From a virus (lineage: Duplodnaviria > Caudoviricetes): a stretch of DNA of 64,000 nucleotides. Positions within the stretch are counted from its first letter, which is position 1. Each line of letters begins with the position of its first letter. The notes beneath the pieces were generated by a model, which had not been told where the DNA came from, did not search any database, and saw nothing but the letters and a program-made list of their open reading frames with translations. The stretch lies in the IMG/VR virus record IMGVR_UViG_3300020079_000007, positions 32,001 through 96,000 of that record; one strand, 5' to 3'. This document shows positions 1-64,000 of this stretch, in pieces. The translations under genes and the position numbers were made by a program.

Positions 1-121
1 ATTCGTGATTGCTCCCATCTTTAAGACCTTCGTTATAACCTTCGTTATAAACAGCCTTTAAGATAAACTCAACTTTTTTGGCATCTCTTCTTAACACATC
101 TGCTAACTTCATAATTTTATA

Positions 122-866
122 TTAACTGTCAAAGCCTGTTTCAACTTTTACGAGGTCTTTAGGTGTTTCCTTTTTAAGTTTTTCAAGCTTTTCTTTGTAC
201 ATTTCAATCTTTCTTTCACAGTCCTCAATGTCTGCTTTATTTTGAAATGAAAGCGGCTTGAAAGATTCCCAGAGCGCACAATTTGATTTATAGCTTTTAG
301 GGTACTTTTTGTAAAAAACATCTTCTGCTTCTTTCTGAGTTTTTGCGAGGATTCTTTCTGTTTCTGTTGATCTTGTTACATCGCTTCGCTTATTGTAACG
401 CCCTTGAACTTCTTCGTGTACATACTGAAAATAATATGCATTTAAGAAAAAGTCCTTTTTTGTCAATTCTTCAGCAGCAGCTTTTATAACAGACTTTTCT
501 TCATCTCTTAATTCAGTATAAGGATGATATGTGTGGTCAAGATGATCTGAATTGTGGCGGGCAACAAAAATCATAATACTCTTCACCTGATACAAACTTT
601 TTAGCTCTTCCTTTATAATCTCCTGTGCTTATTATTGCAGCAATCCAACTTATCTGATAAGTCTCTAAATCTTTATTTGTCAAAACACATACACCATCAG
701 AAGAGTTGACATAAAAAATAAGATATGCATAATTACCAAGCATAAGAGAACGGATTACGATTTCGTTAAGAGGGAGCTCTTCTAAATCAGGTATCTCTAA
801 AACAAAATCGAAGTAGTGATACTGTTCTTGATGAAATTGATTTTTACCGTTTAAGAATTGAGCCAT
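122..866 (-). CDS. Hypothetical protein, probably one gene (ORFs 537..866 and 122..595 joined across a +1 T-run frameshift near 566-570)
   Basis: Removing one T from GATTTTTGTT fuses ...EEYYDF to VARHNSDH... Confidence 0.45.
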
Positions 867-880
867 ATAAAAGCCACCAT

Positions 881-914
881 AAAAAGATAGAGGGTTGACA
901 TAACATCAACCCTC
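881..914 (-). terminator. Intrinsic terminator closing the tmRNA/GIY-YIG/ncRNA unit
   Basis: Minus strand GAGGGTTGA-TGTTATG-TCAACCCTC followed by TATCTTTTT. Confidence 0.7.
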
Positions 915-1300
915 GGGGATTAGCGCACCGCGCTCTGTTCCTCCACCACTTGCTTTTTAGGAAAGCAAGAAAACCGAGGGTGTCCCGATTTCTCGAAACA
1001 ACTTATCCACCACCAATTTTTGAGAAAAATTGGAAAACAACAGTCAAGGAGTAACCATCAACTCTTAACTGTAGTGGGAGAGTGTAGCCACTCAACCCCA
1101 CCGCCAGCAGTTTTCTGTCAAAACTGCAAACTCTCAAAGGGATCCTGAACCTTTAAGAAGTTTCACTTTCACTTTCAGTTGTCCGAACTCAACTAAAGCA
1201 GGGAGGGAAACCGAAAGCAATCCCTATGGGGATAATCTCCACCACCAAGTTTCATTGATGTTTTCAGAAGGAAGCTTCAAAAAACTTGGAAACAAATACC
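915..1300 (-). ncRNA. Unclassified structured RNA with four GUUU-[hairpin]-UGGYGG units
   Basis: No ORF; dense hairpins; G-U pairs and a GAAA tetraloop (TGTTTCGA-GAAA-TCGGGACA) work only on the minus strand; ends in a terminator. Confidence 0.65.
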
Positions 1301-1900
1301 TTAAACTTTACATCGTCCTTTGGAAAAACCATCGGGACAAGTTGCGGATTTTACATTTTTGACTCCGTTAGTCCACCAATGTGTTCCAAACTGACTGTTT
1401 GCAGAACCTTTATGTGATTCTGACATTTTCTTTTTTGACTCTTCAGAAAACTTAAAACCAGTTGTTCCTTTATTGCTATGGTGATTTTTATTGCAATAGT
1501 ACCAACCTTTGTTTCTACCTTCTTTATAAGCCTTTTTCATTGCATCACTCAAATGCTTTTTATATGAGTCAGAACGATAATCAATAAATTTTGAAAGATC
1601 TCCGCCATCACCGCCACTCGCAAGATTGTACTCTGCTTTGCCAATAAGCTTTTGACAGGCTATCATACATCTTTCAAAATGATTTATCTGTTCTTTGGTA
1701 AAAAATCCTGAAATAACAATTGTCTTTTCAAAATTTTCCAAACCATATTTTCTTTGAGCCGCATTTATAAGTCTTCCCGAACCATAATAAATGTCTGTCT
1801 CAAAAGTTCTCCCCTTTCTTAGGGTGTGTTGGCCAATGTAAGTTTTTCCATTAACCAAATTTTTAATCTCATAAATATATCTAATTACTTGTGTTTCCAT
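1301..1900 (-). CDS. GIY-YIG homing endonuclease (Seg-like) with NUMOD3 motif
   Basis: YIYEIKNLVNGKTYIGQH, YYGSG, YNLASGG, FSEESKKKMSESHKG, WWTNG; ACTAATT motif just upstream. Confidence 0.9.
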   Translation of the reverse strand: METQVIRYIYEIKNLVNGKTYIGQHTLRKGRTFETDIYYGSGRLINAAQRKYGLENFEKTIVISGFFTKEQINHFERCMIACQKLIGKAEYNLASGGDGGDLSKFIDYRSDSYKKHLSDAMKKAYKEGRNKGWYYCNKNHHSNKGTTGFKFSEESKKKMSESHKGSANSQFGTHWWTNGVKNVKSATCPDGFSKGRCKV

Positions 1901-1925
1901 AAGTAATTAGTATACTTTGGATCTT

Positions 1926-2306
1926 TGGAGCTGGGGAGAATCGAACTCCCGTCCTATGTAACTGACCGCTAACACTTCTTTACAGGCTTAAACTCCATTA
2001 TTTTAGGCTTAAGGAACGGAGCAAAAACTATAGTTCGGTTGTTGATACAATCTCAGAAGCCACCAATAAACCGCTTCTTTTGAAGGTTGCTCTTTTGTGA
2101 TACAACTCCATTTGGAAAGCAATAGCCGTCTGGGTTGCAACTAAGGGAGTTTATCCCCTTAGGTTAGGCAGCGATTCTTGCGAATACGCTGTTGCTCTTG
2201 CGAGCGAAAACTGAACGTTTTGTTGCAGTTATTTTTGTTCGTATTAAGGTCGACACCTTTACCTGATGTTAGAAACCACTTTACAAGTCGAAACCTGTGC
2301 AGCCCC
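1926..2306 (-). ncRNA. ssrA: tmRNA (one-piece), tag ATKRSVFARKSNSVFARIAA
   Basis: 5' GGGGCTGCACAGGTTTCGAC; 3' GACGGGAGTTCGATTCTCCCCAGCTCCA; G3-U70 acceptor stem; ATAACT-GCA resume context; tag ORF 2164..2226 ends AA-stop; CCA not encoded. Confidence 0.95.
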
Positions 2307-2332
2307 TTATATTTAATATATTAACAAGAACT

Positions 2333-2734
2333 TTAGATTAAGTCCAAAATTCTTCTTAATCTTTCTATGTTCAAGTTTGAAAATTGCTTAATCGTATCAA
2401 CATTTTCAATTCCTGTTGAAGCAAGCTTATCAATGTTTTTCAAATCCTCAATCAAGAATCTGATTGCATCTGATACCAAAGCTTTCATATTTGAAGCAAC
2501 AGTCAAATTTCCGTCTTCGATGTATGGAGCCAACTTTGCGTAAGAGTTGTTTACAAACTTTACGAAGTCAGCTGACTGATGATTGTCGTAAACAGCCTCA
2601 CTAAACTTTTGGAGAATTGTTCTGCTCTCTAAGTCAGAACCTTCTGTAAGTTTTATATAGTAGTTGAGGTTTAGTCTTTCACTAAACATAAGAACTTGTA
2701 AAACATAATTCTTCAAAAGTTTTGTATGATCCAT
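2333..2734 (-). CDS. Hypothetical protein
   Basis: 133 aa ORF with AGGTG RBS. Confidence 0.55.
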   Translation of the reverse strand: MDHTKLLKNYVLQVLMFSERLNLNYYIKLTEGSDLESRTILQKFSEAVYDNHQSADFVKFVNNSYAKLAPYIEDGNLTVASNMKALVSDAIRFLIEDLKNIDKLASTGIENVDTIKQFSNLNIERLRRILDLI

Positions 2735-2750
2735 TTATGCCACCTGATAA

Positions 2751-2909
2751 TTAGCGGATTATGTTTGCAAAAATAGTTGCGTTCCTTCGCTGAACAATTT
2801 TACCATCTTTGCGGCCAATAAATACGCCTGCTGTCTTGTTGTAAGAAAGCTGCCATCCATTGAACTCAGCATCAAAGCCGCGGCGAACTGTTTCCAAAAG
2901 TTCCATCAT
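2751..2909 (-). CDS. Small hypothetical protein (MMELLETVRRGFDAEF...)
   Basis: 52-codon ORF read by hand; AGGAGG RBS. Confidence 0.5.
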   Translation of the reverse strand: MMELLETVRRGFDAEFNGWQLSYNKTAGVFIGRKDGKIVQRRNATIFANIIR

Positions 2910-2930
2910 AATTAAAAACCTCCTGCGCTT

Positions 2931-3211
2931 TTACGCAACATAAGTTGTATATTCGTTAGTTCCGCTGTCTCTTTCAAGAACAGTTTGAACCATTTTAAGA
3001 CCTAAGTCATTTCCAACAAAATCCTGCAAGTCAGCAACTTTTCTTATTGAGCCATCAGGAAGTTGTCTTTCTTCAGTAGAAGCTGAAAGTCCGCCCACGC
3101 CAACCATTGCAAGAGCGTCCCACATTGAACTGTATTTTTTTAGGAGTCATATTCCCGTTACCATAATCAGCAACAAGGTCCGCAATCAACTCTTTTTTAG
3201 CAAGTTCCATT
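2931..3211 (-). CDS. Hypothetical protein, frameshifted in an A7 run near 3135-3141
   Basis: MELAKKELIADL...MTPKK joins YSSMWDAL... if the run is A6; GGAG RBS. Confidence 0.4.
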
Positions 3212-3308
3212 GTCAACTCCAATGAAGGTTTCCCGCTCCTTGGGTCCACCTACAAACCCCGTAAACCATCGGTAAGAACCGACTCAATGCAGGCTGTCAA
3301 CCAACCTG

Positions 3309-3344
3309 ACAATAATAATATAAAGAAGGATAATAAAAAGTATA
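3309..3344 (-). promoter_or_regulatory. Putative early-class promoter TA(A/T)ACTT-N12-CTTTATATTATTATTGT
   Basis: Same motif and spacing at 13812-13847, 28935-28970, 40387-40422, 50914-50949, 61281-61315. Confidence 0.65.
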
Positions 3345-3398
3345 AATTTCTCTTATACTTTTTTTTATTTATCCCCTCCATTATAGTTCAAAAATTCG
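3341..3398 (-). repeat. Dispersed intergenic repeat, copy 1 (core CGAATTTTTGAACTATAATGGAGGG)
   Basis: Identical 25-bp core at 16969 (+) and 58735 (-). Confidence 0.85.
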
Positions 3399-3400
3399 CC

Positions 3401-4006
3401 TTAGTCGTCGTGTTTTTCGCCTTCTCTCCAAGGATTGTATGGGTACATAGCGCCGCATTTTCTACAAATGTTGTATTCTGCGCCGTGCATAATGTTCATA
3501 GGCAATTTTGCATAGCCAAAAACTTTACCGCCGCAGTTAGGACAAGGACCGTTATAGCCGTTAGGAAGTGGGTTGCTTCCCCAAGTTCCTATAACGCCGT
3601 TACTGCCTGAGCCTTCATCTCCATTGCAATATTTTTCAACATCAGCAGCAGATGCCCAAAGATTGCAGTCTTCAACAGTGTAAGAGCCGAGGTCATAATA
3701 GTTATATTTCATCTGACCTACTGTTTGGTCAAGAATGATGACTTCATTATCTTTATTGTCTTCAAACCAATCTTCAAATGAGTCATAGCCTTCTTCTGTA
3801 AGGTCAGTTGATATTTCATCTTTAAGGTCTTCGACTTTACCCATAGCGATAACTTTTGCCTCGGAGTCTTCTCCGAAGCCACCTGTGCCGTGGGCGTAAA
3901 CATCACAACCTGCATCAAGAAGTGACTTCAAATCTTTTTCATTAGTTACTTCTGACATCCCGATTGTTGACTCACGGTATATGTTTTCAAATAACTTGTT
4001 CTCCAT
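3401..4006 (-). CDS. Acidic protein with C-terminal Zn ribbon, putative internal head protein
   Basis: Likely start MENKLFENIYRES; CPNC...CRKC. Confidence 0.55.
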   Translation of the reverse strand: MENKLFENIYRESTIGMSEVTNEKDLKSLLDAGCDVYAHGTGGFGEDSEAKVIAMGKVEDLKDEISTDLTEEGYDSFEDWFEDNKDNEVIILDQTVGQMKYNYYDLGSYTVEDCNLWASAADVEKYCNGDEGSGSNGVIGTWGSNPLPNGYNGPCPNCGGKVFGYAKLPMNIMHGAEYNICRKCGAMYPYNPWREGEKHDD

Positions 4007-4017
4007 TGTGTATCTCC

Positions 4018-4719
4018 TTAAAATTTTCCAAACGGCAAATGAACTTTTACGCAATCACCTTCGATTATCATATTATGTTCAATGTCTTTATATTTATAAC
4101 CGTAATCTTTTGGGACAGTGCGACAAAAGTTTTTACGGAATTCTTCTGTATCTTCAATTGGGTGCTCGAAAATAATTGTTATGTCTTCATCACCGTTAGG
4201 TAAACAATCAATCATTTTATTATCATTAAAACGATTGTATATTCTTTCCCAGTTTTTGTAAAGATTGCGCATAAACTTACTAACGTCTTGTTCAGTTCTG
4301 TCTGTTGCCTGTCTGTAATCGGCGTGCATCATTTCATTCTGACCGTGCCAACTGATTGCAACGACTTTACCGTATGGGAAAATTTCACATTTAAGATATA
4401 TGTACTTTTTTCGATCTTTAACTGGGACGCAAACAGAAAACAAATACAATTCACCGCCTTCTTTGTTTCTGTTAGGTAAAACACATATTAAGTTTTTTGG
4501 CTCAAGAAACATATCAATAATCTTACAAGAAGTTTCTTTTGTCAAATGTTCATTGTGCATAAAATCACGGTTCTTATCTCTGTCTGCAATTTCAAATCTA
4601 TGAGCTTTGATAGCTTGTTTGATTTTTGCAACAGCAGATGCAGCTTCTTCAGGAGTATGATGTCTTATTGCATTTGCTTTTGTTTCAAGCAGTATTTCAA
4701 GAAAAACTTTATCGTTCAT
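4018..4719 (-). CDS. MqsR/RelE-like ribonuclease domain protein (putative)
   Basis: RDKNRDFM...ELYLF...YIYLKCEI...VAISWH pattern resembles MqsR-type toxins. Confidence 0.45.
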   Translation of the reverse strand: MNDKVFLEILLETKANAIRHHTPEEAASAVAKIKQAIKAHRFEIADRDKNRDFMHNEHLTKETSCKIIDMFLEPKNLICVLPNRNKEGGELYLFSVCVPVKDRKKYIYLKCEIFPYGKVVAISWHGQNEMMHADYRQATDRTEQDVSKFMRNLYKNWERIYNRFNDNKMIDCLPNGDEDITIIFEHPIEDTEEFRKNFCRTVPKDYGYKYKDIEHNMIIEGDCVKVHLPFGKF

Positions 4720-4753
4720 AGTCTTTAAACTAAATTATATATTTAGTTGGAGG

Positions 4754-5242
4754 TTGTATATGAAGACAGAAGCGGAGTATTGTTCTGTTATAATTCATTC
4801 ACTTAATGAAGCAGGCATAGGATATAAGATCCCAGACGCGTCCGGTCAATTTGCTGCAACAATCAAAAGATGCTTTGATATTATCGGAAGAATTGGTGAA
4901 TGCCCAGTTTACTTGGAAGCAAAGTTTAATAAAAAGATGGCAGCTTGCTCAATGAAAAGGGTTGAGGAACACCAAGCATCTTACCTTGATGAGTTTGCAA
5001 AAATCCCAAATGCAATGTGTTTCCTTGCTTGGGGCATTCAGGTTGCAAGAGGCGACTGCCGTTCTTATGTTTTTGATTGGAGGGCAGTGTCAGAGTTGTA
5101 TAAAAAAGGATATTCATTTCACATCAAAGAATTGGAAAAGTTACCTTATAATGAAATACATAAAAGCACATTTCAATTTGTTAATATCATTACAAAAGAA
5201 GATATTATAAAAGCTTGTGGGGATATTTATGATAAAAGCTAA
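4754..5242 (+). CDS. Holliday junction resolvase-like PD-(D/E)xK nuclease (RecU-like)
   Basis: YKIPD...FDIIG...YLEAK, VEEHQ. Confidence 0.65.
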   Translation: MYMKTEAEYCSVIIHSLNEAGIGYKIPDASGQFAATIKRCFDIIGRIGECPVYLEAKFNKKMAACSMKRVEEHQASYLDEFAKIPNAMCFLAWGIQVARGDCRSYVFDWRAVSELYKKGYSFHIKELEKLPYNEIHKSTFQFVNIITKEDIIKACGDIYDKS

Positions 5243-5417
5243 ATACGTTTGTCCTGAATGTAAAAAAGAAGTGATTGTAAAATTTAAGGCAGGAGAAACT
5301 CCTGCCTGTCCAAAATGCTGTAATAAAGATATGATTCGCCAATACGGCACAATCAAACTAGGTGATACAGTTGATGAACAAATGATTCACCTAGCTCAAT
5401 CAATGTTGTATTCTTAA
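5229..5417 (+). CDS. FmdB-like zinc-ribbon protein
   Basis: YVCPEC...CPKC. Confidence 0.55.
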   Translation: MIKAKYVCPECKKEVIVKFKAGETPACPKCCNKDMIRQYGTIKLGDTVDEQMIHLAQSMLYS

Positions 5418-6508
5418 AGTCCCTGTCTTTCAGGTGCAATATCATCCCAAATTTTTTCTGCCTGATCTTCAAAGCCGTATTCAAATAACTCACTTGCAAG
5501 GTCATCAAGTTCTTCGTAAGATGCATCACCACGATTGAAAATATTGCTATGTAAATCGAGGAAGTCTTCACCGCCATCCAAGTTTCTAAGGTCTGTAGCA
5601 ATATCATAAATCAAACCTTTAGAGTCATAATGTGCACTTTCTTTAAGGAAACTTTCTACAAGTTTGTTGTCTTCAACCTTTTTTGACTCATTAAGAGGTC
5701 CAAGAATTGCATCTGGGTCAATCTTCAAGTAACGAGCCATCTCTGATTGTGTAATACCGTGATCTTTCAAAATATCACCAATATCAAGTGCAGAGTACAA
5801 AGTTGCTTTTGTTACCCCAAGTTCATCTGCAATTTGTGGAACTGTCTTTTCTCCAGTCAATACTTTTGCAATAACAGTTTTTCTTGGTGTTGAGATTTTC
5901 TTTGAAAGAGGCTCATTCATTCTTGGGTCACGACAGAAATCTTTCCAGTCTTCAAGGAAGTCTGCGTCGTGTTCGTCTTCAGCGCCGCCAACCATTGAGT
6001 CCCAAGCGTTTCCTGTTCCTGCGCCTTTGCTTTCTGTTTCAGATGTCATACCGTCAGGATTTATTGCACCTTTTGTTGGGTCGTCATCTTCTTTGTTGTT
6101 GTATGAAATTGCTTCAGCTTTCAAGTAGCGTCCCAAGTAATACTGGAAGTTTCCAATTTTCATATCCTGATATTCATCTGGATTGAAAGCTTTAATTGCT
6201 TTTTCAAACGCAATATAAACCAAAGACAAGAAGTCGCCAAATTCGCCGTTGGCAATTCTCATTTTGATAACTTTCTTTGAAGCTTCTTTTCCAATGAAGT
6301 TTGTCCAGAAAGTATAGAAAATCATTTTCTTACATTTGTTCAAAAGGAAAATTTCAGCATCATCGTCGCCTTCTTTTGCGTCAAAGATTGCTCCAAGTAT
6401 GTCATCCTCATATTCGCGAGCTTTATCGGTCATAGCGAAAAGTTCATCAAATTGAGAATTCAAAGCTCCGTAGTTATCTTCCTTTGCTTCTTTTATCTGT
6501 TCAGCCAT
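5414..6508 (-). CDS. RNA polymerase sigma-factor-like protein
   Basis: Region-2-like DFLSLVYIAFEKAIKAFNP...FQYYLGRYL; HTH TVPQIADELGVTKATL; likely start MAEQIK. Confidence 0.55.
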   Translation of the reverse strand: MAEQIKEAKEDNYGALNSQFDELFAMTDKAREYEDDILGAIFDAKEGDDDAEIFLLNKCKKMIFYTFWTNFIGKEASKKVIKMRIANGEFGDFLSLVYIAFEKAIKAFNPDEYQDMKIGNFQYYLGRYLKAEAISYNNKEDDDPTKGAINPDGMTSETESKGAGTGNAWDSMVGGAEDEHDADFLEDWKDFCRDPRMNEPLSKKISTPRKTVIAKVLTGEKTVPQIADELGVTKATLYSALDIGDILKDHGITQSEMARYLKIDPDAILGPLNESKKVEDNKLVESFLKESAHYDSKGLIYDIATDLRNLDGGEDFLDLHSNIFNRGDASYEELDDLASELFEYGFEDQAEKIWDDIAPERQGL

Positions 6509-6515
6509 TATAGTC

Positions 6516-6539
6516 TCCACTAATAAAATAATTAGTGGA
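6516..6539 (-). promoter_or_regulatory. RBS-occluding hairpin containing an ACTAATT late-type promoter motif
   Basis: TCCACTAAT-TATTTT-ATTAGTGGA; the 3' arm covers GGA of the GGAG RBS. Confidence 0.55.
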
Positions 6540-6541
6540 AC

Positions 6542-6949
6542 TTATATTATCTTTCGTGGGTTATTATAAACAATTATTTTATGTGGCTTGTTTTTTGATT
6601 GACACAATATAATGTCGTGTTTTGTGCCTCTACTTTGGCCGTCCCATAAAATAAGACAGTAATCACATTTGTCTACCATCTCAATGTTACGCTTAAAGCC
6701 TGCCCACGCACCATATTTACCCCATTCAGCAGGAAAATCCCAAGTAAGAACTTTATGTTTATCTGCCCAATCTTTTGCAATCTTATCAACACCACGAGCA
6801 AGGCCTTGAATAATTACAAAATCTCTATCACCTGTCCCATATTTTGCTTCTTGGTCTTTATAAATAAACTTAAGATACTCTTCTATTTGATGCTCAATCC
6901 AAGGCACATCAGTAATTGTCCTTGAACCGCAAACCATTACTCCAACCAT
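6542..6949 (-). CDS. SLOG/YspA-like (DUF2493) protein
   Basis: VCGSR, IIQGLARGVD, AGFKRNIEM, WDGQSRGT. Confidence 0.8.
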   Translation of the reverse strand: MVGVMVCGSRTITDVPWIEHQIEEYLKFIYKDQEAKYGTGDRDFVIIQGLARGVDKIAKDWADKHKVLTWDFPAEWGKYGAWAGFKRNIEMVDKCDYCLILWDGQSRGTKHDIILCQSKNKPHKIIVYNNPRKII

Positions 6950-6957
6950 TGTTCACC

Positions 6958-7383
6958 TTACTTTTTCATATGTTCAAGGATATGGTCAGTAGGCTGCAAT
7001 TCACAAGCTTTAACAACTAAACCATCAGCAGGACAGCCTGCTCTTTCAACTCTTACTTTTGAACTGTCTGCAAAAACGTAATCTTTATTATCAACATCAT
7101 CGTGAACTCTGATTGCTTTCATTCCAATTGAACCTACGAATGTTCCGAAACCTGTCATCGAGTGCAAGTCAGATGTATCTGAACCGTCACGATATACTGA
7201 GTAAAGAACTGGGTCAGGTTTTGCTTTTTGCCCTTCAGGTGAGTCAAATGTTGAGTCAGGACACTCATTAAGAAATGTATCAATTGAAGCAAGTCGCGCT
7301 TGAAGAGAAGCAAAGTCACAAGTTAACAAAAAGTAACCTCTTTGTCCGCCTTCACGACAATTTTCTTTTTTCTTTATAAACAT
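6958..7383 (-). CDS. Family A DNA polymerase, middle fragment (motif A) with Hint-like C-terminal tail
   Basis: GYFLLTCDFASLQARLA (motif A), DLHSMT; tail ...VRVERAG...VVKACELQPTDHI. Confidence 0.8.
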   Translation of the reverse strand: MFIKKKENCREGGQRGYFLLTCDFASLQARLASIDTFLNECPDSTFDSPEGQKAKPDPVLYSVYRDGSDTSDLHSMTGFGTFVGSIGMKAIRVHDDVDNKDYVFADSSKVRVERAGCPADGLVVKACELQPTDHILEHMKK

Positions 7384-7387
7384 ATAT

Positions 7388-7411
7388 TCTCCCTAGCACC
7401 GAAATGTGCCA
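7388..7411 (-). promoter_or_regulatory. Operator-like hairpin abutting the SD of the polymerase middle fragment
   Basis: TGGCAC-ATTTCG-GTGCTA-GGGAGA; covarying twin at 61337-61360. Confidence 0.6.
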
Positions 7412-7442
7412 TAATCTTATATTTTATATTAACTAAATTTTT

Positions 7443-7622
7443 ATGTTAAAAATCATAACAGCAAATAACGAATATTACTTATATGACGACTACGACTTTT
7501 ATGGTCCTTACCATTCAATCGCTGACGCAACTTTTGCAAGGCATACTCTTTCAAGACAGCACAAAATTTCATTGGAAGAATCTGCTCAACTTTTAGGATA
7601 TAAGTTTATCACTAACTTGTAA
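7443..7622 (+). CDS. Small hypothetical protein (MLKIITANNEYY...)
   Basis: 59-codon ORF directly after ACTAAAT; contains SLEES. Confidence 0.45.
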   Translation: MLKIITANNEYYLYDDYDFYGPYHSIADATFARHTLSRQHKISLEESAQLLGYKFITNL

Positions 7623-7626
7623 AGTA

Positions 7627-7974
7627 TCAGAATAACGCATTCCAGTCATCATCAATCTCTACGTCATAACGATACAATAACTTTACATCTTTATAAATAT
7701 ATTCTTTTCGGGGTGCGGTTATTATAAGACAATCGTCAAACTCTTCAATCGTAAATGAGTTATAATCTTTTGAAAAGTTCCAAGGGTTATCATCATATTT
7801 ACTTTGTATAGCAATGTAATCATCGCCGCATTTGAGAGTTGAGTAACCCTTAATATAATTTTCAGGCTTTACAAATGTTGCAACCCATTTACCTAAAATG
7901 TTTTCTTCAAAAGCAAGATGGACTTCTCTGAGTTCATTCATAAATCTGCCTCTCATAGCTTCTTTCAAACTCAT
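7627..7974 (-). CDS. Hypothetical protein
   Basis: ORF coupled to the upstream gene. Confidence 0.55.
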   Translation of the reverse strand: MSLKEAMRGRFMNELREVHLAFEENILGKWVATFVKPENYIKGYSTLKCGDDYIAIQSKYDDNPWNFSKDYNSFTIEEFDDCLIITAPRKEYIYKDVKLLYRYDVEIDDDWNALF

Positions 7975-8517
7975 ATTGTAAACGGCTCATTTCTCCAATC
8001 CCTTGGAGATATTTTCTTTTCAAGCTTGTCCATTCTCTCAAGAAGTTTTGCAATAATTTCAAGCATAAACCAATCGGGATTCATATTACCATTAGGATGC
8101 GCATTATTTGCATCATCAATAATCTGTTGTGCTTCGTTCAATTTTTCTTGATGATACGCTTCTTCCGCAGCTTTCCTTTCTGCTTCTCGCAATTCTTCAA
8201 TTTTTGGCTCAACGTATTGTTTCCAATTTTTACCGTCAACATCAGGACTTACTCGAGGTCTTCCCATATAGTCGTAATTACTTAAAGCTTCTTTTGCAAA
8301 TTCAAGAGCATCTTCTTCAGTAAAATTGTCATTAAGTTTTCGAAGATAACAATGGCGGCAAAGTCCTTTGAAGCGGTCATTCATTTCCCAAACAAAAGTA
8401 TGTCCTTCTGCTTTATAAAGGTCACCGCATTCTTTACATTTGATTGTTTTTTCTTTTTTCTTCAAAAAGACCAAAGAGATGCTTGTCAACTCCATCAATA
8501 TTTAATTTATAAGCCAT
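7971..8517 (-). CDS. Zn-finger hypothetical protein; true start probably 8517 with an A-run frameshift near 8455
   Basis: CKEC...CRHC; MAYKLNIDGVDKHLFGLFEE joins KEKTIKC if one A is removed. Confidence 0.5.
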
Positions 8518-8576
8518 TACTGTTCCTCTTTTTCTTCAAAGTCCTACTAAATAAAAAATCAAGGAATAGTAGGATT

Positions 8577-9284
8577 ATGAATTATCGCAAATTATATATT
8601 AACATTATAACTTATGCAAAATCACAAAACAGATATAAGGGTGATGGCAATTATTATGAGAGTCATCATATTTTGCCAAAATCTTTATTCCCTCTTTGGA
8701 AAAATCGAAAGTCAAATAAAGTTCTATTAACAGCTCGTGAACATTTCTTTTGTCATCAGTTACTAACAAAAATATACCCTTGCAACGAAATGTTTTTTGC
8801 GTGTCACGCTTTTGTTTCAAGACCAAATGCAGATTATAGAATAACTTCAAGAGAATATGAAAGATTAAAAATTGAATTCGTAAAAAGAATGCGTCCCATA
8901 TCTATAGCGTGCAATACGGGTAGAAAGCATACGCCTGAAGCTATAGAAAAAATAAAAGCTGCAAGACTTAGACAAACACTCTTGGGAAGAACAAATAAAG
9001 GATGTAAGTGGTCAGATGAAGCAAAAGCAAATATGAGCAAAATAGCAAAAGCTCGTATGACTCCAGAGCTTAAAGAAATTATCAAAAACAAAACAAGACT
9101 AACTTGCGCTAAAAGAATTCGTAATATAGAAACTGGAAAAGTGTTTGACTGTATAACAGACGTTAAATTATGGCTTGGTAAAAACGTTCAAGTATCAAAT
9201 ATAGTTGGCAGCATAAAAGGAAGAAAACATTACGCATATAAAAACCCAGATACAGGAGAGCCCCTGCACTGGGAGTATTGTTAA
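8577..9284 (+). CDS. HNH homing endonuclease with NUMOD3/NUMOD1
   Basis: MNYRKLY...YYESHHILPKS...LLTAREHFFCH; own ACTAAAT motif inside a TCCTACTA/TAGTAGGA inverted repeat. Confidence 0.85.
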   Translation: MNYRKLYINIITYAKSQNRYKGDGNYYESHHILPKSLFPLWKNRKSNKVLLTAREHFFCHQLLTKIYPCNEMFFACHAFVSRPNADYRITSREYERLKIEFVKRMRPISIACNTGRKHTPEAIEKIKAARLRQTLLGRTNKGCKWSDEAKANMSKIAKARMTPELKEIIKNKTRLTCAKRIRNIETGKVFDCITDVKLWLGKNVQVSNIVGSIKGRKHYAYKNPDTGEPLHWEYC

Positions 9285-10747
9285 GATTCAGAAGATTCTT
9301 CATCTGAAGACCTATCATAAGGCCGACGTGGCTCGCCGTTATCGTTTAAAACTGGGGTCATTTTCATAATGTCTGGGTCAAATAAATACATTCCCAGTGC
9401 ACCTATGCGCCCCTGATTTTGTTTAAGCATATGCATTTCACAGTAGTCTGGAAGGTCTTCCCAAAGTTCTTTGTCTTCGATATAAAGTTCAGCATAATAC
9501 TTTGGTCTGAACAAACCTACAGCCCAACGAACACGCTCAAGAAAGGCACCCGCATTTTTAATTTGATTTCTTACAGGACGGAATCTGTTCAAGTCATCAA
9601 GATCATCAATATGTTGTGCTTCACCTTCACCTTTACGATTCATCTGAAGAACAGCAATGTAGTGGAAGCCAAGTTCCTTTGCCATTGCATTAAGGACGTT
9701 GATTGCAACTTCAATACCCTGTGCAAAGTTCATACCCTTTTCATCAGTAATCATAAACTCTTTAATCATTGAAAGCAAGTCGAATACAACAACCATATAT
9801 TCTTGGCCAATGTCCTGCTGAAATTTTTTAATATCCTGCTTAACCTGTGTTAAAGATATGGAAGCACATTCACTGAAACGGAAGTTTGGATTTTGTTTCA
9901 ATACTGCGAACTGATTTTTGATTTCTTTCTTAACCATCTCAAACATTTCTTTGTCAGGAGGATTGACGATTGTGTCCATATCAATCCCTGTGTTCAAAGC
10001 AATGTCACGGTCAAAAGTATCCATAAGTCCCATTTCCAAAGAGTAATACATTAAAGGAACTCTTGATACCATCATTCTGTTAATCAAGTTCAAACACCAA
10101 GCAGACTTACCCATACCTGTTGCTGCGGCAATCAAACCACCACACCCAGGAGCAGGTCCATACTTTACATACTTATCAAGGATTGGGTCGCCGAACAAAT
10201 ACTGCTTACCGTTCTTACGATCTTCGAAGTTTTCTATATATGTTTTTTCAACATCTTCGAGAGTCATAATACGCTGCTTTCTTGTAATCGGCATCAAATC
10301 ACTTTCGCTTTCATACAAAAGTTTTTTGATTTTTTCGTTTACTTCATCACTGCGAATTGGGTTTTCTGAAACAAGTTTTCTTACTTCATCAAGACGCTTA
10401 AGAGCATTTACAGACATCTTTGTGTCCTGTAACATTTCAACTGCGTCTTTAATAACAACATCTTTATTTGAATTGATACCCGCTATAGCTTTGATAACAT
10501 CAAAAGTAACATTGATGTTTCTTGCTGATGCATCCTGAAATAATGCCTGAGGAGTAAGTGGGATATTATTGTTTGTGAGTTTTTCGATTGAGTCAAAAAT
10601 GTCTTTGTAAGTCTCGTGGACGAACAAGTCTTTTTCAACGCCTGTTACTTGAAAGTTATCTTTATTTACATAAAGGGCGTTAAGCAATCTCATTTCCGCA
10701 ACATTTACGGAAGTCTGCTCATCTAAGTTTTCAACTTTTGAATTCAT
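9281..10747 (-). CDS. dnaB: Replicative DNA helicase, DnaB family
   Basis: AAATGMGKS, YSLEM, VVFDLL, VLQMNR. Confidence 0.9.
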   Translation of the reverse strand: MNSKVENLDEQTSVNVAEMRLLNALYVNKDNFQVTGVEKDLFVHETYKDIFDSIEKLTNNNIPLTPQALFQDASARNINVTFDVIKAIAGINSNKDVVIKDAVEMLQDTKMSVNALKRLDEVRKLVSENPIRSDEVNEKIKKLLYESESDLMPITRKQRIMTLEDVEKTYIENFEDRKNGKQYLFGDPILDKYVKYGPAPGCGGLIAAATGMGKSAWCLNLINRMMVSRVPLMYYSLEMGLMDTFDRDIALNTGIDMDTIVNPPDKEMFEMVKKEIKNQFAVLKQNPNFRFSECASISLTQVKQDIKKFQQDIGQEYMVVVFDLLSMIKEFMITDEKGMNFAQGIEVAINVLNAMAKELGFHYIAVLQMNRKGEGEAQHIDDLDDLNRFRPVRNQIKNAGAFLERVRWAVGLFRPKYYAELYIEDKELWEDLPDYCEMHMLKQNQGRIGALGMYLFDPDIMKMTPVLNDNGEPRRPYDRSSDEESSES

Positions 10748-10767
10748 ATATTTAAATTAACCTCAAA

Positions 10768-11523
10768 TTAGAATAAGCTGCCCGTAAACTCGACAGTTGT
10801 AGATTGCAAATAATTATCCAAGAACTGAAGATAACAATTATGTAACTTAACTTCTCTTTCAACAAAGTCTTGAATTGAATGAGAAAGCCCGTTTGACTCA
10901 ATGTCTTCAATCTTTACATTACTTACAAATAAAATGCCTTTATTCAACTGACCTATTCTTTTACGAATCCAAGAGTCAAGAAAGGACAACATAAAACCAC
11001 TTTTATAAAGTTTCATTTTTTCTTTATCAAATGACTCATCAACAATTATAAGATCAGTATTCTCAAGCTTTTCAATTTTTGCAATTGCTTTTTCTTTTCT
11101 TTCTTCATTGAAGTCTTCAGCATCCATAAGTGTATGTATCAAATCATTCATCAATACATATCTTACTGAAAAGCCTTTTGACAATAAAGACTTACCTACC
11201 CAAGATGCAAGTGTTGACTTTTGTGTACCGTTTGGTCCATACATATAAACCATCAACTTTCTTACTTCAGGATTAAGTTCAAATTGCTTTACATAATTTA
11301 CTAAACGGTCTTTATCCGCTGCGGACTTTGTACCCACATAAGAACGAGGTGAATAGTTGAAGTGGCGCATATCAAATCCGTTATGTTTGTACTGTCTCTC
11401 TAACTGACTTTCTGCAACCCACTTCTTGTGGCAATCACACTCCGTAGCGACCTGAAAGAAACCTGTCGGGTCAGTTTTGTATATGTACCCGTCTTTGCAT
11501 TTACCACAAGATTTAAATTCCAT
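10768..11523 (-). CDS. DnaC/IstB-like helicase loader ATPase
   Basis: N-terminal CGKC...CDC; YGPNGTQKS; LIIVDE; adjacent to dnaB. Confidence 0.75.
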   Translation of the reverse strand: MEFKSCGKCKDGYIYKTDPTGFFQVATECDCHKKWVAESQLERQYKHNGFDMRHFNYSPRSYVGTKSAADKDRLVNYVKQFELNPEVRKLMVYMYGPNGTQKSTLASWVGKSLLSKGFSVRYVLMNDLIHTLMDAEDFNEERKEKAIAKIEKLENTDLIIVDESFDKEKMKLYKSGFMLSFLDSWIRKRIGQLNKGILFVSNVKIEDIESNGLSHSIQDFVEREVKLHNCYLQFLDNYLQSTTVEFTGSLF

Positions 11524-11525
11524 AC

Positions 11526-12350
11526 TTAATTATTCCACCAATTGTTTCTTTTTGCTTCAGAGAAAGCTGTTCTCTCTTCAAAAAGTTTTTTAAGATCATC
11601 ATAATGACGGTCATAAATGTGCATTGAATCTGATGTCCAAATAATTGTACCGACTTCAAGGTCAGGATATGTTTCCTTCAAGTCTTCATACATATTTTGA
11701 TATACAAAACAATTCCAAGAAAGGTCAGAACAAATGAAACCATAACGAACATCGTTACTTCTCATATTGTGAACCATAAACAACCTGTTATCACGAATAA
11801 AGAAATGCGAATACATTGTGCAAATCATATCGTGCATCCCTTCTCTTTTGTAATCTTTATAAATTGAAGGACGGTTGTAAACAATAATTGCATTACGAGT
11901 AGTCTTGTCTTTCTTCAAAACATTCAAACACTCATCATACTGACTTCCATTTTCTTCACTGAAAACACACCAACCATAATTTGAATTAACTTCTTTCTTA
12001 TCATCTTTTGTGCAGCAAGACTGCCAAGTTGGGTTGCTTTCAATCCCTTCGTGTCCTATGATTGATAAGTCCATAGACTTGTACCAATCAAGTTCCGACT
12101 TTACATAATTCTTCGGTGTCTGAAACATTTTGTCGATATAAACATAAGGTGAATATGGGTCAAGCTGAATAGTCTTTGCAAGAAGTTCGGCATAAGAAGA
12201 CTGTCCTTCAACCTGTGAAGCATTTGCACCTGTCTTTACGACATCATCGTTCATAACTTTTCCGTATAAAGGCCAAAGAAGTTCATCTCTAATAACTTCG
12301 TCATTATGACGATTAAGTTCAATAGGCTCTTCTACTTTAAATTTTCTCAT
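11526..12350 (-). CDS. Thymidylate-synthase-fold enzyme, dCMP hydroxymethylase-like (T4 gp42 type)
   Basis: NSNYG, DMICT, MRSNDVRYGFICSD (Asp at the specificity position), SMHIY. Confidence 0.75.
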   Translation of the reverse strand: MRKFKVEEPIELNRHNDEVIRDELLWPLYGKVMNDDVVKTGANASQVEGQSSYAELLAKTIQLDPYSPYVYIDKMFQTPKNYVKSELDWYKSMDLSIIGHEGIESNPTWQSCCTKDDKKEVNSNYGWCVFSEENGSQYDECLNVLKKDKTTRNAIIVYNRPSIYKDYKREGMHDMICTMYSHFFIRDNRLFMVHNMRSNDVRYGFICSDLSWNCFVYQNMYEDLKETYPDLEVGTIIWTSDSMHIYDRHYDDLKKLFEERTAFSEAKRNNWWNN

Positions 12351-12365
12351 ATTGTTATATTAACA

Positions 12366-12403
12366 TAAAAAGGGAGCGGCGTTCGTTTTAAATTGCCGCT
12401 CCC
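12366..12403 (-). terminator. Intrinsic terminator
   Basis: GGGAGCGGC...GCCGCTCCC followed by a T-run. Confidence 0.7.
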
Positions 12404-12435
12404 GATAAGGAGTATGATAAATTTAATTGATTTGC

Positions 12436-13152
12436 TTAGTAGTAGTTTACAAGCTCGCCTTTCAAATATCTGACGTGACGACCTTGAATTGTTCTTGGCT
12501 CGCAAGTCATATAAGCTTCAGTAAAGGTAAACTTACCGACATTTTCTTTGCCGTGATCTTTTGCAAGTTGAGTAAAATACTGTGCAAACTTGTCGTTTAC
12601 AACATAGTTATTACCAACTTCAAAGTCTTTGTCACCGTTCTTGTTGTAATAAGCAGCGACTTTATCTTTTCCTTTGAAAAGGAATGAGTCCTGTCCGAAA
12701 CATTCAACATCAGTTGGGTCACCTACAAACTCGCCTGCTTCATTTTGCTGAACAGGGTCGAACTGAATAAGCTGCAAACCGAAGTTGAACAATTCATCTT
12801 CAGACTTTATATCTTTATCTCTTCCGACTGGGAAGATTATCAAAGAGTCTTCGTAAACCTGTTTAGGTGCATCAGAGTCAGCGCCTTCAATATATCCGCC
12901 TTTTACTGGGATAAAGCTGAACCCGTTATTTTTTACAATGTCTTTGAGCTTTGCAAATCTTGCTCGATTTTCTTCCTCAGAGCATTCGTTTCTGCTTGAT
13001 GAAACAATTACATAAGGAAACTTTTCAAGGTTGTTGAAGACACGGTTAAGAGAACGGCGAGATGCTTCCTTGAAAGAAGTATAGCCATCAAGACGACCGC
13101 TGTAAATTGGCTCTCTTCGAACATCTTCAAACTCTTCAAGTATCTTTTCCAT
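12436..13152 (-). CDS. Conserved large-phage hypothetical protein
   Basis: IVSSSR...EEN..R...L...GF..V.GGY.E...EDSL pattern; late-type motif upstream. Confidence 0.6.
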   Translation of the reverse strand: MEKILEEFEDVRREPIYSGRLDGYTSFKEASRRSLNRVFNNLEKFPYVIVSSSRNECSEEENRARFAKLKDIVKNNGFSFIPVKGGYIEGADSDAPKQVYEDSLIIFPVGRDKDIKSEDELFNFGLQLIQFDPVQQNEAGEFVGDPTDVECFGQDSFLFKGKDKVAAYYNKNGDKDFEVGNNYVVNDKFAQYFTQLAKDHGKENVGKFTFTEAYMTCEPRTIQGRHVRYLKGELVNYY

Positions 13153-13168
13153 ATTTGACTCCTTTTAG

Positions 13169-13486
13169 TTAGTCAATATCACCCCATAATTCAGGATGCT
13201 GCTTCATCATCTTTTTTGCGTTAGGACCCAAACTCCAAAGTCGGGTTTTTTCACTGTACTTCAAAACTCCGATACGTCTAAGATGGGCAAGCTGACAATT
13301 GTTCACACCGTTTACACGACGTACTTGAATCGATCTTTCTTTGGCTCTACTCCAAGCACTTGCCTTTATGTAAGGCTGAACACCCATCTCTTCATTTATC
13401 TGGGCTCGGTTTTGTGGGCCGAGTACATAAATCATATTAACAATTCTGAAAGTAAGCGATGTGCTTTTAATTCTTGGACAAATCAT
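13169..13486 (-). CDS. Putative winged-helix DNA-binding protein
   Basis: Basic; LAHLRRIGVL...WSLG wing. Confidence 0.45.
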   Translation of the reverse strand: MICPRIKSTSLTFRIVNMIYVLGPQNRAQINEEMGVQPYIKASAWSRAKERSIQVRRVNGVNNCQLAHLRRIGVLKYSEKTRLWSLGPNAKKMMKQHPELWGDID

Positions 13487-13497
13487 ATCTTAACTCC

Positions 13498-13788
13498 TTA
13501 TTCTACAATACCGTCTGTCTTGCTGAACTTATTGAATACTCTTGCAACTTTTGTAAGAGCAGCATCAACATTACCGTTGTCAACTCTTACCTGAAGGATT
13601 GCACCCGTGTTTACAAAGCAAACATCAATCGCATCAAACTTTTCCCACTTTTCTTCTGGGATATAATTTCCTTTTTCATCGTAGTTCAAAAACTCAAACT
13701 CGATGTGAATATTAGGAAATCTTGGGTCAACATAAGTATAACCTTCTTTGCGATTTTCAAGATATTTCTTAAGCATTCTTCCTGTCAT
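13498..13788 (-). CDS. Hypothetical early protein
   Basis: Follows an early-class promoter; AGGAG RBS. Confidence 0.6.
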   Translation of the reverse strand: MTGRMLKKYLENRKEGYTYVDPRFPNIHIEFEFLNYDEKGNYIPEEKWEKFDAIDVCFVNTGAILQVRVDNGNVDAALTKVARVFNKFSKTDGIVE

Positions 13789-13886
13789 AATCTGCTCCTT
13801 GTTTTCGATTTACAATAATAATATAAAGCAAAAAGGACGGAAGTTTAATTCCGTCCTAAATATTTTTAAATTATTTTGTAATCAAA

Positions 13887-15386
13887 TTACGCAAAATGCT
13901 TTCCGCAGCAAGGGCAAACCTTGAATGAGTTTGGTGAAAGTTGTCCACAACCACCGTCGGATGAAGGACAATCAAGCAATGCAGGAGCATTCTCTGTCCA
14001 TTCAACGTGGTCGAGTGAACCGTCAGCCTTAAGTACTACGTCTTTGATGTAAGATTTTTCTTCATCAGTAAGTTCAGCGTATCCCTTAAGAACTGCAATC
14101 TTTTCAGCGCTCAAACCTGTTTCTGCTGCAGCAACTCTTCTTACAGGAGCAGCTTCCTGTGCAGGAGCACTTTCCTGAACTGTTTCCATCTTATCGAAAG
14201 AAGGAACATCAGCAGGATTGTCTACTGGGATGTCAGTAGCTTCAACTTCAACCTTTGCAGATTCTGCAACAGTTGACTCTGCAGCCTTTTCATCTTTCTT
14301 AGGATGTTCAGCCTTCCACTTTGCTGACTCTTCAGCAACAAGACTCTCCAACTGCTTTGCATAGTCTGTATCGAAAGCAAGGTCAATCTTCTGAATTGAT
14401 TTGAACAAATGCTTCTTAATTGTGAAGTAAGAAGTTGGCTGGAAGTTCTTGTCAAGGTCATAACGCTGATATGACAACTCTTCATCAGTCAAATCATTTT
14501 CAAAAGAAATGTATTTATACTCTGATGCATCAATACCCATTGACTTATCGAAGCCGGCTTTAACTGCTTCAGGTGTTGCAGAAACTGTACCATTGAAGAG
14601 GTTGTTTACTGTATCAGTACCGTCACCTGTTCTTGTGATAACAACATCGAAGTGTTCCCAACCTACCTTAAAGTTCTTACGAAGCTGTGTAAGTGGACCG
14701 AAGAATCCGTATGCAGGTACACCCTTTTCAGCATACTCTGTTGGCTTTCCGTCTTTTGTCACACCTTCCTTTACGCTCTTTGAAAGAAGCTTTGTGTGTT
14801 TGTTTGTTTTACACCAATCGTCGCGGCGGTCAATACAGTTGATAAGCAACATCTCAGGAGCTTTCCAACCACGAGCACACTTATAAGGCCATTCACCATC
14901 TGCAGAAGTATAACCACCCTTCTTAATCATTTCATAGATTTCAGGCTGATCTTCTGCGTGGATTTCAACGCCCTTCTTCTTTCCTGTCTTAGGGTCCTTA
15001 ATCCATTCTTTCTCAAGAACCTTATCAACGATACGCCAAATCAAATGGTCTGTCTCTGGGTCATCGCCACGAAGTGGGAGATAAAGATAGAAAGGTTTAC
15101 CATCATCACCTTTGATTTTTGAGATGTGCATAAACTTCATATCTGTTGGATTTTTGCGGTGGGCGAGAGGATCTTCCTCAACGAAGTTTCCTACGAAACG
15201 AACGATTGTAGGATGCTCTTTTGACAAGCCGACATACTTGATGTCGTCGTAATCGTTGCTGTAATTTTCAGCAGCTTCTTTTGCAGCTTTCTTATCAGCG
15301 GCTTTCTTTTCTTCGCTGCTAAGCCATTCATTGAATGCGTCATCGTCTTCTGATGATGCTCTTGAGTACATTACTTCATCACTCAT
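13887..15386 (-). CDS. ssDNA-binding protein (gp32-like) with C-terminal Zn ribbon
   Basis: IVRF, INCIDR, FDVVITRTG; acidic/Ala-rich linker; CP..C...CPCC; high-expression codon bias. Confidence 0.55.
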   Translation of the reverse strand: MSDEVMYSRASSEDDDAFNEWLSSEEKKAADKKAAKEAAENYSNDYDDIKYVGLSKEHPTIVRFVGNFVEEDPLAHRKNPTDMKFMHISKIKGDDGKPFYLYLPLRGDDPETDHLIWRIVDKVLEKEWIKDPKTGKKKGVEIHAEDQPEIYEMIKKGGYTSADGEWPYKCARGWKAPEMLLINCIDRRDDWCKTNKHTKLLSKSVKEGVTKDGKPTEYAEKGVPAYGFFGPLTQLRKNFKVGWEHFDVVITRTGDGTDTVNNLFNGTVSATPEAVKAGFDKSMGIDASEYKYISFENDLTDEELSYQRYDLDKNFQPTSYFTIKKHLFKSIQKIDLAFDTDYAKQLESLVAEESAKWKAEHPKKDEKAAESTVAESAKVEVEATDIPVDNPADVPSFDKMETVQESAPAQEAAPVRRVAAAETGLSAEKIAVLKGYAELTDEEKSYIKDVVLKADGSLDHVEWTENAPALLDCPSSDGGCGQLSPNSFKVCPCCGKHFA

Positions 15387-15492
15387 TTGTTTCTCCTATA
15401 GCTCTTTGAGCTCTTAATTTATTTTAAACCTCATTGAGGTTATTTACTTAAATAATATTAACACTTTGTGCTGTTGCATAATTAGTGGCATA

Positions 15493-16167
15493 TTAAATTT
15501 TGTAAACCTCAATACCGAAATCCTGCAAGTTCTTTGCACCGTCTGGCATTCGGTCATAAGCTTCGGCGTAAAAAACTTTCTTTATATCTGATTGTGCAAT
15601 CATCTTTGCGCACCCTGGGCAAGGACAAGTTGAACAATAAAGTTCCAAATTTTCATAACTGTCGATTGATGTGTTGCGGCCAAGTTCAAGTACAGCATTC
15701 ATCTCGGCGTGAACTTCATAAGCTTCAGAGAACTGATGATGTCTTGTACTGTAATCTTTTGTAAGACGATCTTTTACTGTAAATACTTCATCACAATTCT
15801 TGAAACCTTTAGGCGTACCGTTTACACCTGTTGAAATTATACGATTATTCTTTACAATAAGACAACATACCTTGAGGCGAGTACAATGTGACATAGCTTT
15901 CAAAGACTGTGTTGTATCAATAAAAGCTTTCTTAATTCGCCAATCGAAAGAAGCCTGCTGAATACCTGACTCATTAAGATGAACACAAGTAATTGCTGCT
16001 TCTGGGTAATCTTTTGCAATATTGATTAAGAAGGGGTTTTGAAAGTCGACTGGAAAGTCTGACTTTACCTGATAAGTGAAGGCAACTGGGTTTTCTTTTA
16101 TTGACTGATCTTTCAATAATTCCTCAGTACCATCTGCATAAGTGACATAGAGATTTTTCTCCACCAT
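15493..16167 (-). CDS. dCMP deaminase
   Basis: SHCTRLKV, GVNGTP, HAEMNA, PCPGC. Confidence 0.9.
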   Translation of the reverse strand: MVEKNLYVTYADGTEELLKDQSIKENPVAFTYQVKSDFPVDFQNPFLINIAKDYPEAAITCVHLNESGIQQASFDWRIKKAFIDTTQSLKAMSHCTRLKVCCLIVKNNRIISTGVNGTPKGFKNCDEVFTVKDRLTKDYSTRHHQFSEAYEVHAEMNAVLELGRNTSIDSYENLELYCSTCPCPGCAKMIAQSDIKKVFYAEAYDRMPDGAKNLQDFGIEVYKI

Positions 16168-16177
16168 TAAATGTCTC

Positions 16178-16390
16178 CTATTTTATATCTTTAAGTTTTG
16201 TTGTTTTTATATTAACAAGTCCTGCAAGTCCAGCAAGTGACTTTCTTGTCCATATTTTACCTTTTTTATCCTGTGCGGCATAAAAAGTTGAACCCATAAC
16301 TGTAAACTTGAACAAAGTTGGATAATCTTCATTTCCGTCAATCTGTTTGAAATTTGTCCACGCTTTTGAAATTTCTTCTGGCTTAAGCAT
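16178..16390 (-). CDS. Hypothetical protein
   Basis: Coupled ORF. Confidence 0.5.
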   Translation of the reverse strand: MLKPEEISKAWTNFKQIDGNEDYPTLFKFTVMGSTFYAAQDKKGKIWTRKSLAGLAGLVNIKTTKLKDIK

Positions 16391-16937
16391 TTACAAGTGC
16401 CTCTTGAATACCCTGTGAACCGATGATACGACCTACAATGTTATCATAACCTTCTTTTGTCCCGTCATAAGTATCATATTCATATTTGTTTGCATCAAGA
16501 AATTCTTTTACTTCAGTATCAATACCTTTTGCTTCGTCCTCTGTTTGAAAACGGCCATTTGCATTGTAAGGCTTTATTCTCTTTAAGAAAATGTTACAAT
16601 TTGCATCACCATACTTGTTGAACTCTTCTTTGATTGCTTCTTTCAATTTTGGAGATGTTTCTGGCGCATACAAGGCACCAAGCAAAATTGGTGAGTCGGT
16701 AATAATTACATCAACTTTACCAAAGCAACGACTGATTTTGAAAGCCTGTTTGCCTGTTACATAAAACTGATTTTTGAATACTTCAGAATTGTCTTCCCAA
16801 ACTTTGTCTTTTGCAAACTCTGAAACATATTCACAGTCAATTCCTGCAAGCTTCAACTGTGAAAATATATAAGCTGCTCCTGTTGACTTTCCCATCCCTG
16901 GGCCACCAAAAAGATTTATAATGATTGTGTTTTTCAT
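16383..16937 (-). CDS. NadR/AAA_28-like P-loop kinase
   Basis: INLFGGPGMGKST, EFAK, ITDSP, GRFQ. Confidence 0.8.
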   Translation of the reverse strand: MKNTIIINLFGGPGMGKSTGAAYIFSQLKLAGIDCEYVSEFAKDKVWEDNSEVFKNQFYVTGKQAFKISRCFGKVDVIITDSPILLGALYAPETSPKLKEAIKEEFNKYGDANCNIFLKRIKPYNANGRFQTEDEAKGIDTEVKEFLDANKYEYDTYDGTKEGYDNIVGRIIGSQGIQEALVNA

Positions 16938-16968
16938 ATAATTAAATTAACACAATTTTATCTCAAAA

Positions 16969-17027
16969 CGAATTTTTGAACTATAATGGAGGGAATAAAA
17001 AAAGAGAAAAAATAAGAGTAAATTTAT
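16969..17027 (+). repeat. Dispersed intergenic repeat, copy 2; its last bases TTTAT are the IS target motif
   Basis: CGAATTTTTGAACTATAATGGAGGG core. Confidence 0.85.
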
Positions 17028-18540
17028 AGAAATTGAGCCAGAAAATTGCCACATCTTTAGTGTGGCAAATGAATGGCTCTAATATAATCTTTCTAAAGAA
17101 AAGATACTAATTATGTAGTAACGAAAAAAGGAAGTACTAGCAATACTTCCCTTCTTCTAAACAAACACAATTAATAAGGAATTGCGAATGTCTGATAAAT
17201 TAGTCGTATTTCACGAAGTACAACATAAAGTTCTCAAAATAAGAATCTATCCAAATCAAGACCAGACTATTCTCATCAATAAGACATTCGGTAGTTGTCG
17301 TAAACTCTATAATGAACATTTGCAAGAAAGAAACGAATTTTACATAGACAACATTCTACCAATTCCTAAAGAAGAAAGAAAAGCTAAATCAAAAGAAATC
17401 TACAAAAACTTCAAGCCTAAAACAGAAAAAGAATGGAAAATCATATATCCTTATATGAAAGAAGTTTCTTCTTGTGCATTGCAGCAAGCAAGAATGGATT
17501 GTGACCAAGCTTTTGTAAACTTTTTCAAATCAAATAATGGCTCAAGAAAAGGAAAATCTGGATTTCCAAAGTTCAAATCAAAACATAATAACAAACAATC
17601 TTACCGTGAAGTAATGGTCTCAGACAATAACTTCTACTTTGAAGAACGAAAAGTGAAATTGCCAAAAGTTGGATTAGTTTCATTCAAAGACAGAAAATTT
17701 CCTACTTGGTGGAACAGAAAGACAAAACTATGCTCAATGACTATCGAAAAAAACTGCTCAAATCAATACTTTGTAGCAGTCTTGTTTGAAGTACAAAAAG
17801 CAGTTCACAAAATAGATAACAGAAAAGACTCGATTGGTATGGACTTTAGTCCTGCGGAAATGTACATAAATTCAGATGGGAAATCTGGAAAAGATTTTGG
17901 ATATGTAGCACAAAAACAAGCACATCATAAACAATTACGAAAACTTTCAAGACGATTAGCTAAAAAGCAAAAAGGCTCAAATAATCGAAACAAGGCGAGA
18001 ATCAAGCTTGCAAGATTAGAAGAGCATATTGTCAATAGCAGAAAAGATTGGATTGAAAAAGAGTCATTACGATTAGTTCGTTCTTATGAAAAAGTTGTTG
18101 TTGAAGATTTGAACTTGAAAGGAATAAGCAAATTCCTAAGAAACGCCAAGAATATGAATGACACTTCTTGGGGAATGTTTGTTTCAAGACTCCAAGCAAA
18201 AGGTGAAGACAATAACTGCAAAGTCATAAAAGCTGACAGGTATTTTCCTTCTAGCAAATTGTGTTCAAAATGTGGTTGGAAATATGAAAATCTTACTTTG
18301 GACATAAGAAAATGGACTTGTTGTAATTGTGGAACACATCACATTCGTGATGTAAATGCCGCAATCAATTTGAAAAACTATGTACCGATGGAAGGTCGGG
18401 AACTTACGCCTGTGGAGAGTGATAAGGTCAAAAGCTTAGCGTTGCTTGCTTTGCAAGTTGGCTCACTCAATGAAGCAGGAAGCACTACAGGCGACTCGGT
18501 GCAAGAATGTGCTAAGGCTTTAGCTTAGCACAGGCTTCAA
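17028..18540 (+). mobile_element. IS200/IS605-family (IS1341-type, tnpB-only) element
   Basis: Left-end hairpin TTGCCACA-TCTTTAG-TGTGGCAA after TTTAT; right-end hairpin TGTGCTAAG-GCTTTAG-CTTAGCACA ending TTCAA. Confidence 0.85.
17188..18528 (+). CDS. tnpB: RNA-guided endonuclease TnpB
   Basis: KIRIYPN HTH, FPKFK, RuvC GMD / VEDL / RDVNAAIN all intact, CSKC..CCNC zinc finger. Confidence 0.95.
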   Translation: MSDKLVVFHEVQHKVLKIRIYPNQDQTILINKTFGSCRKLYNEHLQERNEFYIDNILPIPKEERKAKSKEIYKNFKPKTEKEWKIIYPYMKEVSSCALQQARMDCDQAFVNFFKSNNGSRKGKSGFPKFKSKHNNKQSYREVMVSDNNFYFEERKVKLPKVGLVSFKDRKFPTWWNRKTKLCSMTIEKNCSNQYFVAVLFEVQKAVHKIDNRKDSIGMDFSPAEMYINSDGKSGKDFGYVAQKQAHHKQLRKLSRRLAKKQKGSNNRNKARIKLARLEEHIVNSRKDWIEKESLRLVRSYEKVVVEDLNLKGISKFLRNAKNMNDTSWGMFVSRLQAKGEDNNCKVIKADRYFPSSKLCSKCGWKYENLTLDIRKWTCCNCGTHHIRDVNAAINLKNYVPMEGRELTPVESDKVKSLALLALQVGSLNEAGSTTGDSVQECAKALA

Positions 18541-18553
18541 TTACTAAATTTAT

Positions 18554-19015
18554 ATGAAAATATTTTTGAAAAACTTTATTATTTTTTGTGTAGGATTTAC
18601 TCTTTATCAATGTATTGAAGGCATTTGGAAAACAATTGGCCCAGGGATGGGAGGAGTTGAATGCTTTTTGATGGGAGTACTTGGTGGCCTTTCATTATTA
18701 TTGGTCGGTGGTCTTAATAAGAAGTTGACTTGGGAAATGCCTTTTTGGTTGCAATCAATTATTGGTGGTCTTATAATTGTTTCACTTGAGTTTGTGACTG
18801 GGTTGATTGTAAATAAATGGGCTTGTCCTGCACTCGGAAGACCTATCGTTTGGGACTATTCAAATATCCCAGGGAATATCTTAGGTCAAATATGTCCTCA
18901 ATTTTTTGCAGCTTGGGTTGTTCTTGCAGCTGTTTGCATCTTAGTTGACGACTACCTAAGATATAGAGTCTACGATGAAGAAAAGCCTCATTATGTTTGG
19001 TGGTGGAAAAAATAA
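18554..19015 (+). CDS. Membrane protein, putative ABC-transporter type IV (DUF1113-like)
   Basis: Four hydrophobic segments; LEFVTG, WDYS...N..GQIC. Confidence 0.7.
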   Translation: MKIFLKNFIIFCVGFTLYQCIEGIWKTIGPGMGGVECFLMGVLGGLSLLLVGGLNKKLTWEMPFWLQSIIGGLIIVSLEFVTGLIVNKWACPALGRPIVWDYSNIPGNILGQICPQFFAAWVVLAAVCILVDDYLRYRVYDEEKPHYVWWWKK

Positions 19016-19906
19016 TTATTTTGGTAAAATCAATCTTGAATCCCAACCAAATCGAAATCCTTTTTCTGATGAGCTTGCGTGTTTCTTGATATATTCCATT
19101 AGGAACTGATGGCATCTTGTGTTGCCTTCAGCTTCCTTTCGCCACTGTTCTGCTTTTTCAAACATATCTTTTTCAAGTTCAACTCCGATGTAATTGCGGT
19201 CACAAAGATATGCTGCAATCCCTGAAGAACCTGAACCCATAAAAGGGTCAAGAACTTTTTGTCCTTTAAGAGACGAAACCATAATCAATTCAGTAAACAA
19301 TAAGACAGGCTTTTGGCAGCTGTGTATTTGTTTTTCACCGACATTATTGTATGCAGGCGGCGTAAAGAATGAAACATTACCAAGTCCTGTCCATCTTACT
19401 CTCATTCCTGTCGATTGGTCGAGCGCCCAACCTCTTGGCTTACCGTCCTTTACATAAGGAACGATAACTTCCCGCAAATATTCAACTGCATTCCAAGTAT
19501 ATTTTGTTGGGTCTTTTGTCAAATGCATAATCTCTTCGCGTTGTGACTTAAGTTTATGTGTTGCACCTCTTCCTTTAGGTCGACAATAAACCATCGCATT
19601 TTCCCAATGATTGAATAAGCCGCTGCGGTTAACACATTTTATAACTGTTTCAATTTTTGTTATGCCATAAAACATCCACATTGAACCCGTAGGCTTTAAC
19701 ACTCTTTTGCATTCCGCCAGGAATTTGTCAAGGAAACCCTCGTATTCTTCATCAGACATTTTATCCCAGTCAGAGTTTTGCATATGATTTGAACCATCAA
19801 AAGAAATCCCATAAGGGCTATCGGTACATACTAAGTCAATGCTTTCATCAGGGATTGTTTTCATATACTTAAAGCAATCATCATTTATATATTTTATTTC
19901 TTGCAT
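19016..19906 (-). CDS. N6/N4 DNA methyltransferase, beta class
   Basis: DLVCTDSPY (motif IV variant), HSCQKP, VLDPFMGSGS. Confidence 0.9.
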   Translation of the reverse strand: MQEIKYINDDCFKYMKTIPDESIDLVCTDSPYGISFDGSNHMQNSDWDKMSDEEYEGFLDKFLAECKRVLKPTGSMWMFYGITKIETVIKCVNRSGLFNHWENAMVYCRPKGRGATHKLKSQREEIMHLTKDPTKYTWNAVEYLREVIVPYVKDGKPRGWALDQSTGMRVRWTGLGNVSFFTPPAYNNVGEKQIHSCQKPVLLFTELIMVSSLKGQKVLDPFMGSGSSGIAAYLCDRNYIGVELEKDMFEKAEQWRKEAEGNTRCHQFLMEYIKKHASSSEKGFRFGWDSRLILPK

Positions 19907-20538
19907 CTTCTGTTCTCCCACATTTTTAAAGCTCTTTGATGTCTCTTTTCTGCAGCGATGCCCTCTCTTTTTTCAAGTAACTTTTTATAGTAATTATTAT
20001 CCTTATCAGGATCATAAAAAGACCAAAATTGTTTATTACACATTCTTTCTTCGTGTCTGCAAGATTCACTAATGTGATTATGTTGTATCCCTATTTTATC
20101 TTCAGCATCTCTTAAAGAAGGATATATTTTCATTGTATTAAGACATATTACTTTTTTACCTTGAAGTTCTTTATTTAATCTTTTGAAATCATTTTTTCTT
20201 TTTGCATAATCTCTTGAACTTAGCACAAATGGGTCTTGGTACCTTTTTGTATTTGACATACGATTAAATGCAGCCAACATTTTATAATAAACTCTTCTAT
20301 CATTACCCTTCGTTTCATATATACGACATAATAACAAATGACAAAAGAAATGCTCTCGTGCAGTTAATAAAACAAGATTTGGATGTGATTGATTGTTTTT
20401 ACAAAGATTTCGTTTACCTGTACCACCTAAACAAGTTGGCACTATATGATGAGCTTCATAATAAATATCATCTGTTTTGCTTCGATTTTCTGACTTTGCT
20501 TTTGCAATTATCTTATTATATATGTTTTCATAATTCAT
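19894..20538 (-). CDS. HNH homing endonuclease
   Basis: YYEAHHIVP...NLVLLTAREHFFCH; NUMOD1-like C-terminus. Confidence 0.85.
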   Translation of the reverse strand: MNYENIYNKIIAKAKSENRSKTDDIYYEAHHIVPTCLGGTGKRNLCKNNQSHPNLVLLTAREHFFCHLLLCRIYETKGNDRRVYYKMLAAFNRMSNTKRYQDPFVLSSRDYAKRKNDFKRLNKELQGKKVICLNTMKIYPSLRDAEDKIGIQHNHISESCRHEERMCNKQFWSFYDPDKDNNYYKKLLEKREGIAAEKRHQRALKMWENRRCKK

Positions 20539-20566
20539 ATATAATTAGTATAGTACCACTTAAAAG

Positions 20567-20644
20567 AGGATCTGTGCAAATTAAATCAATTGAGGCATCC
20601 TCAAGGGATGCCATTATTTTAAAACAATCGTCGTTTATATACAT
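20567..20644 (-). pseudogene. Orphaned original 5' end of the methyltransferase
   Basis: Translates MYINDDCFKIMASLEDASIDLICTDP, a paralog of KYINDDCFKYMKTIPDESIDLVCTDS. Confidence 0.8.
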
Positions 20645-20663
20645 CCTAATAATTTAGTTTAAA

Positions 20664-21743
20664 CTACTTTTGGGCAGCTGCATTCCTAGAGTCATCAAGT
20701 GACTTTTTGAAATCAGCCCAGTCCTGAAGAAGCTGACCGATTACTTTATTACCCTTAAACTTTTCAAGAGCTTTCAAAGAATTCTCGAATTTTGTCTGAG
20801 CGTCACTTGTATTATTTACGACATTATTGATTTCTTTTTGAGCATTTGCATCAATTGGCTGTCCCTGTCCTTGTGCAGCCGGCTGCTGTGTATTCTGATT
20901 TGCAGTTTGTGCTGTATTTTGTTCAGCAGAATTTGCAGTATTGTCTGCATTATTTGTAGTTGTACCGCCATTTTCTGCAGACTGTTCAGTGTTCTGTTGA
21001 GGTTGCGTTGTTTGCTGTTCAGGCTGAGCATTCTGTTGAATTGCTTGCTTTTTTGCGTTCAATGCAGCATTTAAGTTCTGAATAACTTTTAATGACTTCT
21101 TGTCATTCTTACCTAAAACCTGCTGAACACTTTGGTCATTGATTGCATTTGATACTGCCTCAATGTCTTTATCTGTAAACTGTTTCTGACCTGTTAAGAA
21201 AGGACGAACAAGTTGCTGAACACCTGCCAAAGCTTTCTTCGCTTTGTTGTAAAATGTCTTATTATTATTGTTTGTAGCTTCATTTAATGCATTAAGGTGT
21301 TTTATGATTAAAGAATCAGCAAGTTTTTCTTCATCAGGTACTTCTCTTGCACCGCCTTTTTCTGCAGGAAGTGATGATGGTTGTTCCTGACCTTGCTGAG
21401 GCTTTTGCTCACTTTGCTGTGGCTGCTGTTTTTGTAAAGCTTGCAACCCTTTATCACAAATGCCAATTGCCTTTGTAACGGCATCATTAATTGTCTTTGC
21501 AAGTGTGATGTCATCCATTGCATTTGTTTGTACATTTGTTTGTGCAGTCTGAGCATTTGTTTGAGCAGTTTGCTGTGCATCTTTTGCGGCAGCTGCATTT
21601 CTTTTTGCGTTGCCTGCTGCAGTACCGAAAGCATTTGCAATTGTTCTACCAACTGTTTTCAAAGCCTGTCCAACACCACCTGCTTCTTCTATTTTATTTG
21701 AGACTTCAAGAGCCTCCAAAAATTGTTCTGTATTCTGTTCCAT
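20664..21743 (-). CDS. Gln/Ala/Asn-rich late protein, putative internal head protein
   Basis: Low complexity; FLEA, IEEA, LNEA motifs; ACTAATT upstream. Confidence 0.55.
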   Translation of the reverse strand: MEQNTEQFLEALEVSNKIEEAGGVGQALKTVGRTIANAFGTAAGNAKRNAAAAKDAQQTAQTNAQTAQTNVQTNAMDDITLAKTINDAVTKAIGICDKGLQALQKQQPQQSEQKPQQGQEQPSSLPAEKGGAREVPDEEKLADSLIIKHLNALNEATNNNNKTFYNKAKKALAGVQQLVRPFLTGQKQFTDKDIEAVSNAINDQSVQQVLGKNDKKSLKVIQNLNAALNAKKQAIQQNAQPEQQTTQPQQNTEQSAENGGTTTNNADNTANSAEQNTAQTANQNTQQPAAQGQGQPIDANAQKEINNVVNNTSDAQTKFENSLKALEKFKGNKVIGQLLQDWADFKKSLDDSRNAAAQK

Positions 21744-21762
21744 AATATAATTAGTCTCCTTC

Positions 21763-23829
21763 TTATATATTCTCTTTGATAGTGATGTCTCTAAACTTAA
21801 TATGTTGGTCGTATCTTACACCGATACGAATATATAAAATGCCTTCGATAGGCTTAGGACCGAAGGTACAATATATTTTGCCTTCTTTTGAGTCTTGAAC
21901 TGCAAGACAACCTTGCATCCATTTATCATTGACACCAATACCATCATAAGGCTCTTTTGCATCAAGCCAATCTGTTGAACCTAAAACTTTAATATACATT
22001 GAGTCAACATTGAAAGCTTTTGTGTCTTTGTCTTGAGTTATATTTTCGGCATCTTCAAAGTTGATGAAAATGCCGTTTGCGATTTTCATATCATATTTCA
22101 AAGTTACATAACGCTTGCCACTCTTAGGACATTCACTGTAATCGAGTCCTGTCTTTATCCAAGATACATCAGAAAACACACCTGAAGTAATATATCCAGT
22201 GCCGTTGATTGAGAAGTCTTTTTCAGGCCACTGATACTTACCTGCGAGCATTTGCAATTCGTTATAGTTTCTCAAGTCTGTTTGAGGGTCCCATTCACCG
22301 CAGCTGTTTACAATCATTTGATTTTGAACTTCACCTGAGTAAACACGACGACTTTCATCAGAGATTGTATCAACACGGAAGTTGTAGTCAGCGTGGTGTT
22401 CGCCGTTTACTTCACCAAATATGTTATAAGTCTCAGCATCAATTCTTGTAACTTCTTGGTAAATGCCTTCAGGAATTACCAAGTCCTCTTTGATTTCAAG
22501 AGGAGGATTGTAAGCTGCATAAGTAAGTTCTGGGAATCTTTCATATTCAAGGCCAAATGCTTTCGTCTTTGAAATATGAGTTCCTTTTGTAAACTTCTTT
22601 AATGTTCTGTAATCAAGATGAGATGCTGTAATTATATCTCCCGCTCTAGGTGTTAAGATACCTGAAACATATCTATATCCAAAAGTAGCAGGACTTGTTG
22701 ATAACACAATTCTTTCATTTAATAAAGTATCTTTATCCTGCTGCAACTCTTCACATACAACCAATTCATTTGAGAAGAAGATTGTTGAATTGTAAGTATA
22801 TGACATTTTGAATATCATAGGGTAAATATGAGAAGATATAATACCTGACATTCCTTTTAATGTTGATGTAAAATGACACTTAATCTTTTTGAAAAATCCT
22901 CTTGCTGACAAAGAGTCAGGATAAGCTTCACCAGAATAATCAATTACCAAGCCTTGTGCAACTGGGTTATTTAAGTCTAATTCAATTCTTCCTACTTCTT
23001 GCCAAACACCATTAACACTTACAAGTAATCTTACAGTACCAAACCCAGGGTTATAAAATTCTGGGACATCAATTGTAAACTCATAATCGTCAAGGATAAC
23101 GTGGTCGTAGTGTTCATTTGTCTTTATATCTGTTGCATCAAATTCTTTTTCACAAATAAAAGTTAAATCCTTGCCATCAAAAGTTGCAGGCTCAGGAGGT
23201 ATCATTTTATTTATATCAACACCAATCTTACTAAGCTCTTGGTCAACATACTGCTTTGTTGCAACTTGTTGGTCTTTTTCAGGAGTATAGTCTGGGAGCA
23301 TTTCCTGACGGCCATCTGTTGTAATCATATGTTCAGGAAGCTTGCGTCCACAATAACGATAACCTGAAATATAGAATGGCATATCATATTCAGGCATACC
23401 ATCAGTAAATGAAAGGTAACCTACACCTATATCAACTGTCCACTTTTTAAGGCCAAAAGGAATTACATCACCATTTGCATCTTCGATTGTTAAATGCCAT
23501 TCTTCATTCTGAATAACATCAATAAGTTTTTCTGAAAAGAAAACGGCGCGGTCATTTACTTTATCAACTTTGATATGATTAAACTTTTCAACAACTGGGA
23601 CTGAACTTCCGCCGATTGCTGCATAATACAAATCGCCGCGCCAAATAAGTCCTTCAGGGGATGCAGGAATATATTCAGAGTCAAGCCATATTGATTTTGC
23701 ATCAACTTTAGGTGATACTGTTTCAGGCTCCTCATACCAAGCAAGATTGTTATCTGTGTTTGATTTATTTTTTATAACATTCTTATATGAGGCTTCTGCA
23801 ATATGTTTTGTATATTTATCTACGCTCAT
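21763..23829 (-). CDS. Virion structural protein (tail/baseplate)
   Basis: VATKQYVD fibre motif; C-terminal domain paralogous to 23816..26395. Confidence 0.55.
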   Translation of the reverse strand: MSVDKYTKHIAEASYKNVIKNKSNTDNNLAWYEEPETVSPKVDAKSIWLDSEYIPASPEGLIWRGDLYYAAIGGSSVPVVEKFNHIKVDKVNDRAVFFSEKLIDVIQNEEWHLTIEDANGDVIPFGLKKWTVDIGVGYLSFTDGMPEYDMPFYISGYRYCGRKLPEHMITTDGRQEMLPDYTPEKDQQVATKQYVDQELSKIGVDINKMIPPEPATFDGKDLTFICEKEFDATDIKTNEHYDHVILDDYEFTIDVPEFYNPGFGTVRLLVSVNGVWQEVGRIELDLNNPVAQGLVIDYSGEAYPDSLSARGFFKKIKCHFTSTLKGMSGIISSHIYPMIFKMSYTYNSTIFFSNELVVCEELQQDKDTLLNERIVLSTSPATFGYRYVSGILTPRAGDIITASHLDYRTLKKFTKGTHISKTKAFGLEYERFPELTYAAYNPPLEIKEDLVIPEGIYQEVTRIDAETYNIFGEVNGEHHADYNFRVDTISDESRRVYSGEVQNQMIVNSCGEWDPQTDLRNYNELQMLAGKYQWPEKDFSINGTGYITSGVFSDVSWIKTGLDYSECPKSGKRYVTLKYDMKIANGIFINFEDAENITQDKDTKAFNVDSMYIKVLGSTDWLDAKEPYDGIGVNDKWMQGCLAVQDSKEGKIYCTFGPKPIEGILYIRIGVRYDQHIKFRDITIKENI

Positions 23830-26395
23830 TGATTGACTCCTCTATCGATTTGATAAGAGCTCTTAAATTAACAGGCTTGCTTATCAATAATTTTATGTAT
23901 AAATATCCTTCATCAACAATTGGGTCTTTACCAAAAGTAACCCATCTTCTTTCTTGTGTACTTCTGAACAAATCAAGACCATTGAAAATTTCTCTGTTGG
24001 ACCAATGTCCAAAACCTGCATAAGGGATATTACAATTTACCCAACGAGAAAGAACATTTGAAGGCGCAACTGATGCATAAATTTCAATACCTTTTAATGT
24101 TCCGTTTTTATTTACTGGGTAAGACTTTTCTTCGTCATCAACAATGTCCATAAAGAAGTTGTTCATTCTAGGACAAGGGAATCTTAATGTTATTGTTTGT
24201 GTTGCAGGCTTATCACTGTAATCAGGCCCAATGCCAAATTGTGTATAATCAGTTTTACCAATAATTGCATTATGATCCTTTACCTGTGCCTCATCAAAAG
24301 GAAGCTCATCAGTAGGCACATATTTTTGAACTGCTTCAATAACGCCATCCTCAGGCGCATAAGGAGAAAGACCTACATAACGATATTCTTCTTCATCAGA
24401 GTAATCTATATTGATAAAGTCAGTTTCTTGTTCGATTGTTATACTTCTTGTAAGGCTTTTTACTTCTGCAACAAGTTTAATCTTTCCAAAGAAGTCGTCC
24501 ATTGAGATTTCTTTTGTATCATAAATAAGTTGGCCATTGCTTAATTCATAAGCTTCACAAGGGATACTGTAACCTGCATCAACTATGATTGGGTCGACAG
24601 GAGCATACTTATTTTTGAAGTTCTTTACAATAAGTCTGAAAGCAATATCAATATCACCCTTAGATGCTTTTACGCCTGACACATAATTGTTATATGTAGG
24701 CTGCTTTACAATTTCAATTCTTCCTGAAGGCTCAAAATCATTATACACATTTACATAAACGGTATTTGATTTCCAGAAAATGTCTGGGTTATTTGCGTCT
24801 CTTTGAATAAAGTAAATCTTGTGAGTGCCTTCTGCAGCATCAGTTTCATAATCAAAAGAAAAACCTTTATAATAACCGTGAAATGATTTAAACTTAGGGT
24901 ATGCTTCTCCAAAGTATGTTACATTGAAGTTGCCTCTTTTACCTTCTCCAAAAGATGTGTTCTCATCATCATAACAATTTAATGTTTCTACAAGGTTGTC
25001 ATCAATGTAAGCTTCAACACGGCAGCCGTTATAAAATACGATACCATCAGTTCCTACAAGTATTTTATTTGAAGCATAAGATTTCTTTAATGATGTAACA
25101 TCAAGAACCTCGATTTCTTCAGCTTTATTTTTAATATCAATTAAGTCAAGGCATTCAGGCTCTGTAGGCTCGATTGTCCCAACTCTGTCGTCTATGTTAT
25201 CAATTGCATCTTTATAATCTTTTAAGAGTTGGTTAAATGCAATCAATACTTCGCCAACAGTCAATGACGACATCATAACCGCGCCGCTGTTGAAGTCTTG
25301 ATTATCATTTGACTTATGAAGTCTTTGATTAGTTGCCCAAACATCAGCAATCTCTGGGTTAAGATCAGTGATGTCAGCCATCTTATGCTGATGCTTTTGA
25401 ACATTTGTTGCGATTGCTTCAAGTTGTCCGTTCTTATTGATAATAATTGTTTCTTCATCAATAAGATTGCTTAAGTTCTGAACTAAAGTTTGATAAAGAG
25501 ATACATTGTTGATAATGTTCTTTACAAATTCTTCAAGGTCTTTTATCTGTGAAGCAGTGTGTTGGTGATTTGCACAATCGCCGCCTTCGCCATTTAAGTA
25601 ATCTGAAAGTATGTCTGGGTTAACACACAAACGACCTTCTCTATCGAATCCCAATGAGTTTTCATCAATGTCAACAGAAATAACTGAGCCACCTTTTGTA
25701 ACCTCAACTTTAATGCCATCGCCTGGGATAGGCTTTATTTTTATAATTGACTCTTCAACTGTGTTAAGTCTGTTTTTTAATTGTGTAATCTCTGATGTGA
25801 TTGCAGACAAATCAACATTGATTGTTCCACTACCTGAGCTGCTTCCGCCTTCTTCACCTTCAGGAAATCCTACTGCACAAAGTTGTCCAAATTCATTGAT
25901 GCTGATTGTTTCTTCATCAAGTTTTAAGTTTGCAGATATTTTTCCTGTAGCTTGGTCAAACTTGAATTGAATTGGGTTGAGTGTATTATTTGTAAAGATT
26001 GTGCTGAGTTGTTTAGCAATCAGCTTGTTAAGATTGTCGTCAGTTATTGCTTCGAGTTTTTTGTAAACTTCTTGAGGCAAATCTTCATACTCAATGTCGC
26101 CTCCTGCAACTATATTTCCTGCATTATCAAGTCGAACTTTTGTGTACCAACCTGCATCTGGGACATTTGTATGTTTATCAGGATTGAAGCAAACTATACC
26201 GTCAGTGATACGCCAATAAGAGCGTTCTGAAAGAGTACCTCTTGACTCACAAATATAAACAAGCCAATGATCTTTTGTATATGTGGCACCGTTAAGCGCT
26301 CCGCTCTCTGTTATATAATATGCGGCAAAATCTAAATCTGTAACTGAAGGTAAGACACCTAAAGCAGGCGACCAAACACCATAGAAAGTATTCAT
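23816..26395 (-). CDS. Tail fibre/baseplate protein
   Basis: HQHTASQIKDL and HQHKMADITDL HxH repeats; D..TI.IN..GQL repeats; coiled coil. Confidence 0.6.
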   Translation of the reverse strand: MNTFYGVWSPALGVLPSVTDLDFAAYYITESGALNGATYTKDHWLVYICESRGTLSERSYWRITDGIVCFNPDKHTNVPDAGWYTKVRLDNAGNIVAGGDIEYEDLPQEVYKKLEAITDDNLNKLIAKQLSTIFTNNTLNPIQFKFDQATGKISANLKLDEETISINEFGQLCAVGFPEGEEGGSSSGSGTINVDLSAITSEITQLKNRLNTVEESIIKIKPIPGDGIKVEVTKGGSVISVDIDENSLGFDREGRLCVNPDILSDYLNGEGGDCANHQHTASQIKDLEEFVKNIINNVSLYQTLVQNLSNLIDEETIIINKNGQLEAIATNVQKHQHKMADITDLNPEIADVWATNQRLHKSNDNQDFNSGAVMMSSLTVGEVLIAFNQLLKDYKDAIDNIDDRVGTIEPTEPECLDLIDIKNKAEEIEVLDVTSLKKSYASNKILVGTDGIVFYNGCRVEAYIDDNLVETLNCYDDENTSFGEGKRGNFNVTYFGEAYPKFKSFHGYYKGFSFDYETDAAEGTHKIYFIQRDANNPDIFWKSNTVYVNVYNDFEPSGRIEIVKQPTYNNYVSGVKASKGDIDIAFRLIVKNFKNKYAPVDPIIVDAGYSIPCEAYELSNGQLIYDTKEISMDDFFGKIKLVAEVKSLTRSITIEQETDFINIDYSDEEEYRYVGLSPYAPEDGVIEAVQKYVPTDELPFDEAQVKDHNAIIGKTDYTQFGIGPDYSDKPATQTITLRFPCPRMNNFFMDIVDDEEKSYPVNKNGTLKGIEIYASVAPSNVLSRWVNCNIPYAGFGHWSNREIFNGLDLFRSTQERRWVTFGKDPIVDEGYLYIKLLISKPVNLRALIKSIEESINERR

Positions 26396-26420
26396 ATAAA
26401 ATTAGTCGCCTGCTTTAAGT

Positions 26421-26918
26421 TTATTTGATTTTGAAATTTCTTGAAACGTAACGAACTGTTACCTGTGGATTGTGATAAGCCTTAAGTTCCTTAACCATAT
26501 TTGTAAATCTTTCAAACTGACTGTCGATTACTTCAGCAGGGACATTGCTGCGGTCAAGGCCATTTTCAATATCGTCAGCAACGCGGTCTGCACAAAGCTG
26601 TTTATCGAAAGCGTCTTCCATAACAAAAGCTACAATGTCATTATGTGGAAAGCGTCTTGTAAGTTCTTTGATTGAATCTATATGCAAGTTTGTGTTTGAA
26701 AGAAATACATTAAAGCCGCCTGCAAGTTCAGCAACCATACGATTATCAGCAATCTTAAAAACTTTGTCGTTCTGTGACTGGTCTGAAACATTACCAAGCT
26801 CTTTTCTTATATTATCAAGATTGATTTCTGTAGCCTGAACGCCTTTTAAAAAGAAATCAGCAAACTTTGATTTTCCTGAACCTGAGATGCCCACTGTCAA
26901 ATAAATTATAGGTCCCAC
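26421..26918 (-). CDS. Polynucleotide kinase-like AAA_33 protein
   Basis: VGISGSGKS, DNIRKEL, TNL, VPAEVI. Confidence 0.8.
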   Translation of the reverse strand: MGPIIYLTVGISGSGKSKFADFFLKGVQATEINLDNIRKELGNVSDQSQNDKVFKIADNRMVAELAGGFNVFLSNTNLHIDSIKELTRRFPHNDIVAFVMEDAFDKQLCADRVADDIENGLDRSNVPAEVIDSQFERFTNMVKELKAYHNPQVTVRYVSRNFKIK

Positions 26919-27201
26919 TTTAAATCCTCCAATAATTTAGCAGCATATTTCAAAAATGCAAAAGGAAACTCTTTTTCATCAAAAAGAGCCCAGCCCTTAA
27001 TGTAATCTTCCAAAACAATGTTTCCCTTTTCATCTTTTTTGTAAAGAAGATTACCCAGAAAGTCAACAGTTGCAAAAGTTCTATCGGGATATGCTTTTAT
27101 AACATAAATTTGGTCAAAGTCGGTAAGATCATAATTTACAACATTACCTCTGTGCCAATCGACTTCTGTGTAAAATCTTATTTTATTCTTCTTTTCTTCC
27201 A
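26906..27201 (-). CDS. Hypothetical protein (likely start MEEKKNK)
   Basis: ORF overlap pattern. Confidence 0.45.
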
Positions 27202-27515
27202 TAACCCGCCTGTGCCATTTTCTGTTTGTCAAAAACTGATTTACCATACCAAGACTCTTCTTTCCAAGTAATAAGATTGAAGTTCTTATGGTAATCATCC
27301 CAAACAAACACAAGGTAATTCCATTCATCTTGTGCAACATTGATTGAACCATCTGTGTTAAAATATGCAACCAAAGGATTTTTCAATAATGCTTTGATGT
27401 CAACATTGCCGTGGTCGCGTAAGCGTTCTGCGGCGTGTTTTGAGATATGAAAATTGTCAGCAATCTCCTGTCTTTCGGCAGGAGTCAGCTCTTCACCTCT
27501 GTACTTAATCTGCAT
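27183..27515 (-). CDS. Hypothetical protein (likely start MQIKYRG)
   Basis: ISKHAAERL motif. Confidence 0.5.
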   Translation of the reverse strand: MQIKYRGEELTPAERQEIADNFHISKHAAERLRDHGNVDIKALLKNPLVAYFNTDGSINVAQDEWNYLVFVWDDYHKNFNLITWKEESWYGKSVFDKQKMAQAGYGRKEE

Positions 27516-27894
27516 CAACTTCCTTCCAAGCTTTGTAAATCTTGGGTCCCTGACGAGCAAACCAATCAACCATTTCCTCGTTTGTTGCCCAAGCATCAGC
27601 GGGATTTGAACTTTCGTCAAGCCCACTTTCCATCAAAAAAGCGTGGACAATTTCGTGCCTAACAACACGGCGCATATCAGTGTACTGATCTTTCAAAGAA
27701 AAGTCCAAGTTGCCAATTGTGGCCACTTTAGGGTTTTCAACAACAATCTCACGAGCAGGAGCGTTGGCATAACCTTTTGCTTCTTCGAAAGCAGGATCTT
27801 CATTTCGGTAAATGATTTTCCATTCACTTCCTAGAATGTTCAACTTTCTGACGATTTCGCCGTTTTCCATTTCAGCTGTTTTCTTCTTAGGCAT
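27505..27894 (-). CDS. Zincin-like metallopeptidase domain protein
   Basis: RHEIVHAF...NEEMVDW. Confidence 0.65.
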   Translation of the reverse strand: MPKKKTAEMENGEIVRKLNILGSEWKIIYRNEDPAFEEAKGYANAPAREIVVENPKVATIGNLDFSLKDQYTDMRRVVRHEIVHAFLMESGLDESSNPADAWATNEEMVDWFARQGPKIYKAWKEVDAD

Positions 27895-28279
27895 TCTTAG
27901 TCCACCTTCTTTCCAGTTATTAACTTTCTGGCTTCTGTAGCAATCGTTTTAGCTTCGATTGAAGAAAAATTTTCTTCAGGAACGAATTGTTTCAAAACTG
28001 ATTTCAAAGCAGCACGAAGCTTTTCGTTTTCTTCGTGCTGCTTCATCCAATGTTTCTTATAATAATTGATAACGTTTTCGTTATTAACCTTTTTAGACAT
28101 ATTCAACGTCTCCTCTTTCGATTGCTTCACGGATGTAATCTTCAGTTTTTGCAGCTTCATCAAAGTCTTCTGGGAGACCATAATAAGCGCCTTTTTCAGG
28201 AACATATACAAGCCCAAAAGCTTCAAGACCTACTTTCTCTTCTGCAAAAACATACATACCTTTCAACATAATCTTCCTC

Positions 28280-28555
28280 CTATTTTACTGTTATTCTATC
28301 CCACTTTGCAATGGACCCAGGGACCTTTGCCCATTCTTTACAAAAAGTCTTAAACTCTGTTGTTTCATCAGTTGTGAATTCATCAACAACCCGACTTTTC
28401 CAAAGAAGACTTCCATCGGGGCTGTAAACCACATACTGAACTTTGTCATTTTGGTGTTCAGCTCTTAAGACTGCCAAGGAAATTCCTTTTATAACAGCAT
28501 CAACAATTGCAATCACACCAATCACTGCAAGAATATATACAAGAGCCATTACCAA
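28280..28555 (-). CDS. Small membrane protein
   Basis: N-terminal hydrophobic helix. Confidence 0.5.
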   Translation of the reverse strand: MVMALVYILAVIGVIAIVDAVIKGISLAVLRAEHQNDKVQYVVYSPDGSLLWKSRVVDEFTTDETTEFKTFCKEWAKVPGSIAKWDRITVK

Positions 28556-28911
28556 ACCTCTTCTTCAACGTTGTCGTGGAACTCAGCACCGAGTTCAACA
28601 TAAGCCTGCATTACTTTCTGAACCTTTTCGTAAGGTCCTGCAGGGATGAACCAATCCTGTCCGTAGTCGATATAAAGGCCGACTTCCTTAGGATCTTCAG
28701 GATTGCGGGCTTCGTGAATTCCGTTTCTAAGGAGTGTATCAACATACCACCCAGGAGTCATCTGAACCCAAGTTGTTCCGTTTTTACGGGTCTGTCTTTC
28801 AAGAAGATGGGCTGTAGGCGCGCAAGGTTTATTCTGCCAATCTGTTTCAAAGATTGCAACTCCCCATTTTTCATCCACAAACTTAACTGCCTTAGCCTTC
28901 TTTATATCCAT
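28549..28911 (-). CDS. Hypothetical early protein
   Basis: Follows an early-class promoter; GGAGG RBS. Confidence 0.6.
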   Translation of the reverse strand: MDIKKAKAVKFVDEKWGVAIFETDWQNKPCAPTAHLLERQTRKNGTTWVQMTPGWYVDTLLRNGIHEARNPEDPKEVGLYIDYGQDWFIPAGPYEKVQKVMQAYVELGAEFHDNVEEEVW

Positions 28912-29020
28912 AAGTCCCTCCTTTTATCGAACTGACAATAATAATATAAAGAAGTCGGTTAAGAAGTTTAATTTTTCACTAAATTTTCATTAAAGTTAAT
29001 ATATTTTTAGAGGTTATTTT

Positions 29021-29317
29021 ATGGGTAGAAAAGCCAAGTTGATACGAGTAAACTTTACTCCTGCTGAAAACGTCGCTGCATTTATTGTAGCTTTTGTTGA
29101 TAATGAAAAAGAAGGATTTAAGAAAATTGTCAAAGAAGCTTATTCTAATTGGTCAACTGACAATAACATCAACTGGGAAGAAAAACAGCTTAAGGTTGTA
29201 ACTGAGCTTTCTTCTTATTCATTTGTTGCAAATGTCGATCTTGATGAGAAGTATTCTGACTGGGAAGACTTTTATATCCTTCATTTCCAAAAAACATCTG
29301 ATTATAGGGTCCGTTAA
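29021..29317 (+). CDS. Hypothetical protein
   Basis: GTTAATAT motif and GAGG RBS upstream. Confidence 0.55.
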   Translation: MGRKAKLIRVNFTPAENVAAFIVAFVDNEKEGFKKIVKEAYSNWSTDNNINWEEKQLKVVTELSSYSFVANVDLDEKYSDWEDFYILHFQKTSDYRVR

Positions 29318-29326
29318 TATTTATTT

Positions 29327-31420
29327 ATGCTAATACTTAAGTCTCTTCATCTTGAACATTTTATGTGTATCACTGAGGCCGATTTAAATTTTGATGCAAA
29401 CTGCATTATTATTGAAGGTGATAACGGTCAGGGAAAATCGGCAGTTATGGAAGCGATTGCAATTTGTCTTTCAGAAAGAAAACGCTCCGACTCTGTAAAA
29501 GAGTTTATTCAAAAGCCACACGACCACGCAAAAATTATTCTTGATTTAATTTATAACGACGAACAAATACTCTTTGATGTAAATCTTAATCATAAAGGCG
29601 GAACACCTCTTGAAAGAGATGTGTTATATAAAGATAAGCATTATATTAACTCTGAAGTAACTGATCTTATTAAAGAACTCGACTTTACATTTTATTCAGA
29701 CATTATTATGCAAATGCAAGGACAAGATGATATTGCAACAATGACACCTGTTATGCGTCTTAACTTATTGCAGCGTCTTTTCCAATTTGATTTTACTGAA
29801 GAGATTGGGCCTATTCAAGAAAAGCTTGAAGAGTTTGTAAAAAACAAAACTTTGGATATTGATAAGATTGACTTCTTGGAGAAAGCAAATAAACAAAAAG
29901 ACTCAACTTTGAAAACATTGAAAGAAAAAGACTTTTCTTTTTCAAAAGAAGATTACGATAATTATAAAAATGAACTTGATGATAAAAAAGCTCAGGTTGA
30001 AAAGTTGAGCAATGACTTGGATAAAACATTTGAAATCTTACAAAAGAAAACAGACATCCAAGGAATGATTGACACAATTGAAAATCAGCAAGCAGACATT
30101 GCACAAAAACTTCTTGACAATAAGAAAGCTGCTGAAGCATTAAAGAAGGCCGACTATCCAACACAGATTTCTTCTTTAGGAACTGGCGAAACAGATGCTA
30201 TGATGAAGAAAGCTGCTGCCGAAGATATTATTAAAGCCAAGAAAAACGCAATCGCTCAATTGGAAACTTCAATCTCAAGTATCAATGTTCAGATAGGCGA
30301 ACTTAATGCTGCAAAAAAGAATTGTGACCATAAGCTTGAATTGGCAAAGAAAGGCATTTGTCCTGAGTGTGGAAAGCCTACTGATGATATTGATGATGTA
30401 AAGATTATCAAAGAAAAAGAAGAATACGATGATAAGATTGGCGATGAAATTGAAAAGAAAGACAATCTTATTATTGAAATGAATAAGTATAAAGATGAGG
30501 TTGCAGCCCAGCGTAAGGAAATATCTGTTCTTGAAGCAAACATCTCAAGATTTGATACTGAAGCAAAAATGTTGGAGCAGCAAGAAGCTGCTGAAAAAGC
30601 AAAACTTATTCCTGAAGAAAAGATTAAAGAGTTTGAGGATAAGCTTAAAGAACTTGATGAAAAGGCAAAACCATTATATGATTTAATACACGACTATGAT
30701 GACCAATTGAGTGACAGAAACAAAAAGACACTTGAGAAGTCGAAGTTGAAAACTGAAATCGCCGACCTTGAGAAAAAGATTAAAGACTCTGATGAAATTG
30801 CAGACCATAACAAAGTCGTTGAGCTTCAGAGAATGTCAATCAAAAATGAGATACTTGAAAATGAAAAGAACATTGAAGTTTTCAGAAACTTGATTTCAGA
30901 TATTGATTTGAATGTTCAAACTTACAATGAAGTATTAAGAGTTCTTGATAAAGAATTGCCTAATTACCTTGTAGTTAAGACTTGTGCAAAGCTTGAAGCT
31001 GAAATGAATAACTTCGTAAACATTGTATTCCCAAACTTCCGTTTGAGATTGTTGCAATCAAGACGAGGTGTTGAGTTCTTTTACACAACTGACCCAAATG
31101 TTGATATGACTGATATAAAGAAACTTATCAATTCAAAAATGGCTTCAGGTTATGAAAAGTCAGTTCTTGGTCTTGCTTTTAAGGTTGCATTGTGTAAAGC
31201 TTACAATCTTTCATTTATTGCTCTTGATGAAATTGATGCTGCTGCATCTGAAGGTAATTCCGTTCTTACAATGGAATCTTTGATAAGTTCAAACATCTTC
31301 AATCAGATTTTCTTTATTACACATAAAGAAGCAACTCGTGACATCATCAAGTCATTAAGTAGTTCAGTTATATGTTATCATACTGAAAAAGGTGTATTCA
31401 CAAATGAAGACGCAGATTAA
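29327..31420 (+). CDS. SbcC/Rad50-like recombination ATPase (gp46-like)
   Basis: GDNGQGKS, CPEC zinc hook, coiled coils, ASGYEK, LDEID, ITH. Confidence 0.9.
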   Translation: MLILKSLHLEHFMCITEADLNFDANCIIIEGDNGQGKSAVMEAIAICLSERKRSDSVKEFIQKPHDHAKIILDLIYNDEQILFDVNLNHKGGTPLERDVLYKDKHYINSEVTDLIKELDFTFYSDIIMQMQGQDDIATMTPVMRLNLLQRLFQFDFTEEIGPIQEKLEEFVKNKTLDIDKIDFLEKANKQKDSTLKTLKEKDFSFSKEDYDNYKNELDDKKAQVEKLSNDLDKTFEILQKKTDIQGMIDTIENQQADIAQKLLDNKKAAEALKKADYPTQISSLGTGETDAMMKKAAAEDIIKAKKNAIAQLETSISSINVQIGELNAAKKNCDHKLELAKKGICPECGKPTDDIDDVKIIKEKEEYDDKIGDEIEKKDNLIIEMNKYKDEVAAQRKEISVLEANISRFDTEAKMLEQQEAAEKAKLIPEEKIKEFEDKLKELDEKAKPLYDLIHDYDDQLSDRNKKTLEKSKLKTEIADLEKKIKDSDEIADHNKVVELQRMSIKNEILENEKNIEVFRNLISDIDLNVQTYNEVLRVLDKELPNYLVVKTCAKLEAEMNNFVNIVFPNFRLRLLQSRRGVEFFYTTDPNVDMTDIKKLINSKMASGYEKSVLGLAFKVALCKAYNLSFIALDEIDAAASEGNSVLTMESLISSNIFNQIFFITHKEATRDIIKSLSSSVICYHTEKGVFTNEDAD

Positions 31421-31784
31421 ATTGTGGTTTAAATTTAACAAGTACTCTTTTATCGAACTAGGCTGGTCTCTTGGGTCATTAGTTTGTGATATACTTATCG
31501 CCCATCATTGGTGGAGTAATTTGTTTACTCCACTTCATATTGTGTGGTGGGTTATCGCTGTGCCTTGGACATTGTTTGGACTTTATCGAGCTTTTGAGTC
31601 TTTCAGATCTTACAAGTATCGTATTGATGATTACTTAAAAGTAACTGAAATGTTCCAAAGATATGGCGTTAAGAAGAGCGTATTATACAACTTACAGCAA
31701 ATACCTTGCTCCGCAACTGTTGCAGAGCAACTTATAAAAGATTGGGATGTAAAGGACGTTAAACTTTACACAGATGATTTATAA
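31404..31784 (+). CDS. Membrane protein
   Basis: Two Trp-rich hydrophobic segments. Confidence 0.5.
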   Translation: MKTQIKLWFKFNKYSFIELGWSLGSLVCDILIAHHWWSNLFTPLHIVWWVIAVPWTLFGLYRAFESFRSYKYRIDDYLKVTEMFQRYGVKKSVLYNLQQIPCSATVAEQLIKDWDVKDVKLYTDDL

Positions 31785-34097
31785 TCCTGAGAATGCTTTT
31801 GTCATATCGTTCCAAGCATTACCTACATCAGTGCCTGCATTGTTTACGCTCTTAACATAAGCTTCACCACGATCTTTTGCCCACTTTTCTGCTCTTTTCA
31901 TTGGCGTTTGTTTTCCCATAGCATAATCAATTGCAGCATCAATAAACATACCCATTTGTGATGTTACCCAAGTGCCTGCATCATCATAAGTATCAAGTTT
32001 ATAAAATCTTTTGTAAATAAAGTCATAAGTAAAATTAACAGGACCTGCATTTTCTCTTTCAAACTTTATTGCATCTGATGTGCCAAGAATCTTAACATCT
32101 TCAAAAATAAATCTTTCGTCCATCTTATCAGTAAGTTTTGTTCTGAACTTAAAAGATGGTGTTGTTCTTTTTACAATTATGTCAAGTCTTTTTGTGGTTT
32201 TTAATACATTGAACAAGTCATCTTTCTTTGCAGGAGTTGATATAACTGAAATGTTTTTACTTAAAGCTTCAGTAACATAATTGAATCCTGTCTTATCAAA
32301 ATGAAGATTTTTGAGGTCTTGTTTTCTTTTTGTATTAAGCTCCTCTTTTTCTTTATCAAGTTCTTCACAATGGTCATAATATGCTTTTGCGCATTCTTTA
32401 CGCTTATTCCAATGGTCATATATATAAAGAGCTTCAAGATCCTTTTTGTATTCATCAACTTCTGCTTGAATCTTTTTCTTTTCATCTCGTTCAGCTTTAA
32501 GTTTTGCAAAAAAGCCTTCTGCCTTCTCACTATCCGACTTTTCTTTATTCTTTTTCTTCTTTGTATCTTCAATGTATCTTTCAGTATCAAACTGCATCTG
32601 ACTTCTTAAATGTGTGTAGAAGCCACTGAGGTCAGTATGTTCTTTCAAATACTTTTCTTTTTGTTCTTCAACATACTTTTCATACTTATCAGAGTCTTCA
32701 TCAGAAAACTTCGCTTTCTTACCTGCAATAAAGTCATTTACGATTGAAGTAGAGTCTTCTTCCAAAGCAACTTTCCAATCAGCTTCATATTGTTCATCAA
32801 GTTCTTTTTGCTTTTTGAGAATTTCTTCAAGGTGGTCCTCATAATCATCTTGTATCTTTGCAGCAGCTGAGTTCTCTAATCCTTTAGTAATTGCTGAACC
32901 TTTACCAAATAAGTTTGACATATCAGTTCCTGCAAGTTCATTGAATGCTGAAATGTAGGCAAGTTTTGTATCGCCTCTTATTGAGAATGAAGAGCGCCCA
33001 GGTGTGTCAATTCCATCAAGAGGTCTTTCAACAACGCCACTTGCATAATTGATTGTGCCTGATTTTCTTTGATATGCTGGAATGTCGATTGAAGATATAC
33101 GAGCAGATAACAATGTTGATGAGAATAAAGCTTTAATGAATGCTTGTCCTCTGCCAAGCAATTTTGTATCGTGTGTATCATCATCTCTTATTCTGAAGTA
33201 GACATCATACATATTTGACATTGCGTCAGGATAGTTGATTGCTTCCATCTCAGTTAAAGGCTGATTACCAAATTTCATATTTATAACTGGGTCAGCATCA
33301 TAATCAATTGTATCTGAAACTGATGTTGTGTACACATCCTTCATATTGCTGTAATCTGTAGGAGAAGGCGTTACAGGATTTAAGTCAGCTACAGGCTCTT
33401 CCATAACAGGGAGAGGATTTCCTACATCAAGAGGATTTGCTCTTAGCATTGGGATTGCAGGATTTATACCTATACCAGTACCGAACGCACCATCAGATGA
33501 ACTGCCTGTAACTGAGTCTTTTGTATTTTCAGCATAAGAATTGCTATCACCGTCATTCCCGTTTCCGTTACCGCCACCTGAAGAGCTGTTGTTATGATTG
33601 CTTAAGTCATCAACAACACCCTTTAAAACTCCGTATAAAAACTGGGCAGCGCCTTCAGATTCATTTTGATTTACATTACCAATTTTGCCATAATTACTTG
33701 TTGCTTCTGAAAACATTCCTGTTTCAAAACCGTCAGCAATAACATTTACAATCTTTCCATAAGGGTCGCCTGCAGGGCCTGTGATATTGACTTCATTGGC
33801 AATCTCTTCGCCTTTATACCCATTTACATTTCTTTCAGTAAAGATGTCGCCGTTGTTTATAACAGCATTGTCTGTTTCACCATAAGGCGTAGGACCTTGA
33901 GCGCCTGTGTTACTGTTCAAGCTTATTGTTGAGGAACCATCATCTTTTGAAGTTGTCTGACCGTTATATGAAGTTGGACTTGAAAACTTATTTGCGCCAC
34001 TTTCTGGGCCTTTTCCTTTATACTGACCCTCTCCATTTTCAGGAATGTCATCTGGTCCTGATTGGTCAAATATACTTAATCTGTAAGAATCTGCCAT
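31779..34097 (-). CDS. Tail-tube-fold protein (gp48/gp54-like) with a large charged insertion
   Basis: DAMSNMYDV...ARISSIDIP...FIFEDVKILG...FTYDF parallels the tube protein next door. Confidence 0.5.
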   Translation of the reverse strand: MADSYRLSIFDQSGPDDIPENGEGQYKGKGPESGANKFSSPTSYNGQTTSKDDGSSTISLNSNTGAQGPTPYGETDNAVINNGDIFTERNVNGYKGEEIANEVNITGPAGDPYGKIVNVIADGFETGMFSEATSNYGKIGNVNQNESEGAAQFLYGVLKGVVDDLSNHNNSSSGGGNGNGNDGDSNSYAENTKDSVTGSSSDGAFGTGIGINPAIPMLRANPLDVGNPLPVMEEPVADLNPVTPSPTDYSNMKDVYTTSVSDTIDYDADPVINMKFGNQPLTEMEAINYPDAMSNMYDVYFRIRDDDTHDTKLLGRGQAFIKALFSSTLLSARISSIDIPAYQRKSGTINYASGVVERPLDGIDTPGRSSFSIRGDTKLAYISAFNELAGTDMSNLFGKGSAITKGLENSAAAKIQDDYEDHLEEILKKQKELDEQYEADWKVALEEDSTSIVNDFIAGKKAKFSDEDSDKYEKYVEEQKEKYLKEHTDLSGFYTHLRSQMQFDTERYIEDTKKKKNKEKSDSEKAEGFFAKLKAERDEKKKIQAEVDEYKKDLEALYIYDHWNKRKECAKAYYDHCEELDKEKEELNTKRKQDLKNLHFDKTGFNYVTEALSKNISVISTPAKKDDLFNVLKTTKRLDIIVKRTTPSFKFRTKLTDKMDERFIFEDVKILGTSDAIKFERENAGPVNFTYDFIYKRFYKLDTYDDAGTWVTSQMGMFIDAAIDYAMGKQTPMKRAEKWAKDRGEAYVKSVNNAGTDVGNAWNDMTKAFSGL

Positions 34098-34171
34098 ATT
34101 GAAAAATTAGTCATAAAAAATGGCGGTCATAAGAGACCGCCATAAAACAGATAATTGCTTATCTAGGAAAA

Positions 34172-34819
34172 TTACAAGTTTGTGTTTCCTTCACCTGGGT
34201 TTCCTGCAGCGAAGCCTGGGTATTTAACCTTACCGAACTTGAAGTCAACTGTGAACTTGATAACGTCTGCGCCGTCAGTTGAGAACTTAGGCATTGTAAC
34301 TTTTGTTACGATACAGTTCTCAAATACCCACTGAAGACCACCTTTGATAAGTCCTTCACCTGGGCCTGCATTTGGATTTGAGTATTCCTCAAGTCCTTTA
34401 GGTGCACCTGCTAATGCGCCTGCTGCTGAGTTTCCTGCTGCAACGATAGCAGAGTCAATTGTTTTAACAGTTACTTTACCAACTTTGTCGATATTTGCGT
34501 TTGATACACCACCTGTGTTAGGGTCAACGTGCCAAGAAAGCAAAGAAGTAAATGCCTGATAAAGTCCATATTTTGCATCCATTCTAAACTCGAGTGAGAA
34601 TGCTCTTTCAAAATTCTGCTCTGTCTTTACACGAGGATATTTAACACCGTGATATGCATTTTCATATGTAGGAGCTTCAACATCAGGAATTTCAAAGCCT
34701 GAAGCACGAACAGTTGCGTTCCAGTTAGCAAACTCTAACTGAACATCATACATATTTGTCTGTGCATCAGCGCCTGCTTCTATCAATGCTTGAAGTCCGC
34801 TATTAACTACATCACTCAT
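34172..34819 (-). CDS. Tail tube protein (gp19-like)
   Basis: DAQTNMYDV, FSLEFRMD, WVFENCIV, FTVDF; terminator at 34116-34143. Confidence 0.6.
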   Translation of the reverse strand: MSDVVNSGLQALIEAGADAQTNMYDVQLEFANWNATVRASGFEIPDVEAPTYENAYHGVKYPRVKTEQNFERAFSLEFRMDAKYGLYQAFTSLLSWHVDPNTGGVSNANIDKVGKVTVKTIDSAIVAAGNSAAGALAGAPKGLEEYSNPNAGPGEGLIKGGLQWVFENCIVTKVTMPKFSTDGADVIKFTVDFKFGKVKYPGFAAGNPGEGNTNL

Positions 34820-34841
34820 TTCAATCTCCTATGATATTTAT

Positions 34842-35384
34842 TTAGTAACCAAGATGAAGTCTTCGTTCAGCCATTTTTGCAATAACAGCCAAAGTATTAG
34901 GACTTAAATCGTGGTTGTAAAGTGTCGTATTATATTTAGATTTTATAATCATCGCACCGCCAAATGTTCCTAACGCTTCTGTAACTTGTAAGCAAAGAAT
35001 ACAAGGATGGTCAGGTGTATCTTGTGGGTCTAACATAATCCTAATTATCAAATCATCAGGCACCAAATACACATTATGTGGCACAACAATCTGATAGATT
35101 TCTTTGTTGTCTTCTGCAGCTGCGTTAACTAAAGAATCGACAGTATAGCCACTTTCGATGTTTCCACCAATACGACGATAAGGAATATCTTCCATAGGTG
35201 GGAAAACAACTGGGATAACATCAGCCATTTGTATGTTTGCATTTTTAGGGTCGCCTTCATCATTTCTCGTAAGTCTTATACGAATACAATCTGTAGGTGA
35301 GCCTTCGTGTTCAATCTGCAAATCAATGAGTTTTCTTCTTATGTTGTCTTGTTTCATCGCAAGTCTTTGCTGCCAAGTTCTCAT
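34842..35384 (-). CDS. Putative head-tail/neck protein
   Basis: Late-type motif; adjacent to the tube gene. Confidence 0.35.
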   Translation of the reverse strand: MRTWQQRLAMKQDNIRRKLIDLQIEHEGSPTDCIRIRLTRNDEGDPKNANIQMADVIPVVFPPMEDIPYRRIGGNIESGYTVDSLVNAAAEDNKEIYQIVVPHNVYLVPDDLIIRIMLDPQDTPDHPCILCLQVTEALGTFGGAMIIKSKYNTTLYNHDLSPNTLAVIAKMAERRLHLGY

Positions 35385-35443
35385 ATTTATTTAGTTGACT
35401 AAATTGTTATGGTGAGTTGCAGGAATGCAGCTATGGAGATAAG

Positions 35444-37990
35444 ATGGATAAGTTTCATAGAAACCCTATGCAAATGCCATCAACATCAGAAGCAAAATTT
35501 GATGATGCATTTGCTGAATTAAAGCAGCGCGAGCTTCTTTACAATCGCGATAAGAAAGAACTTGGTATTAAAATCGGAGATAAATTGATTATCCCAAAAC
35601 CAAGAGTTGATGAATTCAATGTAACATACAATGAAGATGACGAAATTGCATTGAAAGATGATGTTACTGTAGATTCAATTACCGCACGAGCAGACCGTCA
35701 AGGTGTTGATTGGAAATCACAAACATTATTAGCAGAAACAACAGAAGAAAGAACAGTTATTCTTATATGTGTTAAAGATAACGAAAGAGAGACAGGAATG
35801 GTTGGCTTTTTCGGTGGCGAAATTGTTGAACTTGGAGAAGATGTTGAAAGTCACTATCAAGTTTCTTTAACTTCAACAGGTTCTCGTCTTATAAAAGGCG
35901 CAACAACAAATAAAAAGAAAGCCAAACCTTGCTTTGTAAAATATAATGGAGATTACTATTACGGACTCCATTTTAAGGAATCTAGCCCTGCAAAAATTTA
36001 TCACGCAGGTTGGTCAAATATCCCAGGCCCTCTTGCAGCGCCTTCATACACGACTTACACAGATGGAGATTTCTCAGAAATCGTCGACCTCGACGATGAT
36101 TCTGAGACAGGGACGGAAGTAATTGAATTAAGTTGGGCAGACATTGAAAGCTACAACTGGGAATTCATAGGTGAACTTACAAGCAGACAAACTGTAAACT
36201 TTAGAAACAACTATAATGCAGTTGGCTCAGGCAATAACCGATACTATTCTCTTGCTTCAAACATTCGCTTATATCCTGTAAACAGAAGCGGCTCAAATGC
36301 ATCAACAGTTGAACTTCACCCAGGGCGGGGCTCAATTACAGTTGAAGGACGCGATGTAACAAATGTTCGATTTGCTATCACTGATGATGTTGGCTATGTT
36401 ACATTAAGACTTAAGAACTGGGGAGGTATGAACAACATTCCTCGTCAGGGTGCAAATATGGTTATCTTTCATGATAATGGCACAGGAAATGCTCCTAACA
36501 CTGCTCAGCAATTAGAAAGCCATTACTTCCCTTATGCAGCTACAGGCACTGATGGGTATATCTCTGACTTTACTTTCGGACCACTTCCAAGAGGAACCTA
36601 TTGGATAAGACAGGGCTCAGGTAATTATAACACAAAGGTTGAATACTACATTCTTCAAACAGAAGCATACTCAGGTGAAGATGACATAGTAACGGCAGGC
36701 GACCATTATGATTATGATTTCAAGCACGGTTTGAAAATCAAAACACATAATGACATTCACTGGGAAACAAGTCGTAATGGCAACAGTGGCGTTATTATTT
36801 GTGATGCACCTACAAACGAAGTTGACTCAGAAGGCCTTTTACAGGTTGAGGTTTTAGGTCCTTGTAGATTTACAGTTGGATTTTCTAAACTACCTGATGA
36901 TGAAGCGCCTACTACAACATTACTTATATCTGAAACTCTTGAAGCTGGGGATGAAGCTTGGCAAAGAGCAGTTCAAGGATATTCACGAAATGATGCAGCA
37001 ATCACTGATGTTACTTATGAGTATTCTGGAAAGTGGGGTAAAAAGCAAACTCTTTATGTTGCAACTGACCGTCCTGCTGCCATATATTATGCTGCAATTG
37101 AATACCCATCATTCTCAGGTGGTGCAATTATTGCAGATATTATTCGTGGCCTTGATGAAACAGGAGAGGACGGCTCACCTCATATTATCAGACCTTCAGG
37201 CGTTATTGATAAAGCATCTTTAATGACAATTGCAGGCGTATGTCTTAATTCTGAAAAACAGTTGGTAATTGACTTAAGTAACTGTACTGCTGCCACAGAC
37301 GCGCAGGATTGGTCAGGTGATGATGATTTGTCAAAACTATTCCAAGGTGCTTCTTCAGTAAATAAGTTTATTTATCCTAAAGGAACTTTGACTGCAGGTA
37401 ATGCGCCGTTCTTGAACTGTTCATTCTTAAGAGATATTGAATTTAATGATGAAATGTATCAGCTCGGTTACTCTACGTGGGTTAACAGAAACCAAGGATT
37501 CTTCTCAGGTGCTCGTATTAAAGAAGTATGGCTTCCAAAGCAATTAGGTCAGAGAACAGGTGTTCACGCTTGGGGCGGATACTTTATGGCGCAGAACAAC
37601 GTTATTGGGTTATACATCAGACCTGATTCTTATTATGCTCAGAATAATATAAGCATAGCTAACATATTTACAAATCAAGATTGGTATAACACAGCGCATC
37701 AATTCTGGTCAACTTGGAACTACTCTCGTGGCGACTTCAAAATATATCTTCCTTGTAAACGTATTGGGTCACCTGAAGATAATAATTGGGAAACAGGAAA
37801 TCAATGGCTTTATAATCGTTGGATGAACCAAGTAGGAAATACAACTTTTGCATCAGTAATGAACGAGTATTTGTCAAGCGTTACAAAAAATGTTCCTTCT
37901 TTGGAAAGAACAGACCTTGTAAGAGACCACTTGGTTCCTTATGATGTAAATGAAATGTGGTATGAGCCAAGATGTTTGGATCTTGTGTAA
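35444..37990 (+). CDS. Large virion/receptor-binding protein with BspA-type LRR-like segment
   Basis: Beta-rich modules; FIYPKGTLTAGNAPFLNCSFLRDIEF and FSGARIKEVWLP resemble TpLRR repeats. Confidence 0.45.
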   Translation: MDKFHRNPMQMPSTSEAKFDDAFAELKQRELLYNRDKKELGIKIGDKLIIPKPRVDEFNVTYNEDDEIALKDDVTVDSITARADRQGVDWKSQTLLAETTEERTVILICVKDNERETGMVGFFGGEIVELGEDVESHYQVSLTSTGSRLIKGATTNKKKAKPCFVKYNGDYYYGLHFKESSPAKIYHAGWSNIPGPLAAPSYTTYTDGDFSEIVDLDDDSETGTEVIELSWADIESYNWEFIGELTSRQTVNFRNNYNAVGSGNNRYYSLASNIRLYPVNRSGSNASTVELHPGRGSITVEGRDVTNVRFAITDDVGYVTLRLKNWGGMNNIPRQGANMVIFHDNGTGNAPNTAQQLESHYFPYAATGTDGYISDFTFGPLPRGTYWIRQGSGNYNTKVEYYILQTEAYSGEDDIVTAGDHYDYDFKHGLKIKTHNDIHWETSRNGNSGVIICDAPTNEVDSEGLLQVEVLGPCRFTVGFSKLPDDEAPTTTLLISETLEAGDEAWQRAVQGYSRNDAAITDVTYEYSGKWGKKQTLYVATDRPAAIYYAAIEYPSFSGGAIIADIIRGLDETGEDGSPHIIRPSGVIDKASLMTIAGVCLNSEKQLVIDLSNCTAATDAQDWSGDDDLSKLFQGASSVNKFIYPKGTLTAGNAPFLNCSFLRDIEFNDEMYQLGYSTWVNRNQGFFSGARIKEVWLPKQLGQRTGVHAWGGYFMAQNNVIGLYIRPDSYYAQNNISIANIFTNQDWYNTAHQFWSTWNYSRGDFKIYLPCKRIGSPEDNNWETGNQWLYNRWMNQVGNTTFASVMNEYLSSVTKNVPSLERTDLVRDHLVPYDVNEMWYEPRCLDLV

Positions 37991-38178
37991 AAATGGCACA
38001 GCTTTCAAAAAATGATATACTAACTAATTACTAAAACAATTTGTGTAGTGCTTAATATATGCAGATAAGCGGGAATTATATACCGCAAAAAGTAGGGTTT
38101 TATATATCTAAATATATCGTTCAAGTACACCACATTCTTGTTTTAATTTTCAACAATAAAATAAGGAAAGGTGAAAAA

Positions 38179-39810
38179 ATGAGTGCAACATCAGTAATTG
38201 CAGGTCAGAAAGACGCTGCAGCATTGCGTGAGGCAACAAGAAAAACTCTCGCAAAAACAGAAAGAGAATTCCGTGGAGCTAAGTTCGTAGAATCTTGGTC
38301 TCGTATCCCTAAAATCGGTGCAGGTTTGAATAAGCTTCCTGAAGCAGTAGCTCGTAACACAGCTATCAACCTTCAGACACAGGCTGCTTCAATGGCAAAA
38401 ATGACAGAAGCACAGCTTTCAACTTCATTCCAAGGTTTCACACCTGAGAATATGTTGAGACTTGTTCGTTTAGCAATGCCTAACACTTGCCGTAACAAGG
38501 TATTCACAGAGTTCGCTATGGAGTCAGCAAAGGACTCTATCAAATACATCAAACCTGTTTATTCAAAGACAGTTGATGGTAGTGATCTTCACGACAAGCA
38601 CACTGCTAACAAAGAAGGTGCTTATCAGGATGCATCAAAGTATAAAGATGTTTACAATGACATCAACGAAGACGATTTCCAGAGAGCTCTCTATGAGAAC
38701 ACTGAAGACCGCTTCACTCAGGAGCTTGTAAACATTCAGGGTACAGGTGGAGTGTTCACAATCCCTGCAACTCCTGCTGCTGATGCAAATCCTTTTGTTA
38801 AAGCATCAAAGCTCATCCCAGGTTATATGAAAGTATACGTTGGTGATGAAACACATCCAGTTGCTGAAGAGAACAAAAGAACAGGAAACTTCTTCGTAAA
38901 CACAGACGACTATCCTAACGCAAAAGTAACAAAGACTGTAGACGACGAAACTGGTGATATCACAATCGAAGTTGAAGGCGTTGAAGGCGACGTTAAAGTA
39001 TTTGCACGTTTCGATATGGAAGACGACTTCCTCGGAACAAACCTTGGTGAGATTGAACTCGTAATGAGCGACTACAAGTTTGAACCACGTCCAACAACAA
39101 TTGGTGTTACTTGGTCACAGCTTGCTGAAATCACTCTTGACGCTTCATTCGGTCTTTCAGCTCAGGATATGTTGGTACAGTATGCAGGTGATGCAATCCG
39201 TATCAATCTCGACCTCCGTTCATTCAAGCTTGCTTACGGTGTAGCTCGTTCAAACAAGGACTATATCGTTGAGTTCGATGCTGCTTATGGTAACGGTGAA
39301 AACATCGAAGGTTACTTCCACACAGCTCAGACATTCCCATCTGCAGTTGATACAGTAACTGACGTTATGGTAAACGACATCAACCGTGGTGGCGTTTCAA
39401 GAATGGTTGCAGGTTTCTCTGCAGGTTCTTACCTCAAACTCGTTAAGGGTACATTCTCTGACAAAGGCCGTCAGGCTGCAAAGGGTATTTACCAGATTGG
39501 TGAGTTCGGTGGAATCCCAACATTCAAGGCTCCTTCAAGCATTATCCCAACAAATGAGATTATGTGTGTATGGAAGGACGACGAAAACGAAGGCGACGTT
39601 GCAATCGCATTCGGTACATTGGTTCCATTCTTCAACACTGGTATCATCCAGAGAAAGAACTTCTATAAAGAAGCTGGTCTTGCAACATATGGTGACTGGG
39701 CAGTACTTAACAGACGTTATCTCGCTCTTATCCGTATCAAGGGATTGAAGGATACAACAGACGGCCGCGTAGGTGGTATGTTGAAATATTCACAGGGTCC
39801 AAAGGACTAA
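38179..39810 (+). CDS. Major capsid protein (T4 gp23-like)
   Basis: KMTEA cleavage-type site, LVRLAMPN, TWSQLAEITL...GLSAQDML; strong codon bias; terminator at 39841-39866. Confidence 0.85.
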   Translation: MSATSVIAGQKDAAALREATRKTLAKTEREFRGAKFVESWSRIPKIGAGLNKLPEAVARNTAINLQTQAASMAKMTEAQLSTSFQGFTPENMLRLVRLAMPNTCRNKVFTEFAMESAKDSIKYIKPVYSKTVDGSDLHDKHTANKEGAYQDASKYKDVYNDINEDDFQRALYENTEDRFTQELVNIQGTGGVFTIPATPAADANPFVKASKLIPGYMKVYVGDETHPVAEENKRTGNFFVNTDDYPNAKVTKTVDDETGDITIEVEGVEGDVKVFARFDMEDDFLGTNLGEIELVMSDYKFEPRPTTIGVTWSQLAEITLDASFGLSAQDMLVQYAGDAIRINLDLRSFKLAYGVARSNKDYIVEFDAAYGNGENIEGYFHTAQTFPSAVDTVTDVMVNDINRGGVSRMVAGFSAGSYLKLVKGTFSDKGRQAAKGIYQIGEFGGIPTFKAPSSIIPTNEIMCVWKDDENEGDVAIAFGTLVPFFNTGIIQRKNFYKEAGLATYGDWAVLNRRYLALIRIKGLKDTTDGRVGGMLKYSQGPKD

Positions 39811-39889
39811 TCAATGGGGCGTAAGCCCCTTGTAGAAATAAAAAAGGCAACCGAAAGGTTGCCTTGTTCATTTTAAATCAATTGTTTTA

Positions 39890-40363
39890 CTAAAGAATGT
39901 ATTGCCAAACAAGTCTTGGAACAATCATTCCTTTTTCACGGATCCATTTAAACTTCTGAATTGATGCCTTATTGCTTAATGACTTTATCAGGCCAAGAAC
40001 GATTTCGATATATTCTTTTGCATTATCTGTAAGTTTGTAATGTCCACGATTTTTCTTGTAATCTGAAGCCCATTCAAAAACATTTGGATTTGCACGGAGC
40101 GGTTCCAAATTTGAAGGAGTTGAAGAAAATTTGGTAAGCTGCTTATAAGTAACTTCACCATCATTCTGATAAACAAAAAGCAAAGTCATAAACCAATCTG
40201 AAATTACCATATCGCCGTCTGCATCGATCTTAAAAGGATATGTGCAGTGAATTGATGGGGTAAAACGATATTTTGGATTTGCAGGAAGAGACATAAGTTT
40301 GCCTGTATGAATCCCGTATTTGTAAGAAAGGTTCCTAAGCAGTTTTGTATATATGATACTCAT
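39890..40363 (-). CDS. Hypothetical early protein (wHTH-like)
   Basis: Follows an early-class promoter; GHYKLT wing. Confidence 0.5.
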   Translation of the reverse strand: MSIIYTKLLRNLSYKYGIHTGKLMSLPANPKYRFTPSIHCTYPFKIDADGDMVISDWFMTLLFVYQNDGEVTYKQLTKFSSTPSNLEPLRANPNVFEWASDYKKNRGHYKLTDNAKEYIEIVLGLIKSLSNKASIQKFKWIREKGMIVPRLVWQYIL

Positions 40364-40419
40364 AATTTGCTCCTTTTACTGTTATTACAATAATAATATA
40401 AAGAAGTAAATATGAAAGT

Positions 40420-41004
40420 TTAAATTATATAAAGATTTTGTGCAATTTGTTTGATATAGGAGTCAATTTCATTTACGACTTGGGAAAGGTGTTTTGTCAA
40501 GTGAATTTCTTGATTTTGCAAACCACCTGAAGCAGCGTGTTTTTCATCCCAAATGCCTTTTCCTTTTTCGCCTGTAAACTTGTAAATTGATAAGTTGTGT
40601 TTTGCAAGTCCTTCCCAACAACCCTGCCAATAAAATGATGGGTCATCAGAATAAAACTTTACATCACAACTGTGAATTGCTTTTTTAAGTGCCTGCTCAA
40701 GTTGTCCATAACCCATATTCTTTTCATCTTTAAGATATTGTCCAACTTTATAAAAGCGAAGACACAATGTGTATTGCTCGTTCTTTCCTTGAGGAAGATT
40801 TGTTGAGGCTATATACCCAGTTGCCCCGTAAGTTGAGTTGGCAAAAAATATCAACTCGAGAAAATCTTGTTTTCTGTAATAAGCAGCTTGGCCCAAATCA
40901 ATGTTGAAATCATTTTGATAACGCAAATCAAGATGATGTTGTGTCAAGCCTGAAACTGAATTACCTGCTAATGAATCTATAGTTGCCTCAAGGAATAACT
41001 GCAT
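40420..41004 (-). CDS. Hypothetical virion-associated protein
   Basis: Coupled to portal; MQLFLEA N-terminus. Confidence 0.5.
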   Translation of the reverse strand: MQLFLEATIDSLAGNSVSGLTQHHLDLRYQNDFNIDLGQAAYYRKQDFLELIFFANSTYGATGYIASTNLPQGKNEQYTLCLRFYKVGQYLKDEKNMGYGQLEQALKKAIHSCDVKFYSDDPSFYWQGCWEGLAKHNLSIYKFTGEKGKGIWDEKHAASGGLQNQEIHLTKHLSQVVNEIDSYIKQIAQNLYII

Positions 41005-41005
41005 T

Positions 41006-43198
41006 TTACTCTCCTACTCCACCTGTAAGAATATCTGACGCAATTTGTTCATCAATCTTTCTGCGTCTTTCTGCTTCATCTTCAGTTGTAAATGAATCTT
41101 TAATCTCCTGCATCTTATCGCCTACACTCTGTTCAGAAAGACGACTGCTGCTTGCAGGTACGCCTGTTCTCAATTCATACAATACTTTTATAGTATCATT
41201 AAGAACATCGTTTTCTTGAATTTTTGGCATTACATATTTATGAGAAACTGTTCCGCCCTCACCGTTGTAATTTGGAATCCAATCGTTTCCTGCCCATTCA
41301 GTAAGGTGTTGACTTTCAACAAACTTTATAAACAAACCGTCTTTTGCTTCTTTGTATCTGTTTGATACTTCACGAAGTCGTTTCTGTTGCAATTCTGTCA
41401 TACGAGCTTTTCTTTCACGAAGAAGCTTCTTTGCTTTTGCTGCTTCAATTTTAGCGGATTCCATAACAGTATCATCTCCGCCACCCATATCGTCGCCACC
41501 AAAGTCGAAATCATCTCCGCCATCATCGCCACCGTCTTCATCATCTCCGCCACCTACAGGCTTTAAGAATGATGACAAACGCATCCACTTTTGAACGTCT
41601 GTTGGGTCAAGGAATGAATACTTTGAAAGAATATCGGTAACAACATCTTCAGGAAGAGGCTCTCCTTCTTCAAGTCCTAAAGCTGATGTAATCAATTCCA
41701 TAATGGTCTGAGTCATTTCAAGAGTTGCCATACGAGCTTCACGTTTTTCCTGTCCCATCTCTTCAGCAGGGAAACGCATTGAAAGAACGAATGGAGTGTT
41801 ATAATCAAACTCACCTGTGATTGCAAAATGCAATCTTATGAGTTCACCAATACCATCAAGACAGGCTGATTGAATTGTATAAACGTGGCGAGCAAACGGC
41901 TTGTACTGTTCTGTCAATGAAATGCCTGAGTTACCAAATCCGCCAAACTCTTGGTCAAGATATGCCTTAGGTACACCTGATGCACGAGCAACACGGTCTT
42001 GGTAAAGTTCAATATCGCCTACGAAGTCAATGTCACATTTTGACTCTTTTACTTCAACATCAATCAAATCCTTAGGTGCCCAAATTTTTGTATTTACAGT
42101 GTAAACTTCATTACCCGCATTTGCAGGATTTACGCCGATATTATCATATTCCTCACGAACTTCATTTACGTGTTCGAAAGCAACATCAGGTCCCATACCT
42201 TCAGTTCCTTGTACACCATAAATTGTTACTGGGAATGACATTTGTCTTGCAAGGCCTTGCAACATAATTGCAGAGAAAGCCAACTTAAATGGTGAAATAC
42301 AACCTAAAAGAGGCGGACGACCATAAGGATAGAATTCAGAGTTTTCTGCATTGTAACGGAAATGTGATACTTCCCAAGGTGGTAAAATATTTCCGTCATA
42401 CAATTCATATCCCAAAAGTTTAGCATCATAAGAATCTGCAATGTTTTCATCAAGGTCCATTGTCTTCTTATCAATAATTATATCTACAAGCTTTTGTATT
42501 TTCTCGGCGCGGTTTTTATTTGCAGAAAGATAGCCATTTTTCTGTGAAAGATATTCTGCCATTCTGATTGGGTTAAACTCAAGTCTCTCCATAACTGAAT
42601 TGACTTTGATAGGCTTAATACCTTCAATACCATTAAGACCTACTTTGTGAAGCCAGAATGATTCACCATAAAGTTCAAGGTCGTGGCATACTTGCTGCAA
42701 TCTTTGTTGATTGATACCCCATCTTGCAAACAATTCATAACACTTTGAAGAGAACGCTGCGTTAGGAGAGTCAACTGTCAAGATACGGTTTTGAACATCA
42801 AGCTGTGTTGCTTCTGCAGCACAAAGTTCAACTACACGATAACCGAAGTCGTCATTGTAATAAAAGAATGACAACTCATTAAGTCTTTGCTGTCTATCCT
42901 GAATGTCGTTATATGAAAGAGTTGTCTCCTGCATATAAGCATCAAAGTATTTTTCAACATTTTCTGTAAGATGTTCTGATTTGAATACTGAACCAAGAGC
43001 GGCGTTCTTGAAGCGGTATGCATCGTTGTTCAAGTCAACACGAACAAACTCCATACCATATTTTTTAACTAAAGGGTCATCACTCTTTTCGTCTCTTTTT
43101 GCTCTAAAGCCAAATAATGATGAGAGGCGAGAAACATATGAACTTTTCAATATGCTTGATTTAGGAGCCTCTCCACTTCTATAAATATCATCTGCCAT
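41006..43198 (-). CDS. Portal protein (T4 gp20-like) with C-terminal extension
   Basis: LELYGESF, VSHFR, PYGRPPL, DIELYQDRVARASGVPKAYL. Confidence 0.85.
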   Translation of the reverse strand: MADDIYRSGEAPKSSILKSSYVSRLSSLFGFRAKRDEKSDDPLVKKYGMEFVRVDLNNDAYRFKNAALGSVFKSEHLTENVEKYFDAYMQETTLSYNDIQDRQQRLNELSFFYYNDDFGYRVVELCAAEATQLDVQNRILTVDSPNAAFSSKCYELFARWGINQQRLQQVCHDLELYGESFWLHKVGLNGIEGIKPIKVNSVMERLEFNPIRMAEYLSQKNGYLSANKNRAEKIQKLVDIIIDKKTMDLDENIADSYDAKLLGYELYDGNILPPWEVSHFRYNAENSEFYPYGRPPLLGCISPFKLAFSAIMLQGLARQMSFPVTIYGVQGTEGMGPDVAFEHVNEVREEYDNIGVNPANAGNEVYTVNTKIWAPKDLIDVEVKESKCDIDFVGDIELYQDRVARASGVPKAYLDQEFGGFGNSGISLTEQYKPFARHVYTIQSACLDGIGELIRLHFAITGEFDYNTPFVLSMRFPAEEMGQEKREARMATLEMTQTIMELITSALGLEEGEPLPEDVVTDILSKYSFLDPTDVQKWMRLSSFLKPVGGGDDEDGGDDGGDDFDFGGDDMGGGDDTVMESAKIEAAKAKKLLRERKARMTELQQKRLREVSNRYKEAKDGLFIKFVESQHLTEWAGNDWIPNYNGEGGTVSHKYVMPKIQENDVLNDTIKVLYELRTGVPASSSRLSEQSVGDKMQEIKDSFTTEDEAERRRKIDEQIASDILTGGVGE

Positions 43199-43294
43199 CT
43201 AAAAGATACCTCTTATATATTTAGTTTTAAAAAGAAAAAAGCGTTCATATTTATGGTATATGAACGCTCAACTATTATATATTAACAGTCGACT

Positions 43295-44119
43295 TTATTC
43301 ATTAAGAAGTTTATCGAAAAGCTGTTTCTTTGACTCTTCAAGAGGGTCGTAGTCAACTGTTTCAGGACTTACATCAGCTGCAACAAAGGTATTGTGATTT
43401 TTATCAGTGAGATCATCATTGTCACTTGCAATCATATCCAAGTACTCGTCAGAAAGTTTGTCAGAGTCTTTTCCAAAACCTTTCTTATATACAGGAATGC
43501 CTGTGTCAGCTATGTCATTTTCTTCTTCATCCATCCACATAGCTTCCTGTGCGTTCTCGATGCCATTTACATTAGAATTGAAACCGTCTTCCATTTCGCC
43601 GTCATAAACGAAGTCATCATAACCTTCAGCATCAAAATCTTCAACTCCGCCGTCATAAACAGGAAGACCGTCTTCATCATCGTAAAGGTAGTCACCTACA
43701 GCTTCACGAATTCTTGTTTTCTCATCAGTATTCATTTTTGCCTCGAATAAGCCAAAGCAGTCTGCTCTGGAAAGAGCCGAATCCAAAGTTGGGAATGGGC
43801 CCATTTTATTATAAAGTCCATTTGCTAAAGAGAACAAATAAACCTCAAATCCACCTCCCTTTTCTTCTGTTTTTGTTGTCTTAATAACAACCAAATACTT
43901 TTTGTTTCCTGCAAGTGTTGCTCTAACTTCAGCACAAGCAGCAACAGAACCTTTTCCCTTTACAGCGTCTTTAAGTGCAGCGTGTTCTGGGCGTTCAGAT
44001 GGAATAACATTATCAATGCAGCCTGAGCCTTTTTCAAGACCTCTGCAATAATCGCCTTCAGTATTTGCAGTTTTACGACATTCAATACCGAGACAGTAAA
44101 CATTATCAAAATTGTTCAT
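43295..44119 (-). CDS. Acidic late protein, putative head core protein
   Basis: LFEA, IREA, LEES motifs. Confidence 0.5.
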   Translation of the reverse strand: MNNFDNVYCLGIECRKTANTEGDYCRGLEKGSGCIDNVIPSERPEHAALKDAVKGKGSVAACAEVRATLAGNKKYLVVIKTTKTEEKGGGFEVYLFSLANGLYNKMGPFPTLDSALSRADCFGLFEAKMNTDEKTRIREAVGDYLYDDEDGLPVYDGGVEDFDAEGYDDFVYDGEMEDGFNSNVNGIENAQEAMWMDEEENDIADTGIPVYKKGFGKDSDKLSDEYLDMIASDNDDLTDKNHNTFVAADVSPETVDYDPLEESKKQLFDKLLNE

Positions 44120-44164
44120 TATTTATCTCCACTTTATTATTTAGTTGCAATAAACTAATTTATT

Positions 44165-45787
44165 ATGACTGGTATATGTTATTTTGCAAACGATGAGGTT
44201 GAATACTTTGCAGAACAGCAAGTTAATTCAATCGTAAATGATATTGATGACGGCGCAACACTTATAAGAGAAAATGAAGCTTTCTCTCCTGAGCTTGTTG
44301 ATAATTTAATTGAAGAAGCTGCAAGTAAGAAATGTAATAAATTGGTTTTGATGGTTGAAGGTAAAAAGTATCATCAATACTCAAAAGTAATTCCTGAAGT
44401 TTACGGCGATATGTTTGAGTCAATCGAAGTTGTACCTGAAAACTTTGTAAGAGTTAGAGAAAGTAACAACTATGACTACTATGACGGAATGGAAGCAGAT
44501 GCTGTGTTCTGGGCAGATAAGTATGACGAATATGTTGACGCAGGAATGACTGACCCTGATGATGGCATTGTCGGATTTGTTGCAGGAAAGATTGATGAAG
44601 ACCATCCTTCTGACAGCCCAGAGCAATATGCTTCATTGGAAAGATGGGTTATGAGCATCCTTAAAGAAAAAGGATACTTTAAGATGCCGTGGATGACAGA
44701 AGCTCTTTTGAGAGAAAATGATACAGCTGCAAGAGGCGCTCAAGCTTTGCCTCAAAATGAACAAACACAGCAGGCAAAACCTGTTCAGCAAAATAATCAA
44801 CAACCATTCAACGATGCAGGTTCTGTTACATATATTCTTTGTGATGCTGCCCATATCAACCTTGCTAACATTAAAGCTTTTGATAATGATACAAAACCTC
44901 TTATAGGAAAGTTTAAATTACAAAATGTAAGAAGATCATTTACAACTGTTGATAGTGCAAGACTTGAAGGCGCGGCACTTAAAAGCCTGTTGGTTGAATA
45001 CCCAAAGAAAGTTGCAAACCTTGAAACTGTTGCACAGCAAATGTCACCTGATGCTCCAGACTTTTCACTTGAAGCAGATGGACAAATGACATTACAAGCA
45101 TTCTTACAAAAAGCAGGAACTGTAACACAAAAAGTAAAAGATGCTCAAGGTAATGAAGTTGAACAGCAAGTAAATACAGGCACAGGCGCAAATATAAACA
45201 TTTTTGCTCCTACAAAGCAGTATCAGTATTTAATGAAATTTGCAGGTGCTTACCAAAACATCCGTGTATTCAATCTTGGTAAGTCTTATGAAAATCAAAA
45301 TAACCAAAAGATTAACCAACTTATGGAAATTCTTTTGAACACAGATAAAGAACTTGAATACACAGGAAAAGAAGAAGATTGGGTTGCCGCTCAAAAAGAA
45401 GGTAAAAACAATCTTGATATGCAGTTTATCAATTATGTTCGTTCAATAATGAAATTTATGAACGAATACGCAAATTGTGATAGACGCAAGCCACACGATA
45501 AAGCAAAGCGCGAAAGTGAATTGATGAAAGCATTGAAAGATCAGCTTATGAAGTGGTCAGGCATTGGTAATGCAAAGAAAGAATTGAGTGACAACTCTGC
45601 AATTGCAAAGTTTGCTATTGAGACTTTTGATAAAGTTAAAGATGCTGCAAAGAAAGATTTACAGGGTAATGAAAAAGATAAGAATAAAGGTATGTTTGAT
45701 GAAAAACAAGCAAAAGACCGCAACCCTAAAAATATCTTTATGTGGAAACATTACGCTGAATTAAGAAAACTTCTTATTGATAGATAA
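44165..45787 (+). CDS. Late hypothetical protein, putative internal head protein
   Basis: Leaderless-type ACTAATT start; IREN, VRES, LREN motifs. Confidence 0.55.
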   Translation: MTGICYFANDEVEYFAEQQVNSIVNDIDDGATLIRENEAFSPELVDNLIEEAASKKCNKLVLMVEGKKYHQYSKVIPEVYGDMFESIEVVPENFVRVRESNNYDYYDGMEADAVFWADKYDEYVDAGMTDPDDGIVGFVAGKIDEDHPSDSPEQYASLERWVMSILKEKGYFKMPWMTEALLRENDTAARGAQALPQNEQTQQAKPVQQNNQQPFNDAGSVTYILCDAAHINLANIKAFDNDTKPLIGKFKLQNVRRSFTTVDSARLEGAALKSLLVEYPKKVANLETVAQQMSPDAPDFSLEADGQMTLQAFLQKAGTVTQKVKDAQGNEVEQQVNTGTGANINIFAPTKQYQYLMKFAGAYQNIRVFNLGKSYENQNNQKINQLMEILLNTDKELEYTGKEEDWVAAQKEGKNNLDMQFINYVRSIMKFMNEYANCDRRKPHDKAKRESELMKALKDQLMKWSGIGNAKKELSDNSAIAKFAIETFDKVKDAAKKDLQGNEKDKNKGMFDEKQAKDRNPKNIFMWKHYAELRKLLIDR

Positions 45788-46012
45788 TTATTTTTCTGCA
45801 AGATCTTTTGTGTAAGCGATTGTGAGTTGATTGTTTCTGACGAGTTTAAGCAACATTAAAGTTTTTGTTAATTCGTCAGTTATGATTAGTTCATCAGTAT
45901 TTGTTAAATGACACGGACATATTAAAGGGAAGCCTGCGTTTTTATATTTTTGATAAGCAAGAGTCGTTTCTGTACTTGTGCTAATCTTAAAAACGTGGCT
46001 TCCCACTTTCAT
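45788..46012 (-). CDS. Small hypothetical protein
   Basis: Coupled ORF. Confidence 0.45.
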   Translation of the reverse strand: MKVGSHVFKISTSTETTLAYQKYKNAGFPLICPCHLTNTDELIITDELTKTLMLLKLVRNNQLTIAYTKDLAEK

Positions 46013-46743
46013 TAGAATCTTCCTACTTCAGACCCAACTGCTTTATGAGAAATCTGACAACGAATCTGAAGTTCAGCTGCCTTTGCGATAATCTCTTTTG
46101 CATTTGTCAAGTCTTCAATGATTACCGATATACGGTTCTTATCACATTGAGCAGTCTGTGACTCAACATAATTTTTGTAAAAATTTTCAACATCATCAGC
46201 GTTCTTACAAACACACTGACAGTTTGAGAAAATATTTTTTGACATATCAAGGAATGCAAACATATTCTTTGGTGCTTCAGTATCACAATCAATTAACACA
46301 ACGTTGAAGTTTTCGTAAAACTGTTTTACACCTGAATAATTTATAGGCTTTCCTTTGAAAGCAAACTTTGGAGGCTGCTTACGGAATTCAACAGTCTCCT
46401 CATTCTGTAAATCGTGGGAAATATGAGAAATCATTGCAAAGAGAATCATTGACTCGTCAATACAATTTTTGTTTGCCATATCTTCACCGATGAAGAAACC
46501 ATACTTTTTTGAAAGAAGGAAGTCAATCCAATCATCTTCAAGTCCCTTTTCTTCAAGCTTCTTTTTTACATCTTCAAGAACAGCCTCGCATTCTTTTGTA
46601 AGGTCTTCTCTTGCAGGTTCTTTCTGTCCTTCAGGAATTGTAAACTTTCTTCCGTCATCTGAAAATCTAAACACGAGACCGTTCAAACCTTGAACCTGTC
46701 CTTCTGGGAAGTACTCCCAATCTAAGCTGTCCAACTTAAGCAT
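46012..46743 (-). CDS. Hypothetical protein (likely start MLKLDS)
   Basis: GGAGG RBS. Confidence 0.55.
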   Translation of the reverse strand: MLKLDSLDWEYFPEGQVQGLNGLVFRFSDDGRKFTIPEGQKEPAREDLTKECEAVLEDVKKKLEEKGLEDDWIDFLLSKKYGFFIGEDMANKNCIDESMILFAMISHISHDLQNEETVEFRKQPPKFAFKGKPINYSGVKQFYENFNVVLIDCDTEAPKNMFAFLDMSKNIFSNCQCVCKNADDVENFYKNYVESQTAQCDKNRISVIIEDLTNAKEIIAKAAELQIRCQISHKAVGSEVGRF

Positions 46744-47095
46744 TCTTTTTCCTCCAATCGTCAATCTCTTCTTTCATACCTTCAATTGCTGCTTGATATT
46801 CCATTGAACCACGGTCTCTTAAAGGGAACTTAAGTTCAAGAATAATTACATTCTTGTCGTCCTTTTTGTAAGCCAATGAAATCTGGTCTGTATCGAAGCA
46901 ACGGAATACATCGAGATTATATCTTTCCTTACAATATGCAGTAAGGTCTTCAAACACATTGTTCTCAATATCAACCAAGTTGTCGTGTTGTTTGAATAAT
47001 GTGTTCTTCTTTTTCTTGTCCAAAACTTTTGATGTCACAATGAGATTTGCAAGTCCTATGACAATATTAAGAATAAGTAATACACTTATTAACAT
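46736..47095 (-). CDS. Membrane-anchored hypothetical protein
   Basis: GGAGG RBS; N-terminal TM. Confidence 0.5.
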   Translation of the reverse strand: MLISVLLILNIVIGLANLIVTSKVLDKKKKNTLFKQHDNLVDIENNVFEDLTAYCKERYNLDVFRCFDTDQISLAYKKDDKNVIILELKFPLRDRGSMEYQAAIEGMKEEIDDWRKKNA

Positions 47096-47115
47096 CAAAA
47101 CCTCCAATATAATAA

Positions 47116-49014
47116 TTAGATTGTTTGTCCTTTTTGCAAAGAAAACAATTTTTTCCAAATGCCTTCACTGATATATTTTTGATTGAACAAAGAGTTAAGT
47201 GTTTCGCCTTTTGTCTCCAAGTTCAATTCCTGCAAGTTGTCGATTGAATTATCATATCTTAAAGAATATGTTCTTGTGACTTCAGTCTGCCCTGGGCGGT
47301 ATATACGGCCTCTTGACTGAGTGTACTCAACAAAGTTATATGTCTTTTCAACATATACTTCATATTTACATTCAACGCAAGTTACAGATGTGTTCATAAC
47401 TTTAATAGAAGCAATCAAAAGCTTTTGCTTAGGGTCTTTCAAAAACTTCTTAACTAAAGGAATGCGGTCGTCCATCGGAACATCAGCTGAAATAATGCAA
47501 GGATTATAATTTGCATATCTTTCACTCAAAGTAACCATTGTCTCTGGGTGGAAATACCAAATGATACCTTTTTGTCCATCAACATCAGTTCTTTCTTCAA
47601 TGATTTCATCAACAAGTTTAATCTTATTATAGTCTTTATTGTAATCAAACTTTCTGATGTCTTCTTTTAGGTCCTCTGGGAAGTACTCAAACTTTTTATT
47701 ATTCAATAATGCAGTTGGGTTGTCAACACAAGTTTGAAAATACTGAAATAAGTTCTTCATTCTTTCAGAGAAGCTCTGACCACCTTCACTTGCAATGTTT
47801 GCCTGTTCAGCAGCAGTAAAATTGCTGAAGCGTTCATATATTCTTCGATGTAAAGGCGACATCTCCATAAACATTGTTGGGACTTCATAATTCAATGGCA
47901 AGTCAAGACAATCAATCATAAGACGCTTTGCACAATAATGCTTCAGCATCTTTTTATTGAATTCTTCAAGTAAGTCAAGTCTCCAACCATTAGGATTGAT
48001 TGCATAAGGGCTGTAAGAGTTACCAATATCATTATACTTTGCACACCAAGTTTGATAGTCCATACCATCAACTAAAGCAGGGTCAAGTATCTTTGAAGGC
48101 TCATACAATTTTTCATATTTATCTGCAAGAGTTCCTGTAAACTCAAATCTCTGTTCAAAGAACGGAACAATAAAGTTCATAATCTTTGTTCGTCTTGAGG
48201 TAGGTGAACTTAAGTAATGATTCTCATCAAGAAACAAACCACCTGGGTGTCCGTCAAGCCATTCTTTGATAGGCATTGGATTTTTAGTATAAGCTGTGCC
48301 CGTAGAAGGATGCTTATTCTTTTTTGTTGCAAACTTAATATCATAATAATAATTACTTACAGACTTCAAGGCATCGTAAGAAAGAATGATAATTGTTTGA
48401 GGATACTTTTCAGTATTGAAAATATCGCGGTCTTCAAACTTTACTTTTGCCATAGAAGTAATTGTAAGAATATCTTCATCTCTCATATTCTTACCGTGTA
48501 GCAACAATTCACCTTTAACATTACGAGTACCGATTGATGAAGAAAATATCAAACATTTATTTATGTCACCGTAATATCTTTTATGTTCGATTAAACCTGC
48601 AAGAATCCAAGATTTACCTAAACCCATTTCGTGGTGATATAAAAATCTGTTCTGACAAAGTCCTCTTAATAAGTCCTGTATTTGATAACTTTCATAAGGA
48701 TGTTTTCCAACAAGAGGCGGATTGTTCATCAATTCTTGTCGGTAAGTTCGACGATATATTTTAAGTTCTTTTAAGTTTTCGTGATAAAGTTTTATCTCTT
48801 CTTCAGTAAGTAAATCAACTTCAGGCTGCTCACCAAAGTCAACACAAGATTTATAAAAATCTTCATATCTTGTTACATTAAGAGTCCATCTTTTTAATGT
48901 GGCATTCCATCGACAACCTTCTTCTTTCAAAAAATCAACAAGGTCGCGGAAATTATCGCCACCAATCTTAATAAGAAGATTTTTATCAGATGAGTCATAT
49001 TCTATAGCAACCAT
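47116..49014 (-). CDS. SNF2-family helicase
   Basis: HEMGLGKS, LDENH, FTGT, QSRGRIYRPGQ. Confidence 0.85.
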   Translation of the reverse strand: MVAIEYDSSDKNLLIKIGGDNFRDLVDFLKEEGCRWNATLKRWTLNVTRYEDFYKSCVDFGEQPEVDLLTEEEIKLYHENLKELKIYRRTYRQELMNNPPLVGKHPYESYQIQDLLRGLCQNRFLYHHEMGLGKSWILAGLIEHKRYYGDINKCLIFSSSIGTRNVKGELLLHGKNMRDEDILTITSMAKVKFEDRDIFNTEKYPQTIIILSYDALKSVSNYYYDIKFATKKNKHPSTGTAYTKNPMPIKEWLDGHPGGLFLDENHYLSSPTSRRTKIMNFIVPFFEQRFEFTGTLADKYEKLYEPSKILDPALVDGMDYQTWCAKYNDIGNSYSPYAINPNGWRLDLLEEFNKKMLKHYCAKRLMIDCLDLPLNYEVPTMFMEMSPLHRRIYERFSNFTAAEQANIASEGGQSFSERMKNLFQYFQTCVDNPTALLNNKKFEYFPEDLKEDIRKFDYNKDYNKIKLVDEIIEERTDVDGQKGIIWYFHPETMVTLSERYANYNPCIISADVPMDDRIPLVKKFLKDPKQKLLIASIKVMNTSVTCVECKYEVYVEKTYNFVEYTQSRGRIYRPGQTEVTRTYSLRYDNSIDNLQELNLETKGETLNSLFNQKYISEGIWKKLFSLQKGQTI

Positions 49015-49081
49015 AATATAGAATATATTAACAAAAAAGGGTACCATTGCGGTACCCATATATTTTTAACTTTTTATTTTG

Positions 49082-49390
49082 TTATTCTTCGTAACCTTCT
49101 GGGATATAGCAGAACAAATCTTCTTCATCTTCCCAAGGCTCATCGCCTGAAACTTCATCCCCATCTTCGTTATAGAAAACAGTTGCCTGAACTTTTCTTC
49201 CACCTTTAAGATTGTTAAAAGCTCTTTGTGCAGTTTCTAAATCACCTTCATTATCAAATGAATATGACTGTCCATCATCATTATTTATTGTAATGTTATG
49301 ATGGCCTGAAATATCACGGAGAATATCTTCAATTGAAATCTCAAAAAGATCTCCGCCTTCATAATCAGTTACTCTTACAACTTCGTTCAT
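49082..49390 (-). CDS. Acidic hypothetical protein
   Basis: ORF with GGAG RBS. Confidence 0.5.
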   Translation of the reverse strand: MNEVVRVTDYEGGDLFEISIEDILRDISGHHNITINNDDGQSYSFDNEGDLETAQRAFNNLKGGRKVQATVFYNEDGDEVSGDEPWEDEEDLFCYIPEGYEE

Positions 49391-49391
49391 T

Positions 49392-50063
49392 TTACTCTCC
49401 CATTACTTTTTCGTATTCGTCATAATCATCTGAATCCAACCAAGACTCAAATCCGTCATCAGGAGCTTTACCGTTTTCATCTCTCTGTTCGATTTTGATA
49501 AAAGCACCGCCCATTCCGAGAGTTTGTTCAACAACTTCAAGTCCCATCCCTGGAGCTGCAGTATCAAGGAACTGCTGAAGCTTGTTTACGAAATCAATAA
49601 AGTTTATTTGTGCGCTCTTGAACTTACCTTCTTTTAACAACTTTTTGCTTTCTGATATTCTTTCCATTGTTTTAAGATTTTCAAAAAGAAAGCCCTGTCC
49701 TGCAGAAAGGTCCTCAAGTTTTTTAAGTTCTGCATCGTCAATGTAAACTCTGTCTTCCATCTCAGATACATCTGAAGCCATTTCAAACAAACCTTTGATA
49801 GCTTGTTTCAAATCACCGCCCATATTCATCTCACCAATCTCGTCTTCATATTGCTGAGAAACATAAAAGCAAACTTTACCAGCCGCGTCTGGGTCTTCAT
49901 AGCCCGTTGCAGTAATGCCAACATTGAAGCCTGCACCACAATAAACAGTTATAGCAACTTCTTCGTGAACTGGGTCATCAGATGTTTTTGCTTTTGCTCT
50001 ATATGCTGCTCTAAGAAGGTCAGCCACTTTTGAATATGGAAGACCCTCTTCATTTTCAGTCAT
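49392..50063 (-). CDS. Acidic hypothetical protein
   Basis: LFEN...ISES..LLKEG motifs. Confidence 0.5.
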   Translation of the reverse strand: MTENEEGLPYSKVADLLRAAYRAKAKTSDDPVHEEVAITVYCGAGFNVGITATGYEDPDAAGKVCFYVSQQYEDEIGEMNMGGDLKQAIKGLFEMASDVSEMEDRVYIDDAELKKLEDLSAGQGFLFENLKTMERISESKKLLKEGKFKSAQINFIDFVNKLQQFLDTAAPGMGLEVVEQTLGMGGAFIKIEQRDENGKAPDDGFESWLDSDDYDEYEKVMGE

Positions 50064-50065
50064 TT

Positions 50066-50902
50066 TCATAAATATCTCCTATTGATATTTAGTAACATTT
50101 CAAGGAATGCTTCAGGAGATATAATTGCTGTACCGAGTTTCTTTGCTTTTTCTGATTTTGCTGAGGTTGAGTCTGGGTCAGCCTGAACAAGATATGTAAG
50201 TGTTTTATTTATTGAGGAAACAGTTCCGCCGTTATCAACAACCATTTTTTCAAGGTCAGCTCGTTTGTAAGCCATTGCGCCTGTGAAGCAGAAACTCATT
50301 CCTGCAAGAACGCCACCTGCAACCTTTTCTTCTTCACCGATATTGCAAAGTTTTGATACTTCAAGCAGATCTTTTTTGATTTCTGACAAAGCCTGCAAAA
50401 CTTTAATGCCTGACTCCAAAGTCCAACCTTTGATATTTGATATGTCACGAGGATTTGCTTTTTCAAAGAAACTTTCGATTGTGTTGTAACCTGCGTCAAC
50501 TAAAGACTGCAAACGCTTTTCGCCGAAGTCTTCAATATCGAAAGCAGAGATAAAGTTGGCAAGTGTTCTTTTCTTTGACATTGCTGCCTTAAGATTTTTA
50601 CGGATTTTTTCGGCATTCTTGCCTGCGATTTTATCAAGAACTGGGCTGTCGATTTCACGAAGGAATTGTGCAAGGGATTTGATATTTGCTTCTTTTACAA
50701 AGTCTTCAACAACTCGTGGACCAATTTCAAGAACATTCCACTTATTTGACATCTTTATGATTGCGTGTTCAATCTTCTTTGCGCAGGAATCGTTTGGGCA
50801 AAAAACTTCTCCACTGTCATTGATTTCAAGTTCTGTGCCGCAGCAAGGGCAGACAGTAGGCATTCCCCAATTGTATTTTTTAGCAAGTTCTGATGCTTTC
50901 AT
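50066..50902 (-). CDS. NAD-dependent DNA ligase C-terminal half (Zn finger, HhH, BRCT); no adenylation or OB domain
   Basis: CPCCG...CPNDSC, IGPRVV, FGEKR, GMSFCFTG...GG...SAKSEKAKKLG. Confidence 0.85.
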   Translation of the reverse strand: MKASELAKKYNWGMPTVCPCCGTELEINDSGEVFCPNDSCAKKIEHAIIKMSNKWNVLEIGPRVVEDFVKEANIKSLAQFLREIDSPVLDKIAGKNAEKIRKNLKAAMSKKRTLANFISAFDIEDFGEKRLQSLVDAGYNTIESFFEKANPRDISNIKGWTLESGIKVLQALSEIKKDLLEVSKLCNIGEEEKVAGGVLAGMSFCFTGAMAYKRADLEKMVVDNGGTVSSINKTLTYLVQADPDSTSAKSEKAKKLGTAIISPEAFLEMLLNINRRYL

Positions 50903-50933
50903 ATTAACTCCTTACAAAAATAATATAAAGAAG

Positions 50934-51293
50934 TTATTCAGGAAGTTTAATTGAAGACCAATTTTCTAACAACTTTTTTGCTTCTTTTTTAGAGTATTTT
51001 GGCTTTATATAGACAATTGAGTCTTTTTGTGTTTCCATTGAAAATTCAGAAAATATGCGATTTCTTATAGGAACACCTGGGCCTTTTTGAACATTCTTTT
51101 CAGACTCTTCAACATCCTTTTTATCGAAAAATGTTGGAAAGCGGTCAATAATTGTTTCAATTGCTTCTTCAGTAAGTTCAGCTTTTTGAGTGCCGTCTTC
51201 TCCAAAAACATATTGTTTTATTACTTCTTCTGGGTCGTTTTTGAAATCAATACTGCCGCTGAAAGGCATTTGAAGACGAACGAGTCTTAACAT
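50934..51293 (-). CDS. Major-capsid-fragment paralog 1
   Basis: MLRLVRLQMP...RNRIFSEFSMETQKDSIVYIKPKYSK versus MCP MLRLVRLAMPNTCRNKVFTEFAMESAKDSIKYIKPVYSK. Confidence 0.75.
   Translation of the reverse strand: MLRLVRLQMPFSGSIDFKNDPEEVIKQYVFGEDGTQKAELTEEAIETIIDRFPTFFDKKDVEESEKNVQKGPGVPIRNRIFSEFSMETQKDSIVYIKPKYSKKEAKKLLENWSSIKLPE

Positions 51294-64000: not shown

Follow-up and report, generated by a model that had tools for sequence, protein, structure and literature searches.

A wcaG-type RNA at the 3′ end of tmRNA in a jumbo phage, with a candidate conditional terminator

Introduction

What is the structured RNA that follows a phage tmRNA gene and carries UGGYG behind each of four hairpins, and what might it recognize? 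The question arises in a window of 64,000 nt taken from a 188,745-nt viral record (IMG/VR IMGVR_UViG_3300020079_000007). The source is a jumbo phage of ~300 kb, known from metagenome assemblies of gut or rumen type, and a relative has been binned in a Clostridia MAG; blastn of positions 850-2350 against GenBank phages returned zero matches. An initial annotation had read the locus as a structured RNA with four anti-CCA units, a decoy for uncharged tRNA 3′ ends or a protein sponge. Here we assign the RNA to a known class, describe its junction with tmRNA, and weigh a terminator-based mechanism against other readings of its function.

Results

Four hairpin units behind tmRNA

A search of the whole 188,745-nt record for TTT, a stem of at least 6 pairs, a loop of 3-35 nt and TGGYG revealed exactly four matches, all on the minus strand and all at this locus, consistent with the four units first described. 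The same pattern gave 0-2 matches in each of 20 shuffled genomes (mean ~0.2). The UUU-hairpin-UGGYG units (n = 4) are all located in 941-1293 of the window:

1293..1237, minus strand: unit 1, GUUU, stem CCAAGUUU/AAACUUGG, tail UGGUGGAG; 8-9 bp stem, loop of 27-31 nt, optional 5′ appendage
1131..1099, minus strand: unit 2, GUUU, stem GCAGUUUU/AAAACUGC, tail UGGCGGUG
1038..1005, minus strand: unit 3, GUUUU, stem CCAAUUUUU/AAAAAUUGG, tail UGGUGGAU
974..941, minus strand: unit 4, GUUUU, stem CUUGCUUU/AAAGCAAG, tail UGGUGGAG; canonical wcaG stem

The segment 1305..880 folds at −150.9 kcal/mol (z = −5.5 relative to dinucleotide shuffles), which agrees with the proposal of a structured non-coding RNA behind tmRNA. 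A coding reading of the 44-aa and 42-aa ORFs in the region was rejected, as the alleles differ by indels whose lengths are not divisible by three and which disrupt the frames.

Assignment to the wcaG family

Comparison with Rfam identified wcaG RNA (RF01761) at 1041..934 on the minus strand, spanning unit 3, the P2 hairpin and unit 4. The match covers model positions 1-98 of 98 with 41.5 bits (E 1.8e-6), 0.5 bit under the Rfam gathering cut-off of 42 bits, and orthologous copies score above the cut-off (L003, 42.3 bits; G001:C130, 42.6 bits). The Rfam consensus runs GUUU-hairpin-UGGUG, P2, GUUU-hairpin-UGGCG, and its stem CUUGCUU/AAGCAAG is carried by unit 4. The doubling of UGGYG, already noted by Weinberg et al. 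2010 (PMC2864571), who rated wcaG a riboswitch candidate, is present here with UGGUG in both units 3 and 4; units 1 and 2 bring additional tails, UGGUG and UGGCG. GUUU directly 5′ of the hairpin and U-A pairs at the top of the stem are found in 4/4 units, and P2 is positioned between P1 and P3 at 1000..981. Absent are the usual setting, a marine cyanophage with exopolysaccharide or high-light genes downstream, which is a contextual and not a structural feature, and the flank-loop H-type pseudoknot of canonical wcaG units, which is outside the Rfam definition.

Units 3 and 4 and the intervening GNRA hairpin make up one complete wcaG motif, to which units 1 and 2 add further modules of this type. 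We rejected units 1 and 2 as a second full wcaG copy because the surroundings of unit 2 reach only 14.3 bits (E 3.7) and ~100 nt of unrelated conserved spacer separates the two; in L147, an allele with a short linker, units 2 and 3 together reach 33.3 bits. The novelty claimed for the RNA as a class is thereby lost, the comparison with Rfam having in substance returned a known family.

Layout of the locus

The RNA is located among the following features:

2318..2327, minus strand: promoter-like motif TTGTTAATAT, directly upstream of tmRNA (putative promoter)
2306..1926, minus strand: tmRNA (ARAGORN; Rfam RF00023, 88.2 bits), tag ATKRSVFARKSNSVFARIAA
1301..1900, minus strand: GIY-YIG/NUMOD3 homing endonuclease gene, 199 aa (phrog_314, E 1.8e-22; PF19835, PF07460)
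537..866, minus strand: nearest ORF downstream of the terminator, 109 aa (124-127 aa in relatives)

The 3′ strand of the tmRNA acceptor reads CAGCUCC and is followed by the discriminator A. As CCA is not encoded, maturation would yield the end CUCCACCA, to which UGGUGGAG is exactly complementary, and the complementarity first reported between tail and tmRNA end is thus borne out. The array is not part of the tmRNA molecule itself, as the RF00023 model is complete at 2306..1925 and the RNA lies 3′ of it.

The endonuclease gene between tmRNA and the RNA was overlooked in the initial annotation. It is absent in L003, L137, L138 and L139, its site is occupied in L147, and it is a polymorphic insertion at the tmRNA/RNA junction. 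A group I intron with an endonuclease ORF was rejected, since no Rfam intron matches and the endonuclease-less alleles are contiguous and intact; the gene is therefore free-standing. In five alleles (L003/L135, L137, L138/L139) the RNA begins directly at the tmRNA 3′ end, and its start within the first few bases after the discriminator in the endonuclease-less sisters supports the proposed physical tie to tmRNA. In a 306-kb relative ~43 tRNAs are found ~177 kb away, and the RNA still adjoins tmRNA.

The TTGTTAATAT motif occurs 26 times in the window (13.6 expected) and is conserved upstream of tmRNA in L003. Between the copy at 2318..2327 and the ORF at 866 there is no second copy, and the minus strand between tmRNA and that ORF holds no convincing sigma-70 promoter. 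The single-transcript layout that had been suggested fits a locus with one promoter-like motif, upstream of tmRNA, and a terminator closing the RNA. Transcription of the RNA would then start at the tmRNA promoter and stop at the terminator hairpin 914..890 with presumed read-through, and ordinary tRNA-type 3′ processing would cut the RNA from tmRNA; judged from this layout it probably serves as both the 3′ trailer of tmRNA and the leader of the next operon. The ORF at 537..866 is always downstream of the RNA and is specific to the lineage, and a search of this ORF and its neighbours against Pfam and PHROGs found nothing. We hold the wcaG identity and the layout, taken jointly, with high confidence.

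Anatomy and conservation of the RNA

The units and a nearly invariant 100-nt domain are one non-coding RNA of 310-440 nt, in which the units are joined by these elements:

1128..1227, minus strand: central domain, two irregular hairpins in the consensus fold, nearly invariant
1041..1098, minus strand: variable hairpins between units 2 and 3
1000..981, minus strand: P2 hairpin, UGUUUCGA-GAAA-UCGGGACA, GNRA-capped, between units 3 and 4
1219..1224 with 921..916, minus strand: predicted long-range helix (GGGAUU with AAUCCC, RNAalifold), closing a core of ~310 nt

The central domain is identical or nearly so in 5/5 aligned alleles and has no match in Rfam. The domain ends 3′ in AGUUU, which doubles as the unit-2 flank and pairs with AAACU. 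The pairs of the long-range helix are invariant and show no covariation. Comparison of the window with L003 gave identities of 51.5% upstream, 65.6% in tmRNA, 88.1% in the core RNA, whose differences come mostly from a single hairpin indel, and 73.5% for the ORF. By sequence identity, the RNA is the most conserved part of the locus, above tmRNA itself (88% vs 66%).

The units differ in how strictly they are kept. Unit 1 is absent as a whole in L137 and L147 and has a shortened loop in L003; it is dispensable. In the consensus fold the tail of unit 2 pairs with ACUGUU just 5′ of unit 3, and the UGGCG of this unit is one strand of a helix. This helix reads GUCGG/CCGAU in L003 and CGGUC/GACUG in L147 and is maintained across G-U to A-U and G-U to U-A changes; in L137, where UGACAG stands in place of UGGCG, UGACAGUC pairs with GACUGU. 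L137 also has a compensatory U-A to C-G change in unit 3 (alignment columns 277/289), a C-G to U-G change in unit 4 that keeps the pairing as a wobble, and a U-G to U-A change in a conserved P2. The linker stem between units 2 and 3 is GAGUG/CACUC in the window, GGGUG/CGCCC in L138 and GGUG/CACC in L139, and the linker hairpins are deleted or replaced in L003, L137 and L147. In the consensus fold tails 2 and 4 are partly engaged in intramolecular pairs, and in the MFE structure of the single sequence tail 3 is paired as well. Of the four equivalent anti-CCA sites first put forward, the units themselves are present, and their equivalence is weakened by the loss of unit 1 in two alleles, by the pairing that L137 keeps with UGACAG, and by the partial pairing of the tails.

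A candidate switch at the terminator

The RNA ends in an intrinsic terminator, as had been noted, and one arm of its hairpin has a second possible partner:

880..914, minus strand: intrinsic terminator (hairpin 914..890), 11-pair stem, 3-nt loop, U tract
974..981, minus strand: candidate antiterminator 5′ strand ACCCUCGG, perfect 8-nt complement of 916..909
909..916, minus strand: candidate antiterminator 3′ strand CCGAGGGU, overlapping the terminator 5′ arm

By our own estimate, an 8-nt complement overlapping the terminator arm would arise by chance with a probability of ~0.01-0.02. An 8-bp helix of ACCCUCGG (981..974) and CCGAGGGU (916..909) would enclose unit 4 and exclude the terminator 5′ arm, and the RNA may act as a cis-acting conditional terminator. 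Predicted folding gives ACCCUCGG an alternative pairing, of its CCUC with GAGG of the unit-4 tail. A partner bound to the UGGY-bearing junction, for which a repeat-binding protein or a tRNA or tmRNA 3′ end are candidates, would free CCCUC from the tail and favour read-through into the downstream ORFs. The forced antiterminator structure has a free energy of −48.3 kcal/mol vs −57.3 for the terminator form, so that in this folding model the equilibrium favours the terminator form by 9 kcal/mol. Blocking the tails is predicted to weaken the terminator form, from −57.3 to −47.9 kcal/mol, leaving the two forms nearly equal in energy (antiterminator, −48.3).

The terminator is conserved in L003, L137, L139 and L147. 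All alleles carry the candidate antiterminator, the tail pairing and the terminator without any change, and covariation thus supports none of the three. In cyanophages no consistent antiterminator was seen between wcaG and the terminator that follows, which argues that cis-attenuation is not general to the family; the cyanophage terminator often overlaps a sigma-70-like promoter. The near-perfect sequence of the 100-nt domain is unexplained by a simple attenuator and could indicate a trans-acting partner. We consider the attenuator mechanism possible, leaning modestly against it. The explanation that fits best as a whole, wcaG modules in a tmRNA trailer that ends in a conditional terminator, is favoured tentatively, at slightly below what we would call probable.

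wcaG-type units across phages

wcaG-type units were found on the same strand in tRNA/tmRNA islands of at least 7 phage lineages. A tRNA or tmRNA is present at 106/120 unit loci and is within 1 kb of the unit at 85/120. An unbiased hairpin scan found U (88), C (51), A (2) or G (0) as the fourth base of UGGN, and this pyrimidine preference (139/141) confirms that the UGGY motif is constrained, as claimed at the outset. Units are positioned directly after tmRNA (L021), 3-6 nt past tRNAs (L043, L071, L112) or, in some cases, 50-110 nt before tRNAs, and L054 has an above-threshold wcaG pair inside the tmRNA body, 3′ of the tag reading frame. In Treponema-MAG contigs an RNA ligase gene has a single unit in its 5′ UTR, suggesting cis-regulatory use elsewhere; an RNA ligase neighbourhood was rejected as a general feature, as it is confined to Treponema-type loci. 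The number of modules per phage ranges from 1 to 5, and tandem double wcaG matches occur in cyanophage-like contigs (L095, L123, L132, L133). Most of 33 pattern matches in bacterial genomes are chance matches in coding regions, without UGGYG.

If the tmRNA trailer did no more than mark and shield the ends of the tmRNA (and endonuclease) transcripts, as an exonuclease block or RNase entry site without sensing, its place directly after tRNA and tmRNA 3′ ends or shortly before tRNAs would be accounted for, and in the window and L147 the endonuclease mRNA has it as its 3′ UTR. Pseudoknots and hairpins are known to block exonucleases. Such an element is found once per tRNA island and not between all tRNAs, however, and the invariance of UGGY, GUUU and the 100-nt domain far exceeds the needs of stability. 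We regard a purely passive role as distinctly doubtful.

Canonical UGGC-type units form 4/4 flank-loop pairs in 84% of cases (mean 3.67 vs null 2.83), and canonical wcaG units are H-type pseudoknots. This architecture, with a U-rich loop 1 and a purine-rich 3′ stem strand, is common in riboswitches, and the original Rfam/Weinberg suggestion would make the pseudoknot unit or pair a metabolite aptamer controlling the terminator. The riboswitch rating of the family and the competing helix at the terminator speak for such an aptamer. The units in the window, however, have loops of 3-5 nt and a flank-loop pseudoknot stem of 2 bp or less (at most GG/CC, in unit 4), and the downstream gene in cyanophages often has its own promoter after the terminator. 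The genes 3′ of units are also unrelated between lineages (sugar-nucleotide, hli, tRNAs, RNA ligase, unknown ORF), and small-molecule sensing is very unlikely in our estimate.

Cyanophage copies number 85 places in 82 records, or ~1-2 per genome, a gene-like frequency. GOLLD co-occurs with wcaG-type units in L021, L043, L112, L120 and L131, and ROOL in L100. This sharing of tRNA islands with free-standing RNAs, the variable module count and the dimeric protein that Weinberg et al. 2010 (PMC2864571) proposed for the doubled UGGYG are consistent with a trans-acting platform: the ~400-nt RNA, freed from tmRNA, would be a stable RNP scaffold or sponge whose GUUU-hairpin-UGGYG repeats bind a dimeric or multimeric host or phage protein. 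Strong primary-sequence conservation of the core also fits recognition by a fixed partner. Set against this, no protein candidate accompanies the units from one lineage to the next, the ORF downstream is lineage-specific and without a family, and only 2/4 sites are strictly kept. A protein platform is in our view unlikely.

Possible pairing of the tails with tRNA and tmRNA 3′ ends

In a further reading the UGGY linker between helices pairs, in a T-box-like manner, with the free NCCA at the 3′ end of an uncharged tRNA or tmRNA, and the RNA is a multivalent sponge for such ends or a sensor driving the antiterminator. The Y would pair with a purine discriminator, and UGGUGGA(G) would reach the alanine-type UCCACCA common to tmRNA and tRNA-Ala. 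The nearly invariant UGGY after the hairpins, its display between helices like the T-box bulge, and the placement of units after, within or close to tmRNA and tRNAs all point this way, as does the unit in the leader of a ligase of tRNA-repair type. UGGUGGAG exactly complements the mature tmRNA end in the window, L137, L139 and L147. Among 211 distinct phage tRNAs, UGGUGCGG fits Leu/Val/Met ends and UGGUGGAG fits tRNA-Ala, yet UGGCGAGC and UGGCGUGC fit 0/211, so that 2/4 main tail types match phage tRNA ends.

Several observations argue against this pairing. The tmRNA end of L003 is GUCCACCA, but its tails remain UGGUGGAG; the tail of L021 is UGGUGGAA vs an end of CUCCACCA; the L112 unit after a G73 tRNA-Asp reads UGGU; and the tmRNA-linked array includes UGGC despite the A73 of tmRNA. 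The fourth base of the tail was negative for covariation with the adjacent discriminator, as was the eighth base with the tmRNA acceptor, where the L003 acceptor change is not followed. Pairing past NCCA requires melting of the acceptor stem, and four bp alone are weak. No specifier-like second contact was seen, and the Rfam T-box model found no match in 700..2400 or 880..1320 up to E = 10. The missing unit 1 in L137 and L147, the L137 unit 2 that keeps its intramolecular helix without UGGCG, and the predicted internal pairing of parts of tails 2, 3 and 4 also weigh against tRNA ends as the target. We rate NCCA pairing as rather improbable.

Its broadest form would have the whole wcaG class grip the single-stranded 3′ NCCA of uncharged tRNA or tmRNA through UGGY, with an intermolecular 4-bp helix that stacks on the unit helix at one side and on the acceptor stem at the other, in the manner of the T-box discriminator. 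UGGUGGAG would be tuned to the phage's own alanine-type tmRNA end, and the trailer would read the level or charging of tmRNA or tRNA-Ala and set read-through at 914..890. To this form, too, we give little credence.

Discussion

What is new here is the context, a wcaG-type RNA fused to the 3′ end of tmRNA in a jumbo phage; the RNA class itself is known. wcaG was put forward as a riboswitch candidate in 2010 and has stayed an orphan since, and the literature that we found still labels it a cis-regulator of exopolysaccharide or high-light genes. The family extends beyond cyanophages, is modular, being built of pseudoknot or hairpin units, and has tRNA and tmRNA genes as its constant neighbourhood in place of any metabolic pathway. 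The search for its partner is thus redirected to translation and tRNA biology, that is, to a tRNA or tmRNA 3′ end or a tRNA-handling protein, and unit 4 with the candidate antiterminator and the terminator offers a compact construct. If a tRNA end were the partner, phages would be using a new class of tRNA-sensing RNA; an NCCA grip, if true, would be the first sensor outside T-boxes that reads only the CCA end of tRNA and would solve a 16-year-old orphan.

Among known systems the closest is wcaG as first described (PMC2864571), which shares the GUUU-hairpin-UGGYG modules with covarying stems topped by U-A pairs, P2 between two modules, a terminator downstream, and a phage genome as carrier. 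The RNA described here sits on the family threshold in score and differs in its host, a ~300-kb jumbo phage and not a T4-like marine cyanophage, in its four modules and invariant 100-nt domain fused to the tmRNA 3′ end, and in the genes downstream, which are neither exopolysaccharide nor high-light genes. Its short loops leave no room for the flank-loop pseudoknot that canonical wcaG units form.

The T-box antiterminator resembles it in the UGGN-type element between two helices, in a helix competing with an intrinsic terminator, and in a genomic link to tRNA biology. T-boxes, however, have Stem I, a specifier loop and the conserved 14-nt T-box sequence, which are lacking here, and a single module where this RNA has several; the T-box-type covariation of the fourth base is not seen with neighbouring discriminators here.

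The PK2-PK4 string of tmRNA and viral upstream-pseudoknot domains are likewise arrays of pseudoknots or hairpins joined to a tRNA-like molecule. The array here, in contrast, lies outside tmRNA (model end 1925), and 3′ maturation would remove it; tmRNA pseudoknots in general are without its conserved UGGY and GUUU. GOLLD and ROOL, neither of which Rfam matched in the window, are also large or modular phage non-coding RNAs among same-strand tRNA genes, and have neither sequence nor structure similarity to the wcaG-type RNA that adjoins tmRNA here.

A tmRNA-fused variant of wcaG RNA

The locus is arranged as follows, with a single promoter-like motif, 5′ of the tmRNA.

2327..2318, minus: promoter-like TTGTTAATAT, directly upstream of the tmRNA
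2306..1926, minus: tmRNA (ARAGORN; Rfam 88 bits)
1900..1301, minus: 199-aa ORF, GIY-YIG/NUMOD3 homing endonuclease (phrog_314, E 1.8e-22; PF19835, PF07460)
1300..915, minus: structured RNA region with four units (1293..1237, 1131..1099, 1038..1005 and 974..941)
914..890, minus: intrinsic terminator and U tract
866..537, minus: ORF after the terminator

Allowing at most 1 mismatch, TTGTTAATAT occurs at 26 sites in the window versus 13.6 expected (e.g. 2318-2327, 13434-13443, 16209-16218 and 49025-49034) and is probably a phage promoter element.

The four units, each a GUUU-hairpin followed by a UGGYG-type tail, are present exactly as the initial annotation described them. A scan of the whole 188,745-nt record for UUU, a stem of at least 6 pairs, a loop and UGGYG returned these four and no others, compared with ~0.2 matches in shuffled genomes, and the structured region folds with z = −5.5. 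A new RNA class is not supported: in an E-value-limited Rfam search, wcaG RNA (RF01761) matched 1041..934, a segment made up of unit 3, unit 4 and the intervening hairpin (41.5 bits, E 1.8e-6). The alignment spans all 98 model positions and scores 41.5 bits against a gathering score of 42, a threshold that the orthologous copies in sister phages exceed (42.3 bits in L003; 42.6 bits in contig G001:C130). The printed RF01761 consensus has the order GUUU-hairpin-UGGUG, P2 (a hairpin), GUUU-hairpin-UGGCG. wcaG is listed as a riboswitch candidate from marine samples and T4-like cyanophages, located 5′ of exopolysaccharide or high-light genes (Weinberg et al. 2010, PMC2864571). The same study remarked on the doubled UGGYG and proposed a dimeric protein for it; the later papers we retrieved repeat the description as a riboswitch candidate and add nothing further. 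The window RNA is a real feature: a tmRNA-fused, terminator-ended, four-module, non-cyanophage variant of the known orphan wcaG family.

Conservation among sister alleles

By searching at the protein level and with a pattern derived from the tmRNA tag, we identified sister alleles of the locus that differ in the endonuclease gene and in unit 1.

Endonuclease gene and unit 1 in the window and its sister alleles
Allele; endonuclease gene; unit 1
Window; present; present
L139 / L138; absent; present
L003 = L135 = L136; absent; present, loop short
L137; absent; absent
L147; present; absent

L147 lies on the 306-kb contig G001:C130, which belongs to a Candidatus Fimenecus (Clostridia) MAG. This contig also carries, at 95% identity, a window protein whose gene lies 40 kb away, so it is a near-complete relative of the window phage. 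Alleles are polymorphic for the presence of the endonuclease gene: in the window and L147 the gene sits exactly at the junction of tmRNA discriminator and RNA, as two diverged versions at the same site, and in endonuclease-free alleles the RNA starts directly 3′ of the discriminator. A 13-bp hairpin, CUAAUUACUUAUGGAAACACAAGUAAUUAG, at 1881-1910 (minus) buries the endonuclease start codon, an arrangement resembling the translational occlusion known from other phage homing endonucleases.

No other part of the locus is as well conserved as the RNA, which is under strong purifying selection. The window and L003 share 51.5% identity upstream and 65.6% across the tmRNA; the figure is 88.1% for the core RNA, where the difference is almost entirely one hairpin indel, and 73.5% for the ORF. 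Across all alleles, the central 100-nt domain (1227..1128) shows next to no variation, and units 3 and 4, P2, a small hairpin and the terminator are retained. Unit 3 contains one compensatory change (U-A to C-G), with wobble-preserving changes elsewhere. RNAalifold predicts a long-range helix of invariant pairs, GGGAUU (1224..1219) with AAUCCC (921..916), that would close the ~310-nt core.

Unit 1 is dispensable, as it is missing from L137 and L147, and the unit-2 tail is a helix strand, pairing as UGGCGGU with ACUGUU in the window, GUCGG/CCGAU in L003, CGGUC/GACUG in L147 and UGACAGUC/GACUGU in L137, where the UGGYG motif itself is lost and the pairing retained. That units 1 and 2 are dispensable or degenerate counts against the proposal in the initial annotation that the UGGY tails pair with the 3′ CCA ends of tRNA or tmRNA, which we regard as improbable.

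The ORF that follows the terminator encodes 109 aa in the window; every relative has a version of 124-127 aa, which shares an ATGA overlap with a conserved 160-aa ORF. In the window the 3′ end of the ORF is divergent (537-600) and is followed by an unrelated 157-aa ORF (122-595), which suggests, from sequence comparison, a local replacement or rearrangement. A fifth UGGUGG, at 875-882 (minus), precedes the AUG at 866 by 9-16 nt, in ribosome-binding-site position. The site reads AUGGUGGC in the window, ACGGUGGC in L003 and L147, and ACGGCGGC in L137, and could represent either a weak Shine-Dalgarno sequence or a further motif copy.

A candidate terminator switch

The RNA would be transcribed together with the tmRNA, released as the CCA-less tmRNA undergoes 3′ processing, and serve as the leader of the downstream ORFs. 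ACCCUCGG (981..974) is perfectly complementary to CCGAGGGU (916..909), which overlaps the 5′ arm of the terminator. Pairing of the two would place unit 4 and the small hairpin inside a three-way junction with joining strand UGGUGGAGGAACAG; in the terminator form, CCUC would pair with GAGG of the UGGUGGAGGAACAG tail. The computed energies are −57.3 kcal/mol for the unconstrained terminator form, −48.3 kcal/mol for the forced antiterminator and −47.9 kcal/mol for the terminator form with both tails blocked, so a tail-occupying partner could tip the balance to read-through. Since all segments involved are invariant, it is complementarity (~1-2% by chance, by our estimate) and energetics only that suggest such a switch could operate.

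Architecture of the units

Among viral loci, the triplet following UUU and a hairpin of at least 7 pairs is UGG in 141/881 distinct cases, with U (88), C (51), A (2) or G (0) as the fourth base. Four tail types dominate: UGGUGCGG, UGGUGGAG, UGGCGAGC and UGGCGUGC. Of the distinct sequences of canonical UGGC-type units, 84% pair the tetranucleotide just 5′ of the U run with loop positions 1-4 (mean 3.67 pairs versus 2.83 with shuffled partners), in at least 10 different complementary combinations, including CUGG/CCAG, CAGG/CCUG, CUAG/CUAG and CGAG/CUCG (loci L004-L134). From this flank-loop pairing and its covariation we conclude that the canonical unit is an H-type pseudoknot, in which UUU is loop 1, over a stem with a purine-rich 3′ strand. 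The structure line printed by cmscan for the Rfam wcaG model lacks this pseudoknot. The window units have loops of 3-5 nt and an extra pseudoknot stem of at most GG/CC.

In short-linker cases (L147, canonical motif) the next helix begins at tail position 4-5, leaving UGG(Y) alone as the junction between two helices. Both this position and the UGGY constraint across units would suit pairing with CCA ends, as would a tail that, in four alleles, complements the tmRNA end at 8/8 positions and two tail types that match the ends of phage tRNA-Leu/Val/Met and tRNA-Ala. However, L003 and L021 show no covariation at the eighth tail base, the two UGGCG tail types match no end among 211 distinct phage tRNAs, pairing beyond four bases would require the acceptor stem to melt, and neither a second contact nor a T-box signature was seen.

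Association of the wcaG family with tRNA and tmRNA

A search with a canonical-hairpin pattern returned >119 viral loci. Of 120 fetched loci, 106 contain a tRNA or tmRNA (85 within 1 kb, 34 within 300 nt), and in every case the closest of these genes shares the strand of the motif. In the named cyanophages S-RSM4 and Syn1 the motif lies 90 nt before tRNA-Gly and in the tRNA region, respectively. In non-cyanophage loci, single or double units are found 3-6 nt 3′ of tRNA-Pro, tRNA-Gln or tRNA-Asp (L043, L071, L112/L120), a few bases 3′ of tmRNA (L021) or 460 nt before it (L128); on a Mycobacterium contig (L163) a unit lies 133 nt 3′ of tmRNA. In L054 (IMGVR_UViG_3300033463_000016) an above-threshold wcaG motif (48 bits, 3476-3568) follows the tag frame inside a 489-nt tmRNA (stored coordinates 3284-3772 minus; Rfam 87.5 bits, full model), and wcaG-type units appear, by sequence, to occupy the tmRNA pseudoknot region. 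GOLLD shares tRNA islands with single wcaG-type units in L021, L043, L112, L120 and L131, and ROOL does so in L100.

Treponema/Spirochaetaceae MAG contigs (L170, 5980-6698; L142, L160, L167) carry one unit, with tail UGGUGGGG, ~30 nt 5′ of an RNA ligase start codon (PF09414, E 8e-23) in a tRNA island. Just 5′ of this pair on Treponema-type contigs is a 251-aa ORF that is metallophosphoesterase-like by motif only, with no Pfam match. The tRNA/tmRNA/RNA-ligase neighbourhood is in keeping with tails that contact CCA ends, but a UGGU unit also lies 3′ of a G73 tRNA.

G001:C130 encodes ~43 tRNA genes in one array (205,700-217,800), ~177 kb from its tmRNA-wcaG locus (~28,300). As the RNA stays with the tmRNA despite this distant array, the link in the window lineage is specifically to tmRNA. 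The window record, 65% complete by CheckV estimate, is probably without the array.

At many cyanophage loci (e.g. L004, L010, L014, L030) a sigma-70-like promoter is superimposed on the terminator that follows wcaG: TTGACA falls within the terminator loop, and TATAAT comes right behind the U tract; genes called wcaG-"regulated" therefore probably have their own promoter. In the literature searched we found no mention of a tRNA/tmRNA association of wcaG. The more valuable outcome of the analysis is general: the linkage of wcaG to tRNA and tmRNA, the pseudoknot form of its units, and the doubt these loci cast on the label "EPS regulator".

Follow-up and report, generated by a model that had tools for sequence, protein, structure and literature searches.

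How a phage might replicate with a DNA polymerase whose catalytic domain is divided among separate genes is the question raised by this locus, a 64,000-nucleotide stretch of DNA (hereafter, the window) from a large phage of animal guts. The family A DNA polymerase (PolA) of this phage is confirmed to be encoded by three scattered genes, which jointly cover the Pfam family PF00476 and are called here the N, middle and C pieces (Table 1). A preliminary description of the window had already divided PolA into three genes at these positions, and the ORFs, the motifs and the Pfam coverage all agree with it. In this phage, the pieces lie 54 kb apart, on opposite strands and in reversed order.

The N piece matches positions 3-150 of PF00476 with 38 bits, and the C piece matches positions 204-355 with 38.7-39.7 bits (Pfam cut-off, 34.3 bits), the scan of the window itself giving positions 237-355 with 38.7 bits; the middle piece alone matched no Pfam family. 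Because fused homologues of the N and middle pieces give one unbroken PF00476 match (positions 4-197/200), the middle piece represents the missing segment of about positions 150-200. The N-piece gene (positions 95242-97302 of the record, G000; 63242-65302 in window numbering) ends 1.3 kb past the window. A complete PolA here would have refuted the earlier reading, but the gene does not encode one: its PF00476 match covers only positions 3-150 and it stops before motif A. Its last polymerase motif is PNFQNIP..KKCIDTPP, directly followed by the non-polymerase tail. No further PF00476, PolB or Pol III alpha match was found across the 188.7-kb record; since the record is only about 65% complete, the full genome may hold another polymerase.

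The catalytic motifs are distributed over the three pieces. The middle piece carries motif A (TCDFASLQARL) at aa 21-31 and DLHSMTG at aa 72-78, with Gln at the position of Klenow's steric-gate Glu, which is either Gln or Glu across the family. In the C piece, motif B is WRTVAKTENFGLLFG (R28, K32 and F36 invariant) and motif C is NNIHDSLD (H207 and D208 of IHDS invariant; C-piece alignments A2 and A5), which depart from Klenow in having Phe for Tyr in motif B and HDS for HDE in motif C. The N piece contains the Exo I DxE motif AFDTETNGL, of which D234, E236 and T237 are invariant, and its homologues bear the PF01612 annotation. Taken together, the three genes hold the marks of family A, namely the motif A Asp, the R...K...F of motif B, the HD of motif C and a 3'-5' exonuclease.

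Table 1. Coordinates of the polymerase pieces, their motifs and neighbouring signals (window numbering)
Feature	Position	Strand	Remarks
Octamer GTTAATAT before middle piece	7426..7433	-	Promoter-like; 43 nt 5' of ATG
Leader hairpin of middle piece	7394..7411	-	6-bp stem, ATTTCG loop; adjoins GGGAGA ribosome-binding site
Middle piece, 141 aa	6958..7383	-	Motif A and DLH helix between a head strand and a Hint-like tail
Middle-piece head, aa 1-13, MFIKKKENCREGG	7345..7383	-	Strand predicted to dock onto N-piece tail
Motif A, DFASLQARL, with catalytic Asp	7291..7317	-	D23 invariant in middle-piece alignment A1
Middle-piece tail, aa 88-141	6961..7122	-	Non-polymerase; putative N-side part of truncated Hint-like module, middle/C joint
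Octamer GTTAATAT before C piece	61318..61325	+	Promoter-like
Leader hairpin of C piece	61337..61354	+	6-bp stem, AGTTCG loop; adjoins GGGAGA ribosome-binding site
C piece, 350 aa	61365..62417	+	PF00476; head strands, motifs B and C, C-terminal extension
C-piece head, aa 1-22, MLTIDKSTELTVHDFIKNKEYK	61365..61430	+	Putative C-side part of Hint-like module
Motif B of C piece	61443-61487	+	
Motif C of C piece	61974-61997	+	
Two small ORFs between C and N pieces	62410..63242	+	80 aa; 201 aa, Lys/Glu-rich
N piece, 686 aa	63242..64000 in window	+	First 253 aa in window; exonuclease, thumb, PNFQNIP motif, Hint-like tail
N-piece tail, 77 aa	~65069-65299	+	Hint-like

The layout is not an artefact of assembly: independent contigs show the identical arrangement, and contigs from other runs span the middle gene at both ends, so misassembly was ruled out. 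An intron between the pieces was also rejected, since Rfam detected none in the window, in line with the earlier statement that no intron-like RNA flanks them. The preliminary description had further assigned a GTTAAT motif to each piece, which stands only in part. The hexamer itself is not enriched (46 observed, 52.9 +/- 6.9 expected), and the N piece is preceded by GTTAATTT only, located within the upstream ORF; the longer octamer GTTAATAT, which does precede the middle and C pieces, occurs 21 times in the window where 2.97 +/- 2.0 are expected. Both genes also have a leader hairpin; it recurs ahead of the C pieces in two relatives, and its stem sequence differs from case to case by compensatory changes. 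The octamer and the leader hairpin are regulation signals shared by the two genes. The N piece is probably co-transcribed with the upstream ORF, because its ATG overlaps the stop of that ORF.

Homologues of the pieces are numerous. For the middle piece, 41 clusters were found by a word search and 89 by an exhaustive profile search; most of them are free-standing genes of 110-145 aa, and nearly all terminate 58-72 aa past DxH. The word-based search, for want of sensitivity, recovered no longer homologues; the exhaustive profile search did recover fused forms. The N piece has 30 homologues of 658-711 aa with PF01612 and PF00476, all of which (30/30) share the same end point, and overall the gene ends coincide in over 100 clusters of homologues. 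Four relatives retain the Lys/Glu-rich ORF together with its position after the C piece and before the N piece. Against cultured phages, the middle piece gave only tblastn matches of E 0.9, and the C piece matched actinophage PolA at 21-24% identity, indicating that there is no close relative among those searched. The dN/dS ratio is 0.08-0.19 in cores, heads and tails alike, which represents purifying selection; it is 0.147 for the middle piece, compared with a 77%-identical relative, 0.155 for its tail, 0.143 for the C piece (0.148 for its head) and 0.084 for the N-piece tail.

Comparison of relatives indicates how the split arose. At locus L012, from a distant relative, the N, middle and C genes are adjacent and colinear; their stops are TAA, the spacers measure 2 and 9 nt, and the stop is overlapped by a ribosome-binding site. 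The split therefore took place by gene fission in place. At L020, a fused N+middle gene is followed directly 3' by the C gene (spacers in L012 and L020, 2-12 nt), and at L018 the intervening DNA is an IS200/IS605 element with tnpA and tnpB. Recoding or read-through of the stops between the pieces was rejected, given the TAA stops, the ribosome-binding site and the different frames of the N and middle genes in L012. Other relatives are two-piece, re-fused or permuted, and the clade also includes forms free of the module: in P0081 and P0087, which are middle+C fusions, the tail continues into the head within one chain, P0074 is a circularly permuted C-middle fusion, P0099 has a contiguous site-1 module (the N/middle joint), and P0114 carries the module type at three sites. 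The middle/C split is widespread, and the N/middle split is confined to one subclade.

What the pieces carry at their joints bears on how they could be held together. The non-polymerase tail noticed earlier on the middle piece comprises 54 aa (aa 88-141) and is conserved in relatives down to 42% identity, with the pattern ..NKDYVFA..SK.KV.R.G.E..V.A.EL.PTDHI.E. As had been anticipated, the N gene has this motif in its own terminal tail; hhalign aligned the two tails over 38 columns with a Prob of 85% and a P of 6e-6, by which the two junction modules are judged to be homologous to each other. The heads of the middle and C pieces have the conserved pattern M.(C)KI.K in common, and the C-piece head is homologous to the segment ..KIVKKVRRELTIHDFLKRKK.. 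of P0081, where it is contiguous with the tail. Hidden Markov models of both tails, compared with the six-frame translation of the 188-kb record, matched only themselves, so the module is not employed elsewhere in the record.

For the middle/C joint (site 2), the fold was modelled from the contiguous module of P0081, a homologue 30-39% identical to the window's own chains, and gave a pLDDT of 83.6 with a core above 90. Among the approximately 45 best Foldseek matches in the PDB, nearly all are inteins or Hedgehog proteins (best E 6.8e-3, prob 1.00), and in an exhaustive VIA-align search the best 25 of 48,161 chains are all Hint, led by 5bkh (Z 7.1, rmsd 3.1, 62 aligned). Matches in BFVD and the ESM Atlas are intein-bearing viral proteins. 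Residues 16-85 of the model align to 52-114 of the Npu DnaE intein (Z 6.0, rmsd 2.2, 62 aligned); the module covers intein residues of about 45-115, and about half of a full Hint domain is absent. The N/middle joint (site 1) was folded as the window's N tail without the head strand (pLDDT 85.9); its best 11 VIA-align matches are likewise all Hint, the first with Z 4.7, rmsd 6.3 and 54 aligned, and Foldseek gave E values of at least 0.4, with inteins mixed with noise (gene V protein, prob 0.09). Since a Z below 8 may reflect a merely common arrangement and all values here are at most 7.1, the argument for Hint rests on the near-exclusive Hint lists and not on the score. As modelled, the modules resemble an N-intein without its first half, extended by the first strand of a C-intein, which bears out the proposal of a Hint-like tail. 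Npu DnaE is split at 102/103. The break in the window falls in a loop at model residues of about 61-74, as placed from alignment ranges and not from residue-level pairs, and would thus lie at about the position of natural split inteins.

The likeness is confined to the fold. With 44 module-bearing sequences, Pfam returned no Hint family at E <=10; PF14890 and PF07591 gave no match against the phage record, and PDB sequence searches with the middle piece, profile A1 and the C piece returned nothing, even at E 10 or E 1. A language-model look-up of the tail in the Atlas was uninformative, with scores of at most 0.83.

Prediction of the three-chain complex supports assembly of the chains. The model scored 0.81, the best of three controls 0.03, and the complex suggested earlier therefore passes its controls; the score mark separates solved complexes (58 of 80 reach it) from mismatched pairs (2 of 110), and is a rough guide here because of the custom alignments and the three chains. 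At least 82% of contacts recur between runs, with a partner pLDDT of at least 70. In the model, residues 1-13 of the middle piece contact residues 605-616, 624-629 and 664-667 of the N piece, the C-piece head contacts the middle-piece tail, and the motif A strand pairs with the hairpin that bears motif C in the C piece. The contacts in the palm sheet are the largest and most confident; because the palm resembles solved single-chain PolA structures, the pass of this interface may reflect the memory of the model.

These palm contacts, together with the modest Z values and the lack of a Hint signal at the sequence level, would fit a plain fission within ordinary PolA insertion domains, in which the Hint likeness arose by convergence, the native palm and fingers interfaces drive assembly and the tails contribute little; the exo/pol split PolAs of T7-like cyanophages were likewise modelled to assemble through plain exposed termini (PMC10201439). 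We regard this explanation as rather unlikely. Hint folds make up nearly the whole of the match lists across four libraries and two aligners, and the N-tail module behaves likewise; the module type recurs at two conserved sites (three in P0114) adjoining catalytic motifs, which is the behaviour of inteins, and the break would lie close to where natural split inteins are divided. Furthermore, tails and heads are constrained as much as the catalytic core or more, as seen for the N tail.

If the modules are Hint-derived, they could still be active. According to this explanation, they would be functional but extremely reduced split inteins, and two trans-splicing reactions would yield one covalent PolA from which the modules are excised. 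Apart from the fold and its break near the canonical split site, this could account for the middle-piece head of close relatives (..KKEN/C, the slash marking the junction), which resembles an Asn/+1 Cys junction, for a near-invariant Cys ahead of the N tail (KKCIDTPP), and for the spacing from PNFQNIP to motif A, which by a sequence count comes within one residue of Klenow when KK/C to N/C is excised. The splicing residues are lacking, however. No block A nucleophile was found: the modules begin ..TPP/ADLY.. and ..GS/IGMKAIRV.. without a conserved boundary Cys, Ser or Thr, and the half bearing block A is missing. TxxH is missing too: the structurally equivalent stretches (N tail, LAEFELVYT; middle tail, SKVRVER) have no conserved Thr or His. 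Site 2 ends in ..TVHD/F, ..TVYD/F or ..DVFD/F, without terminal HN or a +1 nucleophile, so that the earlier reading of the middle/C joint as devoid of the Cys1 block A, TxxH and terminal HN holds. At site 1, ..KKEN/C occurs only in close relatives, and the more distant middle pieces have KKFG/I, NHNS/V or EKDS/V.

With about half of a Hint fold, the modules measure roughly 55-90 aa and also lack the terminal strand; the smallest known inteins are about 130 aa. Besides, the fused P0081 retains its module in-chain, no nucleophile follows ..IHD/F in P0081 and P0087, and the Pfam intein models match nothing in the genome. Splicing of the pieces is very unlikely, because the splicing residues are absent and a natural fused form keeps the module in its chain, and the modules are by all sequence indications resident rather than excised; two trans-splicing reactions giving one covalent enzyme are accordingly given very little credence. 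The alternative offered in the preliminary description, in which MFIKKKEN-C is an ultra-short functional C-intein, is not supported, given the unconserved N-C pair of distant middle pieces and the missing half of the Hint domain. Decay of a disrupted polymerase gene, with the pieces as its relics and a host or other polymerase replicating the phage, is hardly credible at all, for although the genes are scattered, the record is about 65% complete and motifs A and C depart from the Klenow consensus, every piece is under the purifying selection described above, gene ends are identical in more than 100 clusters, reading frames are intact with promoter-like motifs and ribosome-binding sites on each piece, nothing has been lost of the catalytic Asp residues, of Arg/Lys in motif B or of the DxE in the exonuclease, and no other polymerase was found in the record.

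We therefore propose that the three genes probably encode a working family A DNA polymerase of three polypeptides, assembled non-covalently through Hint-derived modules at both joints. The ancestral phage PolA would have carried small beta-rich, Hint-derived insertion modules at two surface sites flanking motif A, the first directly before the motif A strand and the second within the fingers, in the stretch linking the DxH helix to the O-helix (motif B). Each module may then have acquired stop and start signals in its loop, close to the break point of natural split inteins, leaving upstream fragments that end in four or five Hint strands (the tail) and downstream fragments that open with the one or more Hint strands that follow (the head). 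At each joint the head would complete the tail by strand complementation, and this, together with the native palm and fingers interfaces, would re-form the enzyme; of its two catalytic aspartates, the middle piece would supply the one in motif A and the C piece the one in motif C. Because no colinearity is needed, the genes would be free to drift apart, and the separated chains may later have been re-fused, circularly permuted (as in P0074) or scattered over phage genomes. Of these steps, the gene anatomy, its conservation and the likeness of the fold are established here, and we infer that the chains bind one another, are enzymatically active and remain unspliced.

None of the four conditions named earlier as refuting the reading (a complete PolA in the N gene, a tail without Hint likeness, no complex, misassembly) held in these analyses. 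The idea of a half-Hint domain completed by a strand of the partner and acting as a zipper thus gains predictive support from the fold and complex models, and dead intein-like domains that clip the pieces together without splicing are the most likely role of the modules. On balance, we lean towards the broader view that a natural non-splicing half-Hint has been fixed as a protein clip, permitting an essential polymerase to be cut through its catalytic domain into independently encoded chains, with tail/head pairs at two sites, and at three in one relative. If true, intein halves retained for binding and not for splicing would here be seen in nature for the first time: an intein that has lost splicing and half its fold would persist since its halves hold the host protein together, an end-point that is usually assumed not to exist. 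It would also mean that cuts on either side of motif A are tolerated by a family A polymerase, with its two catalytic aspartates on different chains, in a layout that selection maintains across a wide clade of gut phages. The middle pieces (110-145 aa) are currently nameless, because they have no Pfam match, and therefore such phages would be scored as being without an intact polymerase.

Engineered splicing-dead split inteins serve as affinity or dimerisation tags, as their halves bind tightly without catalysis. They are man-made point mutants of full size, whereas the modules described here would be natural, truncated and evolutionarily fixed. The two tail/head pairs, homologous yet distinct, are candidates for small orthogonal docking tags and, if the proposal is true, would provide ready-made minimal heterodimerisation tags of about 50 plus 10-20 aa.

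The arrangement can be compared with natural split inteins and fractured genes, such as cyanobacterial DnaE and the metagenomic loci of Dassa et al. 2009 (PMC2677866). In both, an essential replication enzyme comes from separate genes, and the insertion sites adjoin catalytic motifs. The Hint parts, putative in the present case, complement each other across the end of one product and the start of the next, and would be broken at about the same place in the fold. Unlike split inteins, the Hint part here would amount to about half a domain, two joints occur in one enzyme and a fused relative keeps the module; since the Cys1 block, TxxH, the terminal Asn and the +1 nucleophile are lacking, no ligation is expected. 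Unlike the fractured genes of Dassa et al. 2009, no free-standing homing endonuclease gene lies between the pieces in the window, L012, L020 or L018.

A split PolA has been reported, as the first of its kind and the only one so far, in T7-like cyanophages resembling S-SBP1 (Czernecki et al. 2023, PMC10201439). As in that case, a phage family A polymerase is fissioned here into separately translated and presumably interacting chains. The S-SBP1-like split separates the exonuclease from the polymerase domain, in two adjacent genes with plain exposed termini, whereas here three scattered genes are joined by putative Hint-like docking modules, and the active site would be shared between chains, because the cuts traverse the polymerase domain on both sides of motif A. 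Phage replicative polymerases divided between two genes also include the family B gp43 of T4-like phages (Aeh1 and relatives, summarised in PMC2677866) and Aes123 PolB1, some with mobile DNA and some as split inteins; these differ from the present case in belonging to another polymerase family, in having two pieces, and in bearing either no intein parts or a complete active split intein. The Aes123 PolB1 split intein (PDB 9hth) itself appeared in the VIA-align fold searches.

The family A DNA polymerase (PolA) of this phage is tiled by three separate genes (N, middle and C pieces), which bears out the split proposed in the preliminary description: the middle ORF is real, the C piece matches Pfam PF00476, and the N gene is partial. 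The N gene covers only PF00476 positions 3-150, stopping after PNFQNIP..KKCIDTPP and a 77-aa tail, and is therefore not a complete PolA. In fused N+middle homologues, PF00476 aligned in one stretch (positions 4-197/200, ending at the tail start), thus the three genes tile the family model. The non-polymerase tails (C-terminal, N and middle pieces) and heads (N-terminal, middle and C pieces) at the N/middle junction (site 1) and the middle/C junction (site 2) align as precise insertions relative to this model. Besides these pieces, the Pfam model gave no further PF00476 match in the whole record, PolB and Pol III alpha are absent from it, and no intron was found by Rfam. Motif A has Gln at the steric-gate position in this phage and either Gln or Glu in the family as a whole, motif C carries an invariant HDS (HDE in Klenow), and Phe replaces the Klenow Tyr in motif B; these deviations may affect sugar selectivity.

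Features of the window and of one relative (L018, own coordinates)
Feature	Position	Strand	Description
tmRNA, phage-encoded	1925-2306	-	Rfam RF00023, 88.2 bits, full length
Promoter-like motif	2318-2325		GTTAATAT..TATAAG, precedes tmRNA
YspA/SLOG-family gene	6542-6949	-	PF10686, E 4e-11
Middle piece	6958-7383	-	141 aa; head MFIKKKENCREGG, motif A TCDFASLQARL, DLHSMTG, 54-aa tail, in that order
Motif A	7291-7317	-	middle piece
Leader hairpin	7394-7411	-	middle gene
310-aa ORF	8352-9284	+	HNH-like H..H pattern; weak NUMOD3 match, E 0.0014
Leader hairpin	61337-61354	+	C gene
C piece	61365-62417	+	PF00476 positions 237-355, above cut-off; motifs B and C
Motif C	61974-61997	+	C piece
201-aa ORF	62637-63242	+	N-terminal half Lys/Glu-rich
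N piece	63242, extends beyond window	+	686 aa
IS200/IS605 element (L018)	795-2437	-	Y1 TnpA E 5.5e-41; TnpB/OrfB E 4.8e-23; two-piece relative

The N tail in distant relatives follows the pattern ..DLYIITSDSGKEYRLAEFE.V.T.RGYV.A.DLTE.D.IIE, and the middle tail ..NKDYVFAP.SK.KV.R.G.E..V.A.EL.PTDHIIE. Since the two tails match in profile-profile comparison (38 columns, Prob 85%, P 6e-6) and both heads share M.(C)KI.K, the same kind of module (tail plus head) is present at both joints. Sequence methods gave no Hint signal in the modules or the genome, and the fold was predicted from P0081, a fused middle+C homologue whose tail runs straight into the head, as in P0087. The site-2 module of P0081, folded with a 44-row alignment, formed six strands (pLDDT 83.6, core >90). 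Its top ~45 Foldseek matches in PDB consisted nearly entirely of inteins and Hedgehog Hint domains (best E 6.8e-3, prob 1.00, ~70 columns). An independent VIA-align search of 48,161 representative chains returned the Hint superfamily for all of the first 25 (best 5bkh, Z 7.1, rmsd 3.1, 62 aligned), with unrelated folds from Z 3.0, and residues 16-85 aligned with Npu DnaE intein 52-114 (Z 6.0, rmsd 2.2, 62 aligned). In this model, the aligned intein portion comprises the latter half of the N-intein together with the initial strand of the C-intein, and the window's break would lie in the loop between them. Matches in BFVD and ESM Atlas included intein-bearing viral terminases, NrdD, PT-HINT, Hint proteins and a viral PolA cluster. 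The N tail of the window itself, modelled without its head strand (pLDDT 85.9), gave weaker matches, again to inteins: all 11 top matches were Hint (best 4lx3 Npu IntN, Z 4.7, rmsd 6.3, 54 aligned). The predicted Hint-like nature of the modules, anticipated for the middle tail, is thus based on near-exclusive Hint lists over four libraries, with middling Z scores.

According to the three-chain prediction (N residues 380-686 and the C piece, with the middle piece as partner), the pieces would form a complex, scoring 0.81 (runs 0.81, 0.79 and 0.82) versus 0.03 in the best of three controls. In calibration, 58 of 80 solved complexes reached the mark for this score, as did 2 of 110 mismatched pairs; these counts apply only roughly here, since the prediction used custom alignments and three chains. 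Contact agreement among runs was at least 82%, with partner pLDDT of at least 70. In the model, the middle head (1-13) contacts the N tail at residues 605-616, 624-629 and 664-667, residues 1-25 of the C piece (its head) contact the middle tail, and the strand of motif A (16-20) is paired with the hairpin of motif C (211-216, 248-249). Similar palm contacts occur in solved structures of single-chain PolA, which the predictor may be reproducing; for contacts between heads and tails no solved polymerase offers a precedent, but they are reminiscent of split-intein complexes. The model supports the proposal that intein-like parts hold the fragments together non-covalently. The modules probably descend from inteins, with convergence as the less likely reading.

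Splicing is unlikely, because about half of the fold is absent, with the block A side and the terminal strand among the missing parts, and TxxH is lacking. In addition, site 2 closes with ..HD|F or ..YD|F, the EN|C of the window's middle head gives way to non-nucleophilic residues in more distant members, and the module stays in-chain in fused P0081. The lack of block A, TxxH and terminal HN at the middle/C joint was thereby confirmed, and the suggestion that the middle piece starts with an ultra-short functional C-intein was rejected on the loss of EN|C and the missing half of the fold. In 'fractured genes' and cyanobacterial DnaE, the split inteins are complete and active, and their halves frequently flank a homing endonuclease gene (PMC2677866). 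The predicted likeness of the three-piece PolA to a split-intein pair extends up to the docking step, whereas every catalytic hallmark of an intein is missing from its modules. No natural example of inactive, remnant or domesticated inteins as binding modules was found in the literature, and the only other PolA split in the literature searched was the exo/pol domain split of T7-like cyanophages, reported as the first of its kind (PMC10201439).

In relative L012, the three genes are adjacent and colinear: the TAA stop of N is followed 2 nt later by the middle ATG in a different frame, and at the middle/C joint the C ATG lies 9 nt after a TAA stop overlapped by AAGGA. This arrangement reflects gene fission in place rather than recoding or an intron. 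Relative L020 encodes a fused N+middle protein with the same C-terminal tail, immediately followed by the C gene; in L018, an equally tailed fusion is separated from the C gene by 3.2 kb with an IS200/IS605 element between. Some fused N+middle proteins lack a module ahead of motif A and show the canonical spacing of 26 aa, while others carry a contiguous 60-100-aa module there. Homologue P0074 (491 aa) is a permuted C-middle fusion with the C-piece head at its N terminus and the middle-piece tail at its C terminus. Free-standing middle piece P0114 (198 aa) contains one more module of this type (~60 aa, V.V.R.G..V...A..L...D.I) between motif A and DxH, a third insertion site suggesting that the module has been mobile. 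This range of architectures indicates that the middle/C break is the widespread one and that only the window's subclade has the N/middle break. In the window phage, the genes are scattered in addition to being split.

The reading of the pieces as relics was rejected, being opposed by conserved gene ends and low dN/dS. Nearly all middle-piece homologues (41 clusters by word search, 89 by exhaustive profile search) terminate 58-72 aa past DxH, and all 30 N-piece homologues (658-711 aa) end at the identical position. Against a 73-77%-identical relative, dN/dS was 0.147 (middle), 0.143 (C) and 0.178 (N), and at the joints 0.155 (middle tail), 0.148 (C head) and 0.084 (N tail), rough values as dS is near saturation.

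An assembly artefact is ruled out by independent viral contigs retaining the three genes (middle and C pieces ~107 kb apart in one of 259 kb) and by contigs of other runs bridging both ends of the middle gene, one with zero differences and one from a ~97% strain. The source record (188,745 bp, G+C 36.5%, estimated completeness ~65%; window at bases 32001-96000) has no close cultured phage that we could find; the same DNA recurs across many metagenomes from animal faeces and from bovine or sheep guts. One metatranscriptome-library contig covers most of the middle gene.

A GTTAAT motif had been described before each piece. The hexamer alone is not enriched (46 vs 52.9 expected); the longer octamer GTTAATAT is (21 vs 2.97 expected) and precedes the middle and C genes, not the N gene, whose ATG overlaps the stop of the preceding 201-aa ORF. 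This ORF, without a Pfam family match, is conserved in position between C and N pieces in four relatives (L006-L009). The middle and C leaders share a 6-bp hairpin with an (A/G)TTCG-type loop immediately before GGGAGA, with a counterpart upstream of the C piece in L007 and L009 and none in L005 and L008. The stems differ yet still pair (TGGCAC/GTGCTA vs TAAGGC/GCCTTA; GTGGC/GCCAC in relatives), a possible common translational operator. The tmRNA is preceded by the same promoter-like motif as the polymerase pieces. The 310-aa ORF, located ~1 kb away from the middle piece, resembles a free-standing homing endonuclease. The YspA/SLOG gene is the immediate downstream neighbour of the middle piece, an arrangement retained in L005 (77% relative) and nearly so in L004, and one RNA-library contig spans both genes.
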